Below, piece by piece: positions 1 through 64,000 of a DNA stretch of 64,000 nt. Location of the stretch: the NCBI RefSeq assembly GCF_044704955.1, contig NC_091995.1:53878001-53942000 (forward strand). The letters run 5' to 3'. This DNA is from Pristiophorus japonicus (Eukaryota). The notes beneath the pieces were generated by a model. The model was not told the origin of the DNA and did no database searches. It worked only from the letters and a program-made list of their open reading frames with translations. Numbering within the stretch: position 1 is the stretch's first letter; every line of letters begins with the position of its first letter. Both the position numbers and the translations under genes were made by a program.

Positions 1-3000
1 ACTCTCTGTCCTGTGACAGTTTGAACTGGTGCTCTCCACTCTCTGTCCTGTGACAGTTGGAACTGGTGCTCTCCATCTCTCTCCTGTGACAGTTTGAACT
101 GGTGCTCTCCACTCTCTGTCCTGTGACAGTTTGAACTGGTGCTCTCCACTCTCTGTCCTGTGACTGTTTGAACTGGTGCTCTCCACTCTCCCGTCCTGTG
201 ACAGTTTGAACTGATGCTCTCCACTCTCGGTCCTGTGACAGTTTGAACTGGTGCTCTCCACTCTCCCGTCCTGTGACAGTTTGAACTGGTGCTCTCCACT
301 CTCTGTCCTGTGACAGTTTGAACTGGTGTTCCCCACTCTCTGTCCTGTGACAGTTTGAACTGATGCTCTCCACTCTCTGTCCTGTGACAGTGTGAACTGG
401 TGCTCTCCACTCTCTGTCCTGTGACAGTGGGAACTGGTGCTCTCCACTCTCTGTCCTGTGACAGTGTGAACTGGTGCTCTCCACTCTCTGTCCTGTGACA
501 GTTTGAACTGGTGCTCTCCACTCTCTGTCCTGTGACAGTTTGAACTGGTGCTGTCCACTCTCTGTCCTGTGACAGTTTGAACTGGTGCTCTCCACTCTCC
601 CGTCCTGTGACAGTTTGAACTGGTGCTCTCCACTCTCTGTCCTGTGACAGTGGGAACTGGTGCTCTCCACTCTCTGTCCTGTGACAGTTGGAACTGGTGC
701 TCTCCACTCTCTGTCCTGTGACAGTTTGAACTGGTGCTCTCCACTCTCTGTCCTGTGACAGTTGGAACTGGTGCTCTCCACTCTCCCGTCCTGTGACAGT
801 GTGAACTGGTGCTCTCACTCTCTGTCCTGTGACAGTTTGAACTGGTGCTCTCCACTCTCTGTCCTGTGACAGTTTGAACTGGTGCTCTCCACTCTCTGTC
901 CTGTGACAGTGTGAACTGGTGCTCTCCACTCTCTGTCCTGTGACAGTTTGAACTGGTGCTCTCCACTCTCCCGTCCTGTGACAGTTTGAACTGGTGCTCT
1001 CCACTCTCCCGTCCTGTGACAGTTTGAACTGGTGCTCTCCACTCTCTGTCCTGTGACAGTTGGAACTGGTGCTCTCCACTCTCTGTCCTGTGACAGTTGG
1101 AACTGGTGCGCTCCATCTCTCTCCTGTGACAGTTTGAACTGGTGCTCTCCACTCTCTGTCCTGTGACAGTTTGAACTGGTGCTCTCCACTCTCTCTCCTG
1201 TGATAGTTTGAACTGGTGTTCTCCACTCTCCCGTCCTGTGACAGTTTGAACTGGTGCTCTCCACTCTCTGTCCTGTGACAGTTTGAACTGGTGCTCTCCA
1301 CTCTCTGTCCTGTGACAGTTTGAACTGGTGCTCTCCACTCTCTCTCCTGTGATAGTTTGAACTGGTGCTCTCCACTCTCTGTCCTGTGACAGTTTGAACT
1401 GGTGCTCTCCACTCTCTCTCCTGTGACAGTTGGAACTGGTGCTCTCCACTCTCTGTCCTGTGACAGTGTGAACTGGTGCTCTCCACTCTCTGTCCTGTGA
1501 CAGTGTGAACTGGTGCTCTCCACTCTCCCGTCCTGTGACAGTTTGAACTGGTGCTCCCCACTCTCCCGTCCTGTGACAGTTTGAACTGGTGCTCTCCACT
1601 CTCTGTCCTGTGACAGTTTGAACTGGTGCTCTCCACTCTCTGTCCTGTGACAGTTGGAACTGGTGCTCTCCATCTCTCTCCTGTGACAGTTTGAACTGGT
1701 GCTCTCCACTCTCTGTCCTGTGACAGTTTGAACTGGTGCTCTCCACTCTCTGTCCTGTGACTGTTTGAACTGGTGCTCTCCACTCTCCCGTCCTGTGACA
1801 GTTTGAACTGATGCTCTCCACTCTCGGTCCTGTGACAGTTTGAACTGGTGCTCTCCACTCTCCCGTCCTGTGACAGTTTGAACTGGTGCTCTCCACTCTC
1901 TGTCCTGTGACAGTTTGAACTGGTGTTCCCCACTCTCTGTCCTGTGACAGTTTGAACTGATGCTCTCCACTCTCTGTCCTGTGACAGTGTGAACTGGTGC
2001 TCTCCACTCTCTGTCCTGTGACAGTGGGAACTGGTGCTCTCCACTCTCTGTCCTGTGACAGTGTGAACTGGTGCTCTCCACTCTCTGTCCTGTGACAGTT
2101 TGAACTGGTGCTCTCCACTCTCTGTCCTGTGACAGTTTGAACTGGTGCTGTCCACTCTCTGTCCTGTGACAGTTTGAACTGGTGCTCTCCACTCTCCCGT
2201 CCTGTGACAGTTTGAACTGGTGCTCTCCACTCTCTGTCCTGTGACAGTGGGAACTGGTGCTCTCCACTCTCTGTCCTGTGACAGTTGGAACTGGTGCTCT
2301 CCACTCTCTGTCCTGTGACAGTTTGAACTGGTGCTCTCCACTCTCTGTCCTGTGACAGTTGGAACTGGTGCTCTCCACTCTCCCGTCCTGTGACAGTGTG
2401 AACTGGTGCTCTCACTCTCTGTCCTGTGACAGTTTGAACTGGTGCTCTCCACTCTCTGTCCTGTGACAGTTTGAACTGGTGCTCTCCACTCTCTGTCCTG
2501 TGACAGTGTGAACTGGTGCTCTCCACTCTCTGTCCTGTGACAGTTTGAACTGGTGCTCTCCACTCTCCCGTCCTGTGACAGTTTGAACTGGTGCTCTCCA
2601 CTCTCCCGTCCTGTGACAGTTTGAACTGGTGCTCTCCACTCTCTGTCCTGTGACAGTTGGAACTGGTGCTCTCCACTCTCTGTCCTGTGACAGTTGGAAC
2701 TGGTGCGCTCCATCTCTCTCCTGTGACAGTTTGAACTGGTGCTCTCCACTCTCTGTCCTGTGACAGTTTGAACTGGTGCTCTCCACTCTCTCTCCTGTGA
2801 TAGTTTGAACTGGTGTTCTCCACTCTCCCGTCCTGTGACAGTTTGAACTGGTGCTCTCCACTCTCTGTCCTGTGACAGTTTGAACTGGTGCTCTCCACTC
2901 TCTGTCCTGTGACAGTTTGAACTGGTGCTCTCCACTCTCTCTCCTGTGATAGTTTGAACTGGTGCTCTCCACTCTCTGTCCTGTGACAGTTTGAACTGGT

Positions 3001-6000
3001 GCTCTCCACTCTCTCTCCTGTGACAGTTGGAACTGGTGCTCTCCACTCTCTGTCCTGTGACAGTTTGAACTGGTGCTCTCCACTCTCTGTCCTGTGATAG
3101 TTTGAACTGGTGCTCTCCACTCTCTGTCCTGTGACAGTTTGAACTGGTGCTCTCCACTCTCTCTCCTGTGACAGTTGGAACTGGTGCTCTCCATCTCTCT
3201 GTCCTGAGATAGTTTGAACTGGTGCTCTCCACTCTCGGTCCTGTGACAGTTTGAACTGGTGCTCTCCACTCTCTGTCCTGTGATAGTTTGAACTGGTGCT
3301 CTCCACTCTCTGTCCTGTGACAGTTTGAACTGGTGCTCTCCACTCTCTCTCCTGTGACAGTTGGAACTGGTGCTCTCCACTCTCTGTCCTGTGACAGTTT
3401 GAACTGGTGCTCTCCACTCTCTGTCCTGTGACAGTTTGAACTGGTGCTCTCCACTCTCTGTCCTGTGACAGTTTGAACTGGTGCTCTCCACTCTCTGTCC
3501 TGTGACAGTTGGAACTGGTGCTCTCCACTCTCCCGTCCTGTGACAGTTGGAACTGGTGCTCTCCACTCTCTGTCCTGTGACAGTTAGAACTGGTGCTCTC
3601 CACTCTCTGTCCTGTGACAGTTGGAACTGGTGCTCTCCACTCTCTGTCCTGTGACAGTTTGAACTGGTGCTCTCCACTCTCTGTCCTGTGACAGTTAGAA
3701 CTGCTGCTCTCCACTCTCTGTCCTGTGACAGTTTGAACTGGTGCTCTCCACTGTCTGTCCTGTGACAGTTGGAACTGGTGCTCTCCACTCTCTGTCCTGA
3801 GACAGTTGGACCTGGTGCTCTCCACTCTCTGTCCTGTGACAGTTTGAACTGGTGCTCTCCACTCTCTGTCCTGTGACAGTTTGAACTGGTGCTCTCCACT
3901 CTCTGTCCTGTGACAGTGTGAACTGGTGCTCTCCACTCTCTGACATGCGACAGTGTGAACTGGTGCTCTCCACTCTCTGTCCTGTGACAGTTTGAACTGG
4001 TGCTGTCCACTCTCTGTCCTGTGACAGTTTGAACTGGTGCTCTCCACTCTCTGTCCTGTGACAGTTTGAACTGGTGCTCTCCACTCTCCCGTCCTGTGAC
4101 AGTTTGAACTGGTGCTCTCCACTCTCTGTCCTGTGACAGTTGGAACTGGTGCTCTCCATCTCTCTCCTGTGACAGTTTGAACTGGTGCTCTCCACTCTCT
4201 GTCCTGCGACAGTTTGAACTGGTGCTCTCCACTCTCCCGTCCTGTGACAGTTTGAACTGGTGCTCTCCACTCTCTGTCCTGTGACAGTTAGAACTGGTGC
4301 TCTCCACTCTCTGTCCTGTGACAGTTTGAACTGGTGCTCTCCACTCTCTGTCCTGTGACAGTTTGAACTGGTGCTCTCCACTCTCTGTCCTGTGACAGTT
4401 GGAACTGGTGCTCTCCATCTCTCTCCTGTGACAGTTTGAACTGGTGCTCCCCACTCTCTGTCCTGTGACAGTTTGAACTGGTGCTCTCCACTCTCTGTCC
4501 TGTGACAGTTTGAACTGGTGCTCTCCACTCTCTGTCCTGTGACAGTTTGAACTGGTGTTCTCCACTCTATGTCCTTTGACAGTTTGAACTGGTGCTCTCC
4601 ACTCTCTGTCCTGTGATAGTTTGAACTGGTGCTCTCCACTCTCTGTCCTGTGACAGTTTGAACTGGTGTTCTCCACTCTATGTCCTGTGACAGTTTGAAC
4701 TGGTGCTCTCCACTCTCTGTCCTGTGACAGTGTGAACTGGTGCTCTCCACTCTCTGTCCTGTGACAGTGTGAACTGGTGCTCTCCACTCTCCCGTCCTGT
4801 GACAGTTTGAACTGGTGCTCCCCACTCTCCCGTCCTGTGACAGTTTGAACTGGTGCTCTCCACTCTCTGTCCTGTGACAGTTTGAACTGGTGCTCTCCAC
4901 TCTCTGTCCTGTGACAGTTGGAACTGGTGCTCTCCATCTCTCTCCTGTGACAGTTTGAACTGGTGCTCTCCACTCTCTGTCCTGTGACAGTTTGAACTGG
5001 TGCTCTCCACTCTCTGTCCTGTGACAGTTTGAACTGGTGCTCTCCACTCTCCCGTCCTGTGACAGTTTGAACTGATGCTCTCCACTCTCGGTCCTGTGAC
5101 AGTTTGAACTGGTGCTCTCCACTCTCCCGTCCTGTGACAGTTTGAACTGGTGCTCTCCACTCTCTGTCCTGTGACAGTTTGAACTGGTGTTCCCCACTCT
5201 CTGTCCTGTGACAGTTTGAACTGATGCTCTCCACTCTCTGTCCTGTGACAGTGTGAACTGGTGCTCTCCACTCTCTGTCCTGTGACAGTTTGAACTGGTG
5301 CTCTCCACTCTCTGTCCTGTGACAGTTTGAACTGGTGCTGTCCACTCTCTGTCCTGTGACAGTTTGAACTGGTGCTCTCCACTCTCCCGTCCTGTGACAG
5401 TTTGAACTGGTGCTCTCCACTCTCTGTCCTGTGACAGTGGGAACTGGTGCTCTCCACTCTCTGTCCTGTGACAGTTGGAACTGGTGCTCTCCACTCTCTG
5501 TCCTGTGACAGTTTGAACTGGTGCTCTCCACTCTCTGTCCTGTGACAGTTGGAACTGGTGCTCTCCACTCTCCCGTCCTGTGACAGTGTGAACTGGTGCT
5601 CTCACTCTCTGTCCTGTGACAGTTTGAACTGGTGCTCTCCACTCTCTGTCCTGTGACAGTTTGAACTGGTGCTCTCCACTCTCTGTCCTGTGACAGTGTG
5701 AACTGGTGCTCTCCACTCTCTGTCCTGTGACAGTTTGAACTGGTGCTCTCCACTCTCCCGTCCTGTGACAGTTTGAACTGGTGCTCTCCACTCTCCCGTC
5801 CTGTGACAGTTTGAACTGGTGCTCTCCACTCTCTGTCCTGTGACAGTTGGAACTGGTGCTCTCCACTCTCTGTCCTGTGACAGTTGGAACTGGTGCGCTC
5901 CATCTCTCTCCTGTGACAGTTTGAACTGGTGCTCTCCACTCTCTGTCCTGTGACAGTTTGAACTGGTGCTCTCCACTCTCTCTCCTGTGATAGTTTGAAC

Positions 6001-9000
6001 TGGTGTTCTCCACTCTCCCGTCCTGTGACAGTTTGAACTGGTGCTCTCCACTCTCTGTCCTGTGACAGTTTGAACTGGTGCTCTCCACTCTCTGTCCTGT
6101 GACAGTTTGAACTGGTGCTCTCCACTCTCTCTCCTGTGATAGTTTGAACTGGTGCTCTCCACTCTCTGTCCTGTGACAGTTTGAACTGGTGCTCTCCACT
6201 CTCTCTCCTGTGACAGTTGGAACTGGTGCTCTCCACTCTCTGTCCTGTGACAGTTTGAACTGGTGCTCTCCACTCTCTGTCCTGTGACAGTTTGAACTGG
6301 TGCTCTCCACTCTCTGTCCTGTGACAGTTTGACTGGTGCTCTCCACTCTCTCTCCTGTGACAGTTGGAACTGGTGCTCTCCATCTCTCTGTCCTGTGATA
6401 GTTTGAACTGGTGCTCTCCACTCTCGGTCCTGTGACAGTTTGAACTGGTGCTCTCCACTCTCTGTCCTGTGATAGTTTGAACTGGTGCTCTCCACTCTCT
6501 GTCCTGTGACAGTTTGAACTGGTGCTCTCCACTCTCTCTCCTGTGACAGTTGGAACTGGTGCTCTCCACTCTCTGTCCTGTGACAGTTTGAACTGGTGCT
6601 CTCCACTCTCTGTCCTGTGACAGTTTGAACTGGTGCTCTCCACTCTCTGTCCTGTGACAGTTTGAACTGGTGCTCTCCACTCTCTGTCCTGTGACAGTTG
6701 GAACTGGTGCTCTCCACTCTCCCGTCCTGTGACAGTTGGAACTGGTGCTCTCCACTCTCTGTCCTGTGACAGTTAGAACTGGTGCTCTCCACTCTCTGTC
6801 CTGTGACAGTTGGAACTGGTGCTCTCCACTCTCTGTCCTGTGACAGTTTGAACTGGTGCTCTCCACTCTCTGTCCTGTGACAGTTAGAACTGCTGCTCTC
6901 CACTCTCTGTCCTGTGACAGTTTGAACTGGTGCTCTCCACTGTCTGTCCTGTGACAGTTGGAACTGGTGCTCTCCACTCTCTGTCCTGAGACAGTTGGAA
7001 CTGGTGCTCTCCACTCTCCCGTCCTGTGACAGTTTGAACTGGTGCTCTCCACTCTCCCATCCTGTGACAGTTGGAACTGGTGCTCTCCACTCTCCCGTCC
7101 TGTGACAGTTTGAACTGGTGCTCTCCACTCTCTGTCCTGTGACAGTTTGAACTGGTGCTCTCCACTCTCTGTCCTGTGACAATTTGAACTGGTGCTCTCC
7201 ACTCTCTCTCCTGTGACAGTTTGAACTGGTGCTCTCCACTCTCTGTCCTGTGACAGTGTGAACTGGTGCTCTCCACTCTCTGTCCTGTGACAGTGTGAAC
7301 TGGTGCTCTCCACTCTCCCGTCCTGTGACAGTTTGAACTGGTGCTCCCCACTCTCCCGTCCTGTGACAGTTTGAACTGGTGCTCTCCACTCTCTGTCCTG
7401 TGACAGTTTGAACTGGTGCTCTCCACTCTCTGTCCTGTGACAGTTGGAACTGGTGCTCTCCATCTCTCTCCTGTGACAGTTTGAACTGGTGCTCTCCACT
7501 CTCTGTCCTGTGACAGTTTGAACTGGTGCTCTCCACTCTCTGTCCTGTGACAGTTTGAACTGGTGCTCTTCACTCTCCCGTCCTGTGACAGTTTGAACTG
7601 ATGCTCTCCACTCTCGGTCCTGTGACAGTTTGAACTGGTGCTCTCCACTCTCCCGTCCTGTGACAGTTTGAACTGGTGCTCTCCACTCTCTGTCCTGTGA
7701 CAGTTTGAACTGGTGCTATCCACGCTCTGTCCTGTGACAGTTGGAACTGGTGCTCTCCACTCTCCCGTCCTGTGACAGTGTGAACTGGTGCTCTCCACTC
7801 TCTGTCCTGTGACAGTTTGAACTGGTGCTCTCCACTCTCTGTCCTGTGACAGTGTGAACTGGTGCTCTCCACTCTCTGACATGCGACAGTGTGAACTGGT
7901 GCTCTCCACTCTCTGTCCTGTGACAGTTTGAACTGGTGCTCTCCACTCTCTGTCCTGTGACAGTTTGAACTGGTGCTCTCCACTCTCTGTCCTGTGACAG
8001 TTTGAACTGGTGCTCTCCACTCTCCCGTCCTGTGACAGTTTGAACTGGTGCTCTCCACTCTCTGTCCTGTGACAGTTGGAACTGGTGCTCTCCACTCTCT
8101 GTCCTGTGACAGTTGGAACTGGTGCTCTCCATCTCTCTCCTGTGACAGTTTGAACTGGTGCTCTCCACTCTCTGTCCTGCGACAGTTTGAACTGGTGCTC
8201 TCCACTCTCCCGTCCTGTGACAGTTTGAACTGGTGCTCTCCACTCTCTGTCCTGTGACAGTTAGAACTGGTGCTCTCCACTCTCTGTCCTGTGACAGTTT
8301 GAACTGGTGCTCTCCACTCTCTGTCCTGTGACAGTTTGAACTGGTGCTCTCCACTCTCTGTCCTGTGACAGTTGGAACTGGTGCTCTCCATCTCTCTCCT
8401 GTGACAGTTTGAACTGGTGCTCCCCACTCTCTGTCCTGTGACAGTTTGAACTGGTGCTCTCCACTCTCTGTCCTGTGACAGTTTGAACTGGTGCTCTCCA
8501 CTCTCTGTCCTGTGACAGTTTGAACTGGTGTTCTCCACTCTATGTCCTGTGACAGTTTGAACTGGTGCTCTCCACTCTCTGTCCTGTGACAGTTTGAACT
8601 GGTGCTCTCCACTCTCTGTCCTGTGACAGTTTGAACTGGTGTTCTCCACTCTATGTCCTGTGACAGTTTGAACTGGTGCTCTCCACTCTCTGTCCTGTGA
8701 CAGTGTGAACTGGTGCTCTCCACTCTCTGTCCTGTGACAGTGTGAACTGGTGCTCTCCACTCTCCCGTCCTGTGACAGTTTGAACTGGTGCTCCCCACTC
8801 TCCCGTCCTGTGACAGTTTGAACTGGTGCTCTCCACTCTCTGTCCTGTGACAGTTTGAACTGATGCTCTCCACTCTCTGTCCTGTGACAGTGTGAACTGG
8901 TGCTCTCCACTCTCTGTCCTGTGACAGTTGGAACTGGTACTCTCCACTCTCTGTCCTGCGACAGTGTGAACTGGTGCTCTCCACTCTCTGTCCTGTGACA

Positions 9001-12000
9001 GTTTGAAATGGTGCTCTCCACTCTCTGTCCTGTGACAGTTTGAACTGGTGCTGTCCACTCTCTGTCCTGTGACAGTTTGAACTGGTGCTCTCCACTCTCC
9101 CGTCCTGTGACAGTTTGAACTGGTGCTCTCCACTCTCTGTCCTGTGACAGTGGGAACTGGTGCTCTCCACTCTCTGTCCTGTGACAGTTTGAACTGGTGC
9201 TCTCCACTCTCTGTCCTGTGACAGTTTGAACTGGTGCTCTCCACTCTCTGTCCTGTGACAGTTGGAACTGGTGCTCTCCACTCTCCCGTCCTGTGACAGT
9301 GTGAACTGGTGCTCTCCACTCTCTGTCCTGTGACAGTTTGAACTGGTGCTCTCCACTCTCTGTCCTGTGACAGTTTGAACTGGTGCTCTCCACTCTCTGT
9401 CCTGTGACAGTGTGAACTGGTGCTCTCCACTCTCTGTCCTGTGACAGTTTGAACTGGTGCTCTCCACTCTCCCGTCCTGTGACAGTTTGAACTGGTGCTC
9501 TCCACTCTCCCGTCCTGTGACAGTTTGAACTGGTGCTCTCCACTCTCTGTCCTGTGACAGTTGGAACTGGTGCTCTCCACTCTCTGTCCTGTGACAGTTG
9601 GAACTGGTGCTCTCCATCTCTCTCCTGTGACAGTTTGAACTGGTGCTCTCCACTCTCTGTCCTGCGACAGTTTGAACTGGTGCTCTCCACTCTCCCGTCC
9701 TGTGATAGTTTGAACTGGTGCTCTCCACTCTCTGTCCTGTGACAGTTTGAACTGGTGCTCTCCACACTCTGTCCTGTGACAGTTGGAACTGGTGCTCTCC
9801 ACTCTCTGTCCTGTGACAGTTTGAACTTGTGCTCTCCACTCTCTGTCCTGTGACAGTTTGAACTGGTGCTCTCCACTCTCTGTCCTGTGACAGTTTGAAC
9901 TGGTGCTCTCCACTCTCTGTCCTGTGACAGTTTGAACTGGTGCTCTCCACTCTCCCGTCCTGTGACAGTGGGAACTGGTGCTCTCCACTCTCTGTCCTGT
10001 GACAGTTGGAACTGGTGCTCTCCACTCTCTGTCCTGTGACAGTTGGAACTGGTGCTCTCCATCTCTCTGTCCTGTGACAGTTTGAACTGGTGCTCTCCAC
10101 TCTCTGTCCTGTGACAGTTGGAACTGGTGCTCTCCACTCTCCCGTCCTGTGACAGTGTGAACTGGTGCTCTCCACTCTCTGTCCTGTGACAGTTTGAACT
10201 GGTGCTCTCCACTCTCTGTCCTGTGACAGTTTGAACTGGTGCTCTCCACTCTCTGTCCTGTGACAGTGTGAACTGGTGCTCTCCACTCTCTGTCCTGTGA
10301 CAGTTTGAACTGGTGCTCTCCACTCTCCCGTCCTGTGACAGTTTGAACTGGTGCTCTCCACTCTCCCGTCCTGTGACAGTTTGAACTGGTGCTCTCCACT
10401 CTCTGTCCTGTGACAGTTGGAACTGGTGCTCTCCACTCTCTGTCCTGTGACAGTTGGAACTGGTGCTCTCCACTCTCTGTCCTGTGACAGTTTGAACTGG
10501 TGCTCTCCACTCTCCCGTCCTGTGACAGTTTGAACTGGTGCTCTCCACTCTCTGTCCTGTGACAGTTGGAACTGGTGCTCTCCACTCTCTGTCCTGTGAC
10601 AGTTGGAACTGGTGCTCTCCACTCTCCCGTCCTGTGACAGTTTGAACTGGTGCTCTCCACTCTCTGTCCTGTGACAGTTTGAACTGGTGCTCTCCACTCT
10701 CTGTCCTGTGACAGTTTGAACTGGTGCTCTCCATCTCTCTCCTGTGACAGTTTGAACTGGTGCTCTCCACTCTCTGTCCTGCGACAGTTTGAACTGGTGC
10801 TCTCCACTCTCCCGTCCTGTGATAGTTTGAACTGGTGCTCTCCACTCTCTGTCCTGTGACAGTTTGAACTGGTGCTCTCCACACTCTGTCCTGTGACAGT
10901 TGGAACTGGTGCTCTCCACTCTCTGTCCTGTGACAGTTTGAACTTGTGCTCTCCACTCTCTGTCCTGTGACAGTTTGAACTGGTGCTCTCCACTCTCTGT
11001 CCTGTGACAGTTTGAACTGGTGCTCTCCACTCTCTGTCCTGTGACAGTTTGAACTGGTGCTCTCCACTCTCCCGTCCTGTGACAGTGGGAACTGGTGCTC
11101 TCCACTCTCTGTCCTGTGACATTTGGAACTGGTGCTCTCCATCTCTCTCCTGTGACAGTTTGAACTGGTGCTCCCCACTCTCTGTCCTGTGACAGTTTGA
11201 ACTGGTGCTCTCCACTCTCTGTCCTGTGACAGTTTGAACTGGTGCTCTCCACTCTCTGTCCTGTGACAGTTTGAACTGGTGTTCTCCACTCTATGTCCTG
11301 TGACAGTTTGAACTGGTGCTCTCCACTCTCTGTCCTGTGACAGTTTGAACTGGTGCTCTCCACTCTCTGTCCTGTGACAGTTTGAACTGGTGTTCTCCAC
11401 TCTATGTCCTGTGACAGTTTGAACTGGTGCTCTCCACTCTCTGTCCTGTGACAGTTTGAACTGGTGTTCTCCACTCTCTGTCCTGTGACAGTTTGAACTG
11501 GTGTTCTCCACTCTATGTCCTGTGACAGTTTGAACTGGTGCTCTCCACTCTCTGTCCTGTGACAGTGTGAACTGGTGCTCTCCACTCTCTGTCCTGTGAC
11601 AGTGTGAACTGGTGCTCTCCACTCTCCCGTCCTGTGACAGTTTGAACTGGTGCTCCCCACTCTCCCGTCCTGTGACAGTTTGAACTGGTGCTCTCCACTC
11701 TCTGTCCTGTGACAGTTTGAACTGGTGCTCTCCACTCTCTGTCCTGTGACAGTTGGAACTGGTGCTCTCCATCTCTCTCCTGTGACAGTTTGAACTGGTG
11801 CTCTCCACTCTCTGTCCTGTGACAGTTTGAACTGGTGCTCTCCACTCTCTGTCCTGTGACTGTTTGAACTGGTGCTCTCCACTCTCCCGTCCTGTGACAG
11901 TTTGAACTGATGCTCTCCACTCTCGGTCCTGTGACAGTTTGAACTGGTGCTCTCCACTCTCCCGTCCTGTGACAGTTTGAACTGGTGCTCTCCACTCTCT

Positions 12001-15000
12001 GTCCTGTGACAGTTTGAACTGGTGTTCCCCACTCTCTGTCCTGTGACAGTTTGAACTGATGCTCTCCACTCTCTGTCCTGTGACAGTGTGAACTGGTGCT
12101 CTCCACTCTCTGTCCTGTGACAGTGGGAACTGGTGCTCTCCACTCTCTGTCCTGTGACAGTTTGAACTGGTGCTCTCCACTCTCTGTCCTGTGACAGTTG
12201 GAACTGGTGCTCTCCACTCTCTGTCCTGTGACAGTTGGAACTGGTGCTCTCCATCTCTCTCCTGTGACAGTTTGAACTGGTGCTCTCCACTCTCTGTCCT
12301 GCGACAGTTTGAACTGGTGCTCTCCACTCTCCCGTCCTGTGACAGTTTGAACTGGTGCTCTCCACTCTCTGTCCTGTGACAGTTAGAACTGGTGCTCTCC
12401 ACTCTCTGTCCTGTGACAGTTTGAACTGGTGCTCTCCACTCTCTGTCCTGTGACAGTTTGAACTGGTGCTCTCCACTCTCTGTCCTGTGACAGTTGGAAC
12501 TGGTGCTCTCCATCTCTCTCCTGTGACAGTTTGAACTGGTGCTCCCCACTCTCTGTCCTGTGACAGTTTGAACTGGTGCTCTCCACTCTCTGTCCTGTGA
12601 CAGTTTGAACTGGTGCTCTCCACTCTCTGTCCTGTGACAGTTTGAACTGGTGTTCTCCACTCTATGTCCTTTGACAGTTTGAACTGGTGCTCTCCACTCT
12701 CTGTCCTGTGATAGTTTGAACTGGTGCTCTCCACTCTCTGTCCTGTGACAGTTTGAACTGGTGTTCTCCACTCTATGTCCTGTGACAGTTTGAACTGGTG
12801 CTCTCCACTCTCTGTCCTGTGACAGTGTGAACTGGTGCTCTCCACTCTCTGTCCTGTGACAGTGTGAACTGGTGCTCTCCACTCTCCCGTCCTGTGACAG
12901 TTTGAACTGGTGCTCCCCACTCTCCCGTCCTGTGACAGTTTGAACTGGTGCTCTCCACTCTCTGTCCTGTGACAGTTTGAACTGGTGCTCTCCACTCTCT
13001 GTCCTGTGACAGTTGGAACTGGTGCTCTCCATCTCTCTCCTGTGACAGTTTGAACTGGTGCTCTCCACTCTCTGTCCTGTGACAGTTTGAACTGGTGCTC
13101 TCCACTCTCTGTCCTGTGACTGTTTGAACTGGTGCTCTCCACTCTCCCGTCCTGTGACAGTTTGAACTGATGCTCTCCACTCTCGGTCCTGTGACAGTTT
13201 GAACTGGTGCTCTCCACTCTCCCGTCCTGTGACAGTTTGAACTGGTGCTCTCCACTCTCTGTCCTGTGACAGTTTGAACTGGTGTTCCCCACTCTCTGTC
13301 CTGTGACAGTTTGAACTGATGCTCTCCACTCTCTGTCCTGTGACAGTGTGAACTGGTGCTCTCCACTCTCTGTCCTGTGACAGTGGGAACTGGTGCTCTC
13401 CACTCTCTGTCCTGTGACAGTGTGAACTGGTGCTCTCCACTCTCTGTCCTGTGACAGTTTGAACTGGTGCTCTCCACTCTCTGTCCTGTGACAGTTTGAA
13501 CTGGTGCTGTCCACTCTCTGTCCTGTGACAGTTTGAACTGGTGCTCTCCACTCTCCCGTCCTGTGACAGTTTGAACTGGTGCTCTCCACTCTCTGTCCTG
13601 TGACAGTGGGAACTGGTGCTCTCCACTCTCTGTCCTGTGACAGTTGGAACTGGTGCTCTCCACTCTCTGTCCTGTGACAGTTTGAACTGGTGCTCTCCAC
13701 TCTCTGTCCTGTGACAGTTGGAACTGGTGCTCTCCACTCTCCCGTCCTGTGACAGTGTGAACTGGTGCTCTCACTCTCTGTCCTGTGACAGTTTGAACTG
13801 GTGCTCTCCACTCTCTGTCCTGTGACAGTTTGAACTGGTGCTCTCCACTCTCTGTCCTGTGACAGTGTGAACTGGTGCTCTCCACTCTCTGTCCTGTGAC
13901 AGTTTGAACTGGTGCTCTCCACTCTCCCGTCCTGTGACAGTTTGAACTGGTGCTCTCCACTCTCCCGTCCTGTGACAGTTTGAACTGGTGCTCTCCACTC
14001 TCTGTCCTGTGACAGTTGGAACTGGTGCTCTCCACTCTCTGTCCTGTGACAGTTGGAACTGGTGCGCTCCATCTCTCTCCTGTGACAGTTTGAACTGGTG
14101 CTCTCCACTCTCTGTCCTGTGACAGTTTGAACTGGTGCTCTCCACTCTCTCTCCTGTGATAGTTTGAACTGGTGTTCTCCACTCTCCCGTCCTGTGACAG
14201 TTTGAACTGGTGCTCTCCACTCTCTGTCCTGTGACAGTTTGAACTGGTGCTCTCCACTCTCTGTCCTGTGACAGTTTGAACTGGTGCTCTCCACTCTCTC
14301 TCCTGTGATAGTTTGAACTGGTGCTCTCCACTCTCTGTCCTGTGACAGTTTGAACTGGTGCTCTCCACTCTCTCTCCTGTGACAGTTGGAACTGGTGCTC
14401 TCCACTCTCTGTCCTGTGACAGTTTGAACTGGTGCTCTCCACTCTCTGTCCTGTGATAGTTTGAACTGGTGCTCTCCACTCTCTGTCCTGTGACAGTTTG
14501 AACTGGTGCTCTCCACTCTCTCTCCTGTGACAGTTGGAACTGGTGCTCTCCATCTCTCTGTCCTGAGATAGTTTGAACTGGTGCTCTCCACTCTCGGTCC
14601 TGTGACAGTTTGAACTGGTGCTCTCCACTCTCTGTCCTGTGATAGTTTGAACTGGTGCTCTCCACTCTCTGTCCTGTGACAGTTTGAACTGGTGCTCTCC
14701 ACTCTCTCTCCTGTGACAGTTGGAACTGGTGCTCTCCACTCTCTGTCCTGTGACAGTTTGAACTGGTGCTCTCCACTCTCTGTCCTGTGACAGTTTGAAC
14801 TGGTGCTCTCCACTCTCTGTCCTGTGACAGTTTGAACTGGTGCTCTCCACTCTCTGTCCTGTGACAGTTGGAACTGGTGCTCTCCACTCTCCCGTCCTGT
14901 GACAGTTGGAACTGGTGCTCTCCACTCTCTGTCCTGTGACAGTTAGAACTGGTGCTCTCCACTCTCTGTCCTGTGACAGTTGGAACTGGTGCTCTCCACT

Positions 15001-18000
15001 CTCTGTCCTGTGACAGTTTGAACTGGTGCTCTCCACTCTCTGTCCTGTGACAGTTAGAACTGCTGCTCTCCACTCTCTGTCCTGTGACAGTTTGAACTGG
15101 TGCTCTCCACTGTCTGTCCTGTGACAGTTGGAACTGGTGCTCTCCACTCTCTGTCCTGAGACAGTTGGACCTGGTGCTCTCCACTCTCTGTCCTGTGACA
15201 TTTTGAACTGGTGCTCTCCACTCTCTGTCCTGTGACAGTTTGAACTGGTGCTCTCCACTCTCTGTCCTGTGACAGTGTGAACTGGTGCTCTCCACTCTCT
15301 GACATGCGACAGTGTGAACTGGTGCTCTCCACTCTCTGTCCTGTGACAGTTTGAACTGGTGCTCTCCACTCTCTGTCCTGTGACAGTTTGAACTGGTGCT
15401 CTCCACTCTCTGTCCTGTGACAGTTTGAACTGGTGCTCTCCACTCTCCCGTCCTGTGACAGTTTGAACTGGTGCTCTCCACTCTCTGTCCTGTGACAGTT
15501 GGAACTGGTGCTCTCCATCTCTCTCCTGTGACAGTTTGAACTGGTGCTCTCCACTCTCTGTCCTGCGACAGTTTGAACTGGTGCTCTCCACTCTCCCGTC
15601 CTGTGACAGTTTGAACTGGTGCTCTCCACTCTCTGTCCTGTGACAGTTAGAACTGGTGCTCTCCACTCTCTGTCCTGTGACAGTTTGAACTGGTGCTCTC
15701 CACTCTCTGTCCTGTGACAGTTTGAACTGGTGCTCTCCACTCTCTGTCCTGTGACAGTTGGAACTGGTGCTCTCCATCTCTCTCCTGTGACAGTTTGAAC
15801 TGGTGCTCCCCACTCTCTGTCCTGTGACAGTTTGAACTGGTGCTCTCCACTCTCTGTCCTGTGACAGTTTGAACTGGTGCTCTCCACTCTCTGTCCTGTG
15901 ACAGTTTGAACTGGTGTTCTCCACTCTATGTCCTTTGACAGTTTGAACTGGTGCTCTCCACTCTCTGTCCTGTGATAGTTTGAACTGGTGCTCTCCACTC
16001 TCTGTCCTGTGACAGTTTGAACTGGTGTTCTCCACTCTATGTCCTGTGACAGTTTGAACTGGTGCTCTCCACTCTCTGTCCTGTGACAGTGTGAACTGGT
16101 GCTCTCCACTCTCTGTCCTGTGACAGTGTGAACTGGTGCTCTCCACTCTCCCGTCCTGTGACAGTTTGAACTGGTGCTCCCCACTCTCCCGTCCTGTGAC
16201 AGTTTGAACTGGTGCTCTCCACTCTCTGTCCTGTGACAGTTTGAACTGGTGCTCTCCACTCTCTGTCCTGTGACAGTTGGAACTGGTGCTCTCCATCTCT
16301 CTCCTGTGACAGTTTGAACTGGTGCTCTCCACTCTCTGTCCTGTGACAGTTTGAACTGGTGCTCTCCACTCTCTGTCCTGTGACAGTTTGAACTGGTGCT
16401 CTCCACTCTCCCGTCCTGTGACAGTTTGAACTGATGCTCTCCACTCTCGGTCCTGTGACAGTTTGAACTGGTGCTCTCCACTCTCCCGTCCTGTGACAGT
16501 TTGAACTGGTGCTCTCCACTCTCTGTCCTGTGACAGTTTGAACTGGTGTTCCCCACTCTCTGTCCTGTGACAGTTTGAACTGATGCTCTCCACTCTCTGT
16601 CCTGTGACAGTGTGAACTGGTGCTCTCCACTCTCTGTCCTGTGACAGTTTGAACTGGTGCTCTCCACTCTCTGTCCTGTGACAGTTTGAACTGGTGCTGT
16701 CCACTCTCTGTCCTGTGACAGTTTGAACTGGTGCTCTCCACTCTCCCGTCCTGTGACAGTTTGAACTGGTGCTCTCCACTCTCTGTCCTGTGACAGTGGG
16801 AACTGGTGCTCTCCACTCTCTGTCCTGTGACAGTTGGAACTGGTGCTCTCCACTCTCTGTCCTGTGACAGTTTGAACTGGTGCTCTCCACTCTCTGTCCT
16901 GTGACAGTTGGAACTGGTGCTCTCCACTCTCCCGTCCTGTGACAGTGTGAACTGGTGCTCTCACTCTCTGTCCTGTGACAGTTTGAACTGGTGCTCTCCA
17001 CTCTCTGTCCTGTGACAGTTTGAACTGGTGCTCTCCACTCTCTGTCCTGTGACAGTGTGAACTGGTGCTCTCCACTCTCTGTCCTGTGACAGTTTGAACT
17101 GGTGCTCTCCACTCTCCCGTCCTGTGACAGTTTGAACTGGTGCTCTCCACTCTCCCGTCCTGTGACAGTTTGAACTGGTGCTCTCCACTCTCTGTCCTGT
17201 GACAGTTGGAACTGGTGCTCTCCACTCTCTGTCCTGTGACAGTTGGAACTGGTGCGCTCCATCTCTCTCCTGTGACAGTTTGAACTGGTGCTCTCCACTC
17301 TCTGTCCTGTGACAGTTTGAACTGGTGCTCTCCACTCTCTCTCCTGTGATAGTTTGAACTGGTGTTCTCCACTCTCCCGTCCTGTGACAGTTTGAACTGG
17401 TGCTCTCCACTCTCTGTCCTGTGACAGTTTGAACTGGTGCTCTCCACTCTCTGTCCTGTGACAGTTTGAACTGGTGCTCTCCACTCTCTCTCCTGTGATA
17501 GTTTGAACTGGTGCTCTCCACTCTCTGTCCTGTGACAGTTTGAACTGGTGCTCTCCACTCTCTCTCCTGTGACAGTTGGAACTGGTGCTCTCCACTCTCT
17601 GTCCTGTGACAGTTTGAACTGGTGCTCTCCACTCTCTGTCCTGTGACAGTTTGAACTGGTGCTCTCCACTCTCTGTCCTGTGACAGTTTGAACTGGTGCT
17701 CTCCACTCTCTCTCCTGTGACAGTTGGAACTGGTGCTCTCCATCTCTCTGTCCTGTGATAGTTTGAACTGGTGCTCTCCACTCTCGGTCCTGTGACAGTT
17801 TGAACTGGTGCTCTCCACTCTCTGTCCTGTGATAGTTTGAACTGGTGCTCTCCACTCTCTGTCCTGTGACAGTTTGAACTGGTGCTCTCCACTCTCTCTC
17901 CTGTGACAGTTGGAACTGGTGCTCTCCACTCTCTGTCCTGTGACAGTTTGAACTGGTGCTCTCCACTCTCTGTCCTGTGACAGTTTGAACTGGTGCTCTC

Positions 18001-21000
18001 CACTCTCTGTCCTGTGACAGTTTGAACTGGTGCTCTCCACTCTCTGTCCTGTGACAGTTGGAACTGGTGCTCTCCACTCTCCCGTCCTGTGACAGTTGGA
18101 ACTGGTGCTCTCCACTCTCTGTCCTGTGACAGTTAGAACTGGTGCTCTCCACTCTCTGTCCTGTGACAGTTGGAACTGGTGCTCTCCACTCTCTGTCCTG
18201 TGACAGTTTGAACTGGTGCTCTCCACTCTCTGTCCTGTGACAGTTAGAACTGCTGCTCTCCACTCTCTGTCCTGTGACAGTTTGAACTGGTGCTCTCCAC
18301 TGTCTGTCCTGTGACAGTTGGAACTGGTGCTCTCCACTCTCTGTCCTGAGACAGTTGGAACTGGTGCTCTCCACTCTCCCGTCCTGTGACAGTTTGAACT
18401 GGTGCTCTCCACTCTCCCATCCTGTGACAGTTGGAACTGGTGCTCTCCACTCTCCCGTCCTGTGACAGTTTGAACTGGTGCTCTCCACTCTCTGTCCTGT
18501 GACAGTTTGAACTGGTGCTCTCCACTCTCTGTCCTGTGACAATTTGAACTGGTGCTCTCCACTCTCTCTCCTGTGACAGTTTGAACTGGTGCTCTCCACT
18601 CTCTGTCCTGTGACAGTGTGAACTGGTGCTCTCCACTCTCTGTCCTGTGACAGTGTGAACTGGTGCTCTCCACTCTCCCGTCCTGTGACAGTTTGAACTG
18701 GTGCTCCCCACTCTCCCGTCCTGTGACAGTTTGAACTGGTGCTCTCCACTCTCTGTCCTGTGACAGTTTGAACTGGTGCTCTCCACTCTCTGTCCTGTGA
18801 CAGTTGGAACTGGTGCTCTCCATCTCTCTCCTGTGACAGTTTGAACTGGTGCTCTCCACTCTCTGTCCTGTGACAGTTTGAACTGGTGCTCTCCACTCTC
18901 TGTCCTGTGACAGTTTGAACTGGTGCTCTTCACTCTCCCGTCCTGTGACAGTTTGAACTGATGCTCTCCACTCTCGGTCCTGTGACAGTTTGAACTGGTG
19001 CTCTCCACTCTCCCGTCCTGTGACAGTTTGAACTGGTGCTCTCCACTCTCTGTCCTGTGACAGTTTGAACTGGTGCTATCCACGCTCTGTCCTGTGACAG
19101 TTGGAACTGGTGCTCTCCACTCTCCCGTCCTGTGACAGTGTGAACTGGTGCTCTCCACTCTCTGTCCTGTGACAGTTTGAACTGGTGCTCTCCACTCTCT
19201 GTCCTGTGACAGTGTGAACTGGTGCTCTCCACTCTCTGACATGCGACAGTGTGAACTGGTGCTCTCCACTCTCTGTCCTGTGACAGTTTGAACTGGTGCT
19301 CTCCACTCTCTGTCCTGTGACAGTTTGAACTGGTGCTCTCCACTCTCTGTCCTGTGACAGTTTGAACTGGTGCTCTCCACTCTCCCGTCCTGTGACAGTT
19401 TGAACTGGTGCTCTCCACTCTCTGTCCTGTGACAGTTGGAACTGGTGCTCTCCACTCTCTGTCCTGTGACAGTTGGAACTGGTGCTCTCCATCTCTCTCC
19501 TGTGACAGTTTGAACTGGTGCTCTCCACTCTCTGTCCTGCGACAGTTTGAACTGGTGCTCTCCACTCTCCCGTCCTGTGACAGTTTGAACTGGTGCTCTC
19601 CACTCTCTGTCCTGTGACAGTTAGAACTGGTGCTCTCCACTCTCTGTCCTGTGACAGTTTGAACTGGTGCTCTCCACTCTCTGTCCTGTGACAGTTTGAA
19701 CTGGTGCTCTCCACTCTCTGTCCTGTGACAGTTGGAACTGGTGCTCTCCATCTCTCTCCTGTGACAGTTTGAACTGGTGCTCCCCACTCTCTGTCCTGTG
19801 ACAGTTTGAACTGGTGCTCTCCACTCTCTGTCCTGTGACAGTTTGAACTGGTGCTCTCCACTCTCTGTCCTGTGACAGTTTGAACTGGTGTTCTCCACTC
19901 TATGTCCTGTGACAGTTTGAACTGGTGCTCTCCACTCTCTGTCCTGTGACAGTTTGAACTGGTGCTCTCCACTCTCTGTCCTGTGACAGTTTGAACTGGT
20001 GTTCTCCACTCTATGTCCTGTGACAGTTTGAACTGGTGCTCTCCACTCTCTGTCCTGTGACAGTGTGAACTGGTGCTCTCCACTCTCTGTCCTGTGACAG
20101 TGTGAACTGGTGCTCTCCACTCTCCCGTCCTGTGACAGTTTGAACTGGTGCTCCCCACTCTCCCGTCCTGTGACAGTTTGAACTGGTGCTCTCCACTCTC
20201 TGTCCTGTGACAGTTTGAACTGATGCTCTCCACTCTCTGTCCTGTGACAGTGTGAACTGGTGCTCTCCACTCTCTGTCCTGTGACAGTTGGAACTGGTAC
20301 TCTCCACTCTCTGTCCTGCGACAGTGTGAACTGGTGCTCTCCACTCTCTGTCCTGTGACAGTTTGAAATGGTGCTCTCCACTCTCTGTCCTGTGACAGTT
20401 TGAACTGGTGCTGTCCACTCTCTGTCCTGTGACAGTTTGAACTGGTGCTCTCCACTCTCCCGTCCTGTGACAGTTTGAACTGGTGCTCTCCACTCTCTGT
20501 CCTGTGACAGTGGGAACTGGTGCTCTCCACTCTCTGTCCTGTGACAGTTTGAACTGGTGCTCTCCACTCTCTGTCCTGTGACAGTTTGAACTGGTGCTCT
20601 CCACTCTCTGTCCTGTGACAGTTGGAACTGGTGCTCTCCACTCTCCCGTCCTGTGACAGTGTGAACTGGTGCTCTCCACTCTCTGTCCTGTGACAGTTTG
20701 AACTGGTGCTCTCCACTCTCTGTCCTGTGACAGTTTGAACTGGTGCTCTCCACTCTCTGTCCTGTGACAGTGTGAACTGGTGCTCTCCACTCTCTGTCCT
20801 GTGACAGTTTGAACTGGTGCTCTCCACTCTCCCGTCCTGTGACAGTTTGAACTGGTGCTCTCCACTCTCCCGTCCTGTGACAGTTTGAACTGGTGCTCTC
20901 CACTCTCTGTCCTGTGACAGTTGGAACTGGTGCTCTCCACTCTCTGTCCTGTGACAGTTGGAACTGGTGCTCTCCATCTCTCTCCTGTGACAGTTTGAAC

Positions 21001-24000
21001 TGGTGCTCTCCACTCTCTGTCCTGCGACAGTTTGAACTGGTGCTCTCCACTCTCCCGTCCTGTGATAGTTTGAACTGGTGCTCTCCACTCTCTGTCCTGT
21101 GACAGTTTGAACTGGTGCTCTCCACACTCTGTCCTGTGACAGTTGGAACTGGTGCTCTCCACTCTCTGTCCTGTGACAGTTTGAACTTGTGCTCTCCACT
21201 CTCTGTCCTGTGACAGTTTGAACTGGTGCTCTCCACTCTCTGTCCTGTGACAGTTTGAACTGGTGCTCTCCACTCTCTGTCCTGTGACAGTTTGAACTGG
21301 TGCTCTCCACTCTCCCGTCCTGTGACAGTGGGAACTGGTGCTCTCCACTCTCTGTCCTGTGACAGTTGGAACTGGTGCTCTCCACTCTCTGTCCTGTGAC
21401 AGTTGGAACTGGTGCTCTCCATCTCTCTGTCCTGTGACAGTTTGAACTGGTGCTCTCCACTCTCTGTCCTGTGACAGTTGGAACTGGTGCTCTCCACTCT
21501 CCCGTCCTGTGACAGTGTGAACTGGTGCTCTCCACTCTCTGTCCTGTGACAGTTTGAACTGGTGCTCTCCACTCTCTGTCCTGTGACAGTTTGAACTGGT
21601 GCTCTCCACTCTCTGTCCTGTGACAGTGTGAACTGGTGCTCTCCACTCTCTGTCCTGTGACAGTTTGAACTGGTGCTCTCCACTCTCCCGTCCTGTGACA
21701 GTTTGAACTGGTGCTCTCCACTCTCCCGTCCTGTGACAGTTTGAACTGGTGCTCTCCACTCTCTGTCCTGTGACAGTTGGAACTGGTGCTCTCCACTCTC
21801 TGTCCTGTGACAGTTGGAACTGGTGCTCTCCACTCTCTGTCCTGTGACAGTTTGAACTGGTGCTCTCCACTCTCCCGTCCTGTGACAGTTTGAACTGGTG
21901 CTCTCCACTCTCTGTCCTGTGACAGTTGGAACTGGTGCTCTCCACTCTCTGTCCTGTGACAGTTGGAACTGGTGCTCTCCACTCTCTGTCCTGTGACAGT
22001 TTGAACTGGTGCTCTCCACTCTCTGTCCTGTGACAGTTTGAACTGGTGCTCTCCACTCTCTGTCCTGTGACAGTTGGAACTGGTGCTCTCCATCTCTCTC
22101 CTGTGACAGTTTGAACTGGTGCTCCCCACTCTCTGTCCTGTGACAGTTTGAACTGGTGCTCTCCACTCTCTGTCCTGTGACAGTTTGAACTGGTGCTCTC
22201 CACTCTCTGTCCTGTGACAGTTTGAACTGGTGTTCTCCACTCTATGTCCTGTGACAGTTTGAACTGGTGCTCTCCACTCTCTGTCCTGTGACAGTTTGAA
22301 CTGGTGCTCTCCACTCTCTGTCCTGTGACAGTTTGAACTGGTGTTCTCCACTCTATGTCCTGTGACAGTTTGAACTGGTGCTCTCCACTCTCTGTCCTGT
22401 GACAGTGTGAACTGGTGCTCTCCACTCTCTGTCCTGTGACAGTGTGAACTGGTGCTCTCCACTCTCCCGTCCTGTGACAGTTTGAACTGGTGCTCCCCAC
22501 TCTCCCGTCCTGTGACAGTTTGAACTGGTGCTCTCCACTCTCTGTCCTGTGACAGTTTGAACTGATGCTCTCCACTCTCTGTCCTGTGACAGTGTGAACT
22601 GGTGCTCTCCACTCTCTGTCCTGTGACAGTTGGAACTGGTACTCTCCACTCTCTGTCCTGCGACAGTGTGAACTGGTGCTCTCCACTCTCTGTCCTGTGA
22701 CAGTTTGAAATGGTGCTCTCCACTCTCTGTCCTGTGACAGTTTGAACTGGTGCTGTCCACTCTCTGTCCTGTGACAGTTTGAACTGGTGCTCTCCACTCT
22801 CCCGTCCTGTGACAGTTTGAACTGGTGCTCTCCACTCTCTGTCCTGTGACAGTGGGAACTGGTGCTCTCCACTCTCTGTCCTGTGACAGTTTGAACTGGT
22901 GCTCTCCACTCTCTGTCCTGTGACAGTTTGAACTGGTGCTCTCCACTCTCTGTCCTGTGACAGTTGGAACTGGTGCTCTCCACTCTCCCGTCCTGTGACA
23001 GTGTGAACTGGTGCTCTCCACTCTCTGTCCTGTGACAGTTTGAACTGGTGCTCTCCACTCTCTGTCCTGTGACAGTTTGAACTGGTGCTCTCCACTCTCT
23101 GTCCTGTGACAGTGTGAACTGGTGCTCTCCACTCTCTGTCCTGTGACAGTTTGAACTGGTGCTCTCCACTCTCCCGTCCTGTGACAGTTTGAACTGGTGC
23201 TCTCCACTCTCCCGTCCTGTGACAGTTTGAACTGGTGCTCTCCACTCTCTGTCCTGTGACAGTTGGAACTGGTGCTCTCCACTCTCTGTCCTGTGACAGT
23301 TGGAACTGGTGCTCTCCATCTCTCTCCTGTGACAGTTTGAACTGGTGCTCTCCACTCTCTGTCCTGCGACAGTTTGAACTGGTGCTCTCCACTCTCCCGT
23401 CCTGTGATAGTTTGAACTGGTGCTCTCCACTCTCTGTCCTGTGACAGTTTGAACTGGTGCTCTCCACACTCTGTCCTGTGACAGTTGGAACTGGTGCTCT
23501 CCACTCTCTGTCCTGTGACAGTTTGAACTTGTGCTCTCCACTCTCTGTCCTGTGACAGTTTGAACTGGTGCTCTCCACTCTCTGTCCTGTGACAGTTTGA
23601 ACTGGTGCTCTCCACTCTCTGTCCTGTGACAGTTTGAACTGGTGCTCTCCACTCTCCCGTCCTGTGACAGTGGGAACTGGTGCTCTCCACTCTCTGTCCT
23701 GTGACAGTTGGAACTGGTGCTCTCCACTCTCTGTCCTGTGACAGTTGGAACTGGTGCTCTCCATCTCTCTGTCCTGTGACAGTTTGAACTGGTGCTCTCC
23801 ACTCTCTGTCCTGTGACAGTTGGAACTGGTGCTCTCCACTCTCCCGTCCTGTGACAGTGTGAACTGGTGCTCTCCACTCTCTGTCCTGTGACAGTTTGAA
23901 CTGGTGCTCTCCACTCTCTGTCCTGTGACAGTTTGAACTGGTGCTCTCCACTCTCTGTCCTGTGACAGTGTGAACTGGTGCTCTCCACTCTCTGTCCTGT

Positions 24001-25668
24001 GACAGTTTGAACTGGTGCTCTCCACTCTCCCGTCCTGTGACAGTTTGAACTGGTGCTCTCCACTCTCCCGTCCTGTGACAGTTTGAACTGGTGCTCTCCA
24101 CTCTCTGTCCTGTGACAGTTGGAACTGGTGCTCTCCACTCTCTGTCCTGTGACAGTTGGAACTGGTGCTCTCCACTCTCTGTCCTGTGACAGTTTGAACT
24201 GGTGCTCTCCACTCTCCCGTCCTGTGACAGTTTGAACTGGTGCTCTCCACTCTCTGTCCTGTGACAGTTGGAACTGGTGCTCTCCACTCTCTGTCCTGTG
24301 ACAGTTGGAACTGGTGCTCTCCACTCTCCCGTCCTGTGACAGTTTGAACTGGTGCTCTCCACTCTCTGTCCTGTGACAGTTTGAACTGGTGCTCTCCACT
24401 CTCTGTCCTGTGACAGTTTGAACTGGTGCTCTCCATCTCTCTCCTGTGACAGTTTGAACTGGTACTCTCCACTCTCTGTCCTGCGACAGTTTGAACTGGT
24501 GCTCTCCACTCTCCCGTCCTGTGATAGTTTGAACTGGTGCTCTCCACTCTCTGTCCTGTGACAGTTTGAACTGGTGCTCTCCACACTCTGTCCTGTGACA
24601 GTTGGAACTGGTGCTCTCCACTCTCTGTCCTGTGACAGTTTGAACTTGTGCTCTCCACTCTCTGTCCTGTGACAGTTTGAACTGGTGCTCTCCACTCTCT
24701 GTCCTGTGACAGTTTGAACTGGTGCTCTCCACTCTCTGTCCTGTGACAGTTTGAACTGGTGCTCTCCACTCTCCCGTCCTGTGACAGTGGGAACTGGTGC
24801 TCTCCACTCTCTGTCCTGTGACATTTGGAACTGGTGCTCTCCATCTCTCTCCTGTGACAGTTTGAACTGGTGCTCCCCACTCTCTGTCCTGTGACAGTTT
24901 GAACTGGTGCTCTCCACTCTCTGTCCTGTGACAGTTTGAACTGGTGCTCTCCACTCTCTGTCCTGTGACAGTTTGAACTGGTGTTCTCCACTCTATGTCC
25001 TGTGACAGTTTGAACTGGTGCTCTCCACTCTCTGTCCTGTGACAGTTTGAACTGGTGCTCTCCACTCTCTGTCCTGTGACAGTTTGAACTGGTGTTCTCC
25101 ACTCTATGTCCTGTGACAGTTTGAACTGGTGCTCTCCACTCTCTGTCCTGTGACAGTTTGAACTGGTGTTCTCCACTCTCTGTCCTGTGACAGTTTGAAC
25201 TGGTGTTCTCCACTCTATGTCCTGTGACAGTTTGAACTGGTGCTCTCCACTCTCTGTCCTGTGACAGTTTGAACTGGTGCTCTCCACTCTCTCTCCTGTG
25301 ACAGTTTGAACTGGTGCTCTCCACTCTCTGTCCTGTGACAGTTTGAACTGGTGCTCTCCACTCTCTGTCCTGTGACAGTTGGAACTGGTCCTCTCCACTC
25401 TCTGTCCTGTGACAGTTTGAACTGGTGCTCTCCACTCTCTGTCCTGTGACAGTTTGAACTGGTGCTCTCCACTCTCTGTCCTGTGACAGTTTGAACTGGT
25501 GCTCTCCACTCTCTGTCCTGTAACAGTTTGAACTGGTGCTCTCCACTCTCTGTCCTGTGACAGTTTGAACTGGTGTTCTCCACTCTATGTCCTGTGACAG
25601 TTTGAACTGGTGCTCTCCACTCTCTGTCCTGTGACAGTTGGAACTGGTGCTCTCCACTCTCCCGTCCT
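1..25668. repeat. 37-bp tandem satellite array (~695 monomers visible, continues beyond left edge) with higher-order duplications
   Basis: Consensus ACTCTCTGTCCTGTGACAGTTTGAACTGGTGCTCTCC repeats head-to-tail without spacers, with recurrent point variants and occasional 35/36-bp monomers. It ends abruptly at ...CCCGTCC|TTGGAAGG. Confidence 0.99.
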
Positions 25669-25720
25669 TGGAAGGTTTTACTCCGTTAAAGACGCTATAT
25701 AAATACAAGTTATTGTTGTT
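25666..25720 (+). mobile_element. 3' tail of an L2-type LINE/SINE abutting the satellite
   Basis: TTAAAGACGCTATATAAATACAAGTTATTGTTGTT matches the tail of the SINE at 44169-44585 (AAAGGCGCTATATAAATGCAAGT) and ends in a (TTG)n tail. Confidence 0.7.
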
Positions 25721-26186
25721 TAGTTCCTCTCCTTGATTTATTTTAATTTTCCTCGTATCTCCTATTAGGGGTATGTACAGGTCTTGTATTCTACCAAATA
25801 CTGTTTTTGAACACCTCCCACTTTGATCTGTAGTTTTATCGATTTATCGTTCTGCCCAGTCTATTGTGGTCAATTCCTGCCTCATCCCTCCAATGTCAAC
25901 CTTACCTAGATTTAAAACCTTGGTTCGTGACTCACCCTTTCCCTCTCAAACCTAATATCGAATTCAATCATATTATGGTCACTGTTCGCTCGATGTTCCC
26001 ACACCGTTAGATCATTGACTGATTCAGGCTCATTACTCATCACTAAATCTAAGATGGTCGGTTCTCTTCTTGGTTCGGGACCATATTGTTCTAGAAAACT
26101 GTCCCGAATACACTCAAGAAATTTGCTGCCTTTGCGACTCCAAAGACTCTGTGCTTTTGCAGCAATATCTCTGATCTCCATGTTTA

Positions 26187-26865
26187 TATCATCATAGGCG
26201 GTCCCTCGAAGCGAGGATGACTTACTTCCATGCCAAAAAGGGATGAGTTCACAGGTGTTTCAATGAAGGACCTAATATTCCAGATCCTGAACTACATCGT
26301 GAAGGGTGGAAGGTGCCTGTACTTGGATTTTTTTAACGTGTGGTGGCCGTTGCACACCAGCCACCACACGGGCTTGACAGAGCGAGGTCTTGGTCCAGTG
26401 ACAAGGGTTACCCAAGACTAGTGGAGACCAGCTCTGCTGCACAGACCGAGCATGCACACCTATCGCAGTGTGGGCTGGGCCCGTGCTGCCCCTGCGCCCT
26501 CGCCTCTTCTGAGCCCCAAACTCACACCTTTCCTGGGCCCCGGTCACTTCCATCTCCAAACTCTTGCCGATCCTTCGCCCCTCCTGCTGTGCCTGCCTGC
26601 ACTGCAATCAGCGACTTGGCTTCACAGTCATTGCCCTCCTGCAGCAGTACGTGATGTTCCCTGCAGTGACATGCCGCTGCACGCTGTTCCTTCCAATGGC
26701 CTCGGCCTGCTGATGGTCTTGCAGGCCGGGACCACACTGATTTCTGGGCCGGCCCGCCGCACACGGCTCCCTCCATTGACCCCGGCCTGCTGATGGTCTT
26801 GCAGGCTGGGACCACATCGATTTCCGGGCCGGGCCGCTACACGCTGTTCCCTCCAATGGCCCCAA
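26187..26865 (-). mobile_element. Non-autonomous retroposon with (GAT)n tail (RTE-related family, by recall), containing an internal ~85-bp tandem duplication
   Basis: On + it starts with ATCATCATAGGCGGTCCC, i.e. a (GAT)n tail on -. A second family member lies in the opposite orientation at ~28700-28862. The block CACGCTGTTCC..GGCCTGCTGATGGTCTTGCAGGC..GGGACCACA repeats ~2.3 times at 26680-26865. Confidence 0.6.
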
Positions 26866-27004
26866 TATCCTGCTACTTTATCACTGCTATCACTGCTGTA
26901 GAAAACTCCCACCAAAGTCTTACATCCTTTTCTATTTCTCAGTTCTACCCATAGCGTTTCTACTGCCTGCTCACCCTGAGTGATATCTAATGCTGTAACA
27001 ATGA

Positions 27005-27767
27005 GGTAGCAATCCCGGCCTCCCCCGGGTCCATACGGAGTGTGTACAGACCCGGGAAGGCATCGCAAAAGCCGGTTTTCAGCCCACGATGCACATGTGC
27101 TGAAAACCGGCTTTCCCGATGTATCAACCTGGAACTTGACAGATCTTCTATATCTCGGGAACGAGGACATTTGCAAGGGCAAGATTGCGGGATTTACCCA
27201 TATCTTGCCCAGCAAATGTCCTCAAAACTCTTGCGCCTGATAAAAGCAGGTGCATAGTCTACTTTTACAAGCGTAAGAGTTTTAAAACACACTTAAAACA
27301 TAAAAAATAACATTTAAAAAACACATTTAATTTTAAAACCCTGCCCACTACATTAAATTTATTTTAAACCATAATTTTTTTAACTTTTTAAAAACACGGA
27401 TTTTTTTTTTCTCAGATATTTATTAACTTTCATTTCAATTCATTTTAATTATGTGAGGTGTGTTTTTAATTTTTTATTGGTGTTATTGTGTTTGGGATTT
27501 TTTGTTCTCAGTAGCAGTGAGAACTCTTAGATACAGAGTTCCAATTGCTATTAATTGAGAATACTTTACCTGATTGGTTGAGCAGTCACATGTGACTGCA
27601 CCTTCTGTGTCCGTACCTCGAGGATGGGAGTGCGCTTCGCAGCACGGGAAGAGAAGGCCTCCCCACCGGAATCGAAGGGGTCTCCGGGACCACCAGGTAC
27701 TTCCGGAAAATTTCTCCGGTCGGAGGCGTGAGTCCGAAAGAAGCCTCCGACCGGAATTTCAAGGCCA
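27005..27767. mobile_element. Non-autonomous DNA transposon (MITE-like, probably Harbinger-type) inserted in CR1
   Basis: GC-rich arms with internal palindromes (AAAAGCCGGTTTTC / GAAAACCGGCTTT; CCGGAAAATTTCTCCGG) surround an AT-rich core, and the right end is GGAATTTCAAGGCC. CR1 sequence resumes on both sides. Confidence 0.5.
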
Positions 27768-28287
27768 ATATTGCTGCTCCAATTTCCCTGACCTGCCTAA
27801 AGAACTAATAACCTAGAATCATACCCAGCCAGGTCTCAGTGATGGCCTCTGCGTCACATCCTTTAAACTGAATTTACATTTCTAATTCAATAAAAAAAAC
27901 ACGAGCAAACTAGCCAGTGATGAAGGACCAGAGATGAATAACGAGATAAGGGCAAAATTGAAAGCAAAAGGCAGACACCAAGTACATAGACAATAAAGAA
28001 GAGAACGACAATAGGGAATACAAAGAGATTAGGATCAAAGACAAAAAAATAATCAGGAAGGCAAAAAGGATCTACGAAATTAAATTACCAAAGAATAGAA
28101 AAAGATTTGAAAAGTATTCTACTGACGCAGAAATAACAAAAGGTAACACAGGATAGGAACAGGTCCACTACGGGACACATACGATAAACTCACGGCGAAA
28201 TAGCAGAAATATTGAATAATTACTTTGCCTCCGTATTGACCAGGAGCCTAACAGGGTTGACATGACGCTAGAAGATAGAAATATCGA

Positions 28288-28404
28288 AATAGTGCCATGG
28301 GATCTCTTGCGTTCACCTGAGAGAGCAGACAGGGCCTCAGTTTGCCGACTCATCTGAAAGACGGCACCTCTGACAGTGCAGCACACCCTCAGCACTGCAC
28401 TGGG
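28288..28404 (-). mobile_element. Deu-domain SINE fragment
   Basis: Reverse complement of the central domain of the SINE at 44169-44585 (CATCTGAAAGACGGCACCTCTGACAGTGCAGCAC). Confidence 0.75.
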
Positions 28405-28862
28405 GAAACCATCCCGTCCGCCATCTTGGATCTTCCTCCGGCCGCTGGTCCCATCAACTGTGGAGCCCCTGGCGAGCACGTGGTGTGTGCAATGGCTGCG
28501 GCCTCTCTGACCTCTCCTCCTTCCACAAAGTGGACCTCTGGCCATCCCAATGCCTGCCCTCAGTCAGGAGGTAGTACCTCAAATCTCTCACCCCCACTTC
28601 CCACACCTCGGATCTCTCACCATCTCACTGAAGGGTGCTGCTCAGCCCCGAGCTTACAGCTCGCATCCCACTCATAGGCAACTCGGCCTGTACAGGTCTC
28701 CAGTCGTCTTTGACCCCATTGCCACTGGACCAAGACTTTGCTCTGCTAAGCCTGCGTGATAGCCGGTGTGAAACGGCCACCCCACGTTAAAGGAACTCAC
28801 GCACAGGCATCTTCCACCCCTTCAAAGTCTTCCTTGATTTCAAGGGACTGACTATGATGATG
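28405..28862 (+). mobile_element. Second copy of the (GAT)n-tailed retroposon
   Basis: 28700-28862 is homologous to the reverse complement of 26190-26420 and ends ...GGGACTGACTATGATGAT. Confidence 0.6.
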
Positions 28863-28928
28863 GGAGTTAATACTGAGGAAGACTGCGACAAAATACGAGA
28901 AGACATTAATAATCTTGCAAAATGGGCA

Positions 28929-30475
28929 TCATAGAATCATAGAAATTTACAGCACAGAAGGAGGCCATTCGGCCCATTGCATCCATGCCAGCCTATAAAG
29001 AGCTATCCAGCCTAATCCCACTTTCCAGCTCTTGATCCGTAGCCTTGTAGGTTACAGCACTTCAAGTGCACATCCAAATAATTTTTAAATGTGATAAGGG
29101 TTTCTGCCTCTATCACCCTTTCAGGCAGTGAGTTCCAGACCCACAGCAATCTCTGGGTGAAAACATTGCTTTTCAAATCACATCTAAACCTCCTACCAAT
29201 GACTTTAAGTTTACGCCCCCCTGGTTATTGACCCCTCTGCTAAGGGAAATAGGTCCATCCTATCCACTCCACCTAAGCCCCTCATAATTTTATACACCTC
29301 AATAAGGTCTCTCCTCAGCCTCCTCTATTCCAAAGGAAACAACCCCAGCCTATCCAATCTTTCCTCAAAGCTAAAATTTTCCAGTTCAGGCAACATCCTT
29401 GTAAATCTCCTCTGTACCCTCTCTAATGCAATCACCTTTTTCCTGTAATGTGGTGACCAGAACTGCACGCAGTACTCTAGCTGTGGCCTAACTAGTGCTT
29501 TATACAGTTCAAGCATAACCTCCCTGCTCTTATATTCTATGCCTTGGCTAATAAAGGCAAGTATCCCATATGCCTTCTTAACTACCTTATCTACTTGGCC
29601 TGCCACCTTCAGGGATCTGCACACCTGCACTCCTGGTCCCTCTGATCATCTACATTGTGTATTCCCTTGCCTTGTTAGCCCTCCCTAAATGCATTACCAC
29701 ACAGTTCTCCGGATTGAATTCCGTTTGCCACTGTTCTGCCCACCTGACCAGTCTATTGATATAGTCCTGCAATCTACAGCTTTCTTCTTCATTATCAACC
29801 ACACGGACAATATTTGTATCATCTCCAAACTTCTTAATCATACCCTCTACATTGAAGTCTAAATCATTGATACCACAAAAGCAAGAGACCTAATAATGAG
29901 CCCTGTGGAACCCCACTGGAAACAGCCTTCCAGTCACAAAAACACCCATCAACCATTACTCTTTGCTTCCTGCCTCTGAGCCAATTTTGAATCCAACTTG
30001 CCACTTTCCCTTGGATCCCAAGGGCTTTTACTTTTCTGACCAGTCTGATATTTGGGACCTTATCAAAAGCCTTCCTACACTACACTACGTCATATGCACA
30101 ACCCTCATCGACCCTCCTTGTTACCTCCTCAAAATATTCAATCAAGTTAGTCAGGCACGACCTTCCCTTAACAAATCCACGCTGACTGTCCTTGATTAAT
30201 CTGTTTCTTTCTAAATGAAGATTTATCCTACCCCTCAGAATTTTTTGCAATAATTTGCCCACCACTGAGGTTAGGCTGACTGGCCTGTAATTACTTGGTC
30301 TATCCCTTTCTCCCTTTTGAAACAGCGGTACAACATTAGCAGTCCTCCAGTACCACACCTGTTGCCAGAGAGGATTGGAAAATGATAGTCAGAGCCTCTG
30401 CTATTTCCTCCTTTGCTTCTCTTAACAGCCTGGGATACATTTCATCCGGGCCTGGGGATTTATCCACTTTCAAAG
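28929..30475 (-). mobile_element. CR1 LINE, 3' part (RT domain and tail), degenerate
   Basis: ORFs 30080-30358 (NYRPVSLTSVVGK..GRSCLTNL), 29650-29841 and 29325-29630 (LVRPQLEYCVQFWSP); ATTCTATG-type tail at ~28929. Confidence 0.92.
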
Positions 30476-31120
30476 TGTAATTGGAAAGTAATTTTCAACA
30501 TAGAGAAGTGTGGGGTGATGCAATATGGTATGAAAAATAAGGAGGTCACATACTGCTTGGGTAACAAGAGTCAAAATGGGGTAGAGGAGCAAAGGAATTG
30601 TGGGGTACAAATACACAGATCATTAAAGGAGCAATTCAGGTTAACATGGTCATAAAAATGCAAACAAAGCACTGGGGTTCATTTCTAGAAGAATAAAATT
30701 GAAAAGCAGAGTAGATACGTTGGAATTATATAGACCCTTGGTTAGATCACACATAGTACAGTGCAAAGCTCTGATCTTCATATTTGATAGGTGAGACGAA
30801 GAGAAGATGTTTCCAATTGTTGGCAGAATCCAAAACTAGTGGCTTTAAATATGAGATAGTCACGAATAAATCCAATAATCAATTTTTAAAAACTTATTTT
30901 CTCAGAATGGTGAGAATGTAGAAATCGCTACTACAGGGAGCGGTTGAAACGAATATCATAGATGGATTGAAGGGGAATCTAGATAAGTACAGCAGGGAGA
31001 ATGGAATAGCAGCTTGTGCTGATAGGGTTAGATGAAGTTGGGTAGGAGCATAAATGCTGGCACAAACCTATTGGGCTGAATGGCCTGTTTATGTGCTGTA
31101 AATCGCATGTAATTCTATAT
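30476..31120 (+). mobile_element. Older CR1 LINE 3' fragment
   Basis: FNIEKCGVM motif, degenerate C-terminal region and 3' UTR (GGGCTGAATGGCCTGTTT). Confidence 0.75.
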
Positions 31121-31125
31121 AATTA

Positions 31126-33121
31126 CCCTCTCTCACTCTCCCCTCAGGGCCCTACACTCCCAGTACTGGACATTCCCCACACTCACTCTGTCCCTCAGTT
31201 CTACATTCCCCTCTCTCACTCTCCCCTCAGGGCCCTGCACTCCCAGTACTGGACATTCCCCACACTCACTCTGTCCCTCAGTTCTACATTCCCCTCTCTC
31301 TCACTCTCCCCTCAGGGCCCTAACTCCCAGTACTGGACATTCCCCACACTGTGTCCCTCAGTTCTACATTCCCCTCTCTCACTCTCCCCTCAGTGCCCTA
31401 CACTCCCAGTACTGGACATTCCCCACACTCACTCTGTCCCTCAGTTCTACATTCCCCTCTCTCACTCTCTCCTCAGTGCCCTACACTCCCAGTACTGGAC
31501 ATTCCCCACACTCACTCTGTCCCTCAGTTCTACATTCCCCTCTCTCTCACTCTCCCCTCAGTGCCCTACACTCCCAGTATTGGACATTCCCCACACTCAC
31601 TCTGTCCCTCAGTTCTACATTCCCCTCTCTCTCACTCTCCCCTCAGGGCCCTGCACTCCCAGTACTGGACATTCCCCACACTGTGTCCCTCAGTTCTACA
31701 TTCCCCTCTCTCACTCTCCCCTCAGTGCCCTACACTCCCAGTACTGGACATTCCCCACACTGTGTCCCTCAGTTCTACATTCCCCTCTCTCTCACTCTCC
31801 CCTCAGTGCCCTACACTCCCAGTACTGGACATTCCCCACACTGTGTCCCTCAGTTCTACATTCCCCTCTCTCACTCTCCCCTCAGGGCCCTACACTCCCA
31901 GTACTGGACATTCCCCACACTCACTCTGTCCCTCAGTTCTACATTCCCCTCTCTCACTCTCCCCTCAGGGCCCTACACTCCCAGTACTGGACATTCCCCA
32001 CACTCACTCTGTCCCTCAGTTCTACATTCCCCTCTCTCACTCTCCCCTCAGGGCCCTGCACTCCCAGTACTGGACATTCCCCACACTCACTCTGTCCCTC
32101 AGTTCTACATTCCCCTCTCTCACTCTCCCCTCAGTGCCCTACACTCCCAGTACTAGGCATTCCCCACACTGTGTCCCTCAGTTCTACATTCCCCTCTCTA
32201 ACTCTCCCCTCAGTGCCCTACACTCCCAGTACTGGACATTCCCCACACTGTGTCCCTCAGTTCTACATTCCCCTCTCTCACTCTCCCCTCAGTGCCCTAC
32301 ACTCCCAGTACTGGACACTCCCTACATTCACTCTGTCCCTCAGTTCTACATTCCCCTCTCTCACTCGCCCCTCAGTGCCCTACACTCCCAGTACTGGACA
32401 TTCCCCACATTGTGTCCCTCAGTTCTACATTCCCCTCTCTCACTCTCCCCTCAGTGCCCTACACTCCCAGTACTGGACATTCCCCACACTCACTCTGTCC
32501 CTCAGTTCTACATTTCCCTCTCTCACTCTCCCCTCAGTGCCCTACACTCCCAGTACTGGACATTCCCCACACTGTGTCCCTCAGTTCTACATTCCCCTCT
32601 CTCATTCTCCCCTCAGTGCCCTACACTCCCAGTACTGGACACTCCCTACATTCACTCTGTCCCTCAGTTCTACATTCCCCTCTCTCACTCGCCCCTCAGT
32701 GCCCTACACTCCCAGTACTGGACATTCCCCACACTCACTCTGTCCCTCAGTTCTACATTACCCTCTCTCACTCTCCCCTCAGTGCCCTACACTCCCAATA
32801 CTAGACATTCCCCACATTCACTCTGTCCCTCAGTTCTACATTCCCCTCTCTCACTCTCCCCTCAGTGCCCTACACTCCCAGTACTGGACACTCCCTACAT
32901 TCACTCTGTCCCTCAGTTCTACATTCCCCTCTCTCACTCTCCCCTCAGTGCCCTACACTCCCAGTACTGGACATTCCCCACACTCACTCTGTCCCTCAGT
33001 TCTACATTCCCCTCTCTCACTCTCCCCTCAGTGCCCTACACTCCCAGTACTGGACATTCCCCACACTGTGTCCCTCAGTTCTACATTCCCCTCTCTCACT
33101 CTCCCCTCAGTTCTACATTCC
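31126..33121. repeat. ~83-bp minisatellite (79/83/85-bp variants, ~24 copies)
   Basis: Unit CCCCTCTCTCACTCTCCCCTCAGTGCCCTACACTCCCAGTACTGGACATTCCCCACACTCACTCTGTCCCTCAGTTCTACATT in tandem; C/T-rich on +. Confidence 0.97.
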
Positions 33122-33139
33122 TCTGTCTCTGATTCTTAC

Positions 33140-33253
33140 CTCTCCGTTGTTTTATCCAGATGACTATTCCGATAATCCCGAATGTAGCCAGTGCAACGAT
33201 TAATCCAATGATAATATTAAGATGGGAGCGTACACCAGTGTTTTCCGGTATTT
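33140..33253 (-). CDS. MHC class I-like exon 5, connecting peptide + transmembrane (EIPENTGVRSHLNIIIGLIVALATFGIIGIVIWIKQRR)
   Basis: Acceptor TGTTTCAG, donor G|GTAAGA, phase 1; ~21-residue hydrophobic stretch followed by basic KQRR. Confidence 0.87.
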
Positions 33254-33324
33254 CTGAAACACAGTTGAATAATATCAGGATAGTCTGCCTGTTGCCGGAT
33301 CCATTCCCAGTTCTGTGTTGATGA

Positions 33325-33512
33325 GAGGACAATTTTCACTTCACCTACCCGTCGGTTATCTGACGGGATCGGGTCCATCACTGGTTTTACTGCCGCCTGA
33401 TTTTACTCTCCACTGAAGATAATAAAGTGTCACTTTGATGGTGGTATGAAACCAGGACTGCCCCGATCCCATGGGTTACCTGCCCGGCGAGTTCGCTTCT
33501 AATTACCCCCAA
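33325..33512. mobile_element. Small imperfect palindromic element (MITE-like)
   Basis: Arms GGGATCGGG / CCCGATCCC and CTGGTTTTAC / GTATGAAACCAG are symmetric around a central AT-rich core. Confidence 0.45.
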
Positions 33513-33521
33513 TGTCTCTGT

Positions 33522-34900
33522 CCTAGAATCATAGCCTTCGGCCCATCGTATCCGTGTCGGGTGAAAAAGAGCTACCCAGCCTCATCCCACTTTCCAGCTC
33601 TTGGTCCGTAGCCCTGTCGGTTACGGAACTTCAAGTGCACGTCCAAGCACTTTCTAAATGTGATGAGAGTTTCTGCCTCTACCACCCTTTCAGGCAGTGA
33701 GTTCCAGACTCCCACCACCCTCTGGGTGAAAATTGTTTCCTCATTCCCCTCTAATCCTTCTACCAACTACTTTAAATCTATGCCCCCTGATTATTGACCC
33801 CCTCTGCTTAGGGAAATAGGTCATTCCTATCCACTCTATCTGGGCCCTTCATAATTTTATACACCTCAATAAGATCTCCCCTCAGCATCCTCTGTTCCAA
33901 AGAAAACAAACCCAGCCGACCCAATCTTTCCTCATAGCTAAAATTTTCCAGTCCTGGCAACATCCTCGTAAATCTCCTCTGTACCCGTTCTAGTGCAATC
34001 ACATCTTTCCTGTAATGTGGAGACCAGAACTGCACACAGTACTCCAGCTGTGGTCTAACTAGTGCTGTATACAGTTCTAGCATAACCTCCCTGCTCTTAT
34101 ACTCTATGCCTCTGTTCCTCCCATTTATTATAAATTCCGTTGCCGCCTTGCACCTTCCCAAATGCATTACCTCACACTTCTCCAGATTGAATTCCATTTT
34201 CCACTTTTCTGCCCAACTGACCAGTCCATCACACGGCCAATTTTTGTATTATCTGCAAACCCCTTTTATTATGCCCCTACATTTAAGTCGAAATCATTCA
34301 TATATAGTACAAAAAGCAAGAACCCAGCACTGAGCCCTGCGGAACCCCACTGGTAACAGCCTTCCAATTGTAAAAACACCCGTCAATCATTACCCTTTGC
34401 TTCCTGCCTCTGAGCCAATTTTGGATCCAACTTGCCACTCTCCCTTGGATCCCATGGGCTTTTAGTTTTTTGATCAGCCTGCCATGTGGGACCTTGTCAA
34501 AAACTTTGCTAAAATCCATGTAGACTACATCAAATGCACTGCTCTCATCGACACTCCTTGTTACCTCCTCAAAAAATCCAATCCAGTTAGTCAGACATGA
34601 CCTTCCCTGAACAAATTCATGCTGACTGTCCTTGATTAATCTGTGTCTTTCTAAATGATGGTTTATAGTGTCCCCCAGAATTGATTCCAATAATTTGCCC
34701 ACCAGCGAGGTTAAACAAATTGGCCTGTAATTACTCGGTCTAAACCTTCCTCCTTTTTAAACAATGGTACAAAGTTCGCAGTTCTCCAATCCTCTGGCAT
34801 CACTCCTGTAGCCAGCAAGGATTGGAAAATGATGGTCAGAGCCTCTGCAATTTCCTTCCTTGCTTCTTTTAATAGCCTAGGACATATTTCATCTGGTCTT
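33522..34900 (-). mobile_element. CR1 LINE 3' part with internal deletions
   Basis: ORFs 34298-34702 (RT: [25 protein letters not shown]), 33808-34197 and 33572-33766. Confidence 0.92.
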
Positions 34901-34949
34901 GGCCTTATTCCATCCCCAGGGTCACCAAGTAGTCAGCATCACTGATGGT

Positions 34950-37900
34950 TTTCACATCAAACTTCAAAGTAATGAAGAATAAATTGACTGCAGTAAACTG
35001 GGCTGAGCTGGTGATGAGTAAAACTACAGATAAATAGTGGGAACAGTTTAAAGGAAGTACTGGGTACAATACAACACCAGGACTTACCTGTACAATGCTA
35101 AGACTCCACTTCTGTAGTTAGGCAACCATGGTCAACAAATGAAAGAAGTGAGAGTATCAAGCTAAAGGGAAAGGCTGACACAAATGGTCAGAGATTGAGT
35201 TACAGAGCAGTTAGACAAGTATCAGCTCATCAGAGAGAGTCAGAATGGATTTTGAAGGGTAGGTCCTGTCTGACTAATCTCATTGAATTTTATGAGGAGG
35301 TCACTAACATGGTGGATAAGGGAGTGTCTATGGATGTTGTCTATATGGTATTCCAGAAGACATTTGACAAGGTTCTGCACAAGAGATTTTTAGCAAAAAG
35401 AACAGCGTACAGAATTGGAGCTAATCTTGTGACAGGGGTTGAAAGTTGGTTGGGAGGAAGGAGACAGAGAAGAGGGATAAAGGGAATCTGCTCTGATTGG
35501 CAGGATGTGACGAGTGGTGTTCCCCAGGGATCTGGACTGAGGTCCCAGCTTTTCACCATACATATTAATGACTTAATGAAGGAATAGAGAGTTGTATATC
35601 CAAGCTTGCAGATGGCACTAAGTTAGGAGACACAATAAAGGGACATTGACAGATTAAATGAGTGAACTCCATCTGCCATAGCTTTGCCCAATGTGGTGAA
35701 GTATGAGATCATCCATGTTAGATTGGAGGAAGACAAACTGGAATATTGTCTTCATGGTGAGAGACTTGGAACTGTAAAGGAGCAAAGAGATGTGGTGTCC
35801 ATGTGCACAAATCACTAAAAGCTCGTGTACTGGTTTAAAAAAGCAATCCAAAAGGCTAATGGAATGTTGGCCTTTACATAGAAACATAGAAAATAGGTGC
35901 AGGAGTAGGCCATTCGGCCCTTCGAACCTGCACCACCATTCAATAAGATCATGGCTGATCATTCCCTCAGTACCCCTTTCCTGCTTTCTCTCCATACCCC
36001 TTGATCCCTTTAGCCGTAAGGGCCATATCTAACTCCCTCTTGAATATATCCAATGAACTGGCATCAACAACTCTCTGCGGCAGGGAATTCCACAGGTTAA
36101 CAACTTTCTGAGTGAAGAAGTTTCTCCTCATCTCAGTCCTAAATGGCCTACCCCGGATCCTAAGACTATGTCCCCTGGTTCTGGACTGCCCCAACATCGG
36201 GAACATTCTTCCCGCAGCTAACCTGTCCAGTCCCGTCAGAATCTTATACGTTTCTATGAGATCCCCTCTCATCCTTCTAAACTCCAGTGAATACAGGCCC
36301 AGTTGATCCAGTTTCTCCTCATATGTCAGTCCAGCCATCCCTGGAATCAATCTGGTGAACCTTCATTGCACTCCCTCAATAGCAAGAACATCCTTCCTCA
36401 GATTAGGAGACCAAAACTGAACACAATATTCCAGGTGAGGCCTCACTAAGGCCCTGTACAACTGCAGTAAGACCTCCCTGCTCCTATACTCAAATCCCTT
36501 AGCTATGAAGGCCAACATACAATTTGCCTTCTTTACCGCCTGCTGTACCTGCATGCCAACCTTCAATGACTGATGAACCATGACACCCTGGTCTCGTTGC
36601 ACCTCCCCTTTTCCGAATGTGCCGCCATTCAGATAATATTCTGCCTTCGTGCTTTTTGCCCCCAAAATGGATAACCTCACATTTATCCACATTATACTGC
36701 ATCTGCCATACATTTACCCACTCACCTAACCTGTCCAAGTCACCCTGCAGCCTCTTAGCGCCTCTTCACAGCTCACACCGCCACCCAGCTTAGTGTCATC
36801 TGCAAACTTGGAGATATTACACTCAATTCCTTCATCTAAATCGTTAATGTATATTGTAAAGAGCTGGGGTCCCAGCACTGAGCCCTGCGGCACTCCACTA
36901 GTCACTGCCTGCCATTCTGAAAAGGACCCGTTTATCCCAACTTTCTGCTTCCTGTCTGCCAACCAGTTCTCTATCCGTCGGTACATTACCCCCAATACCA
37001 TGCGCTTTGATTTTGCAGGACCTTTTGCGGGACCTTGTCAAAAGCCTTTTGAAAGTCCAAATACACCACATCCACTGGTTCTCCCTTGTCCACTCTACTA
37101 GTTACATCCTCAAAAAATTCCAGAAGATTCGTCAAGCGTGATTTCCCTTTCATAAATCCATGCTGACTTGGACCGATCCTGTCACTGCTTTACAAATGGG
37201 CTGCTATTTCATCTTTAATAATTGATTCCAACATTTTCCCCACTACTGATGTCAGGCTAATCGGTCTATAATTACCCGTTTTCTCTCTCCCTCCTTTTTT
37301 AAAAAGTGGTGTTACATTAGCTACCCTCCAGTCCATGGGAACGGATCCAGAGTCGATAGACTGTTGGAAAATGATCACCAATGCATCCACTATTTCTAGG
37401 GCCACTTCCTTAAGTACTCTGGGATGCAGACTATCAGGCCCCGGGGATTTATTGGCCTTCAATCCCATCAATTTCCCTTACACAATTTCCTGCCTAATAA
37501 GGATATCCTTCCGTTCCTCCTTCTCACTAGACCCACTATCCCCTAGTACATTCGGAAGGTTATTTTAGTCTTCCTTCGTGAAGACAGAACCGAAGTATTT
37601 GTTCAACTGGTCTGCCATTTCTTTATTCCCCATTATAAATTCACCTGAATCCAACTGCAAGGGACCTACGTTTGTCTTCACTAATCTTTTTCTCTTCACA
37701 TATTTAGAGAAGCTTTTGCAGTCAGTTTTTATGTTCCCTGCAAGCTTCCTCTCGTACTCTATTTTCCCCCTCTTAATTAAACCCTTTGTCCTCCTCTGTT
37801 GAATTCTAAATTTCTCCCAGTCCTCAGGTTTGTTGCTTTTTTAGCCAATTTATATGCCTCTTCCTTGGTTTTAACACCATCCTTAATTTCTCTTGTTAGC

Positions 37901-39057
37901 CACGGTTGAGCCACCTTCCCCGGTTTATTTTTACTCCAGACAGGGATGTACAATTGCTGAAGTTCATCCATGTGATCTTTAAATGTTTGCCATTGCTTAT
38001 CCACCGTCAACCCTTTAAGTGTCCTTTCCTTTGCCAGTCTATTCTAGCCAATTCACGCCTCATACTGTCGAAGTTACCTTTCCTTAATTTCAGGACCCTA
38101 GTTTCCGAATTAACTGTGTCACTTTCCATCTTAATAAAGAATTCCACCATATTATGGTCACTCTTCCCCAAGGGGCCTCGCACAACAAGATTGCTAATTA
38201 GTCCCTTCTCATTACACATCACCCAGTCTAGGATGGCCAGCTGTCTAGTTGGTTCCTCGACATATTGGTCTAGAAAATCATCCCTTATACACTCCAGGAA
38301 ATCCTCCTCCACCGCATTGCTGCTAGTTTGGTTAGCCCAATCTATATGTCGATTAAAGTCGCCCATAATAACTGCTCTACCTTTATTGCACACATCCCTT
38401 ATTTCTTGTTTGATGCTGTCCCCAACCTCACTACTTCTGTTTGGTGGTCTGTACACAACTCCCACTCGCGTTTTCTGCCCTTTGGTATACCTCGAGGGGG
38501 CTAGAATACAAAGTGAGGAAATTATGCTTCAGTTGTACAGAGCCTTGGTCAGACTCCATCTGGTGTACGACATTCTGTTCTGGGCACCAAACCTCACGCA
38601 CGATATATTGGTCTTGGAGGGGTACACTGCAGGTTCACCAGAATGAAATCAGCTCAGAGGGTTAAATTATGAGGACACATTTAGCTTGTATTCCCTTGAG
38701 AGTGGAAGGGTGATCTAATCGAGAGGTTTAAATTACTAAATGGATTCGACAGAGTAGATACAGAGAAACTATTTTCTCTGGAGGTTAAGGTGGAACAAGA
38801 GAGCATTTAGGGTGAAATCAGAAAGCACTTTTTCACACAAAGGGTAGTAGCAATCTGGAACTCTCTCCTCCAAAAGGCGATGGATGCTGGCGGTTCAATT
38901 GAAGTTTTCAAGACTGATATCAAGAGATGTTTGTTGGGTAAGGGTATCAAGGGATATAGAGCAATGGCAGGTAAATGGAGTTAAGGTACAGATCAGCTAT
39001 GATCTCACTCAATGGTGGAACAGACTCAATGTCCTACTTCTGTTCCGATGTTCCATA
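34950..39057 (+). mobile_element. Older CR1 LINE (34950-35876 and 38489-39057) interrupted by a nested CR1
   Basis: ORF 35195-35587 has RT motifs. The sequence GGAATGTTGGCCTTTA... resumes as CTCGAGGGGGCTAGAATACAAA after the nested copy. Confidence 0.8.
35877..38488 (-). mobile_element. Younger 5'-truncated CR1 LINE (EN C-terminal half, RT, tail), frameshifted
   Basis: ORFs 38007-38465 (GVVYRPP, MGDFN, SDHN), 37190-37471, 36726-37001 (KFADDTKL), 36363-36713 and 35967-36350; (TTTCTATG)n tail at 35877. Confidence 0.95.
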
Positions 39058-39060
39058 CCT

Positions 39061-39061
39061 G

Positions 39062-39099
<38 letters not shown>
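39061..39099. repeat. Compound microsatellite: short GC run then (CA)16, in intron 4 next to the alpha3 donor
   Basis: Directly visible. Confidence 0.97.
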
Positions 39100-39100
<1 letters not shown>

Positions 39101-39117
39101 CCAGTGCAGTTCCTTAC

Positions 39118-39396
39118 CCCACTGATAGACCTTTGCCTCTGCCAGGCTGCTGTGTTCAATTTGACAGGAGTATTGATCCTCATCCCCAGCATGTACTTCA
39201 ATCTCTTTCTTGATCTGATGGGTCCCATCATGGTTTGGTCGAACCCCTGAGGAGTGGCTCTCAGACACTGGCTCTCCAATCCTGAGCCAGATCACCTTGA
39301 TGTCAATTGGGTAAAATCCAGTAACCAGGCAGGAGAGTGTGGGCAGTTTGTCCTGACGATTGGGGTCACTTCTGGAGATGAACACTTCAGGCTGAA
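39118..39396 (-). CDS. MHC class I-like exon 4, alpha3 Ig C1 domain
   Basis: LSCLVTGFYP, WLR, RPNHDGTHQ and YSCQIEHSSL motifs; 279 bp; AG and G|GTAAGG boundaries; 106-bp intron to exon 3. Confidence 0.96.
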
Positions 39397-39502
39397 CTGA
39401 AAGGGGAAAGGGAGAAAACACAGACACCGAATGGAATGGGATAATAGTTTCCTAGATCTGTGAAGTTAGATCAGAACGTGGGATAAAAACTGAAATAAAT
39501 AC

Positions 39503-39778
39503 CTTTCCTTGCAAAGTATTCCTTTCCAGCTCGCAAATATAAATGTAAAGACTGAACAAATCCTTCTTCCAGATGTGTTTTCCAATACTTGTTCCAGGAT
39601 TCATCAGAATTCCATTTCTCCTTAGTCTTCACTGCATTATGATTGGTTGCGATCCATTTCATTCTGTCTGGTTCTAAACTAAGATAGTCCTTTCCATTAT
39701 ATCCAACATTCATCGATTTCTTAATGGAGCCGTCTTCTGTTATTTCAACAGTTGAAATCCATTGAAAAATGTGAATTC
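39503..39778 (-). CDS. MHC class I-like exon 3, alpha2 domain (GIHIFQW...GYNGKDYLSL...TKEKW...YLRAGKEYFARK)
   Basis: Canonical 276-bp size with AG/GT boundaries. H93/Q96, G120-K-D122-Y123, T143-K-x-K146-W147 and Y171 are recognisable. Confidence 0.94.
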
Positions 39779-40574
39779 CTGTCAGTAACCAAACAGGGAT
39801 CAATAATCAGTTGTTAATGGGAAATCATAAATCAGTCTGATCAGAGGGGAATGAGCATCTCAAAGTATCAGGTAGAAATGGAGGGATAGAGTCACAGTCT
39901 GACAGGGGAAAGGGACTATAATATCAGGTAGAAATATCAGAAATGTTCCCAATGGAAGGCGATTATGGGACTTTGTGGCAGTGAGTTCACAGACCAGCCC
40001 GAACTTTCCAATAAGTTTCATCCGATTAATGGGCAGAAGTTGGATGGAATGATTATTGGGAAATTGGGCAGAGCTCCATCCAAGAGGGTTAATTCCCAAT
40101 AGTGCAAGCAAAGAGGTTAATTCCCAGCACATCAATGAAAACGTTAATTCTCAGCATGCTAACAACAGGAGTTAATTCCTAGTACACTAACAAAAGGGAT
40201 TCATTCGCAGCACGGAGTGTCCCAGGGATCGGTGCTGGGGGATGGGCTGAGTGGAGGTGTCCCAGGGGTCAGTGTTGGGATCCTACTGCATCCAGTCTCC
40301 CTAAACAACCTGGATTCAGAAACAGAGTGTAAGTTATACTGACACTGAACTGAGGGGTAGGGGCAGCGCCTCTTCGAAGCGGCTAGAGGGCCCTGCACAA
40401 AATGTTGCAAATGTAATTTAGTAGTGAGGGTTCGGCACCAAGATGTAGTATTAAAAAGTCGAAACAAGTTGCACAGATGACTGGGAGAGACAGTTAGAGT
40501 GAGAAATATTACAGAATTAGGTGGGATCATCGAAAATACAAAGAGGTCTAAGTTAGATTTAGAGTGCATGAGTG

Positions 40575-40665
40575 TAAATGCTGGAAATACTCAGCAAGTC
40601 AGGAAGCATCTATGGAGAGAGAAACTGAGTTAATGTTTCAGCTCGATGACCTTTTATCAGAACCT
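40575..40665 (-). mobile_element. Penelope-type terminal repeat fragment
   Basis: AAATGCTGGAAATACTCAGC..GCATCTATGGAGAGAGAAAC..TTTCAGCTCGATGACCTTTTATCAGAAC; homologous to 44590-44780. Family assignment is from recall. Confidence 0.55.
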
Positions 40666-40772
40666 TCAATATAGGACTGAAGACAGGCAGCATTTCTTCG
40701 TCCTAAAAGTGATCAGTGTCTGCAATGGTCTCTTGGTTAGGGTGCTGGGTTTAGGATACTCACTATCCTTCC

Positions 40773-43700
40773 TGTCATGTATGTACTTGTGGGTCACTAG
40801 CCACTAGATGGCGTCACTGTTGGAGGCCATTGGGCTGCACTTACGTGTGTGCAGCCCAAGTATAAAAGCCCAGCCATTTTGTATTATACTCACTTTGGGC
40901 CTTAATAAAGCAGAGCCAAGATTATACCTTTTGGAGTCAACAATACTTAGTCTAACAAGTTATTGCATACACAACATTTAGCGACGAGGCAACAACAACC
41001 TTTGCATGCAAAAATGAGCACAATTGGATTGTTGGAGCGATTTGTGGAAGAAGATTGGGCCGACTTTGTGGCCAACAAAATGGAGGGGGAAGACGATGCA
41101 GATCGGCGCCGGGCAGTGTTCCTCACGGTTTGCGGTCTGAAAATTTATGGTCTTATAAAGAATCTCCTTTTGCCTGTGAGTCCAGCAGAGAAAAAGTATG
41201 AAGAATTATGTACCCTGGTATGTGACCACCTTAAGCCAGACGAAGGCATCATCATCTCAAGAAACAGATTTTACACACAGAGGACCAGAATGTGGCGGAA
41301 TTCCTTGCCGACCTGAGATGTCTAGCTGGACCGTGTAAGTTCGGTGCTGTGTTGGCAGACATGCTGCGGGACTTCTTTGTAATCGGCATCAACCACGAGA
41401 TGATCCTGCGTAAACTACTGGCGGTGGAGACGTTGGACTTAAACAGGGCCATCACTATCGCTCAGTCATGCATGACGACGGACAAAAGCTTAAAGCAGAT
41501 ATCAATGAAAAATCGAAACTCAGCAAGTACTGTAAATATGATTGATTTGGCGTTTGGCAGAGCGGCACATGGCAGGGCCTACCCGACTGCGTACGTGAAA
41601 CCTGTGGCTGCCCAAAGTCCGCCAACGAGAATGCATCCAATTTCTCCATGTTGGCATTGTGGGGGAAATCACCGGCACCATCAGTGTCGATTTAAACAAA
41701 ATAGTTGTAAAGGTTGTTTGAGAGTGGGGCATTTCCAGCGCAAGTGTCCGCAACTGAGCAAGCGAGCTGTGACACACCACGTGGAGGATGATGAACAGTC
41801 TAGCACGGATCTGGATACGCAATCTGAGATACCAGAGGAGAAAGTGTATGGACTGTACACATTCCTACCTAAGAGCAAACCGATAATGATCAACGTGAAA
41901 TTTAATGGGGTGCCGGTATCGATGGAACTGGACATGGGGGTGAATCAATCGATGATGAGCCAGAGGGCATTCAACAAGTTGTGGGGTACTAAGGCTGTGA
42001 GGCCCAGGCTAAGTCTAGTCAATGCCAAGTTGTGTACGTACACTAAAGAACTCATAACGGTGATTGGCAGTGCCAAAATTAAAGTGTTCATATGACGGTG
42101 CGGTTCACGAGTTACCGCTCTGGATTGTCCCAGGCAATGGCCCAACACTGTTCGGCAGGAACTGGCTTGAAAAAATCAAATGCGATTGGAACGACATCAA
42201 GGCTTTGTCGTCGGAGGATGATTCATGTGCTCAAGTACTGAGCAAGTTCCCCTCGCTGTTCGAACCAGGCATCGGCAACTTCACAGGAGCTAAGATGCAG
42301 ATCCACATGGACTCGGATGTAAGACCCGTCCATCATAAAGCTCGGGCAGTGATGTGTATGATGAGGGAGAAGGTAGAAATCGAACTGGACAGACTCCAGC
42401 GTGAAGGGATCATATCACCGGTTGAATTTAATGTATGGGCCAGCTCCATTGTTCCTGTGCTGAAAAGTGATGGCACAGTCAGAATCTGTGGAGACTACAA
42501 GGCTACAATCAACAGGGTTTCGAAACAGGATCAGTACCCATTACCGAAGACTGATGACTTGTTTGCAACGCTAGCAGGGGGGAAGTCGTTCACCAAACTG
42601 GACTTGACATTGGCCTACATGACACAGGAGCTGGTCGAGACATCGAAGAGACTTACGTGCACTAACACGCATAAAGGACTATTTATTTATCACAGGTGCC
42701 CTTTCGGAATTCGCTCGGCTGCAGCAATATTTCAGAGGAACATGGAGAGTCTACTGAAGTCCGTTCCCAGAACCGTCGTGTTCCAAGATGACATCCTGAT
42801 CACAGGTTGTGACTCCGAGGAACATCTGAACAACCTGGAAGAGGTTCTACATCGTCTGGACAAAGTGGGACTCAGACTGAAACGCTCGAAGTGCATCTTC
42901 ATGGCACCAGAGGTCGAATTCCTGGGGAGGAAAATTGCTGCTGACGGCATCAGGCCCATGGACGTGAAAACCAAGGCCTTCAAGAATGCACCCAAGCCGC
43001 AGAATGTGACGGAACTGCGTTCGTTCCTGGGTCTACTCAACTACTTCGGTAACTTCTTACCTAGATTGAGCACCTTATTAGAACCACTGCACATGCTGCT
43101 AAGGAAAGGCGACAACTGGGCGTGGGGTGCGTCTCAAGACAGAGCTTTTGAGAAAGCCACTAATCTGTTTTGCTCTAACAAGCTGCTGGTAGATTATGAC
43201 CCATGTAAATGTTTAGTATTGGCCTGTGATGCTTGGTCATAGGGAATTGGTTGCGTACTCCAACAAGCTAATGAGTCGGGTAAACTTTAACCAGTCTCTT
43301 ATGCTTCAAAAAGTTTGTCTAAAGCGGAAAGAGCCTACAGCATGGTAGAGAAAGAAGCACTAGCCTGCGTGTATGGGGTTAAAAAGATGCATCAGTACCT
43401 GTTCGGTCTTAGGTTTGAAATGGAAACAGATCACAAGCCACTCATTTGATTGTTTTCTGAAAACAAAGTTTTCAATACCAATCCCTGCCATTGCCACTCC
43501 CACCAGTCAGTCACCCAGCCACCAGTCACAACAGACTCTGAACACTCACCCAAGGCTGGAGTTGAACTGAGATGGTCAACCCGAGAGCGTAAAACACCGG
43601 ACCGGTAAAAGACCGTGTCAACATCTCAGAGAGGGGTATTGTCATGTATGTACTTTTGGGATCACTAGCCACGTATGTGCAGCCCAAGTATAAAAGACCA

Positions 43701-43804
43701 GCCATTTTGTATTATACTCACTTTGGGTCTCAATAAAACAGAGCCAAGGTTATACCTTTAGGAATTAACAGTACTTAGTCTAACAAGTTATTGCATACAC
43801 AACA
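40773..43804 (+). mobile_element. Gypsy/Ty3 LTR retrotransposon in MHC intron 2, integrase deleted
   Basis: LTRs 40773-40976 and 43640-43804 (TG...CA), 5-bp TSD CTTCC on both sides, PBS-like TAGCGACGAG and PPT AGAGAGGGG. Gag has CCHC knuckles, protease ELDMG, RT FQDD (ORF 42064-43242) and RNase H. No integrase core. Confidence 0.96.
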
Positions 43805-44168
43805 CTTCCCTTATAATACAAGCACATGGACTCAAGAGATAGAGAGACCTCTGATTATTTAAAAATATACTAATACAACCCACTACATGCAGCACTCATG
43901 AAATCGGTACCAATTATACCCATGAACAGAGAACTCATCGCAGGTTCATAATCTGTGTACTGCAGACTACTCAGGCTAGCCCCATGCAAGACTAGAAAGC
44001 GTTTCTAAAGTGTTCCTGTATCCAGTACCTTTATATGGTTAATCACGTAAGGCAAACAGGGGGTTAATACATAAGGACTTTTCTACTACCTGCAGTTAGT
44101 GTGGAAGTACACATGGTTAATATGTCATTGCATCAATAATCCTCCTCCCTACATGCACTTGCTCATTA

Positions 44169-44585
44169 GTGTCAGCTGTGGCTCAGTGGGTTGCACCCTT
44201 GCCTCAGAGTCAGAAGGTTGTGGGTTCAAATCCCACTCCAGGAACCTGAGCACATAAAAATCTAGGCTGATATGCCAGTACACTGCTGAGGGAGTGCTGC
44301 ACTGTCAGAGGTGCCGTCTTTCAGATGAGATGTTAAACCGAGGCCCCCCTGCACTCTCAGGTGGATGTAAAAGATCCCATAGCACTATTTCAAAGAAGTG
44401 CAGCGGAGGTAACCCTCCATTAACTTATCCCATTGCTGTTTATGGGAGCTTGCTATGTGCTAATTGGCTGCTGCGTTTCCCACATTACAACAGTGACTAC
44501 ACTCAAAAAGTACTTCATTGGCTGTGAAGCCCTTAAGGGCATCCTGAGATTGTGAAAGGCGCTATATAAATGCAAGTCTTTCTTT
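44169..44585 (+). mobile_element. tRNA-derived SINE with Deu central domain (SacSINE1-like)
   Basis: A box TGGCTCAGTGG, B box GGTTCAAATCCC, core GGTGCCGTCTTTCAGATGAGATGTTAAACCGAGGCCC..GTAAAAGATCCCAT, tail GCGCTATATAAATGCAAGT(CTTT)n. Confidence 0.88.
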
Positions 44586-44587
44586 AT

Positions 44588-44780
44588 AAAACAGAAAATA
44601 CTCAGCAGGTCAGGTGCAAGGCATCTGTGGAGAAAGAACATTTCAATGATTCAGCTCGCTGACCTTTTATCAAAACATCTGTTTCTCTCTCCACAGATGC
44701 CCCGTGACCTGCTGAGTAATTCCAGCAGTTTCTGTTTTTATTTCAGATGTCCAGTATCTGCAGGATTTTGCTTTTATTCA
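44588..44780. mobile_element. Palindromic Penelope-type terminal repeat remnant
   Basis: TACTCAGCAGGTCA..GGCATCTGTGGAGAAAGAACA is inverted relative to TGTTTCTCTCTCCACAGATGCC..TGACCTGCTGAGTA. Confidence 0.55.
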
Positions 44781-45265
44781 TGTTACGATCTGTTGATTGT
44801 TCTCTGCAATTCTCCATCCAGCAGTGACTGCCTCTGTCCCTGATACTTTTCAATTCCTGATCTCTCTGAGGTATTTATTACCGAGAGCTCCATTCTCCTT
44901 TCACACTGCCTCCTGGATTGGCATTGCCCGTTCTGCTCTACTGGAGAAGACCAATCTCATCCCCATATATAAGAATACTCAGCAAGAAGCCAGGATTTGA
45001 CCAACAATCTTCCCTTTCCCGGATGATCGCAACCATCTCACCATATTCTCACCTTGCTCTATCACAAACCTGACCTTCATCAATGTGGACAGAACTTTGT
45101 AAATATCTCCATCAGAATAGAGAAAAGGAAGAGAATAACCATCCGTGTGTTCCTGATTCACACTACACCCCAGTGTCACAGAGTGCAGTATAACTAGGGC
45201 TGGGTACCTGTCCGGCATCCACTAAACAGGGCAGTCAGTAGATGATTCTGCATCGCTGATCTTAC

Positions 45266-45526
45266 CGGATGTCTGGTTTGTCCCCTTCATTATCATATTC
45301 AGATTCTCCTTTGCCATGGCTGACCGTGTGTTCCCGAGATCTGTGAGAGAATCCCAGTATTGCTCACTGAGATAGTCTGCCATGAACTGCTGCCTGGGAA
45401 TTGCCCGGCGGATATCAGTGTCATGATAATTAAGTTGAACTCCCTTCACCATCGCAACATTAATAACCTCGGGCAAGTCGCTAATGCCGGAGATTGCTGT
45501 GTACATCACAGTAAGTGATTTCGTGT
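45266..45526 (-). CDS. MHC class I-like exon 2, alpha1 domain (DTKSLTVMYTAISG...QYWD...MKGTNQTS)
   Basis: Acceptor TTTTTGTTTTACAG, donor G|GTAAG, 261 bp. Class I motifs: LPE, YWD (Y59/W60), NQT glycosylation site (N86). Confidence 0.93.
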
Positions 45527-45677
45527 CTGTAAAACAAAAATTAAATGGACAGGTTATTAAACATATACAAGCATTGGCACCTAATCGAAGTGAAGCCTAT
45601 CCACATAGTGACAATCTCCAATAATCCACCACTTTATCTCAACATCAGATCCTGTCAGATATTAACTGGCTCAGAAT

Positions 45678-46240
45678 CAGATTAGAGCACTGCATACAGT
45701 TCTGATCGTCATATTATAAAAAGGATATAGAGGCACTGGAGAGGGTGCAGAGAAGATTTACAAGGATGATACCAGAAATGCGAAGGTACACATTTCAGGA
45801 AAGGATGGACAGACTGGGTCCCTTTTCTCTTGAAAAAAAGAAGGCTGAGGGGTGACCTAATAGAGGTCTTTAAAATTATGAAAGGTTTTGATAAAGTGGA
45901 AACAGAGAGAATGTTTCCACTTGTGGGGAAGAGCATAACTAGAGGCCATCAATATAAGATAGTCACCAAGAAATTCAATAGGGGATTCAGAAGAAACTTC
46001 TTTACCCAGCGAGTGGTGAGAATGTGGAATTCACTACCACAGGGAGTGGTTGAAGCGAATAGTATCGATGCATTTAAGGGGAGGCAAGACATGCATATGA
46101 GGGAGAAGGGAATAGAGGGTTATGCTGATAGATTTAGATGAGGAAAGGCGGGAGGAGGCTCGAGTGGAGTATAATCGCTGGCATGGACTGGTTAGGACAA
46201 ATGGCCTGTTTCTGTGCCATATATCCATGTAATCCTCTAT
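45678..46240 (+). mobile_element. CR1 LINE 3' end in MHC intron 1
   Basis: ORF 45830-46141 (RRLRGDLIEVFKIMKG, RNFFTQRVV) plus 3' UTR. Confidence 0.92.
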
Positions 46241-46370
46241 AAAGATGGCTGCAGCCTCTCAGAACAGGGACTAAACACGGAATCAGAGTCACTCAGACAT
46301 CCGATGGATTCAATGTGTCCCACATGGGAGAGTCTGGGGCACATTCGAGGAGTTTGAGTGTTAAATACAA

Positions 46371-46950
46371 GGGGGTCGAAATTCGGTGCTGCCGTTTTTC
46401 AGGTGGTGTCACCGTCTGAATGGAGATTTTACTACCAGGCGGCAGTTGCCACCTCCAACTGCGAAATTCAGTTTTGCTGCCTGAAAAGGGAATTACAGCG
46501 TTAAATCGGGCGTCGCACGCTACTCTGGAGGCGGTAAATGTCGGTAAATGAGGCGGCAACATCCAGGCGTCAATCATCATTTGTAACTGCGCCACAGATA
46601 TACTGCCGCCACCTGGATTCAATTGAGGCGGTGACTGGGTGTGACACTGCCTCGTGCATATATTCGCTTGCTACACACTCTCACAGGGTGAAGATGCAGC
46701 AGCAGCTCACCAGCACGCTCACCGCTTCCCTGACACCGCCGTCAATGCTCTGCTTGATGCCTTGGAGAGGCGTCGAGAACTACTGAGGACAGAGGCTGCG
46801 AGGAGGCCACAGCCTCAAACATTTCGCAGGCTATGGTGGAAAGTCGCTGAAATATTGTCAGCGAGTGGCACTGCCCAGGACAGCGACCCAATGTTGTAAG
46901 AAGTGGAACGGTGTGACTTGGTTGCTCAGGGTGAATATATTTTACATTAA
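46371..46950 (+). mobile_element. Harbinger-type transposon fragment (terminus + Myb/SANT-like exon)
   Basis: Starts GGGGGTCGAAATTC. RFPDTAVNALLDALERRRELL...LWWKVAEILSA and frameshifted QCCKKWN parallel the Myb/SANT exon at ~55900-56096. Confidence 0.65.
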
Positions 46951-46954
46951 CCTG

Positions 46955-47397
46955 AACATGCCATGCTCTGAGCTCAATGGGCAGTCTTTCCTCAATTCGC
47001 CAGGACACTAGTCCCAGCCTGGTTCAAGTGAAGCCCATTCTGACGGAACAGCTCCCTCTTTCCCCAGTACTGGTGCCACTGCCCCATGAATCAAAACCCA
47101 TTTCTCCCACACCAATCTTTGAGCCACGCATTCATCTCTCTGATCTCATTTACCCTATTCAAATTTGCACGTGGTTCAGGTAGTAATCCAGAGATTATTA
47201 TCTTTGTGGTTCTGCTTTTTAATTTAGCCACTAGTGGCTCATACACCCTCAGCAGAACCTCTTTGTTTGTCCTACCTGTGTCATTGATACCCAGGTGGAC
47301 CACGACAACTGGATTTTTCCTCTCCCATTCCAAGTTCCTCTCCAGTCCAGAGAAGATGTCCTTAACCCTGACAACAGGCAGGCAACACAGCCTTCGG
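46955..47397 (-). mobile_element. CR1 ORF1 fragment (SGNH esterase-like domain)
   Basis: ORF 47091-47444: CCLP..RVKDI, VVVVHLGIND, IISGLLP, MNAWLKDWC. Confidence 0.85.
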
Positions 47398-47610
47398 GAC
47401 ACATCAGGTCTATCGCTAACCTGGAACAGTAACCTGGGATACACTTGCTCTATCTCTAACCTGGAACACTAACCTGGGACACACCCGGTCTATCGCTAAC
47501 CTGGAACAGTAACCTGGGACACACCCGGTCTATCTCGAACCTGGATCACTAACATGGGCCACACCCGGTCTATCTCTAACATGGGCCACACCCAGTCTAT
47601 CTGAAACCAA
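47397..47610. repeat. ~40-bp minisatellite (~5 copies)
   Basis: GGGACACACCCGGTCTATCGCTAACCTGGAACAGTAACCT units in tandem. Confidence 0.85.
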
Positions 47611-48530
47611 GGGAAAGTGACATGGGATAGATCCAACTCTATCTGTAAGTTAAGACAGAGAACATCTGGAGGGAGGTATTAAGGAGACCCTGCTGACCAG
47701 GGAACATCTGGAGGGAGATATTAAGGATAACCCGAGGGCAGGTCTGTTGTCATAACCTGAAACATGTGGGAACAAAAATGTGATTGCCCCTGAAAACACA
47801 TGCGGAAATCGCGATGTGCGATCAACCCGCGCCTATTCCAAGTAATGCAGGCAGCACGCAAACTTTGCCATTTTGGACACAAAACGACATGTAGCGAAGA
47901 AAAACCGGGCACCATGGAGCCGAATTTCGTTTTAGAATACAAGAATGAAGAGAAACAGTGATGTTTGGGAAGATGAAGTGCGATGCTGTGGGGTGCGGTC
48001 ACTGTATGAACAGTCTCGCTGTACACCAGGAGTGTTGGACTAACAGGGGCAGCATCTCCACTGTGCTTAACATCCTATAATGACCACTTTAAACATGGCC
48101 AGTAGGGGCCCAAAGGATGTTGGTGGTGGATTGTCTGAGATAACCTGGTCTATTCAACCATGAGGGCATCACAGCTGTGCCTGAGGTGGGTGAGACATGG
48201 ATTATTCTCCCCGTGTGTTTAGAACACTTTAGTCCAGGAATGGTGAAACTTTACCTGCTCCCAATCTGTGCGAACATTAAAATGGCCCATTTTAACCACT
48301 TTCCATTTGCTACAAGCTTCTCTGCTCTCCGTGTTCCTGCATCCTGCTGTCAGGAGGCGTGTACACAACTCCCACCTCAGACTGACAGCCTGTGCTGGCT
48401 TCAGTGGTACAAAATATCAGGCAGTGTGTGTAACAGGCGGCTGATCAAATATCACCCGTTTCAAACTCTCGCTAAAAGTTCTGAATCACCCCCCAGAGAG
48501 TGAGAGTGGAGGGTTGAGTTCTTTACTTAC

Positions 48531-48582
48531 CGGGAGAGACCCAGGAAAAGCACAGGGATGTGGAGAGAAGGATCAGCAACAT
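48531..48582 (-). CDS. MHC class I-like exon 1, signal peptide MLLILLSTSLCFSWVSP
   Basis: ATG at 48582, hydrophobic leader, donor G|GTAAGT, phase 1. TATA box ~72 bp upstream. Confidence 0.88.
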
Positions 48583-48653
48583 TCTGGGAATCCACTGCCC
48601 CTATTCCAATCGGTGACTGGGAATAAAACTCTCCGAGTGGGACACATCGGCTG

Positions 48654-48873
48654 TTTATAGACTGAAAAATACACAACAGGTCTATTGGGGCCCCACTTTA
48701 CTGTTTATCTTGAACTTTGATCATTTCCTTGATCTGAAAATGCAGAGCCAGAGGGTGAATGATTGGTTACTCTGGGAACAATCTCCAATGAAAGCACTTG
48801 GCAGTCCCCTGTCACCAGTTACCAGGAAGCTCAAACTGAGACCGGTTGAGAGTCAGTCTGTGAAATAGAAACT
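48654..48873 (-). promoter_or_regulatory. MHC class I-type promoter: ISRE, S-X-Y module, CCAAT, TATA
   Basis: On the minus strand: ISRE AGTTTCTATTTC (48873-48862); S box CAACCG (48848-48843); 16-bp spacer; X box CCTGGTAACTGGTG (48826-48813); 20-bp spacer; Y box TTCATTGG (48792-48785); CCAAT (48766-48762); TATAAA (48659-48654). Confidence 0.85.
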
Positions 48874-49096
48874 AAGGTTGAGACTGAACAAGCCTCATAC
48901 ACCAGCTCCAGTTTAAAGGGCAGATATACTGGGATCCTGGGCTGCCCCTCACAGTCAACACATTGACACTGGGCCCCTCCCACTGGGAACCTGTAAACTG
49001 GTTCTGATCTGGACTGTAGTTATACCACAACATGTTACAGCTATACATCATCTTTAACGTACTGTAAACCACAAGGGGCATCACAGAGCAACGCAT

Positions 49097-49224
49097 CGGG
49101 AGTGAGGGGAGGGGTCAAACTACGAGGCAGTGAGTCATTCTAACAGGGAGTGAGGGGAGGGGTCAAACTAACGGAGTGAGGGGAGGGGTCAAACTAACGG
49201 AGTGAGGGGAGGGGTCAAACTAAC
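49097..49224. repeat. 26-bp G-rich minisatellite, left remnant
   Basis: GGAGTGAGGGGAGGGGTCAAACTAAC, about 4 copies. Confidence 0.92.
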
Positions 49225-52200
49225 TATTATGTTTAAACTGTACCTATGAATGACTCCACGAGGCAATGTGTTGTACTCAAACCGCAGTGACCTTGGTCCT
49301 TTATTCCTAACTCCAGAGCTTTTATACAGCCCCTGCCACCAGGGCAGGACAGGAAACCCCGGTCTTCACCAGTTGCACCCTCCAGTGGTGCCAGCATGTA
49401 TATACATAATGTAAATCTTATAAACAGGTAAACAAATCTCCATCTTATGCAACTATACAATGACTACACAGAGAGTATATCTATAGTCTGCATATATAAT
49501 ATCACTCTCCCCCAAGTCCTTTGTGCCAATTACCTTTGCACTATATGCTCTGGCTTAGCTCTCCCCAGACTTCAGTGCCAATAGCCCTTGCACTTTGGCT
49601 GTGCTTTGGCTTGGCTCTCTCCCTGTTAATCCCCAAGTCCTTTTGCCATAACATTGGGTAGTGGTTACCAGTTTGGATGGTTCAATGATGCAGTGGAGAT
49701 TTCAGTGGGTTCTGGGTGTGATCCATGGCTACATACATCCATTTCCACCTCCCCCCACCACACCCCCACCCCCATCGAGATCATGCAGCTGGCCCGTTAC
49801 ATAAGCATACAGGATCAGACACAGTGCAAGTACAAAGAAAGGGGAAAAAATATATCTTACAGTTTATGTCGTGACACCTTGGTTCAGTGACTTACATTTG
49901 TTACGTTTTACGGCCGTGGGCCAGGATTGGGTAGATTCCATAATTAGTTCAGTCATGGTCAATACTGAGGTAGCTGTATAGGTATATGAGGACGCTAGTT
50001 CCAGAGTAACCGGACGGGGTTCTAGTTGTCTGATGGCGGTGCTGTGCCCCCTGCTAGCGGGTGGGCTTGGTTCACTCATCGTGCCAGGACTCAGGGCCTT
50101 TGCCGTTGCCTAGTGGTGGACAGAGCCACAGATGTGTGTGGCCTTCCTGTCCTCCTTTGAGGGCTGCAGAATCTTCTGCCTGCTCTCTAACGGTGTTAGG
50201 AACCTGGCTGTTCCAGGTCCCGTTTGGGGAACTCATTGGTTCTGACCTTTCACTCCCAGACATGGCCGAGGTAGCGACTGAGTCTGGGGGCTGTGCCGTC
50301 TCCACCCGGGTGGTGGGCAATGGCGGCCGACTGCATATTGGCGCCGCTTTCGTTTCCAGGTGCGTGGTGAATAGTGCCGTCGGGTGCCTGCAGCCTGGGA
50401 TAGACCTGGGGCAGGGTATCAGGATCAGTGCCTTCACCCTCCTGAGGTCGCTGACCTATAACTTGTGGGGACACCTGGGGCAGGGCATCTTTACCCTCCC
50501 GAATTCGCTCACTTGCTACTTTTGGGGACACTCTATTCCCGACATCTCGCAACATTTTGTTCTTTACATTCTTAATCGGTTTGTTACATTGATTTCCAAT
50601 AATACAATGTCTCTTTAAGTTCAGTTAGTTGCAGGTCTCCTTTAAGAGAACCCTGCCAAGTCACGCTGCCCCTCGCTGCAGCAGGGACACCACCTTGCCT
50701 CTCTCCTCGGGGTGGACTGCCCTGATCCTACTCTTCCGCGATTCTGCCGCAAAAGCTGGAAGAGTGCCTGTGAATTCGATCTTCCTCCCCAGGCGTCCAG
50801 CCACTGAAGCCGGGAAGGTACTTTTAGGTCATTAAGGTCAGATAATTGCCACGCAGTCGTGATGGACGGTCTGTGCCTCAGGTGCTGCACTGGTCTGTTC
50901 TCTGGTGCCTGGCCCAAGCGAAGGTGAGGTTTTGCTCTGCCACTGAGCATGGGGGTCATCGATTGCTGGAGTGAAGAGGTCTTCCCATTTCCACTGGATC
51001 TTCCCCATCCACCTTCTTCTGAGTAGCATTGGACCATCACCTGCAACAATCCACAGAGGTAACTTGTGCACCACGCTATTATGGATTACACTTACATCCG
51101 CACTACCAAGGACTGGGATCAGCTCCTTGGTGTAGGTGCGCAACTTTTCCTGAACTGGAACCAGCTCAGGTCATTTTTCATTCCATAGCCTCTCAAAGGC
51201 ACCCTGGCTCATCATTGACTGGCTCACTCCCGTGTCCACCTCCATGAAGACTGAAACGCCGTTTATCTCGACATCCATCTTCACTGGAGGACAATTGGCG
51301 GTGCAGGTATACACTTCAGACACTTCTTCTTGGGGCTGAGCTGCCTCTCTGGCCAAATCATCATACTCCCCGCTGGATTCAAAGTCATCTACCAACCCCT
51401 CTGCTAGATGGTGAGTCGTATTTCTTTTACACATACGCTGGAGGTGGCCCTTCATGTTACAGGCTTTGTATACGTACTCAGCAAACCGACAATGGTGAGC
51501 CCTATGATTTCCTCCGCAACGCCAGCATGGTGCTACTCAATTAGAACCCCTCGGCAGACTCTGAGTTCTGGAACCCTGAGGTCTGTGCTCTCTTCCCTGG
51601 GCAGAGCCACGTTCTACAGTCTTGCCTGTGAAAGGCACCATTCTGTGTACAGTACTTGCCGGGTTTGAGTCCACAGGATGAATGATTTGCTTGGTGCTGC
51701 AGGTCGAGGTCATGAACTCCTGACTGATGCTGATGGCCTTCTGCAGGTTGACTGTGTTGTCGGCAGATAATAGCTTGTGAAGGAGGCCCTCGTGGCCAAT
51801 TCCTATAACGAAGATGTCTCGCAATGCTTCATTGAGGTCCGTGCCAAAATCTCACGGTGCCGCAAGTCTCCTGAGGTCGGCAGCATGTTTTGCAATCTCC
51901 TGGCCCTCAGGTCTGCGGTGAGTGTAGAATCTGTGCCTGGCCGTGAGGATGCTCTCTTTTGATTTAAGTTGATCGCAAATTAGTTCAGTCAGCTCGTCGT
52001 ATGTCTTATCCTTGGCCTTCGTGGGTGCCAGCAAGTCTCTGAAGAGGCGGTAGACCTCAGGCCCACAACTGGTCAGCAGTATAGCCTTGCGCTTCTCTGC
52101 CAATGTGTCCATCTCCCCTGCCAGGTCGTTTGCCACGAAATATAGCTCGAGCCTTTCCGTGAAGGCATCCCAATCATCACCCTCTGCGAAGTCTTTTAGT

Positions 52201-52512
52201 GTGCCAGTTGTTATGTTTGTAATGTACCTATGAATGACTCCACGAGGCAATGTGTTATACTCAGACTGCAGTGACCTTGGTCCTTTATTCCCAACTCAAG
52301 AGTGAGGCAGCCGCTTGCTGGCTCCCCTTTTATACAGCCCCTGCCACCAGGGCAGGAAACCCTTGTATCGACCAGTTGCACCCTCTAGTGGTGCCAACAT
52401 GTATATACACAGTGTAAACCTTATTGACAATACATCAGGTAAACAAGTCTCCATCTTATGCAAATATACAGTGACTACACAGAGAGTAGATCTATAGTCT
52501 GCATATATAACA
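49225..52512 (-). mobile_element. Non-autonomous Gypsy LTR element (gag + protease, pol eroded)
   Basis: LTRs 52512-52209 and 49501-49225, TSD CTAAC on both sides, PPT GGGGGAGAGTGA before the 3' LTR. Gag ORFs 51852-52250 and 51537-51824, protease EVDTG (51171-51455). No RT motif. Confidence 0.93.
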
Positions 52513-53950
52513 CTAACAGAGTGAGGGGAGGGGGTCAAACAAATGGAGTGAGGGGAGGGGTCAAACTAACGGGGAATGAGGTAAGGGGTTAAACTAACAG
52601 TGAGGGGAGGGAGGGTGTCAAACTAACAGAGTGAGGGGAGGGGTTAAACTAACGGCGTGAAGGGAGAGGTCAAACTAACAGAAAGTGAGGCGAGGGGTCA
52701 AACTAACGGAGTGAGGGGAGAAGGTCAAACTAATGGAGTGAGGGGAGGGGTCAAACTAATGGAGTGAGGCGAGGGGTCAAACTAACGGAGTGAGGGGAGG
52801 GGTCAAACTAACGGAGTGAGGGGAGGGGTCAAACTAACGGAGTGAGGGGAGGGGTCAAACTAACGGAGTGAGGGGAGAAGATCAAACTAATGGAGTGAGG
52901 GGAAGGGTCAAACTAATGGAGTGAGGGGAGGGGTCAAACTAATGGAGTGAGGGGAGGGGTCAAACTAACGGAGTGAGGGGAGAAGGTCAAACTAATGCAG
53001 TGAGAGGAGGGGTCAAACTAATGGAGTGAGGCGAGGGGTCAAACTAATGGAGTGAGGGGACGGGTCAAACTAACGGAGTGAGGGGAGGGGTCAAACTAAT
53101 GGAGTGAGGGGATGGGTCAAACTAATGGAGTGAGGCAAGGGGTCAAACTAATGGAGTGAGGGGACGGGTCAAACTAACGGAGTGAGGAGGGGGTCAAACT
53201 AATGGAGTGAGGGGAGGGGTCAAACTAATGGAGTGAGGCGAGGGGTCAAACTAATGGAGTGAGGGGATGGGTCAAACTAACGGAGTGAGGGGAGGGGTCA
53301 AACTAACAGAGTGAGGGGAGGTGTCAAACTAATGGAGTGAGGGGACGGGTCAAACTAATGGAGTGAGGGGACGGGTCAAATTAATGGAGTGAGGGGAGGT
53401 GTCAAACTAACGGAGTGAGGGGAGGGGTCAAACTAGGAGTGAGGCGAGGGGTCAAACTAATGGAGTGAGGGGAGGGGTCAAGCTAATGGAGTGAGGGGAG
53501 GGTCAAACTAACGGAGTGAGGGGAGGAGTCAAAACGGAGTGAGGGGAGGAGTCAAAATGGAGTGAGGGGAGGGGTCAAACTAGGAGTGAATGGAGGGGTC
53601 AAACTAACAGGTAGTGATGGGAGGGGTCAAAACGGAGTGAGGGAGGGGTCAAACTAACGGAGTGAGGGAGGGATCAAACTAACGGAGTGAGGGAAGGGGT
53701 CAAATTAACGGAGTGAGGGAGGGGTCAAACTAACGGAGTGAGGGAAGGGGTCAAACTAACGGAGTGAGGGAATGGGTCAAACTAACGGGGAGTGAGGGGA
53801 GGTGGTCAAACTAACCGAGTGAGGGGAGGGGTCAAACTAACGGAATGAGGGGAGGGTTCAAATTAACAGAGTGAGGGAGGGGTCAAATGAACGGAATGAG
53901 GGGAGGGTTCAAACTAACGGAGTGAGGGGAGGAGAATGAAGGGAGGGGTT
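52513..53950. repeat. 26-bp G-rich minisatellite, main block (~55 copies)
   Basis: GGAGTGAGGGGAGGGGTCAAACTAA(C/T) tandem units. Confidence 0.97.
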
Positions 53951-54199
53951 GAGTGTCTCCCCTGTGTCCCGGTGATGTGAACTGGACTCCGTGCCAGTCA
54001 GAATGCTGGATTCATAATTGATGTCTAGAAGTGAACGATGCTTTCGTTTGACCCATGAATGCCCTTAATTCTACCAGTTCACATTGAATTTGACCTGAAC
54101 CGCTGCCAATTACAAGACCCACAAACCTCTGAGTGAATGAATTAAACCTTTCTTGCCCAATCGTCAAAGGAGAATTCAGACAAGTCAACAATTACCAGC

Positions 54200-55792
54200 G
54201 ATTTGTAGACTAAATGCAGATAAATCCCCTGGACCTGATTGCAGCCTTGGGTCTTAAGAGAAGTAGCAGCAGGGATTGTGGATGCATTGGTTGTAATTTA
54301 CCAAAATGCCTTGGATTCTGGGGGTCCCAGCAGATTGGAAAGCTGCAAATGTAATGCCCCTATTTCAAAAAGGAGGCAGACAAAAAGTAGGAAACTATAG
54401 ACCAGTTAGCCTAACATCTGTGGTTGGGAAAATGTTGGAGTCCATTATTAAAGAACCAGTAGCAGGACATTTGGAAAAGCAAAATTTGGTCAGGCAGAGT
54501 CAGCATGGATTATGAAGGGGAAGTCATGTTTGACAACTTTGCTGGAATTCTTTGAGGATGTAACAAACAGGGTGGATAAAGGGGAATCAGTGGATGTGGT
54601 GTATTTGGACTTCCAGAAGGCATTTGACAAAGTGCCACATAAAAGGTTACTGCACAATATAAAAGTTCACGGGGTTGGAGGTAATATATTAACATGGATA
54701 GAGGATTGGCTAACTAACAGAAAACAGAGAGTCGGAATAAATGATTCATTCTCGGGTTGGCAATCATTACTAAGTGGGGTGCCGCAGGGATCAGCGCTGG
54801 GACCCCAACTATTTACAATCTATATTAACGACTTGGAAGAAAGGACTGAGTGTAACGTAGCCAAGTTTGTTGACGATACAAAGATGGAAGGAAAAGCAAT
54901 GTGTGAGAAGGACACAAAAAACCTGCAAAAGGACATAGACAGGCTAAGTGAGTGGGCAGAAATTTGGCAGATGGAGTATAATGTTGGAAAGAATGAGGTC
55001 ATGCACTTTGACAGAAAAAAAATCAAAGAGCAAGTTATCATTTAAATGGAGAAAGATTGCAAAGTGCTGCAGTACAGCGGGACCTGGGGGTACTTGTGCA
55101 TGAAACACAAAAGGTTAGTGTGCAGGTACAGCAAGTGATCAGGAAGGCCAAAGGTATCTTGGCCTTTATTGCAAAGGGGATGGAGTATAAAAGCAGGGAA
55201 GTCTTACTACAGTTATACAGGGTATTGGTGAGGCCACACCTGGAATACTGCGTGCAGTTTTAGTTTCCATATTTACGAAAGGATATATTTGCTTTGGAGG
55301 CAGTTCAGAGAAGGTTCACTTGGTTGATTCTAGAGATGAGCGGGTTGACTTATGAGGAAAGGTTGAGGAGGTTGGGCCTCTACTCATTGGAATTCAGAAG
55401 GATGAGAGGTGATCTTATCGAAACGTGTAAGATTATGAGGGGGCTTGTCAAGATGGATGCAGAGAGGATGTTTCCACTGATGGGGGAGACTAGAACTAAT
55501 GGGCATGATCTTAGAATAAGGGGCCGCCCATTTAAAACAGAGATGAGGAGAAATTTCTTCTCTCAGAGGGCTGTAAATCTGTGGAATTCGCTGCCTCAGA
55601 GAGCTATGGAAGCTGGGACATTAAATAAATTTAAGACAGAAATAGATAGTTTCTTAAACGATAAGAGGATAAGGGATTATGGGGAATGGGCGGGGAAGTG
55701 GAGCTGAGTCCATGATCGGATCAGCCATGATCTTATTGAATGGTGAGGCAGGCTCGAGGGGCCTACTCCTGTTCCTATTTCTTATGTGCTTA
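54200..55792 (+). mobile_element. CR1 LINE 3' part (RT to tail)
   Basis: ORFs 54306-54515, 54512-55045 ([24 protein letters not shown]), 55057-55263 and 55294-55707; TTTCTTATG tail. Confidence 0.94.
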
Positions 55793-55889
55793 TATGCACG
55801 ACAAAAGCACCACCGCTATCAAAATCATCACAGACATCACCTTTCATGATCATCACCAAATTGTGCATTGCAATGATTCTCATGAGGCC

Positions 55890-57555
55890 ATCATTATTTA
55901 GAGATTCTCCGACGAGGCAAATGCCTCCCTCCTGCAGTAGTTGGAGTCACGCTGGGGTGGGTGTGGGAAACCCATCCCAAAGGTTTACCAGAAGATTTGG
56001 GCTGACATAGCTGAGGTGAACTCGTCAGCAACAAACGAGGTGCGTGAGGGCAGCCAGTGCCGCAAGCGCTGGAACGACCTTGTCGGATCCACCAGAGTAA
56101 GTATTACATTTATTTACATTTACTTATATATTTATATAATTTGAATTGTAAGTGTAATGAGTGATTAAAATCAGATGTGATGTCTTGCACTTATACCAGG
56201 AATGTTTTACTCAAAGCCTGCGTTTACGGTGTATATCTTTAGGTAAATAATGATAATGATCATAATAATAATGATTACATCTGTGGGTTATGTGTTGTAT
56301 CAGTCTCTGTGACAATACCTAGCAATGATCTCACGCAATGATCTCATGCCATGTCGTGCTGGTGTTACCTTTTGCAGAATAAGTTATGGAAGAATAGGGC
56401 CGAGCAGCAGTGCACGGGTGGCGGGCCAACGGTCTTCATTGAGTTCACCGACATCGAGGAGCGGGTGCTGGCACTCGTGGGGAACCACCCCCGGTCAGCC
56501 ACGCAAGCAGCAACAGAACCTGATGTAATGCCACGTGAGTAAAATATACACCATTGCGTGATGTCAAGTCAATAGATGCCACACCCACTCATATCCGAAC
56601 AATAATGTAGGATAGATGATTGATAAAAGTGTTATCTAAATAATAATGGCCACATGAAAATCATTGTAATGCAGAATTTGGTCATGGTCATGAAATGTGA
56701 TGTCTGTGATGATTTTGATAGCGGTAGTGCTTTTGTCGTGCATATGCTGTGTGTAACGCTGGAATCACCTTGTGACCCTAGCACCCCCTTCTCCTCTAAT
56801 AACCTAAGTTATGTTTTGTAGCTCATCCAGCAGCGGGCTCCATGCAACACCACTGAGCCAAGAAGCTGCGGATCCGGCGACCTCGCCCAGGGATTGTCAA
56901 TCTGGTGCTGAGGAGCCCCGAATCTCGCCCGTAGAGCTGCAGGGTGCCTTCTTCACTGATGAGACTGGCGACTTTGAGGAGCTCCATTATCTATGCAACC
57001 CTGATGACATCTAGTGCTCCTGCGGCCATGTTCTCCTCCACCGTGAAGGTAGCGGGCCCAAGCATCTTGCCACAGGCACCCCGAGTGTCTCCATCATGGC
57101 GCGGACCCCGCAGAGGTTGGTTCAATGCAGCAGGACTGCTCCACGAACTGTCCAGGAAGAGTGTTGACATAGGTCAGCAGATCCTCCAGACAGTAGGGGG
57201 CATATCCCAACAGATGGCCAGCATGTCCACCACCATGGCGGAGTATGTGCCGCGTATGGCGGAGGCCCTGGCGATGATAGCCAGGAATATTGGTACCAGA
57301 GGGCTACCAGTGGTCCCGGAGCACGACACTGCACCCTAAGGTGCCACACCCCCATTGCCAACAACACATGTGAGCCAGGAGGAAGGTCTTGCTTCTGGCT
57401 CGGAGGACGTTCCCTCCTCGGGACTGTCCTCTCCAGCAATCGGCCAACCAGCGGCTATGCCGATATCCCTCCCAATGAAGCAGTGCCTGAGGAGCAGTGT
57501 GGCAAAGCGGTTTGGAGTCGGGAGGGGAAGTGGTAGAGGTGGGGAGGAGAAGTGA
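55890..57555 (+). pseudogene. Harbinger Myb/SANT-like DNA-binding gene, spliced, disrupted
   Basis: KIWADIAEVNS..REGSQCRKRWNDL exon ends 56096|GT; exon 56378-56534 (TGGGP..EERVLALVG); acceptor before 56822. In-frame TAG at ~55938. Confidence 0.75.
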
Positions 57556-58010
57556 GGGGGGGCACGGGAGAAGGAAAGTGAGGTGCATGGCTGCAGGAGT
57601 TGCATTGGTCACAGTATTTTTATGTTGTTGTTGCTATTTTGTTGGGAGGTTTGAGGGGAGGGGGGTACCTTGTTATTTTGGATTTGTGTTCTATGTTTAT
57701 GAAGTTTTGTTGGAAATGATAAAAATTTAATGAATGATATAAATTTGTGGTGGTGTGGGGTGTTTTTTACAGTTATAATTATGATTTTATACAAATGTTC
57801 TCATTAAATGTTTATTTCACATAACCTTGTTGCGCATTGTCTCAGATAGCTGCACCGTTACACACTGGTGATCCCTTAACATGAAAGGGGATAATTCAAC
57901 GTCACCTGAATCAACTTAAACTTTAACTGTCACCAAGCTAATGCACACCATTCATTTATGAGCTGCAGACACAGCAGTGTTGCAGCTTTGTAAATATCAC
58001 CAATGTTATT

Positions 58011-58780
58011 TCAAGCAAAGCGCTCATTTATGAGCTGCTGACGTAAGAGTCTTGCAGCTATGGAGCCACCACGGGCCCTTTCCTGCGGTCTAGAGGGGGG
58101 CGGGGGCATGGCTGCATTGTCAGCCTGATTGTCTGCCCTGAGATCAGTGTCCACCTCCTCGTCCTCTCTCTCCTGAGGTGGACTGTCAGACTCATCAGGC
58201 AATTCTTGTCCCCTCCTGATAGCCAAGTTGTGCAGCATGGAGCACACCACCACGAATTGAGCTACCTGCTCAGGGTGGTATTGTAACTCGCCTCCTGAGT
58301 GGTCCAGGCATCTAAAGCACTGCTTAAGCACTCCAATGGTCTTCTCGACGATATTGCGTGTGGCTCTGTGGCTCTCGTTGTATCGCTTCTCGGCTTCTGT
58401 CTGGGTGTTATGCACGGGGTCATCAGCCAGGTCATATCCTTTGTCACCAAGCATCCAGCATTGACCTGTGGCTGACTGGTAAACATGTCAGATACAGTGC
58501 TCTCACGCAGGATGTGAGCCTCATAGATGCATCCCAGAAATTTTGAATTTACTACCATTATAAGTTGTTGGTGGTCAATGAGTTGCACATTCAGGGAGTG
58601 GAAGGTTGGCACCTTGGAGAAGTTTGCAATTCTGGAGAATCCTAGAGCCCTCTCAGTCTGTGCCTCCTTGGTCATAGGGAAGCTGATAAAGTCCTTCCTG
58701 CGTGCGTAAAGGGCTTCAGTGACCTGTTGAAAGCAGCAATGTGTGGCAAGCTGAGATATCACGCAAATGTCGCCAGCTGA
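58011..58780 (-). pseudogene. Harbinger/PIF (HARBI1-like) DDE transposase, C-terminal half, frameshifted
   Basis: FHSLNVQ, AHILRES, LGDKGY, YNESHRATRNIVEKTIGVLKQCFRCL and CSMLHN motifs; convergent with the Myb/SANT gene, as in Harbinger elements. Confidence 0.9.
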
Positions 58781-60573
58781 ATAATGGAAAGTCTAGACCA
58801 ACATGTAGAGCCCCTACATGTGTTATTGCACAAAGGTGAGAACTGGGTATGGGGAAAAAAAACAAGTAATTGCTTTTGAGAAAGCTAGAAACATTTTATG
58901 CTCCAACAAGATGCTTGTATTTTATAACCTGTGTAAAAGACTTGTGCTAGCATGTGACGCTTTGTCGTGCGGAGTCTGGTGCGTATTACAACAAGCTAAT
59001 GTTGCGGGGAAGTTGCAACCTGTCACCTATGCCTCCAGGATCTTGTCTAAGGCCGAGAGGGCCAACAGCATGATTGAGAAAGAGGCATTAGCGTGTGTGT
59101 TCGGTGTAAAGAAAATGCATCAGTAACTGTTTGGCCTCAAATTTGAGCTGGAAACCGATCACAAGCCCCTCATATCCCTGTTCGTTGAAAACAAGGCGAT
59201 AAATACTAATGCCTCAGCCCGAAACAAAGGTGGGCACTCGCGCTATCAGCATATAACTATACCATCCACCACAGGCCAGGCACCGAGAACTGTGCGGATG
59301 CTCGCAGTCATCTACCATTGCCCACCACGGGGGTGGAAATGGCGCAGCCTGCAAACTTGTTGATGGTGGCGCATCCTGCAGACTTGTTGATGGTCATGGA
59401 AGCGTTTGAAAATGATAAATCACCTGTCACGGCTCGCCAGATTAGGACTTGGACCAGCCAAGATCCTCTGCTGTCCCTAGTAAAAAACTGAGTGCATGGG
59501 AGCTGGGCCAGCATCCCCGTTGAAATGCAATCAAGCTGTTCCAGCGGCGAAAGGACGAGCTGTCCATTCAGGCAGACTGCCTGTTGTGGGGTAACCGCGT
59601 AGTGCTACCACGATGAGGAGAAACTTCTTCACCTAGAGAGTGGTGAGCCTGTGGAATTCTCTAGCACAGAAAGTTGTTGAGGCCAATTCACTAAATATAT
59701 TAAAAAAGGAGTTGGATGTAGTCCTTACTACTCGGGGGATCAAGGGGTATGGCAAGAAAGCAGGAATGGTGTCCTGAAGTTGCATGTTCAGCCATAAACT
59801 CATTGAATGATGGTGCAGGCTCGAAGGGCCGACTGGCCTACTCCTGCACCTATTTTCTATATTTCTATGTTTCTATGCTACCAAAAAAGGGCAGGGAGAT
59901 GTTCATCTCGGATCTCCACAGCACACACCCGGGTATAGTAATGATGAAAGCGATAGCCAGATCCCACGTGTGGTGGCCCGGTATCGACTCTGACTTAGAG
60001 TCCTGTGTACGGCAATGCAGCGTATGTGCTCAGTTGAGCAATGCGCCCACAGAGGCACCACTAAGTTTGTGGTCCTGGTCCTCCAGACCATGGTCGAGGA
60101 TGCATGTTGACTATGCGGGCCCGTTTCTTGGTAAAATGTTCCTGGTGGTGGTGGATACTTTCTCAAAATGGATTGAATGTGAAATAATGTCAGGAAGCAC
60201 CGCCACCACCACCATTGAAAGCCTGAGGGCCATGTTTGCCACCCATGCCCTGCCTGACATACCGGTCAGTGACAACGGGCTATGTTTCACCAGTGCCGAA
60301 TTTAAACAATTCATGACCCGCAATGGGATCAAACATGTCACCTCGGCCCCATTTAAACCAGCCTCCAATGGGCAGGCAGAGCGGGCAGTACAAACCATCA
60401 AACAGAGCCTTAAATGAGTCACAGAAAGCTCACTCCAAACCCGCCTGTCCCGAGTACTGCTCAGTTACCGCACGAGACCCCACTCGCTTACAAGGGTGCC
60501 CCCGGCTGAACTAATCATGAAAAGGACACTTACAACCAGCCTCTCGCTGGTTCACCCCAACCTGCACGATCAG
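58781..60573 (+). mobile_element. Gypsy pol fragment (RNase H + integrase)
   Basis: LACDA..YASRIL..EKEALAC (58818-59126); integrase HHCC and D,D35E region (LHSTHPG..CSVC..HVDYAGP..SDNG..SNGQAER, ORF 59749-60417). Confidence 0.92.
59611..59875 (+). mobile_element. Short CR1 3' insertion inside the Gypsy pol fragment
   Basis: Flanked by 8-bp TSD TGCTACCA (59603-59610, 59876-59883); (TTTCTATG)n tail. Confidence 0.9.
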
Positions 60574-63500
60574 GTATAGTTGCAAAGACTGTCTGACAGT
60601 GGGACATCTCCAGCGCAAGTGTCCACAGATGAGCAAGTGAGCTGCGACACACCACGTGGAGGATGAGAGTCAGACTAGCGCGGATCCGGATACACAATCC
60701 GAGATGCCAGAGGAGGAAGTGTATGGACTGTACTCCTTCATAACCAAGAGTAAACCAATTTTGATTAACGTGAAGTTTAACGGTATACCGGTATCGATGG
60801 AACTGGATATTGGGGCGAGTCAATCGATCAGCAACAAGAGGGCATTTAATAAGCTGTGGGATACTAAGATTGTGAGGCCCAGGCTGAGCCCTGTTAACGC
60901 CAAGCTGCGCATGTACACCAAAGAACTGATAAAGGTGATTGGCAGTGCACAATGTAATGTGTCATATAACGGTGCGGTTCATGAGTTACCGCTGTGGATT
61001 GTTCCAGACAATGGCCCAATGCTGCTCAGCAGGAGCTGGTTGGAGGAAATCAGATGCGACTAGAACAACATAAAGACGTTGTCATCGGAGGGAGATACAT
61101 GTGCCCAAGTGTTGAGCAAGTTCCCCTCGCTGTTCGAACTGGGTATCAGCAACTTCACAGGAGCCAAGGTGCAGATCCACGTGGATTCAGATGCAAGACC
61201 CGTCCACCATAAAGCTCGGGCAGTGCCGTATATGATGAGGGAGAAGGTCGAAATTGAACTTGACAGACTCCAGCATGAAGGGATCATACCACCGGTCGAA
61301 TTTAATGAATGGGCCAGCCCCATTGTTCCTGTGCTGAAAAGTGATGGCACAGTCAAAATCTGTGGAGAAACAAGATCAGTACCCATTACCGAAGGCTGAT
61401 GACTTGTTTGCGATGCTAGCCAGATGGAAGTTTTTCACAAAACTGGACTTGACGTCAGCCTATATGACACAGGAGTTGGTCGAGATGTCAAAGATACTTA
61501 CGTGTATTAACATGCACAAAGGACTGTTTATTTACGACAGGTGCCCTTTCAGAATTCGCTCGGCTGCAGCAATAATCCAGAGGAATTATGGAAAGTCTAC
61601 TGAAGTCCGTTCCCAGAACCGTCGTGTTCCAAGATGACATCCTGATCACCAGTCGTTACTCCAAGGAACATCTGAACAACCTGGAAGAGGTTTTACTGCG
61701 TTTGGACAGAGTGGGACTCAGACTGAAACGCTCGAAGTGCGTCTTCATGGCACCGGAGGTCGAATTCCTCGGGAGGAAAATCGCCGCTGATGGCATCAGA
61801 CCTACTGATGTGAAAACCAAGGCCATCAGGAATGTACCCAAGCCGCAGGATGTGATGGAGCTGCATTCGTTCCTGGGTCTACTCAACTACTTTGGTACCT
61901 TCCTACCTAAATTGAGCACCTTACTAGACCCACTGCACATGCTATTGAGAAAAGGCGACAACTGGGTGTGGGGCGCATCGCAAGACAGAGCTTTCGAGAA
62001 AGCCACCAATCTGCTTTGCTCGAACAAGCTGCTGGTACATTATGACCCATGTAAATGTTTAGCTTTGGCCTGTGACGCATCGTCATATGGAATTGGTTGC
62101 GTACTCCAACAAACAAATGAGTCGGGGAAACTTCAACCTGTCGCATATGCATCCAAAAGTTTGTCTAAAGCAGAAAGAGCCTACAGCATGGTAGAAAAAG
62201 AAGCTTTAGCGTGTGTGTACAGTGTTAAAAAGATGCATCAATACCTGTTCGGTCTGAGGTTCGAAGTAGAGACTGATCACAAGCCGCTCATTTCATTGTT
62301 TGCCGAGAGCAAAGGTATCAATACTAATGCTTCATCCCGCACCTGCCTATAGACATAGACATTATCTGCCTATGATTGTCATTTGCCACAGACCTGGCAC
62401 AGAGAATTGAGCCAATGCTTTGAGCCGGTTGCTGTTGCCTACACCGGAGGTGGAAACACCACAGCCGGCGGATGTAATGTTAATCATGGATGCTTTTGAG
62501 AGTGAAGGAACCCCTGTCACAGCTCAACAAGTTAAGACCTGGACCAGCCAGGACCCGATTTTATTGGTGGTAAAGGGTTGCATCCTCAAAGGGGATTGGT
62601 CTGCCATACCTAAGCAAATGTGCGAGGAGGCCAAACCGTACATTCATTGCAAGGACGAACTGTCTATTCAAGCAGATTGCATATTGTACGGCAATCGCGT
62701 TGTAATGCCCAAGAAAGGGAGAGAGAAGTTTGTGCATGAGTTACACAATACACATCCTGGTATAGTGATGATGAAGGCCATCGCTAGGTCCCATGTATGG
62801 TGGCCAGAAATTGACTCTGAGCTGGAAGCATGCGTGCATCAGTGCAACACTTACATGCAGCTCAGCAAAGCACCAGCGGAATCGCCACTGAGTCTGTGGT
62901 CATGGCCATCCAAACCTTAGTCCAGGATCCATGTAGATTTTGCAGGTCCCTTCCTGGGCAAGATGTTTTTAGTGGTGGTGGACGCTTATTCGAAGTGGAT
63001 AGAATGCATAATCATGTCATCCAGCATGTCCACGGCAACCATAGAGAATCTCAATGTCATGTTCGTGACACGTGGTCTACCTGACAGTGGTGAGCGACAA
63101 TGGGTCGTGCTTCACCAGTCAGGAGTTTCAGGAGTTTGTGAAACTCAATGGCATAAAACATGTAAGGTCAGCACCGTTCAAGCCTGTGTCCAACGGGCAA
63201 GCTGAACGTGCAGTACAAATTATCAAGCAAAGCATGAGGAGAATAAGCCCATTCATCCTGAATGTGGCCCCCCCCCCCATATGTTGAAGCATTAGCTTAA
63301 GAGCGTGATGGCTGTAGCACCGTTAAGTATGCAATAAAGGTTGTCCTGCATACTGCTGAGTTACAGGAGAAGACCCCACACACTCACAGCGGTCTCGCCT
63401 GCTGAACTCATGATGAAAAGAGGTCTTAAGACCAAGCTATCTCTGGTACACCCGGATTTAGGTAATCATGTTGAATACAGAAGACAAAGTCAACAAGGGT

Positions 63501-63730
63501 ACCACGATTGCGCAACTGTCAACCCGGGAGCGCAAAGCACGGGACCATCTCAACCTGTGAAAGACTGTGACAAGATCTCAGAGGGGAGTATTGTCATGTA
63601 TGTACATGCTGTTTGTAGCCACCAGATGGTGTCATTGTTGGAGGCCACTGGTGCTGCTCAGGTATAAAAGGCCAGCCATTTTGAGAGTCAGGTACTTTGG
63701 GCCTAAATAAAGCAGAGCCAAGGTTGTACT
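60574..63730 (+). mobile_element. 5'-truncated Gypsy element (gag end, PR, RT, RH, IN, PPT, partial 3' LTR), same family as 40773-43804
   Basis: ORFs 60656-61063, 61079-61399, 61588-62352 and 62420-63287 closely match the intronic copy where they overlap. PPT AGAGGGGAG; LTR begins TGTCATGTATGTAC at 63592. Confidence 0.93.
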
Positions 63731-64000
63731 TTTATTGAATACATAACAGTGCTACAGCCATCAGGCACTTAAGCTAATGCTTCAGCATATGGGTGGGGGG
63801 GTCACGTTCAGGATGAATGGGCTTCAGGGCCAGTGGACATGGATGAGACCACGTGGCATTTCAACAGGTTCGAGGTCTACTAGAACATTATCCACTTTCA
63901 GACTGGGTGCAGGGTAAATCAGTGTATCTCCAGTGAGACAATATTACGGTATGTAAACAAACGGGTAAGACCCACTCCCGAGTCCCTCTGTCAAGATGAC

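Follow-up and report, generated by a model that had tools for sequence, protein, structure and literature searches.

The window analysed here, a stretch of 64,000 nucleotides from the sawshark Pristiophorus japonicus, carries on its minus strand a class I gene of seven exons, all of them with GT-AG splice sites. The spliced translation of the seven exons is exactly the 365-aa protein P0003, which is named Pristiophorus japonicus and which was also the best database protein for the alpha2 domain of the window (100% identity there). The product is an MHC class I heavy chain, with leader, alpha1 and alpha2 domains, an Ig C1 alpha3 domain, transmembrane and cytoplasmic exons and the class I fold. 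The open frame and intact splice sites claimed in the original prediction were thus borne out, and its count of five exons was corrected to seven, two cytoplasmic exons being located outside the window, some 9.8 kb past its first base. The features of the locus are as follows:

48249..49224, minus strand: promoter, leader and intron-start block of about 1 kb, 94% identical to the UDA block at C19:53.25 Mb
48531..48582, minus strand: exon 1, leader peptide, 52 bp
45266..45526, minus strand: exon 2, alpha1 domain, 261 bp; Y7 replaced by V, R84 replaced by G, N86 glycan site retained
39503..39778, minus strand: exon 3, alpha2 domain, 276 bp; free of Cys, with AG and GT flanks
39747..39752, minus strand: ACT GTT, encoding T100-V101 where G100-C101 is usual (V101 GTT at 39749-39747)
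39558..39560, minus strand: TTT, encoding F164 at the position of C164 in the alignment to solved class I chains
39549..39551, minus strand: codon for S167 at the position of W167; sole alpha2 residue differing from the nearest paralogue
39118..39396, minus strand: exon 4 (279 bp), encoding the alpha3 Ig C1 domain with its two cysteines
33140..33253, minus strand: exon 5 (114 bp), encoding the connecting peptide and the transmembrane helix
1..25661: tandem array of a 37-bp unit, about 691 copies with 94% matches, in intron 5 between the transmembrane and cytoplasmic exons
Outside the window (G000:C19, about 53868174-53867949): two cytoplasmic exons, about 9.8 kb past base 1

The long open frames within the 37-bp array are repeat artefacts. 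One predicted isoform of the gene omits the transmembrane exon and corresponds to a soluble form.

The alpha2 exon matched the Pfam family MHC_I with E=2.4e-17. It was aligned to solved class I chains, without gaps to 7cpo and with a one-residue gap to 6lhg and 4e0r, and in this alignment T-V faces G100-C101 and F faces C164. The two substituted residues, V101 and F164, are positions 11 and 74 of the alpha2 domain, the same numbers given to the alpha2 bridge in a passage of PMC8236899. The protein spliced from the five exons of the window contains cysteine at position 11 in the leader and at positions 219 and 274, the alpha3 pair, and nowhere else. The Pfam match, the alignment to structure chains and the codons therefore confirm a Cys-free alpha2 domain of 276 bp with C101 changed to V and C164 to F, as had been read from the sequence at the outset. 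Among 134 representative alpha2 domains from outside the lineage described below, C101 is present in 130 and C164 in 129, so that the absence of both residues is unusual; G100 and W167 are found in 119 and 97 of the same domains, respectively.

Contig 10 of run X22 (run type unrecorded) joins alpha1 to alpha2 over the 5.5-kb intron with 0 differences from the window, and also carries the residue that separates the window copy from its nearest paralogue. Since this public contig has the same alpha2 domain, and since two genomic paralogues also lack both cysteines, an assembly error is unlikely. Comparison of alpha1 plus alpha2 with the distant 52.95-Mb paralogue gave an NG86 dN/dS ratio of 0.39 (bootstrap 0.25-0.60), a pairwise value for a single pair of paralogues and not for a branch. 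The intact frames, the spliced contig and the dN/dS value agree with the earlier view that the gene is divergent, non-classical and kept under constraint rather than decaying. No intronless copy of the Cys-less lineage was found in searches of the sawshark genome.

Relatives were collected by a single-exon search (42 proteins) and by a profile search (133 proteins, 120 of them listed), with a method that depends on shared words. After removal of 15 partial matches, the lineage was defined as 87 full alpha2 domains of at least 50% identity (85 clusters), and it is represented in at least 11 named sharks. Among the 42 single-exon matches and the 120 of 133 profile matches listed, a few of which are unnamed, neither a ray nor a chimaera was named. 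At position 101 the 87 domains have no Cys at all and only aliphatic residues (V in 80, A in 3, I in 2, L in 2), in agreement with the expectation that V101 would be conserved in relatives. Position 164 is far more variable, with L in 30, F in 22, C in 9, Y in 8, S in 6, G in 4, D in 3, V, H, W and T once each and one gap; L, F or Y thus accounts for 60 of the 87. G100 and W167 are each absent from all 87 domains, and Y159 is retained in 16 and lost in 71. Position 7 is mostly Val, Tyr not being among its six commonest states. The nine domains with C164 have no second groove Cys in common that could form a replacement disulfide.

A tree built from 59 alpha1-alpha2 rows, without dogfish UCA and without the nurse-shark query (the latter compared by eye), united the 44 lineage rows in a single clade (100/99) with a long stem. 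This clade consists of three larger groups of 11, 12 and 16 rows and three small ones on an open fork. The window gene belongs to a subclade (99/93) with genes of four galeomorph genera, Cetorhinus, Carcharodon, Chiloscyllium and Hemiscyllium, in which F164 is found in 6/6 rows and V101 in 5/6, and the C164 carriers are placed at four separate positions in the tree. F164 is thus shared by the whole of this subclade and not by the lineage at large. On the sequences compared, loss of the alpha2 disulfide is a trait of the whole shark gene family and marks neither a new lineage nor a decaying gene. We infer that C101 was probably replaced by Val first, in the ancestor of the lineage, and that C164 drifted later with scattered retention, although the C164 carriers may instead have regained Cys from Phe or Tyr codons.

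A shark non-classical class I lineage, UEA, has been described (Almeida et al. 2021, J Immunol 207:824). UEA is reported from sharks and is not known from rays or chimaeras; it is reportedly akin to dogfish UCA and made up of three sublineages. Its terminus-binding residues are reportedly not conserved and its groove is reportedly more hydrophobic than that of UAA. Three full copies of the Cys-less lineage were found in the sawshark genome, at 52.85, 52.95 and 53.92 Mb of C19, with UDA at 53.27 Mb and matches to the BET and Zip domain families at 55.2 and 41.2 Mb, respectively, from which the names brd2 and slc39a7 were inferred. As described in part of PMC10751288, a single-copy UDA and a multicopy UEA are located between brd2/b2m and slc39a7/hsd17b8, and the position of the sawshark copies fits this cluster, since UDA lies among them and all are between the BET and Zip domains. 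UBA and UEA are the two expanded shark class Ib families named in a section of PMC12562908. Taken together, these statements on copy number and position and the reported features of UEA make it very probable that the lineage of the window gene is UEA.

The other described lineages agree less well. The supplement of PMC10751288, from which 26 query alpha2 domains were compared, has in that query set none labelled UEA, and its Cys-less nurse-shark query, which we take to be UEA, is labelled UCA; in the white-shark table of the same source the genes are named just 'MHC-Ib', so that accessions are not assignable to UEA. The window gene is identical to the nurse-shark query at 57/92 alpha2 positions (62%) and 77/93 alpha3 positions (83%), and to dogfish UCA (AF515705) at 27/92 alpha2 positions, all compared by eye, so that dogfish UCA was rejected. 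UBA, UDA, UFA and UGA were rejected because their labelled queries in that supplement set all have both alpha2 cysteines, and UDA and UGA-like rows form separate clades. The W-category, given in a passage of PMC9586880 as an alpha-beta heterodimer whose domains are arranged as in class II, does not correspond to a single chain with alpha1, alpha2 and alpha3, and classical class Ia (UAA) is excluded by V101, F164, T100, S167, V7 and H159. A ray query labelled UHA in the same supplement set also lacks both alpha2 cysteines, probably as a separate event.

An undescribed lineage, neither UEA nor UCA, would be in keeping with the absence of sequences labelled UEA from the comparison. We consider it improbable, because one member is already in the query set of specialists (PMC10751288, in the part concerned), because only UBA and UEA are named as expanded shark class Ib families in the section cited above, with UBA queries retaining both cysteines, and because the locus position fits the UDA/UEA cluster. 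The suggestion that the gene might represent a new lineage is therefore not supported, since the gene belongs to a multicopy lineage of sharks, at the UDA/UEA position, of which a Cys-less nurse-shark query is already published. Placement in a described Cys-less lineage, which had been named as removing the novelty, is largely what was found. The trait is thus family-wide and the family is most likely UEA.

Several observations concern the surroundings of the gene and the other class I loci of this genome. The promoter and leader block of UDA (L048, G000:C19:53.25 Mb) is 94% identical to window 48249-49224, the encoded proteins being about 38% identical. Leader variants follow species and not lineage, the sawshark pair and the Chiloscyllium punctatum pair each having its own variant, and this pattern suggests that the leader block may have undergone repeated gene conversion between UDA and the Cys-less lineage. 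Upstream of the leader, at about 48862-48873 of the window, there is an ISRE-like motif; in the 52.86-Mb paralogue a 14-bp deletion removes part of it. The window gene (33001-48582) is a mosaic, 98.5% identical overall over 12 kb to the 52.85-Mb copy and closer to the 52.95-53.01 Mb copy in the alpha3 exon (2 differences versus 9) and in the leader block (99%). For the 52.85-Mb paralogue, the predicted model continues into a long frame unrelated to it and searches showed no cytoplasmic exons next to that copy; we regard this model as a likely annotation chimera.

A non-MHC contig (G000:C3, 316.6-319.3 Mb) carries nine nearly identical class I genes of classical-like type without introns (L007-L014, L017). 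They read from leader to tail in one frame, keep both alpha2 cysteines and have the full 355-aa frame in 8/9 cases; they are likely an amplified retrocopy. In the elasmobranch genomes surveyed in PMC10751288, no class I gene was found outside the MHC. Further class I exon matches outside C19 are L020 (G000:C11:148.4 Mb), a match at G000:C6:62.07 Mb and L021 (G000:C8:177.2 Mb), the last including a short fragment like the alpha2 domain of the Cys-less lineage. Three alpha2 exons like the UGA queries, one with a stop, are located at 44.9-49.7 Mb of C19 (L016, L018, L019); UGA is given as single or low copy in a section of PMC12562908.

Groove residues were compared in 79 lineage proteins, 25 of 104 having been dropped for want of a full alpha1-alpha2 region. 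W133, W147, W156 and M114 are invariant in 79/79, W152 is present in 78/79, K146 in 71/79 and T143 in 59/79. Q96, G120 and D122, which presumably contact beta2m, were also found in 79/79. The window gene retains 6/9 peptide-terminus residues, and 63/79 members retain 5 or 6. Mean identity among lineage members is 50% in alpha1 and 68% in alpha2. The Kyte-Doolittle value of the groove is 0.41 for the window gene and 0.41±0.33 for the lineage, as compared with -0.09 to 0.76 for five classical-like controls, a modest hydrophobicity that overlaps one of the five. The AlphaFold2 model showed a class I platform with pLDDT block means of 81-94 over alpha1-alpha2, and its top structural matches were classical class I, MR1 and YF1, tied at Z ~24; rmsd values of 6 Å probably reflect the placement of alpha3 in a model without beta2m. 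No solved structure of a Cys-less lineage member was present among the structural matches.

In passages of PMC8236899 the C101-C164 bridge is described as ancestral and well conserved in both MHC classes, bracing the part of the groove that has no support from an Ig domain. G100 is said there to interrupt the regular strand and to raise the bridge, turning W167 up to close the groove, with W167 blocking the peptide N-terminus together with Y7, Y59, Y159 and Y171; MICA also lacks the G100 irregularity according to the same source. Since G100 and W167 are gone in 87/87 domains and Y159 is mostly gone while the other half of the groove is conserved, the disulfide loss appears as one part of a dismantled N-terminal wall. 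We therefore favour, with a probability of roughly 0.55, an intact non-classical class I molecule, likely UEA, without the alpha2 disulfide and with a groove that has a predicted hydrophobic ligand and an open N-terminal end. Once the N-terminal wall was no longer needed, the bridge would have become dispensable. Replacement of C101 by Val would then leave C164 unpaired and free to drift, and Val101 may pack beneath the alpha2 helix in place of the bridge. In this arrangement the C-terminal half with its Trp lining, where T143, K146 and W147 are retained, would hold the ligand, whose other end would be free. Candidates are a hydrophobic peptide, acylated or with an N-terminal extension, or a lipid, putatively presented with beta2-microglobulin to T or NK-like receptors, and variation in alpha1 could tune the ligand of each paralogue. 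The modest hydrophobicity of the groove and the six retained terminus residues, which would also suit the binding of ordinary peptides, speak against this reading.

This arrangement has to be weighed against three other explanations. MICA is not known to bind a ligand, and a groove of the Cys-less lineage filled by its own Trp residues and empty of ligand, in a MICA-like stress or self ligand for NK-type receptors, would account for W97, W147, W152, W156 and M114 crowding one half and for the missing G100 irregularity shared with MICA. T143 and K146 are however largely retained, and alpha1 is more variable than alpha2, as expected if ligand specificity differs, so that we consider this explanation unlikely. 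Much the same holds for co-selection of Val101 and Phe164 as a hydrophobic substitute for the disulfide in a near-classical groove for short peptides, which we also doubt. The constancy of F164 in the subclade of the gene, the predominance of L, F or Y at position 164 and the six retained terminus residues are in its favour, but position 164 may also be C, S, G, D, H, T or W, and the losses of G100, W167 and Y159 described above speak against it. Of the selected V/F pair proposed earlier, the near fixation of V101 and the uniform F164 of the subclade stand, and the residue at 164 does not hold lineage-wide. Loss of the cysteines through pseudogene decay of the window copy is scarcely credible. 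The copy is a recent duplicate, as its identity to the 52.85-Mb copy indicates, and their differences are mostly replacements (alpha2 1/1, alpha3 7/9), too few to judge; the loss is older than the copy and spans the shark species listed above, and the frames, splice sites, spliced contig and dN/dS value are those of a maintained gene. Decay as the cause of the Cys loss is thus refuted.

Taking the open-ended groove further, the lineage might be a natural class I molecule that returned to a groove end open as in class II when G100, C101, C164 and W167 were lost all at once, with a Trp cage presenting acylated or overhanging ligands, unrecognised in print; we put this forward as a speculative and rather unlikely possibility. 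Specialists very likely already know the family containing the window gene, and novelty is low because Cys-less sequences of the lineage are public. The UEA paper itself likely states the disulfide loss. No title or abstract stating it was found in a search mostly outside the subscription literature, so the loss may have been published, and the passages of PMC4364491, PMC9586880, PMC2848993 and PMC6664060 that were covered contain nothing on it. The joint loss of G100, C101, C164 and W167 may be the part that is new. A lineage without the bridge across the main shark groups shows the conditions under which the bridge can go, and allows the proposed joint closure of the class I groove by G100, the bridge and W167 to be tested directly.

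In comparison with known systems, the lineage shares with UEA the multicopy state, MHC linkage beside UDA, restriction to sharks among named matches and, less clearly, altered terminus-binding residues, and differs in that the sawshark genome yields just three full copies. Spiny dogfish UCA (AF515705) has in common with the window gene an alpha2 domain without Cys, Val101, the lack of Gly100 and Trp167, and Trp152 and Trp156, but its alpha2 identity is the low value given above and T143, K146 and W147, present in the window gene, are absent from it. Shark UDA (P0297 of nurse shark, P0293 of sawshark) is the cluster neighbour, with the same leader peptide and the 94% identical 5' block, whereas it has G100, C101, C164 and W167, is about 28% identical in alpha2 and forms a separate clade. 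Classical class I (shark UAA 6LUP, chicken BF2), MR1 and chicken YF1 have the same three-domain fold and differ at about 30-35% identity; the alpha2 disulfide is present in the aligned classical chains and is kept in MR1 and YF1.
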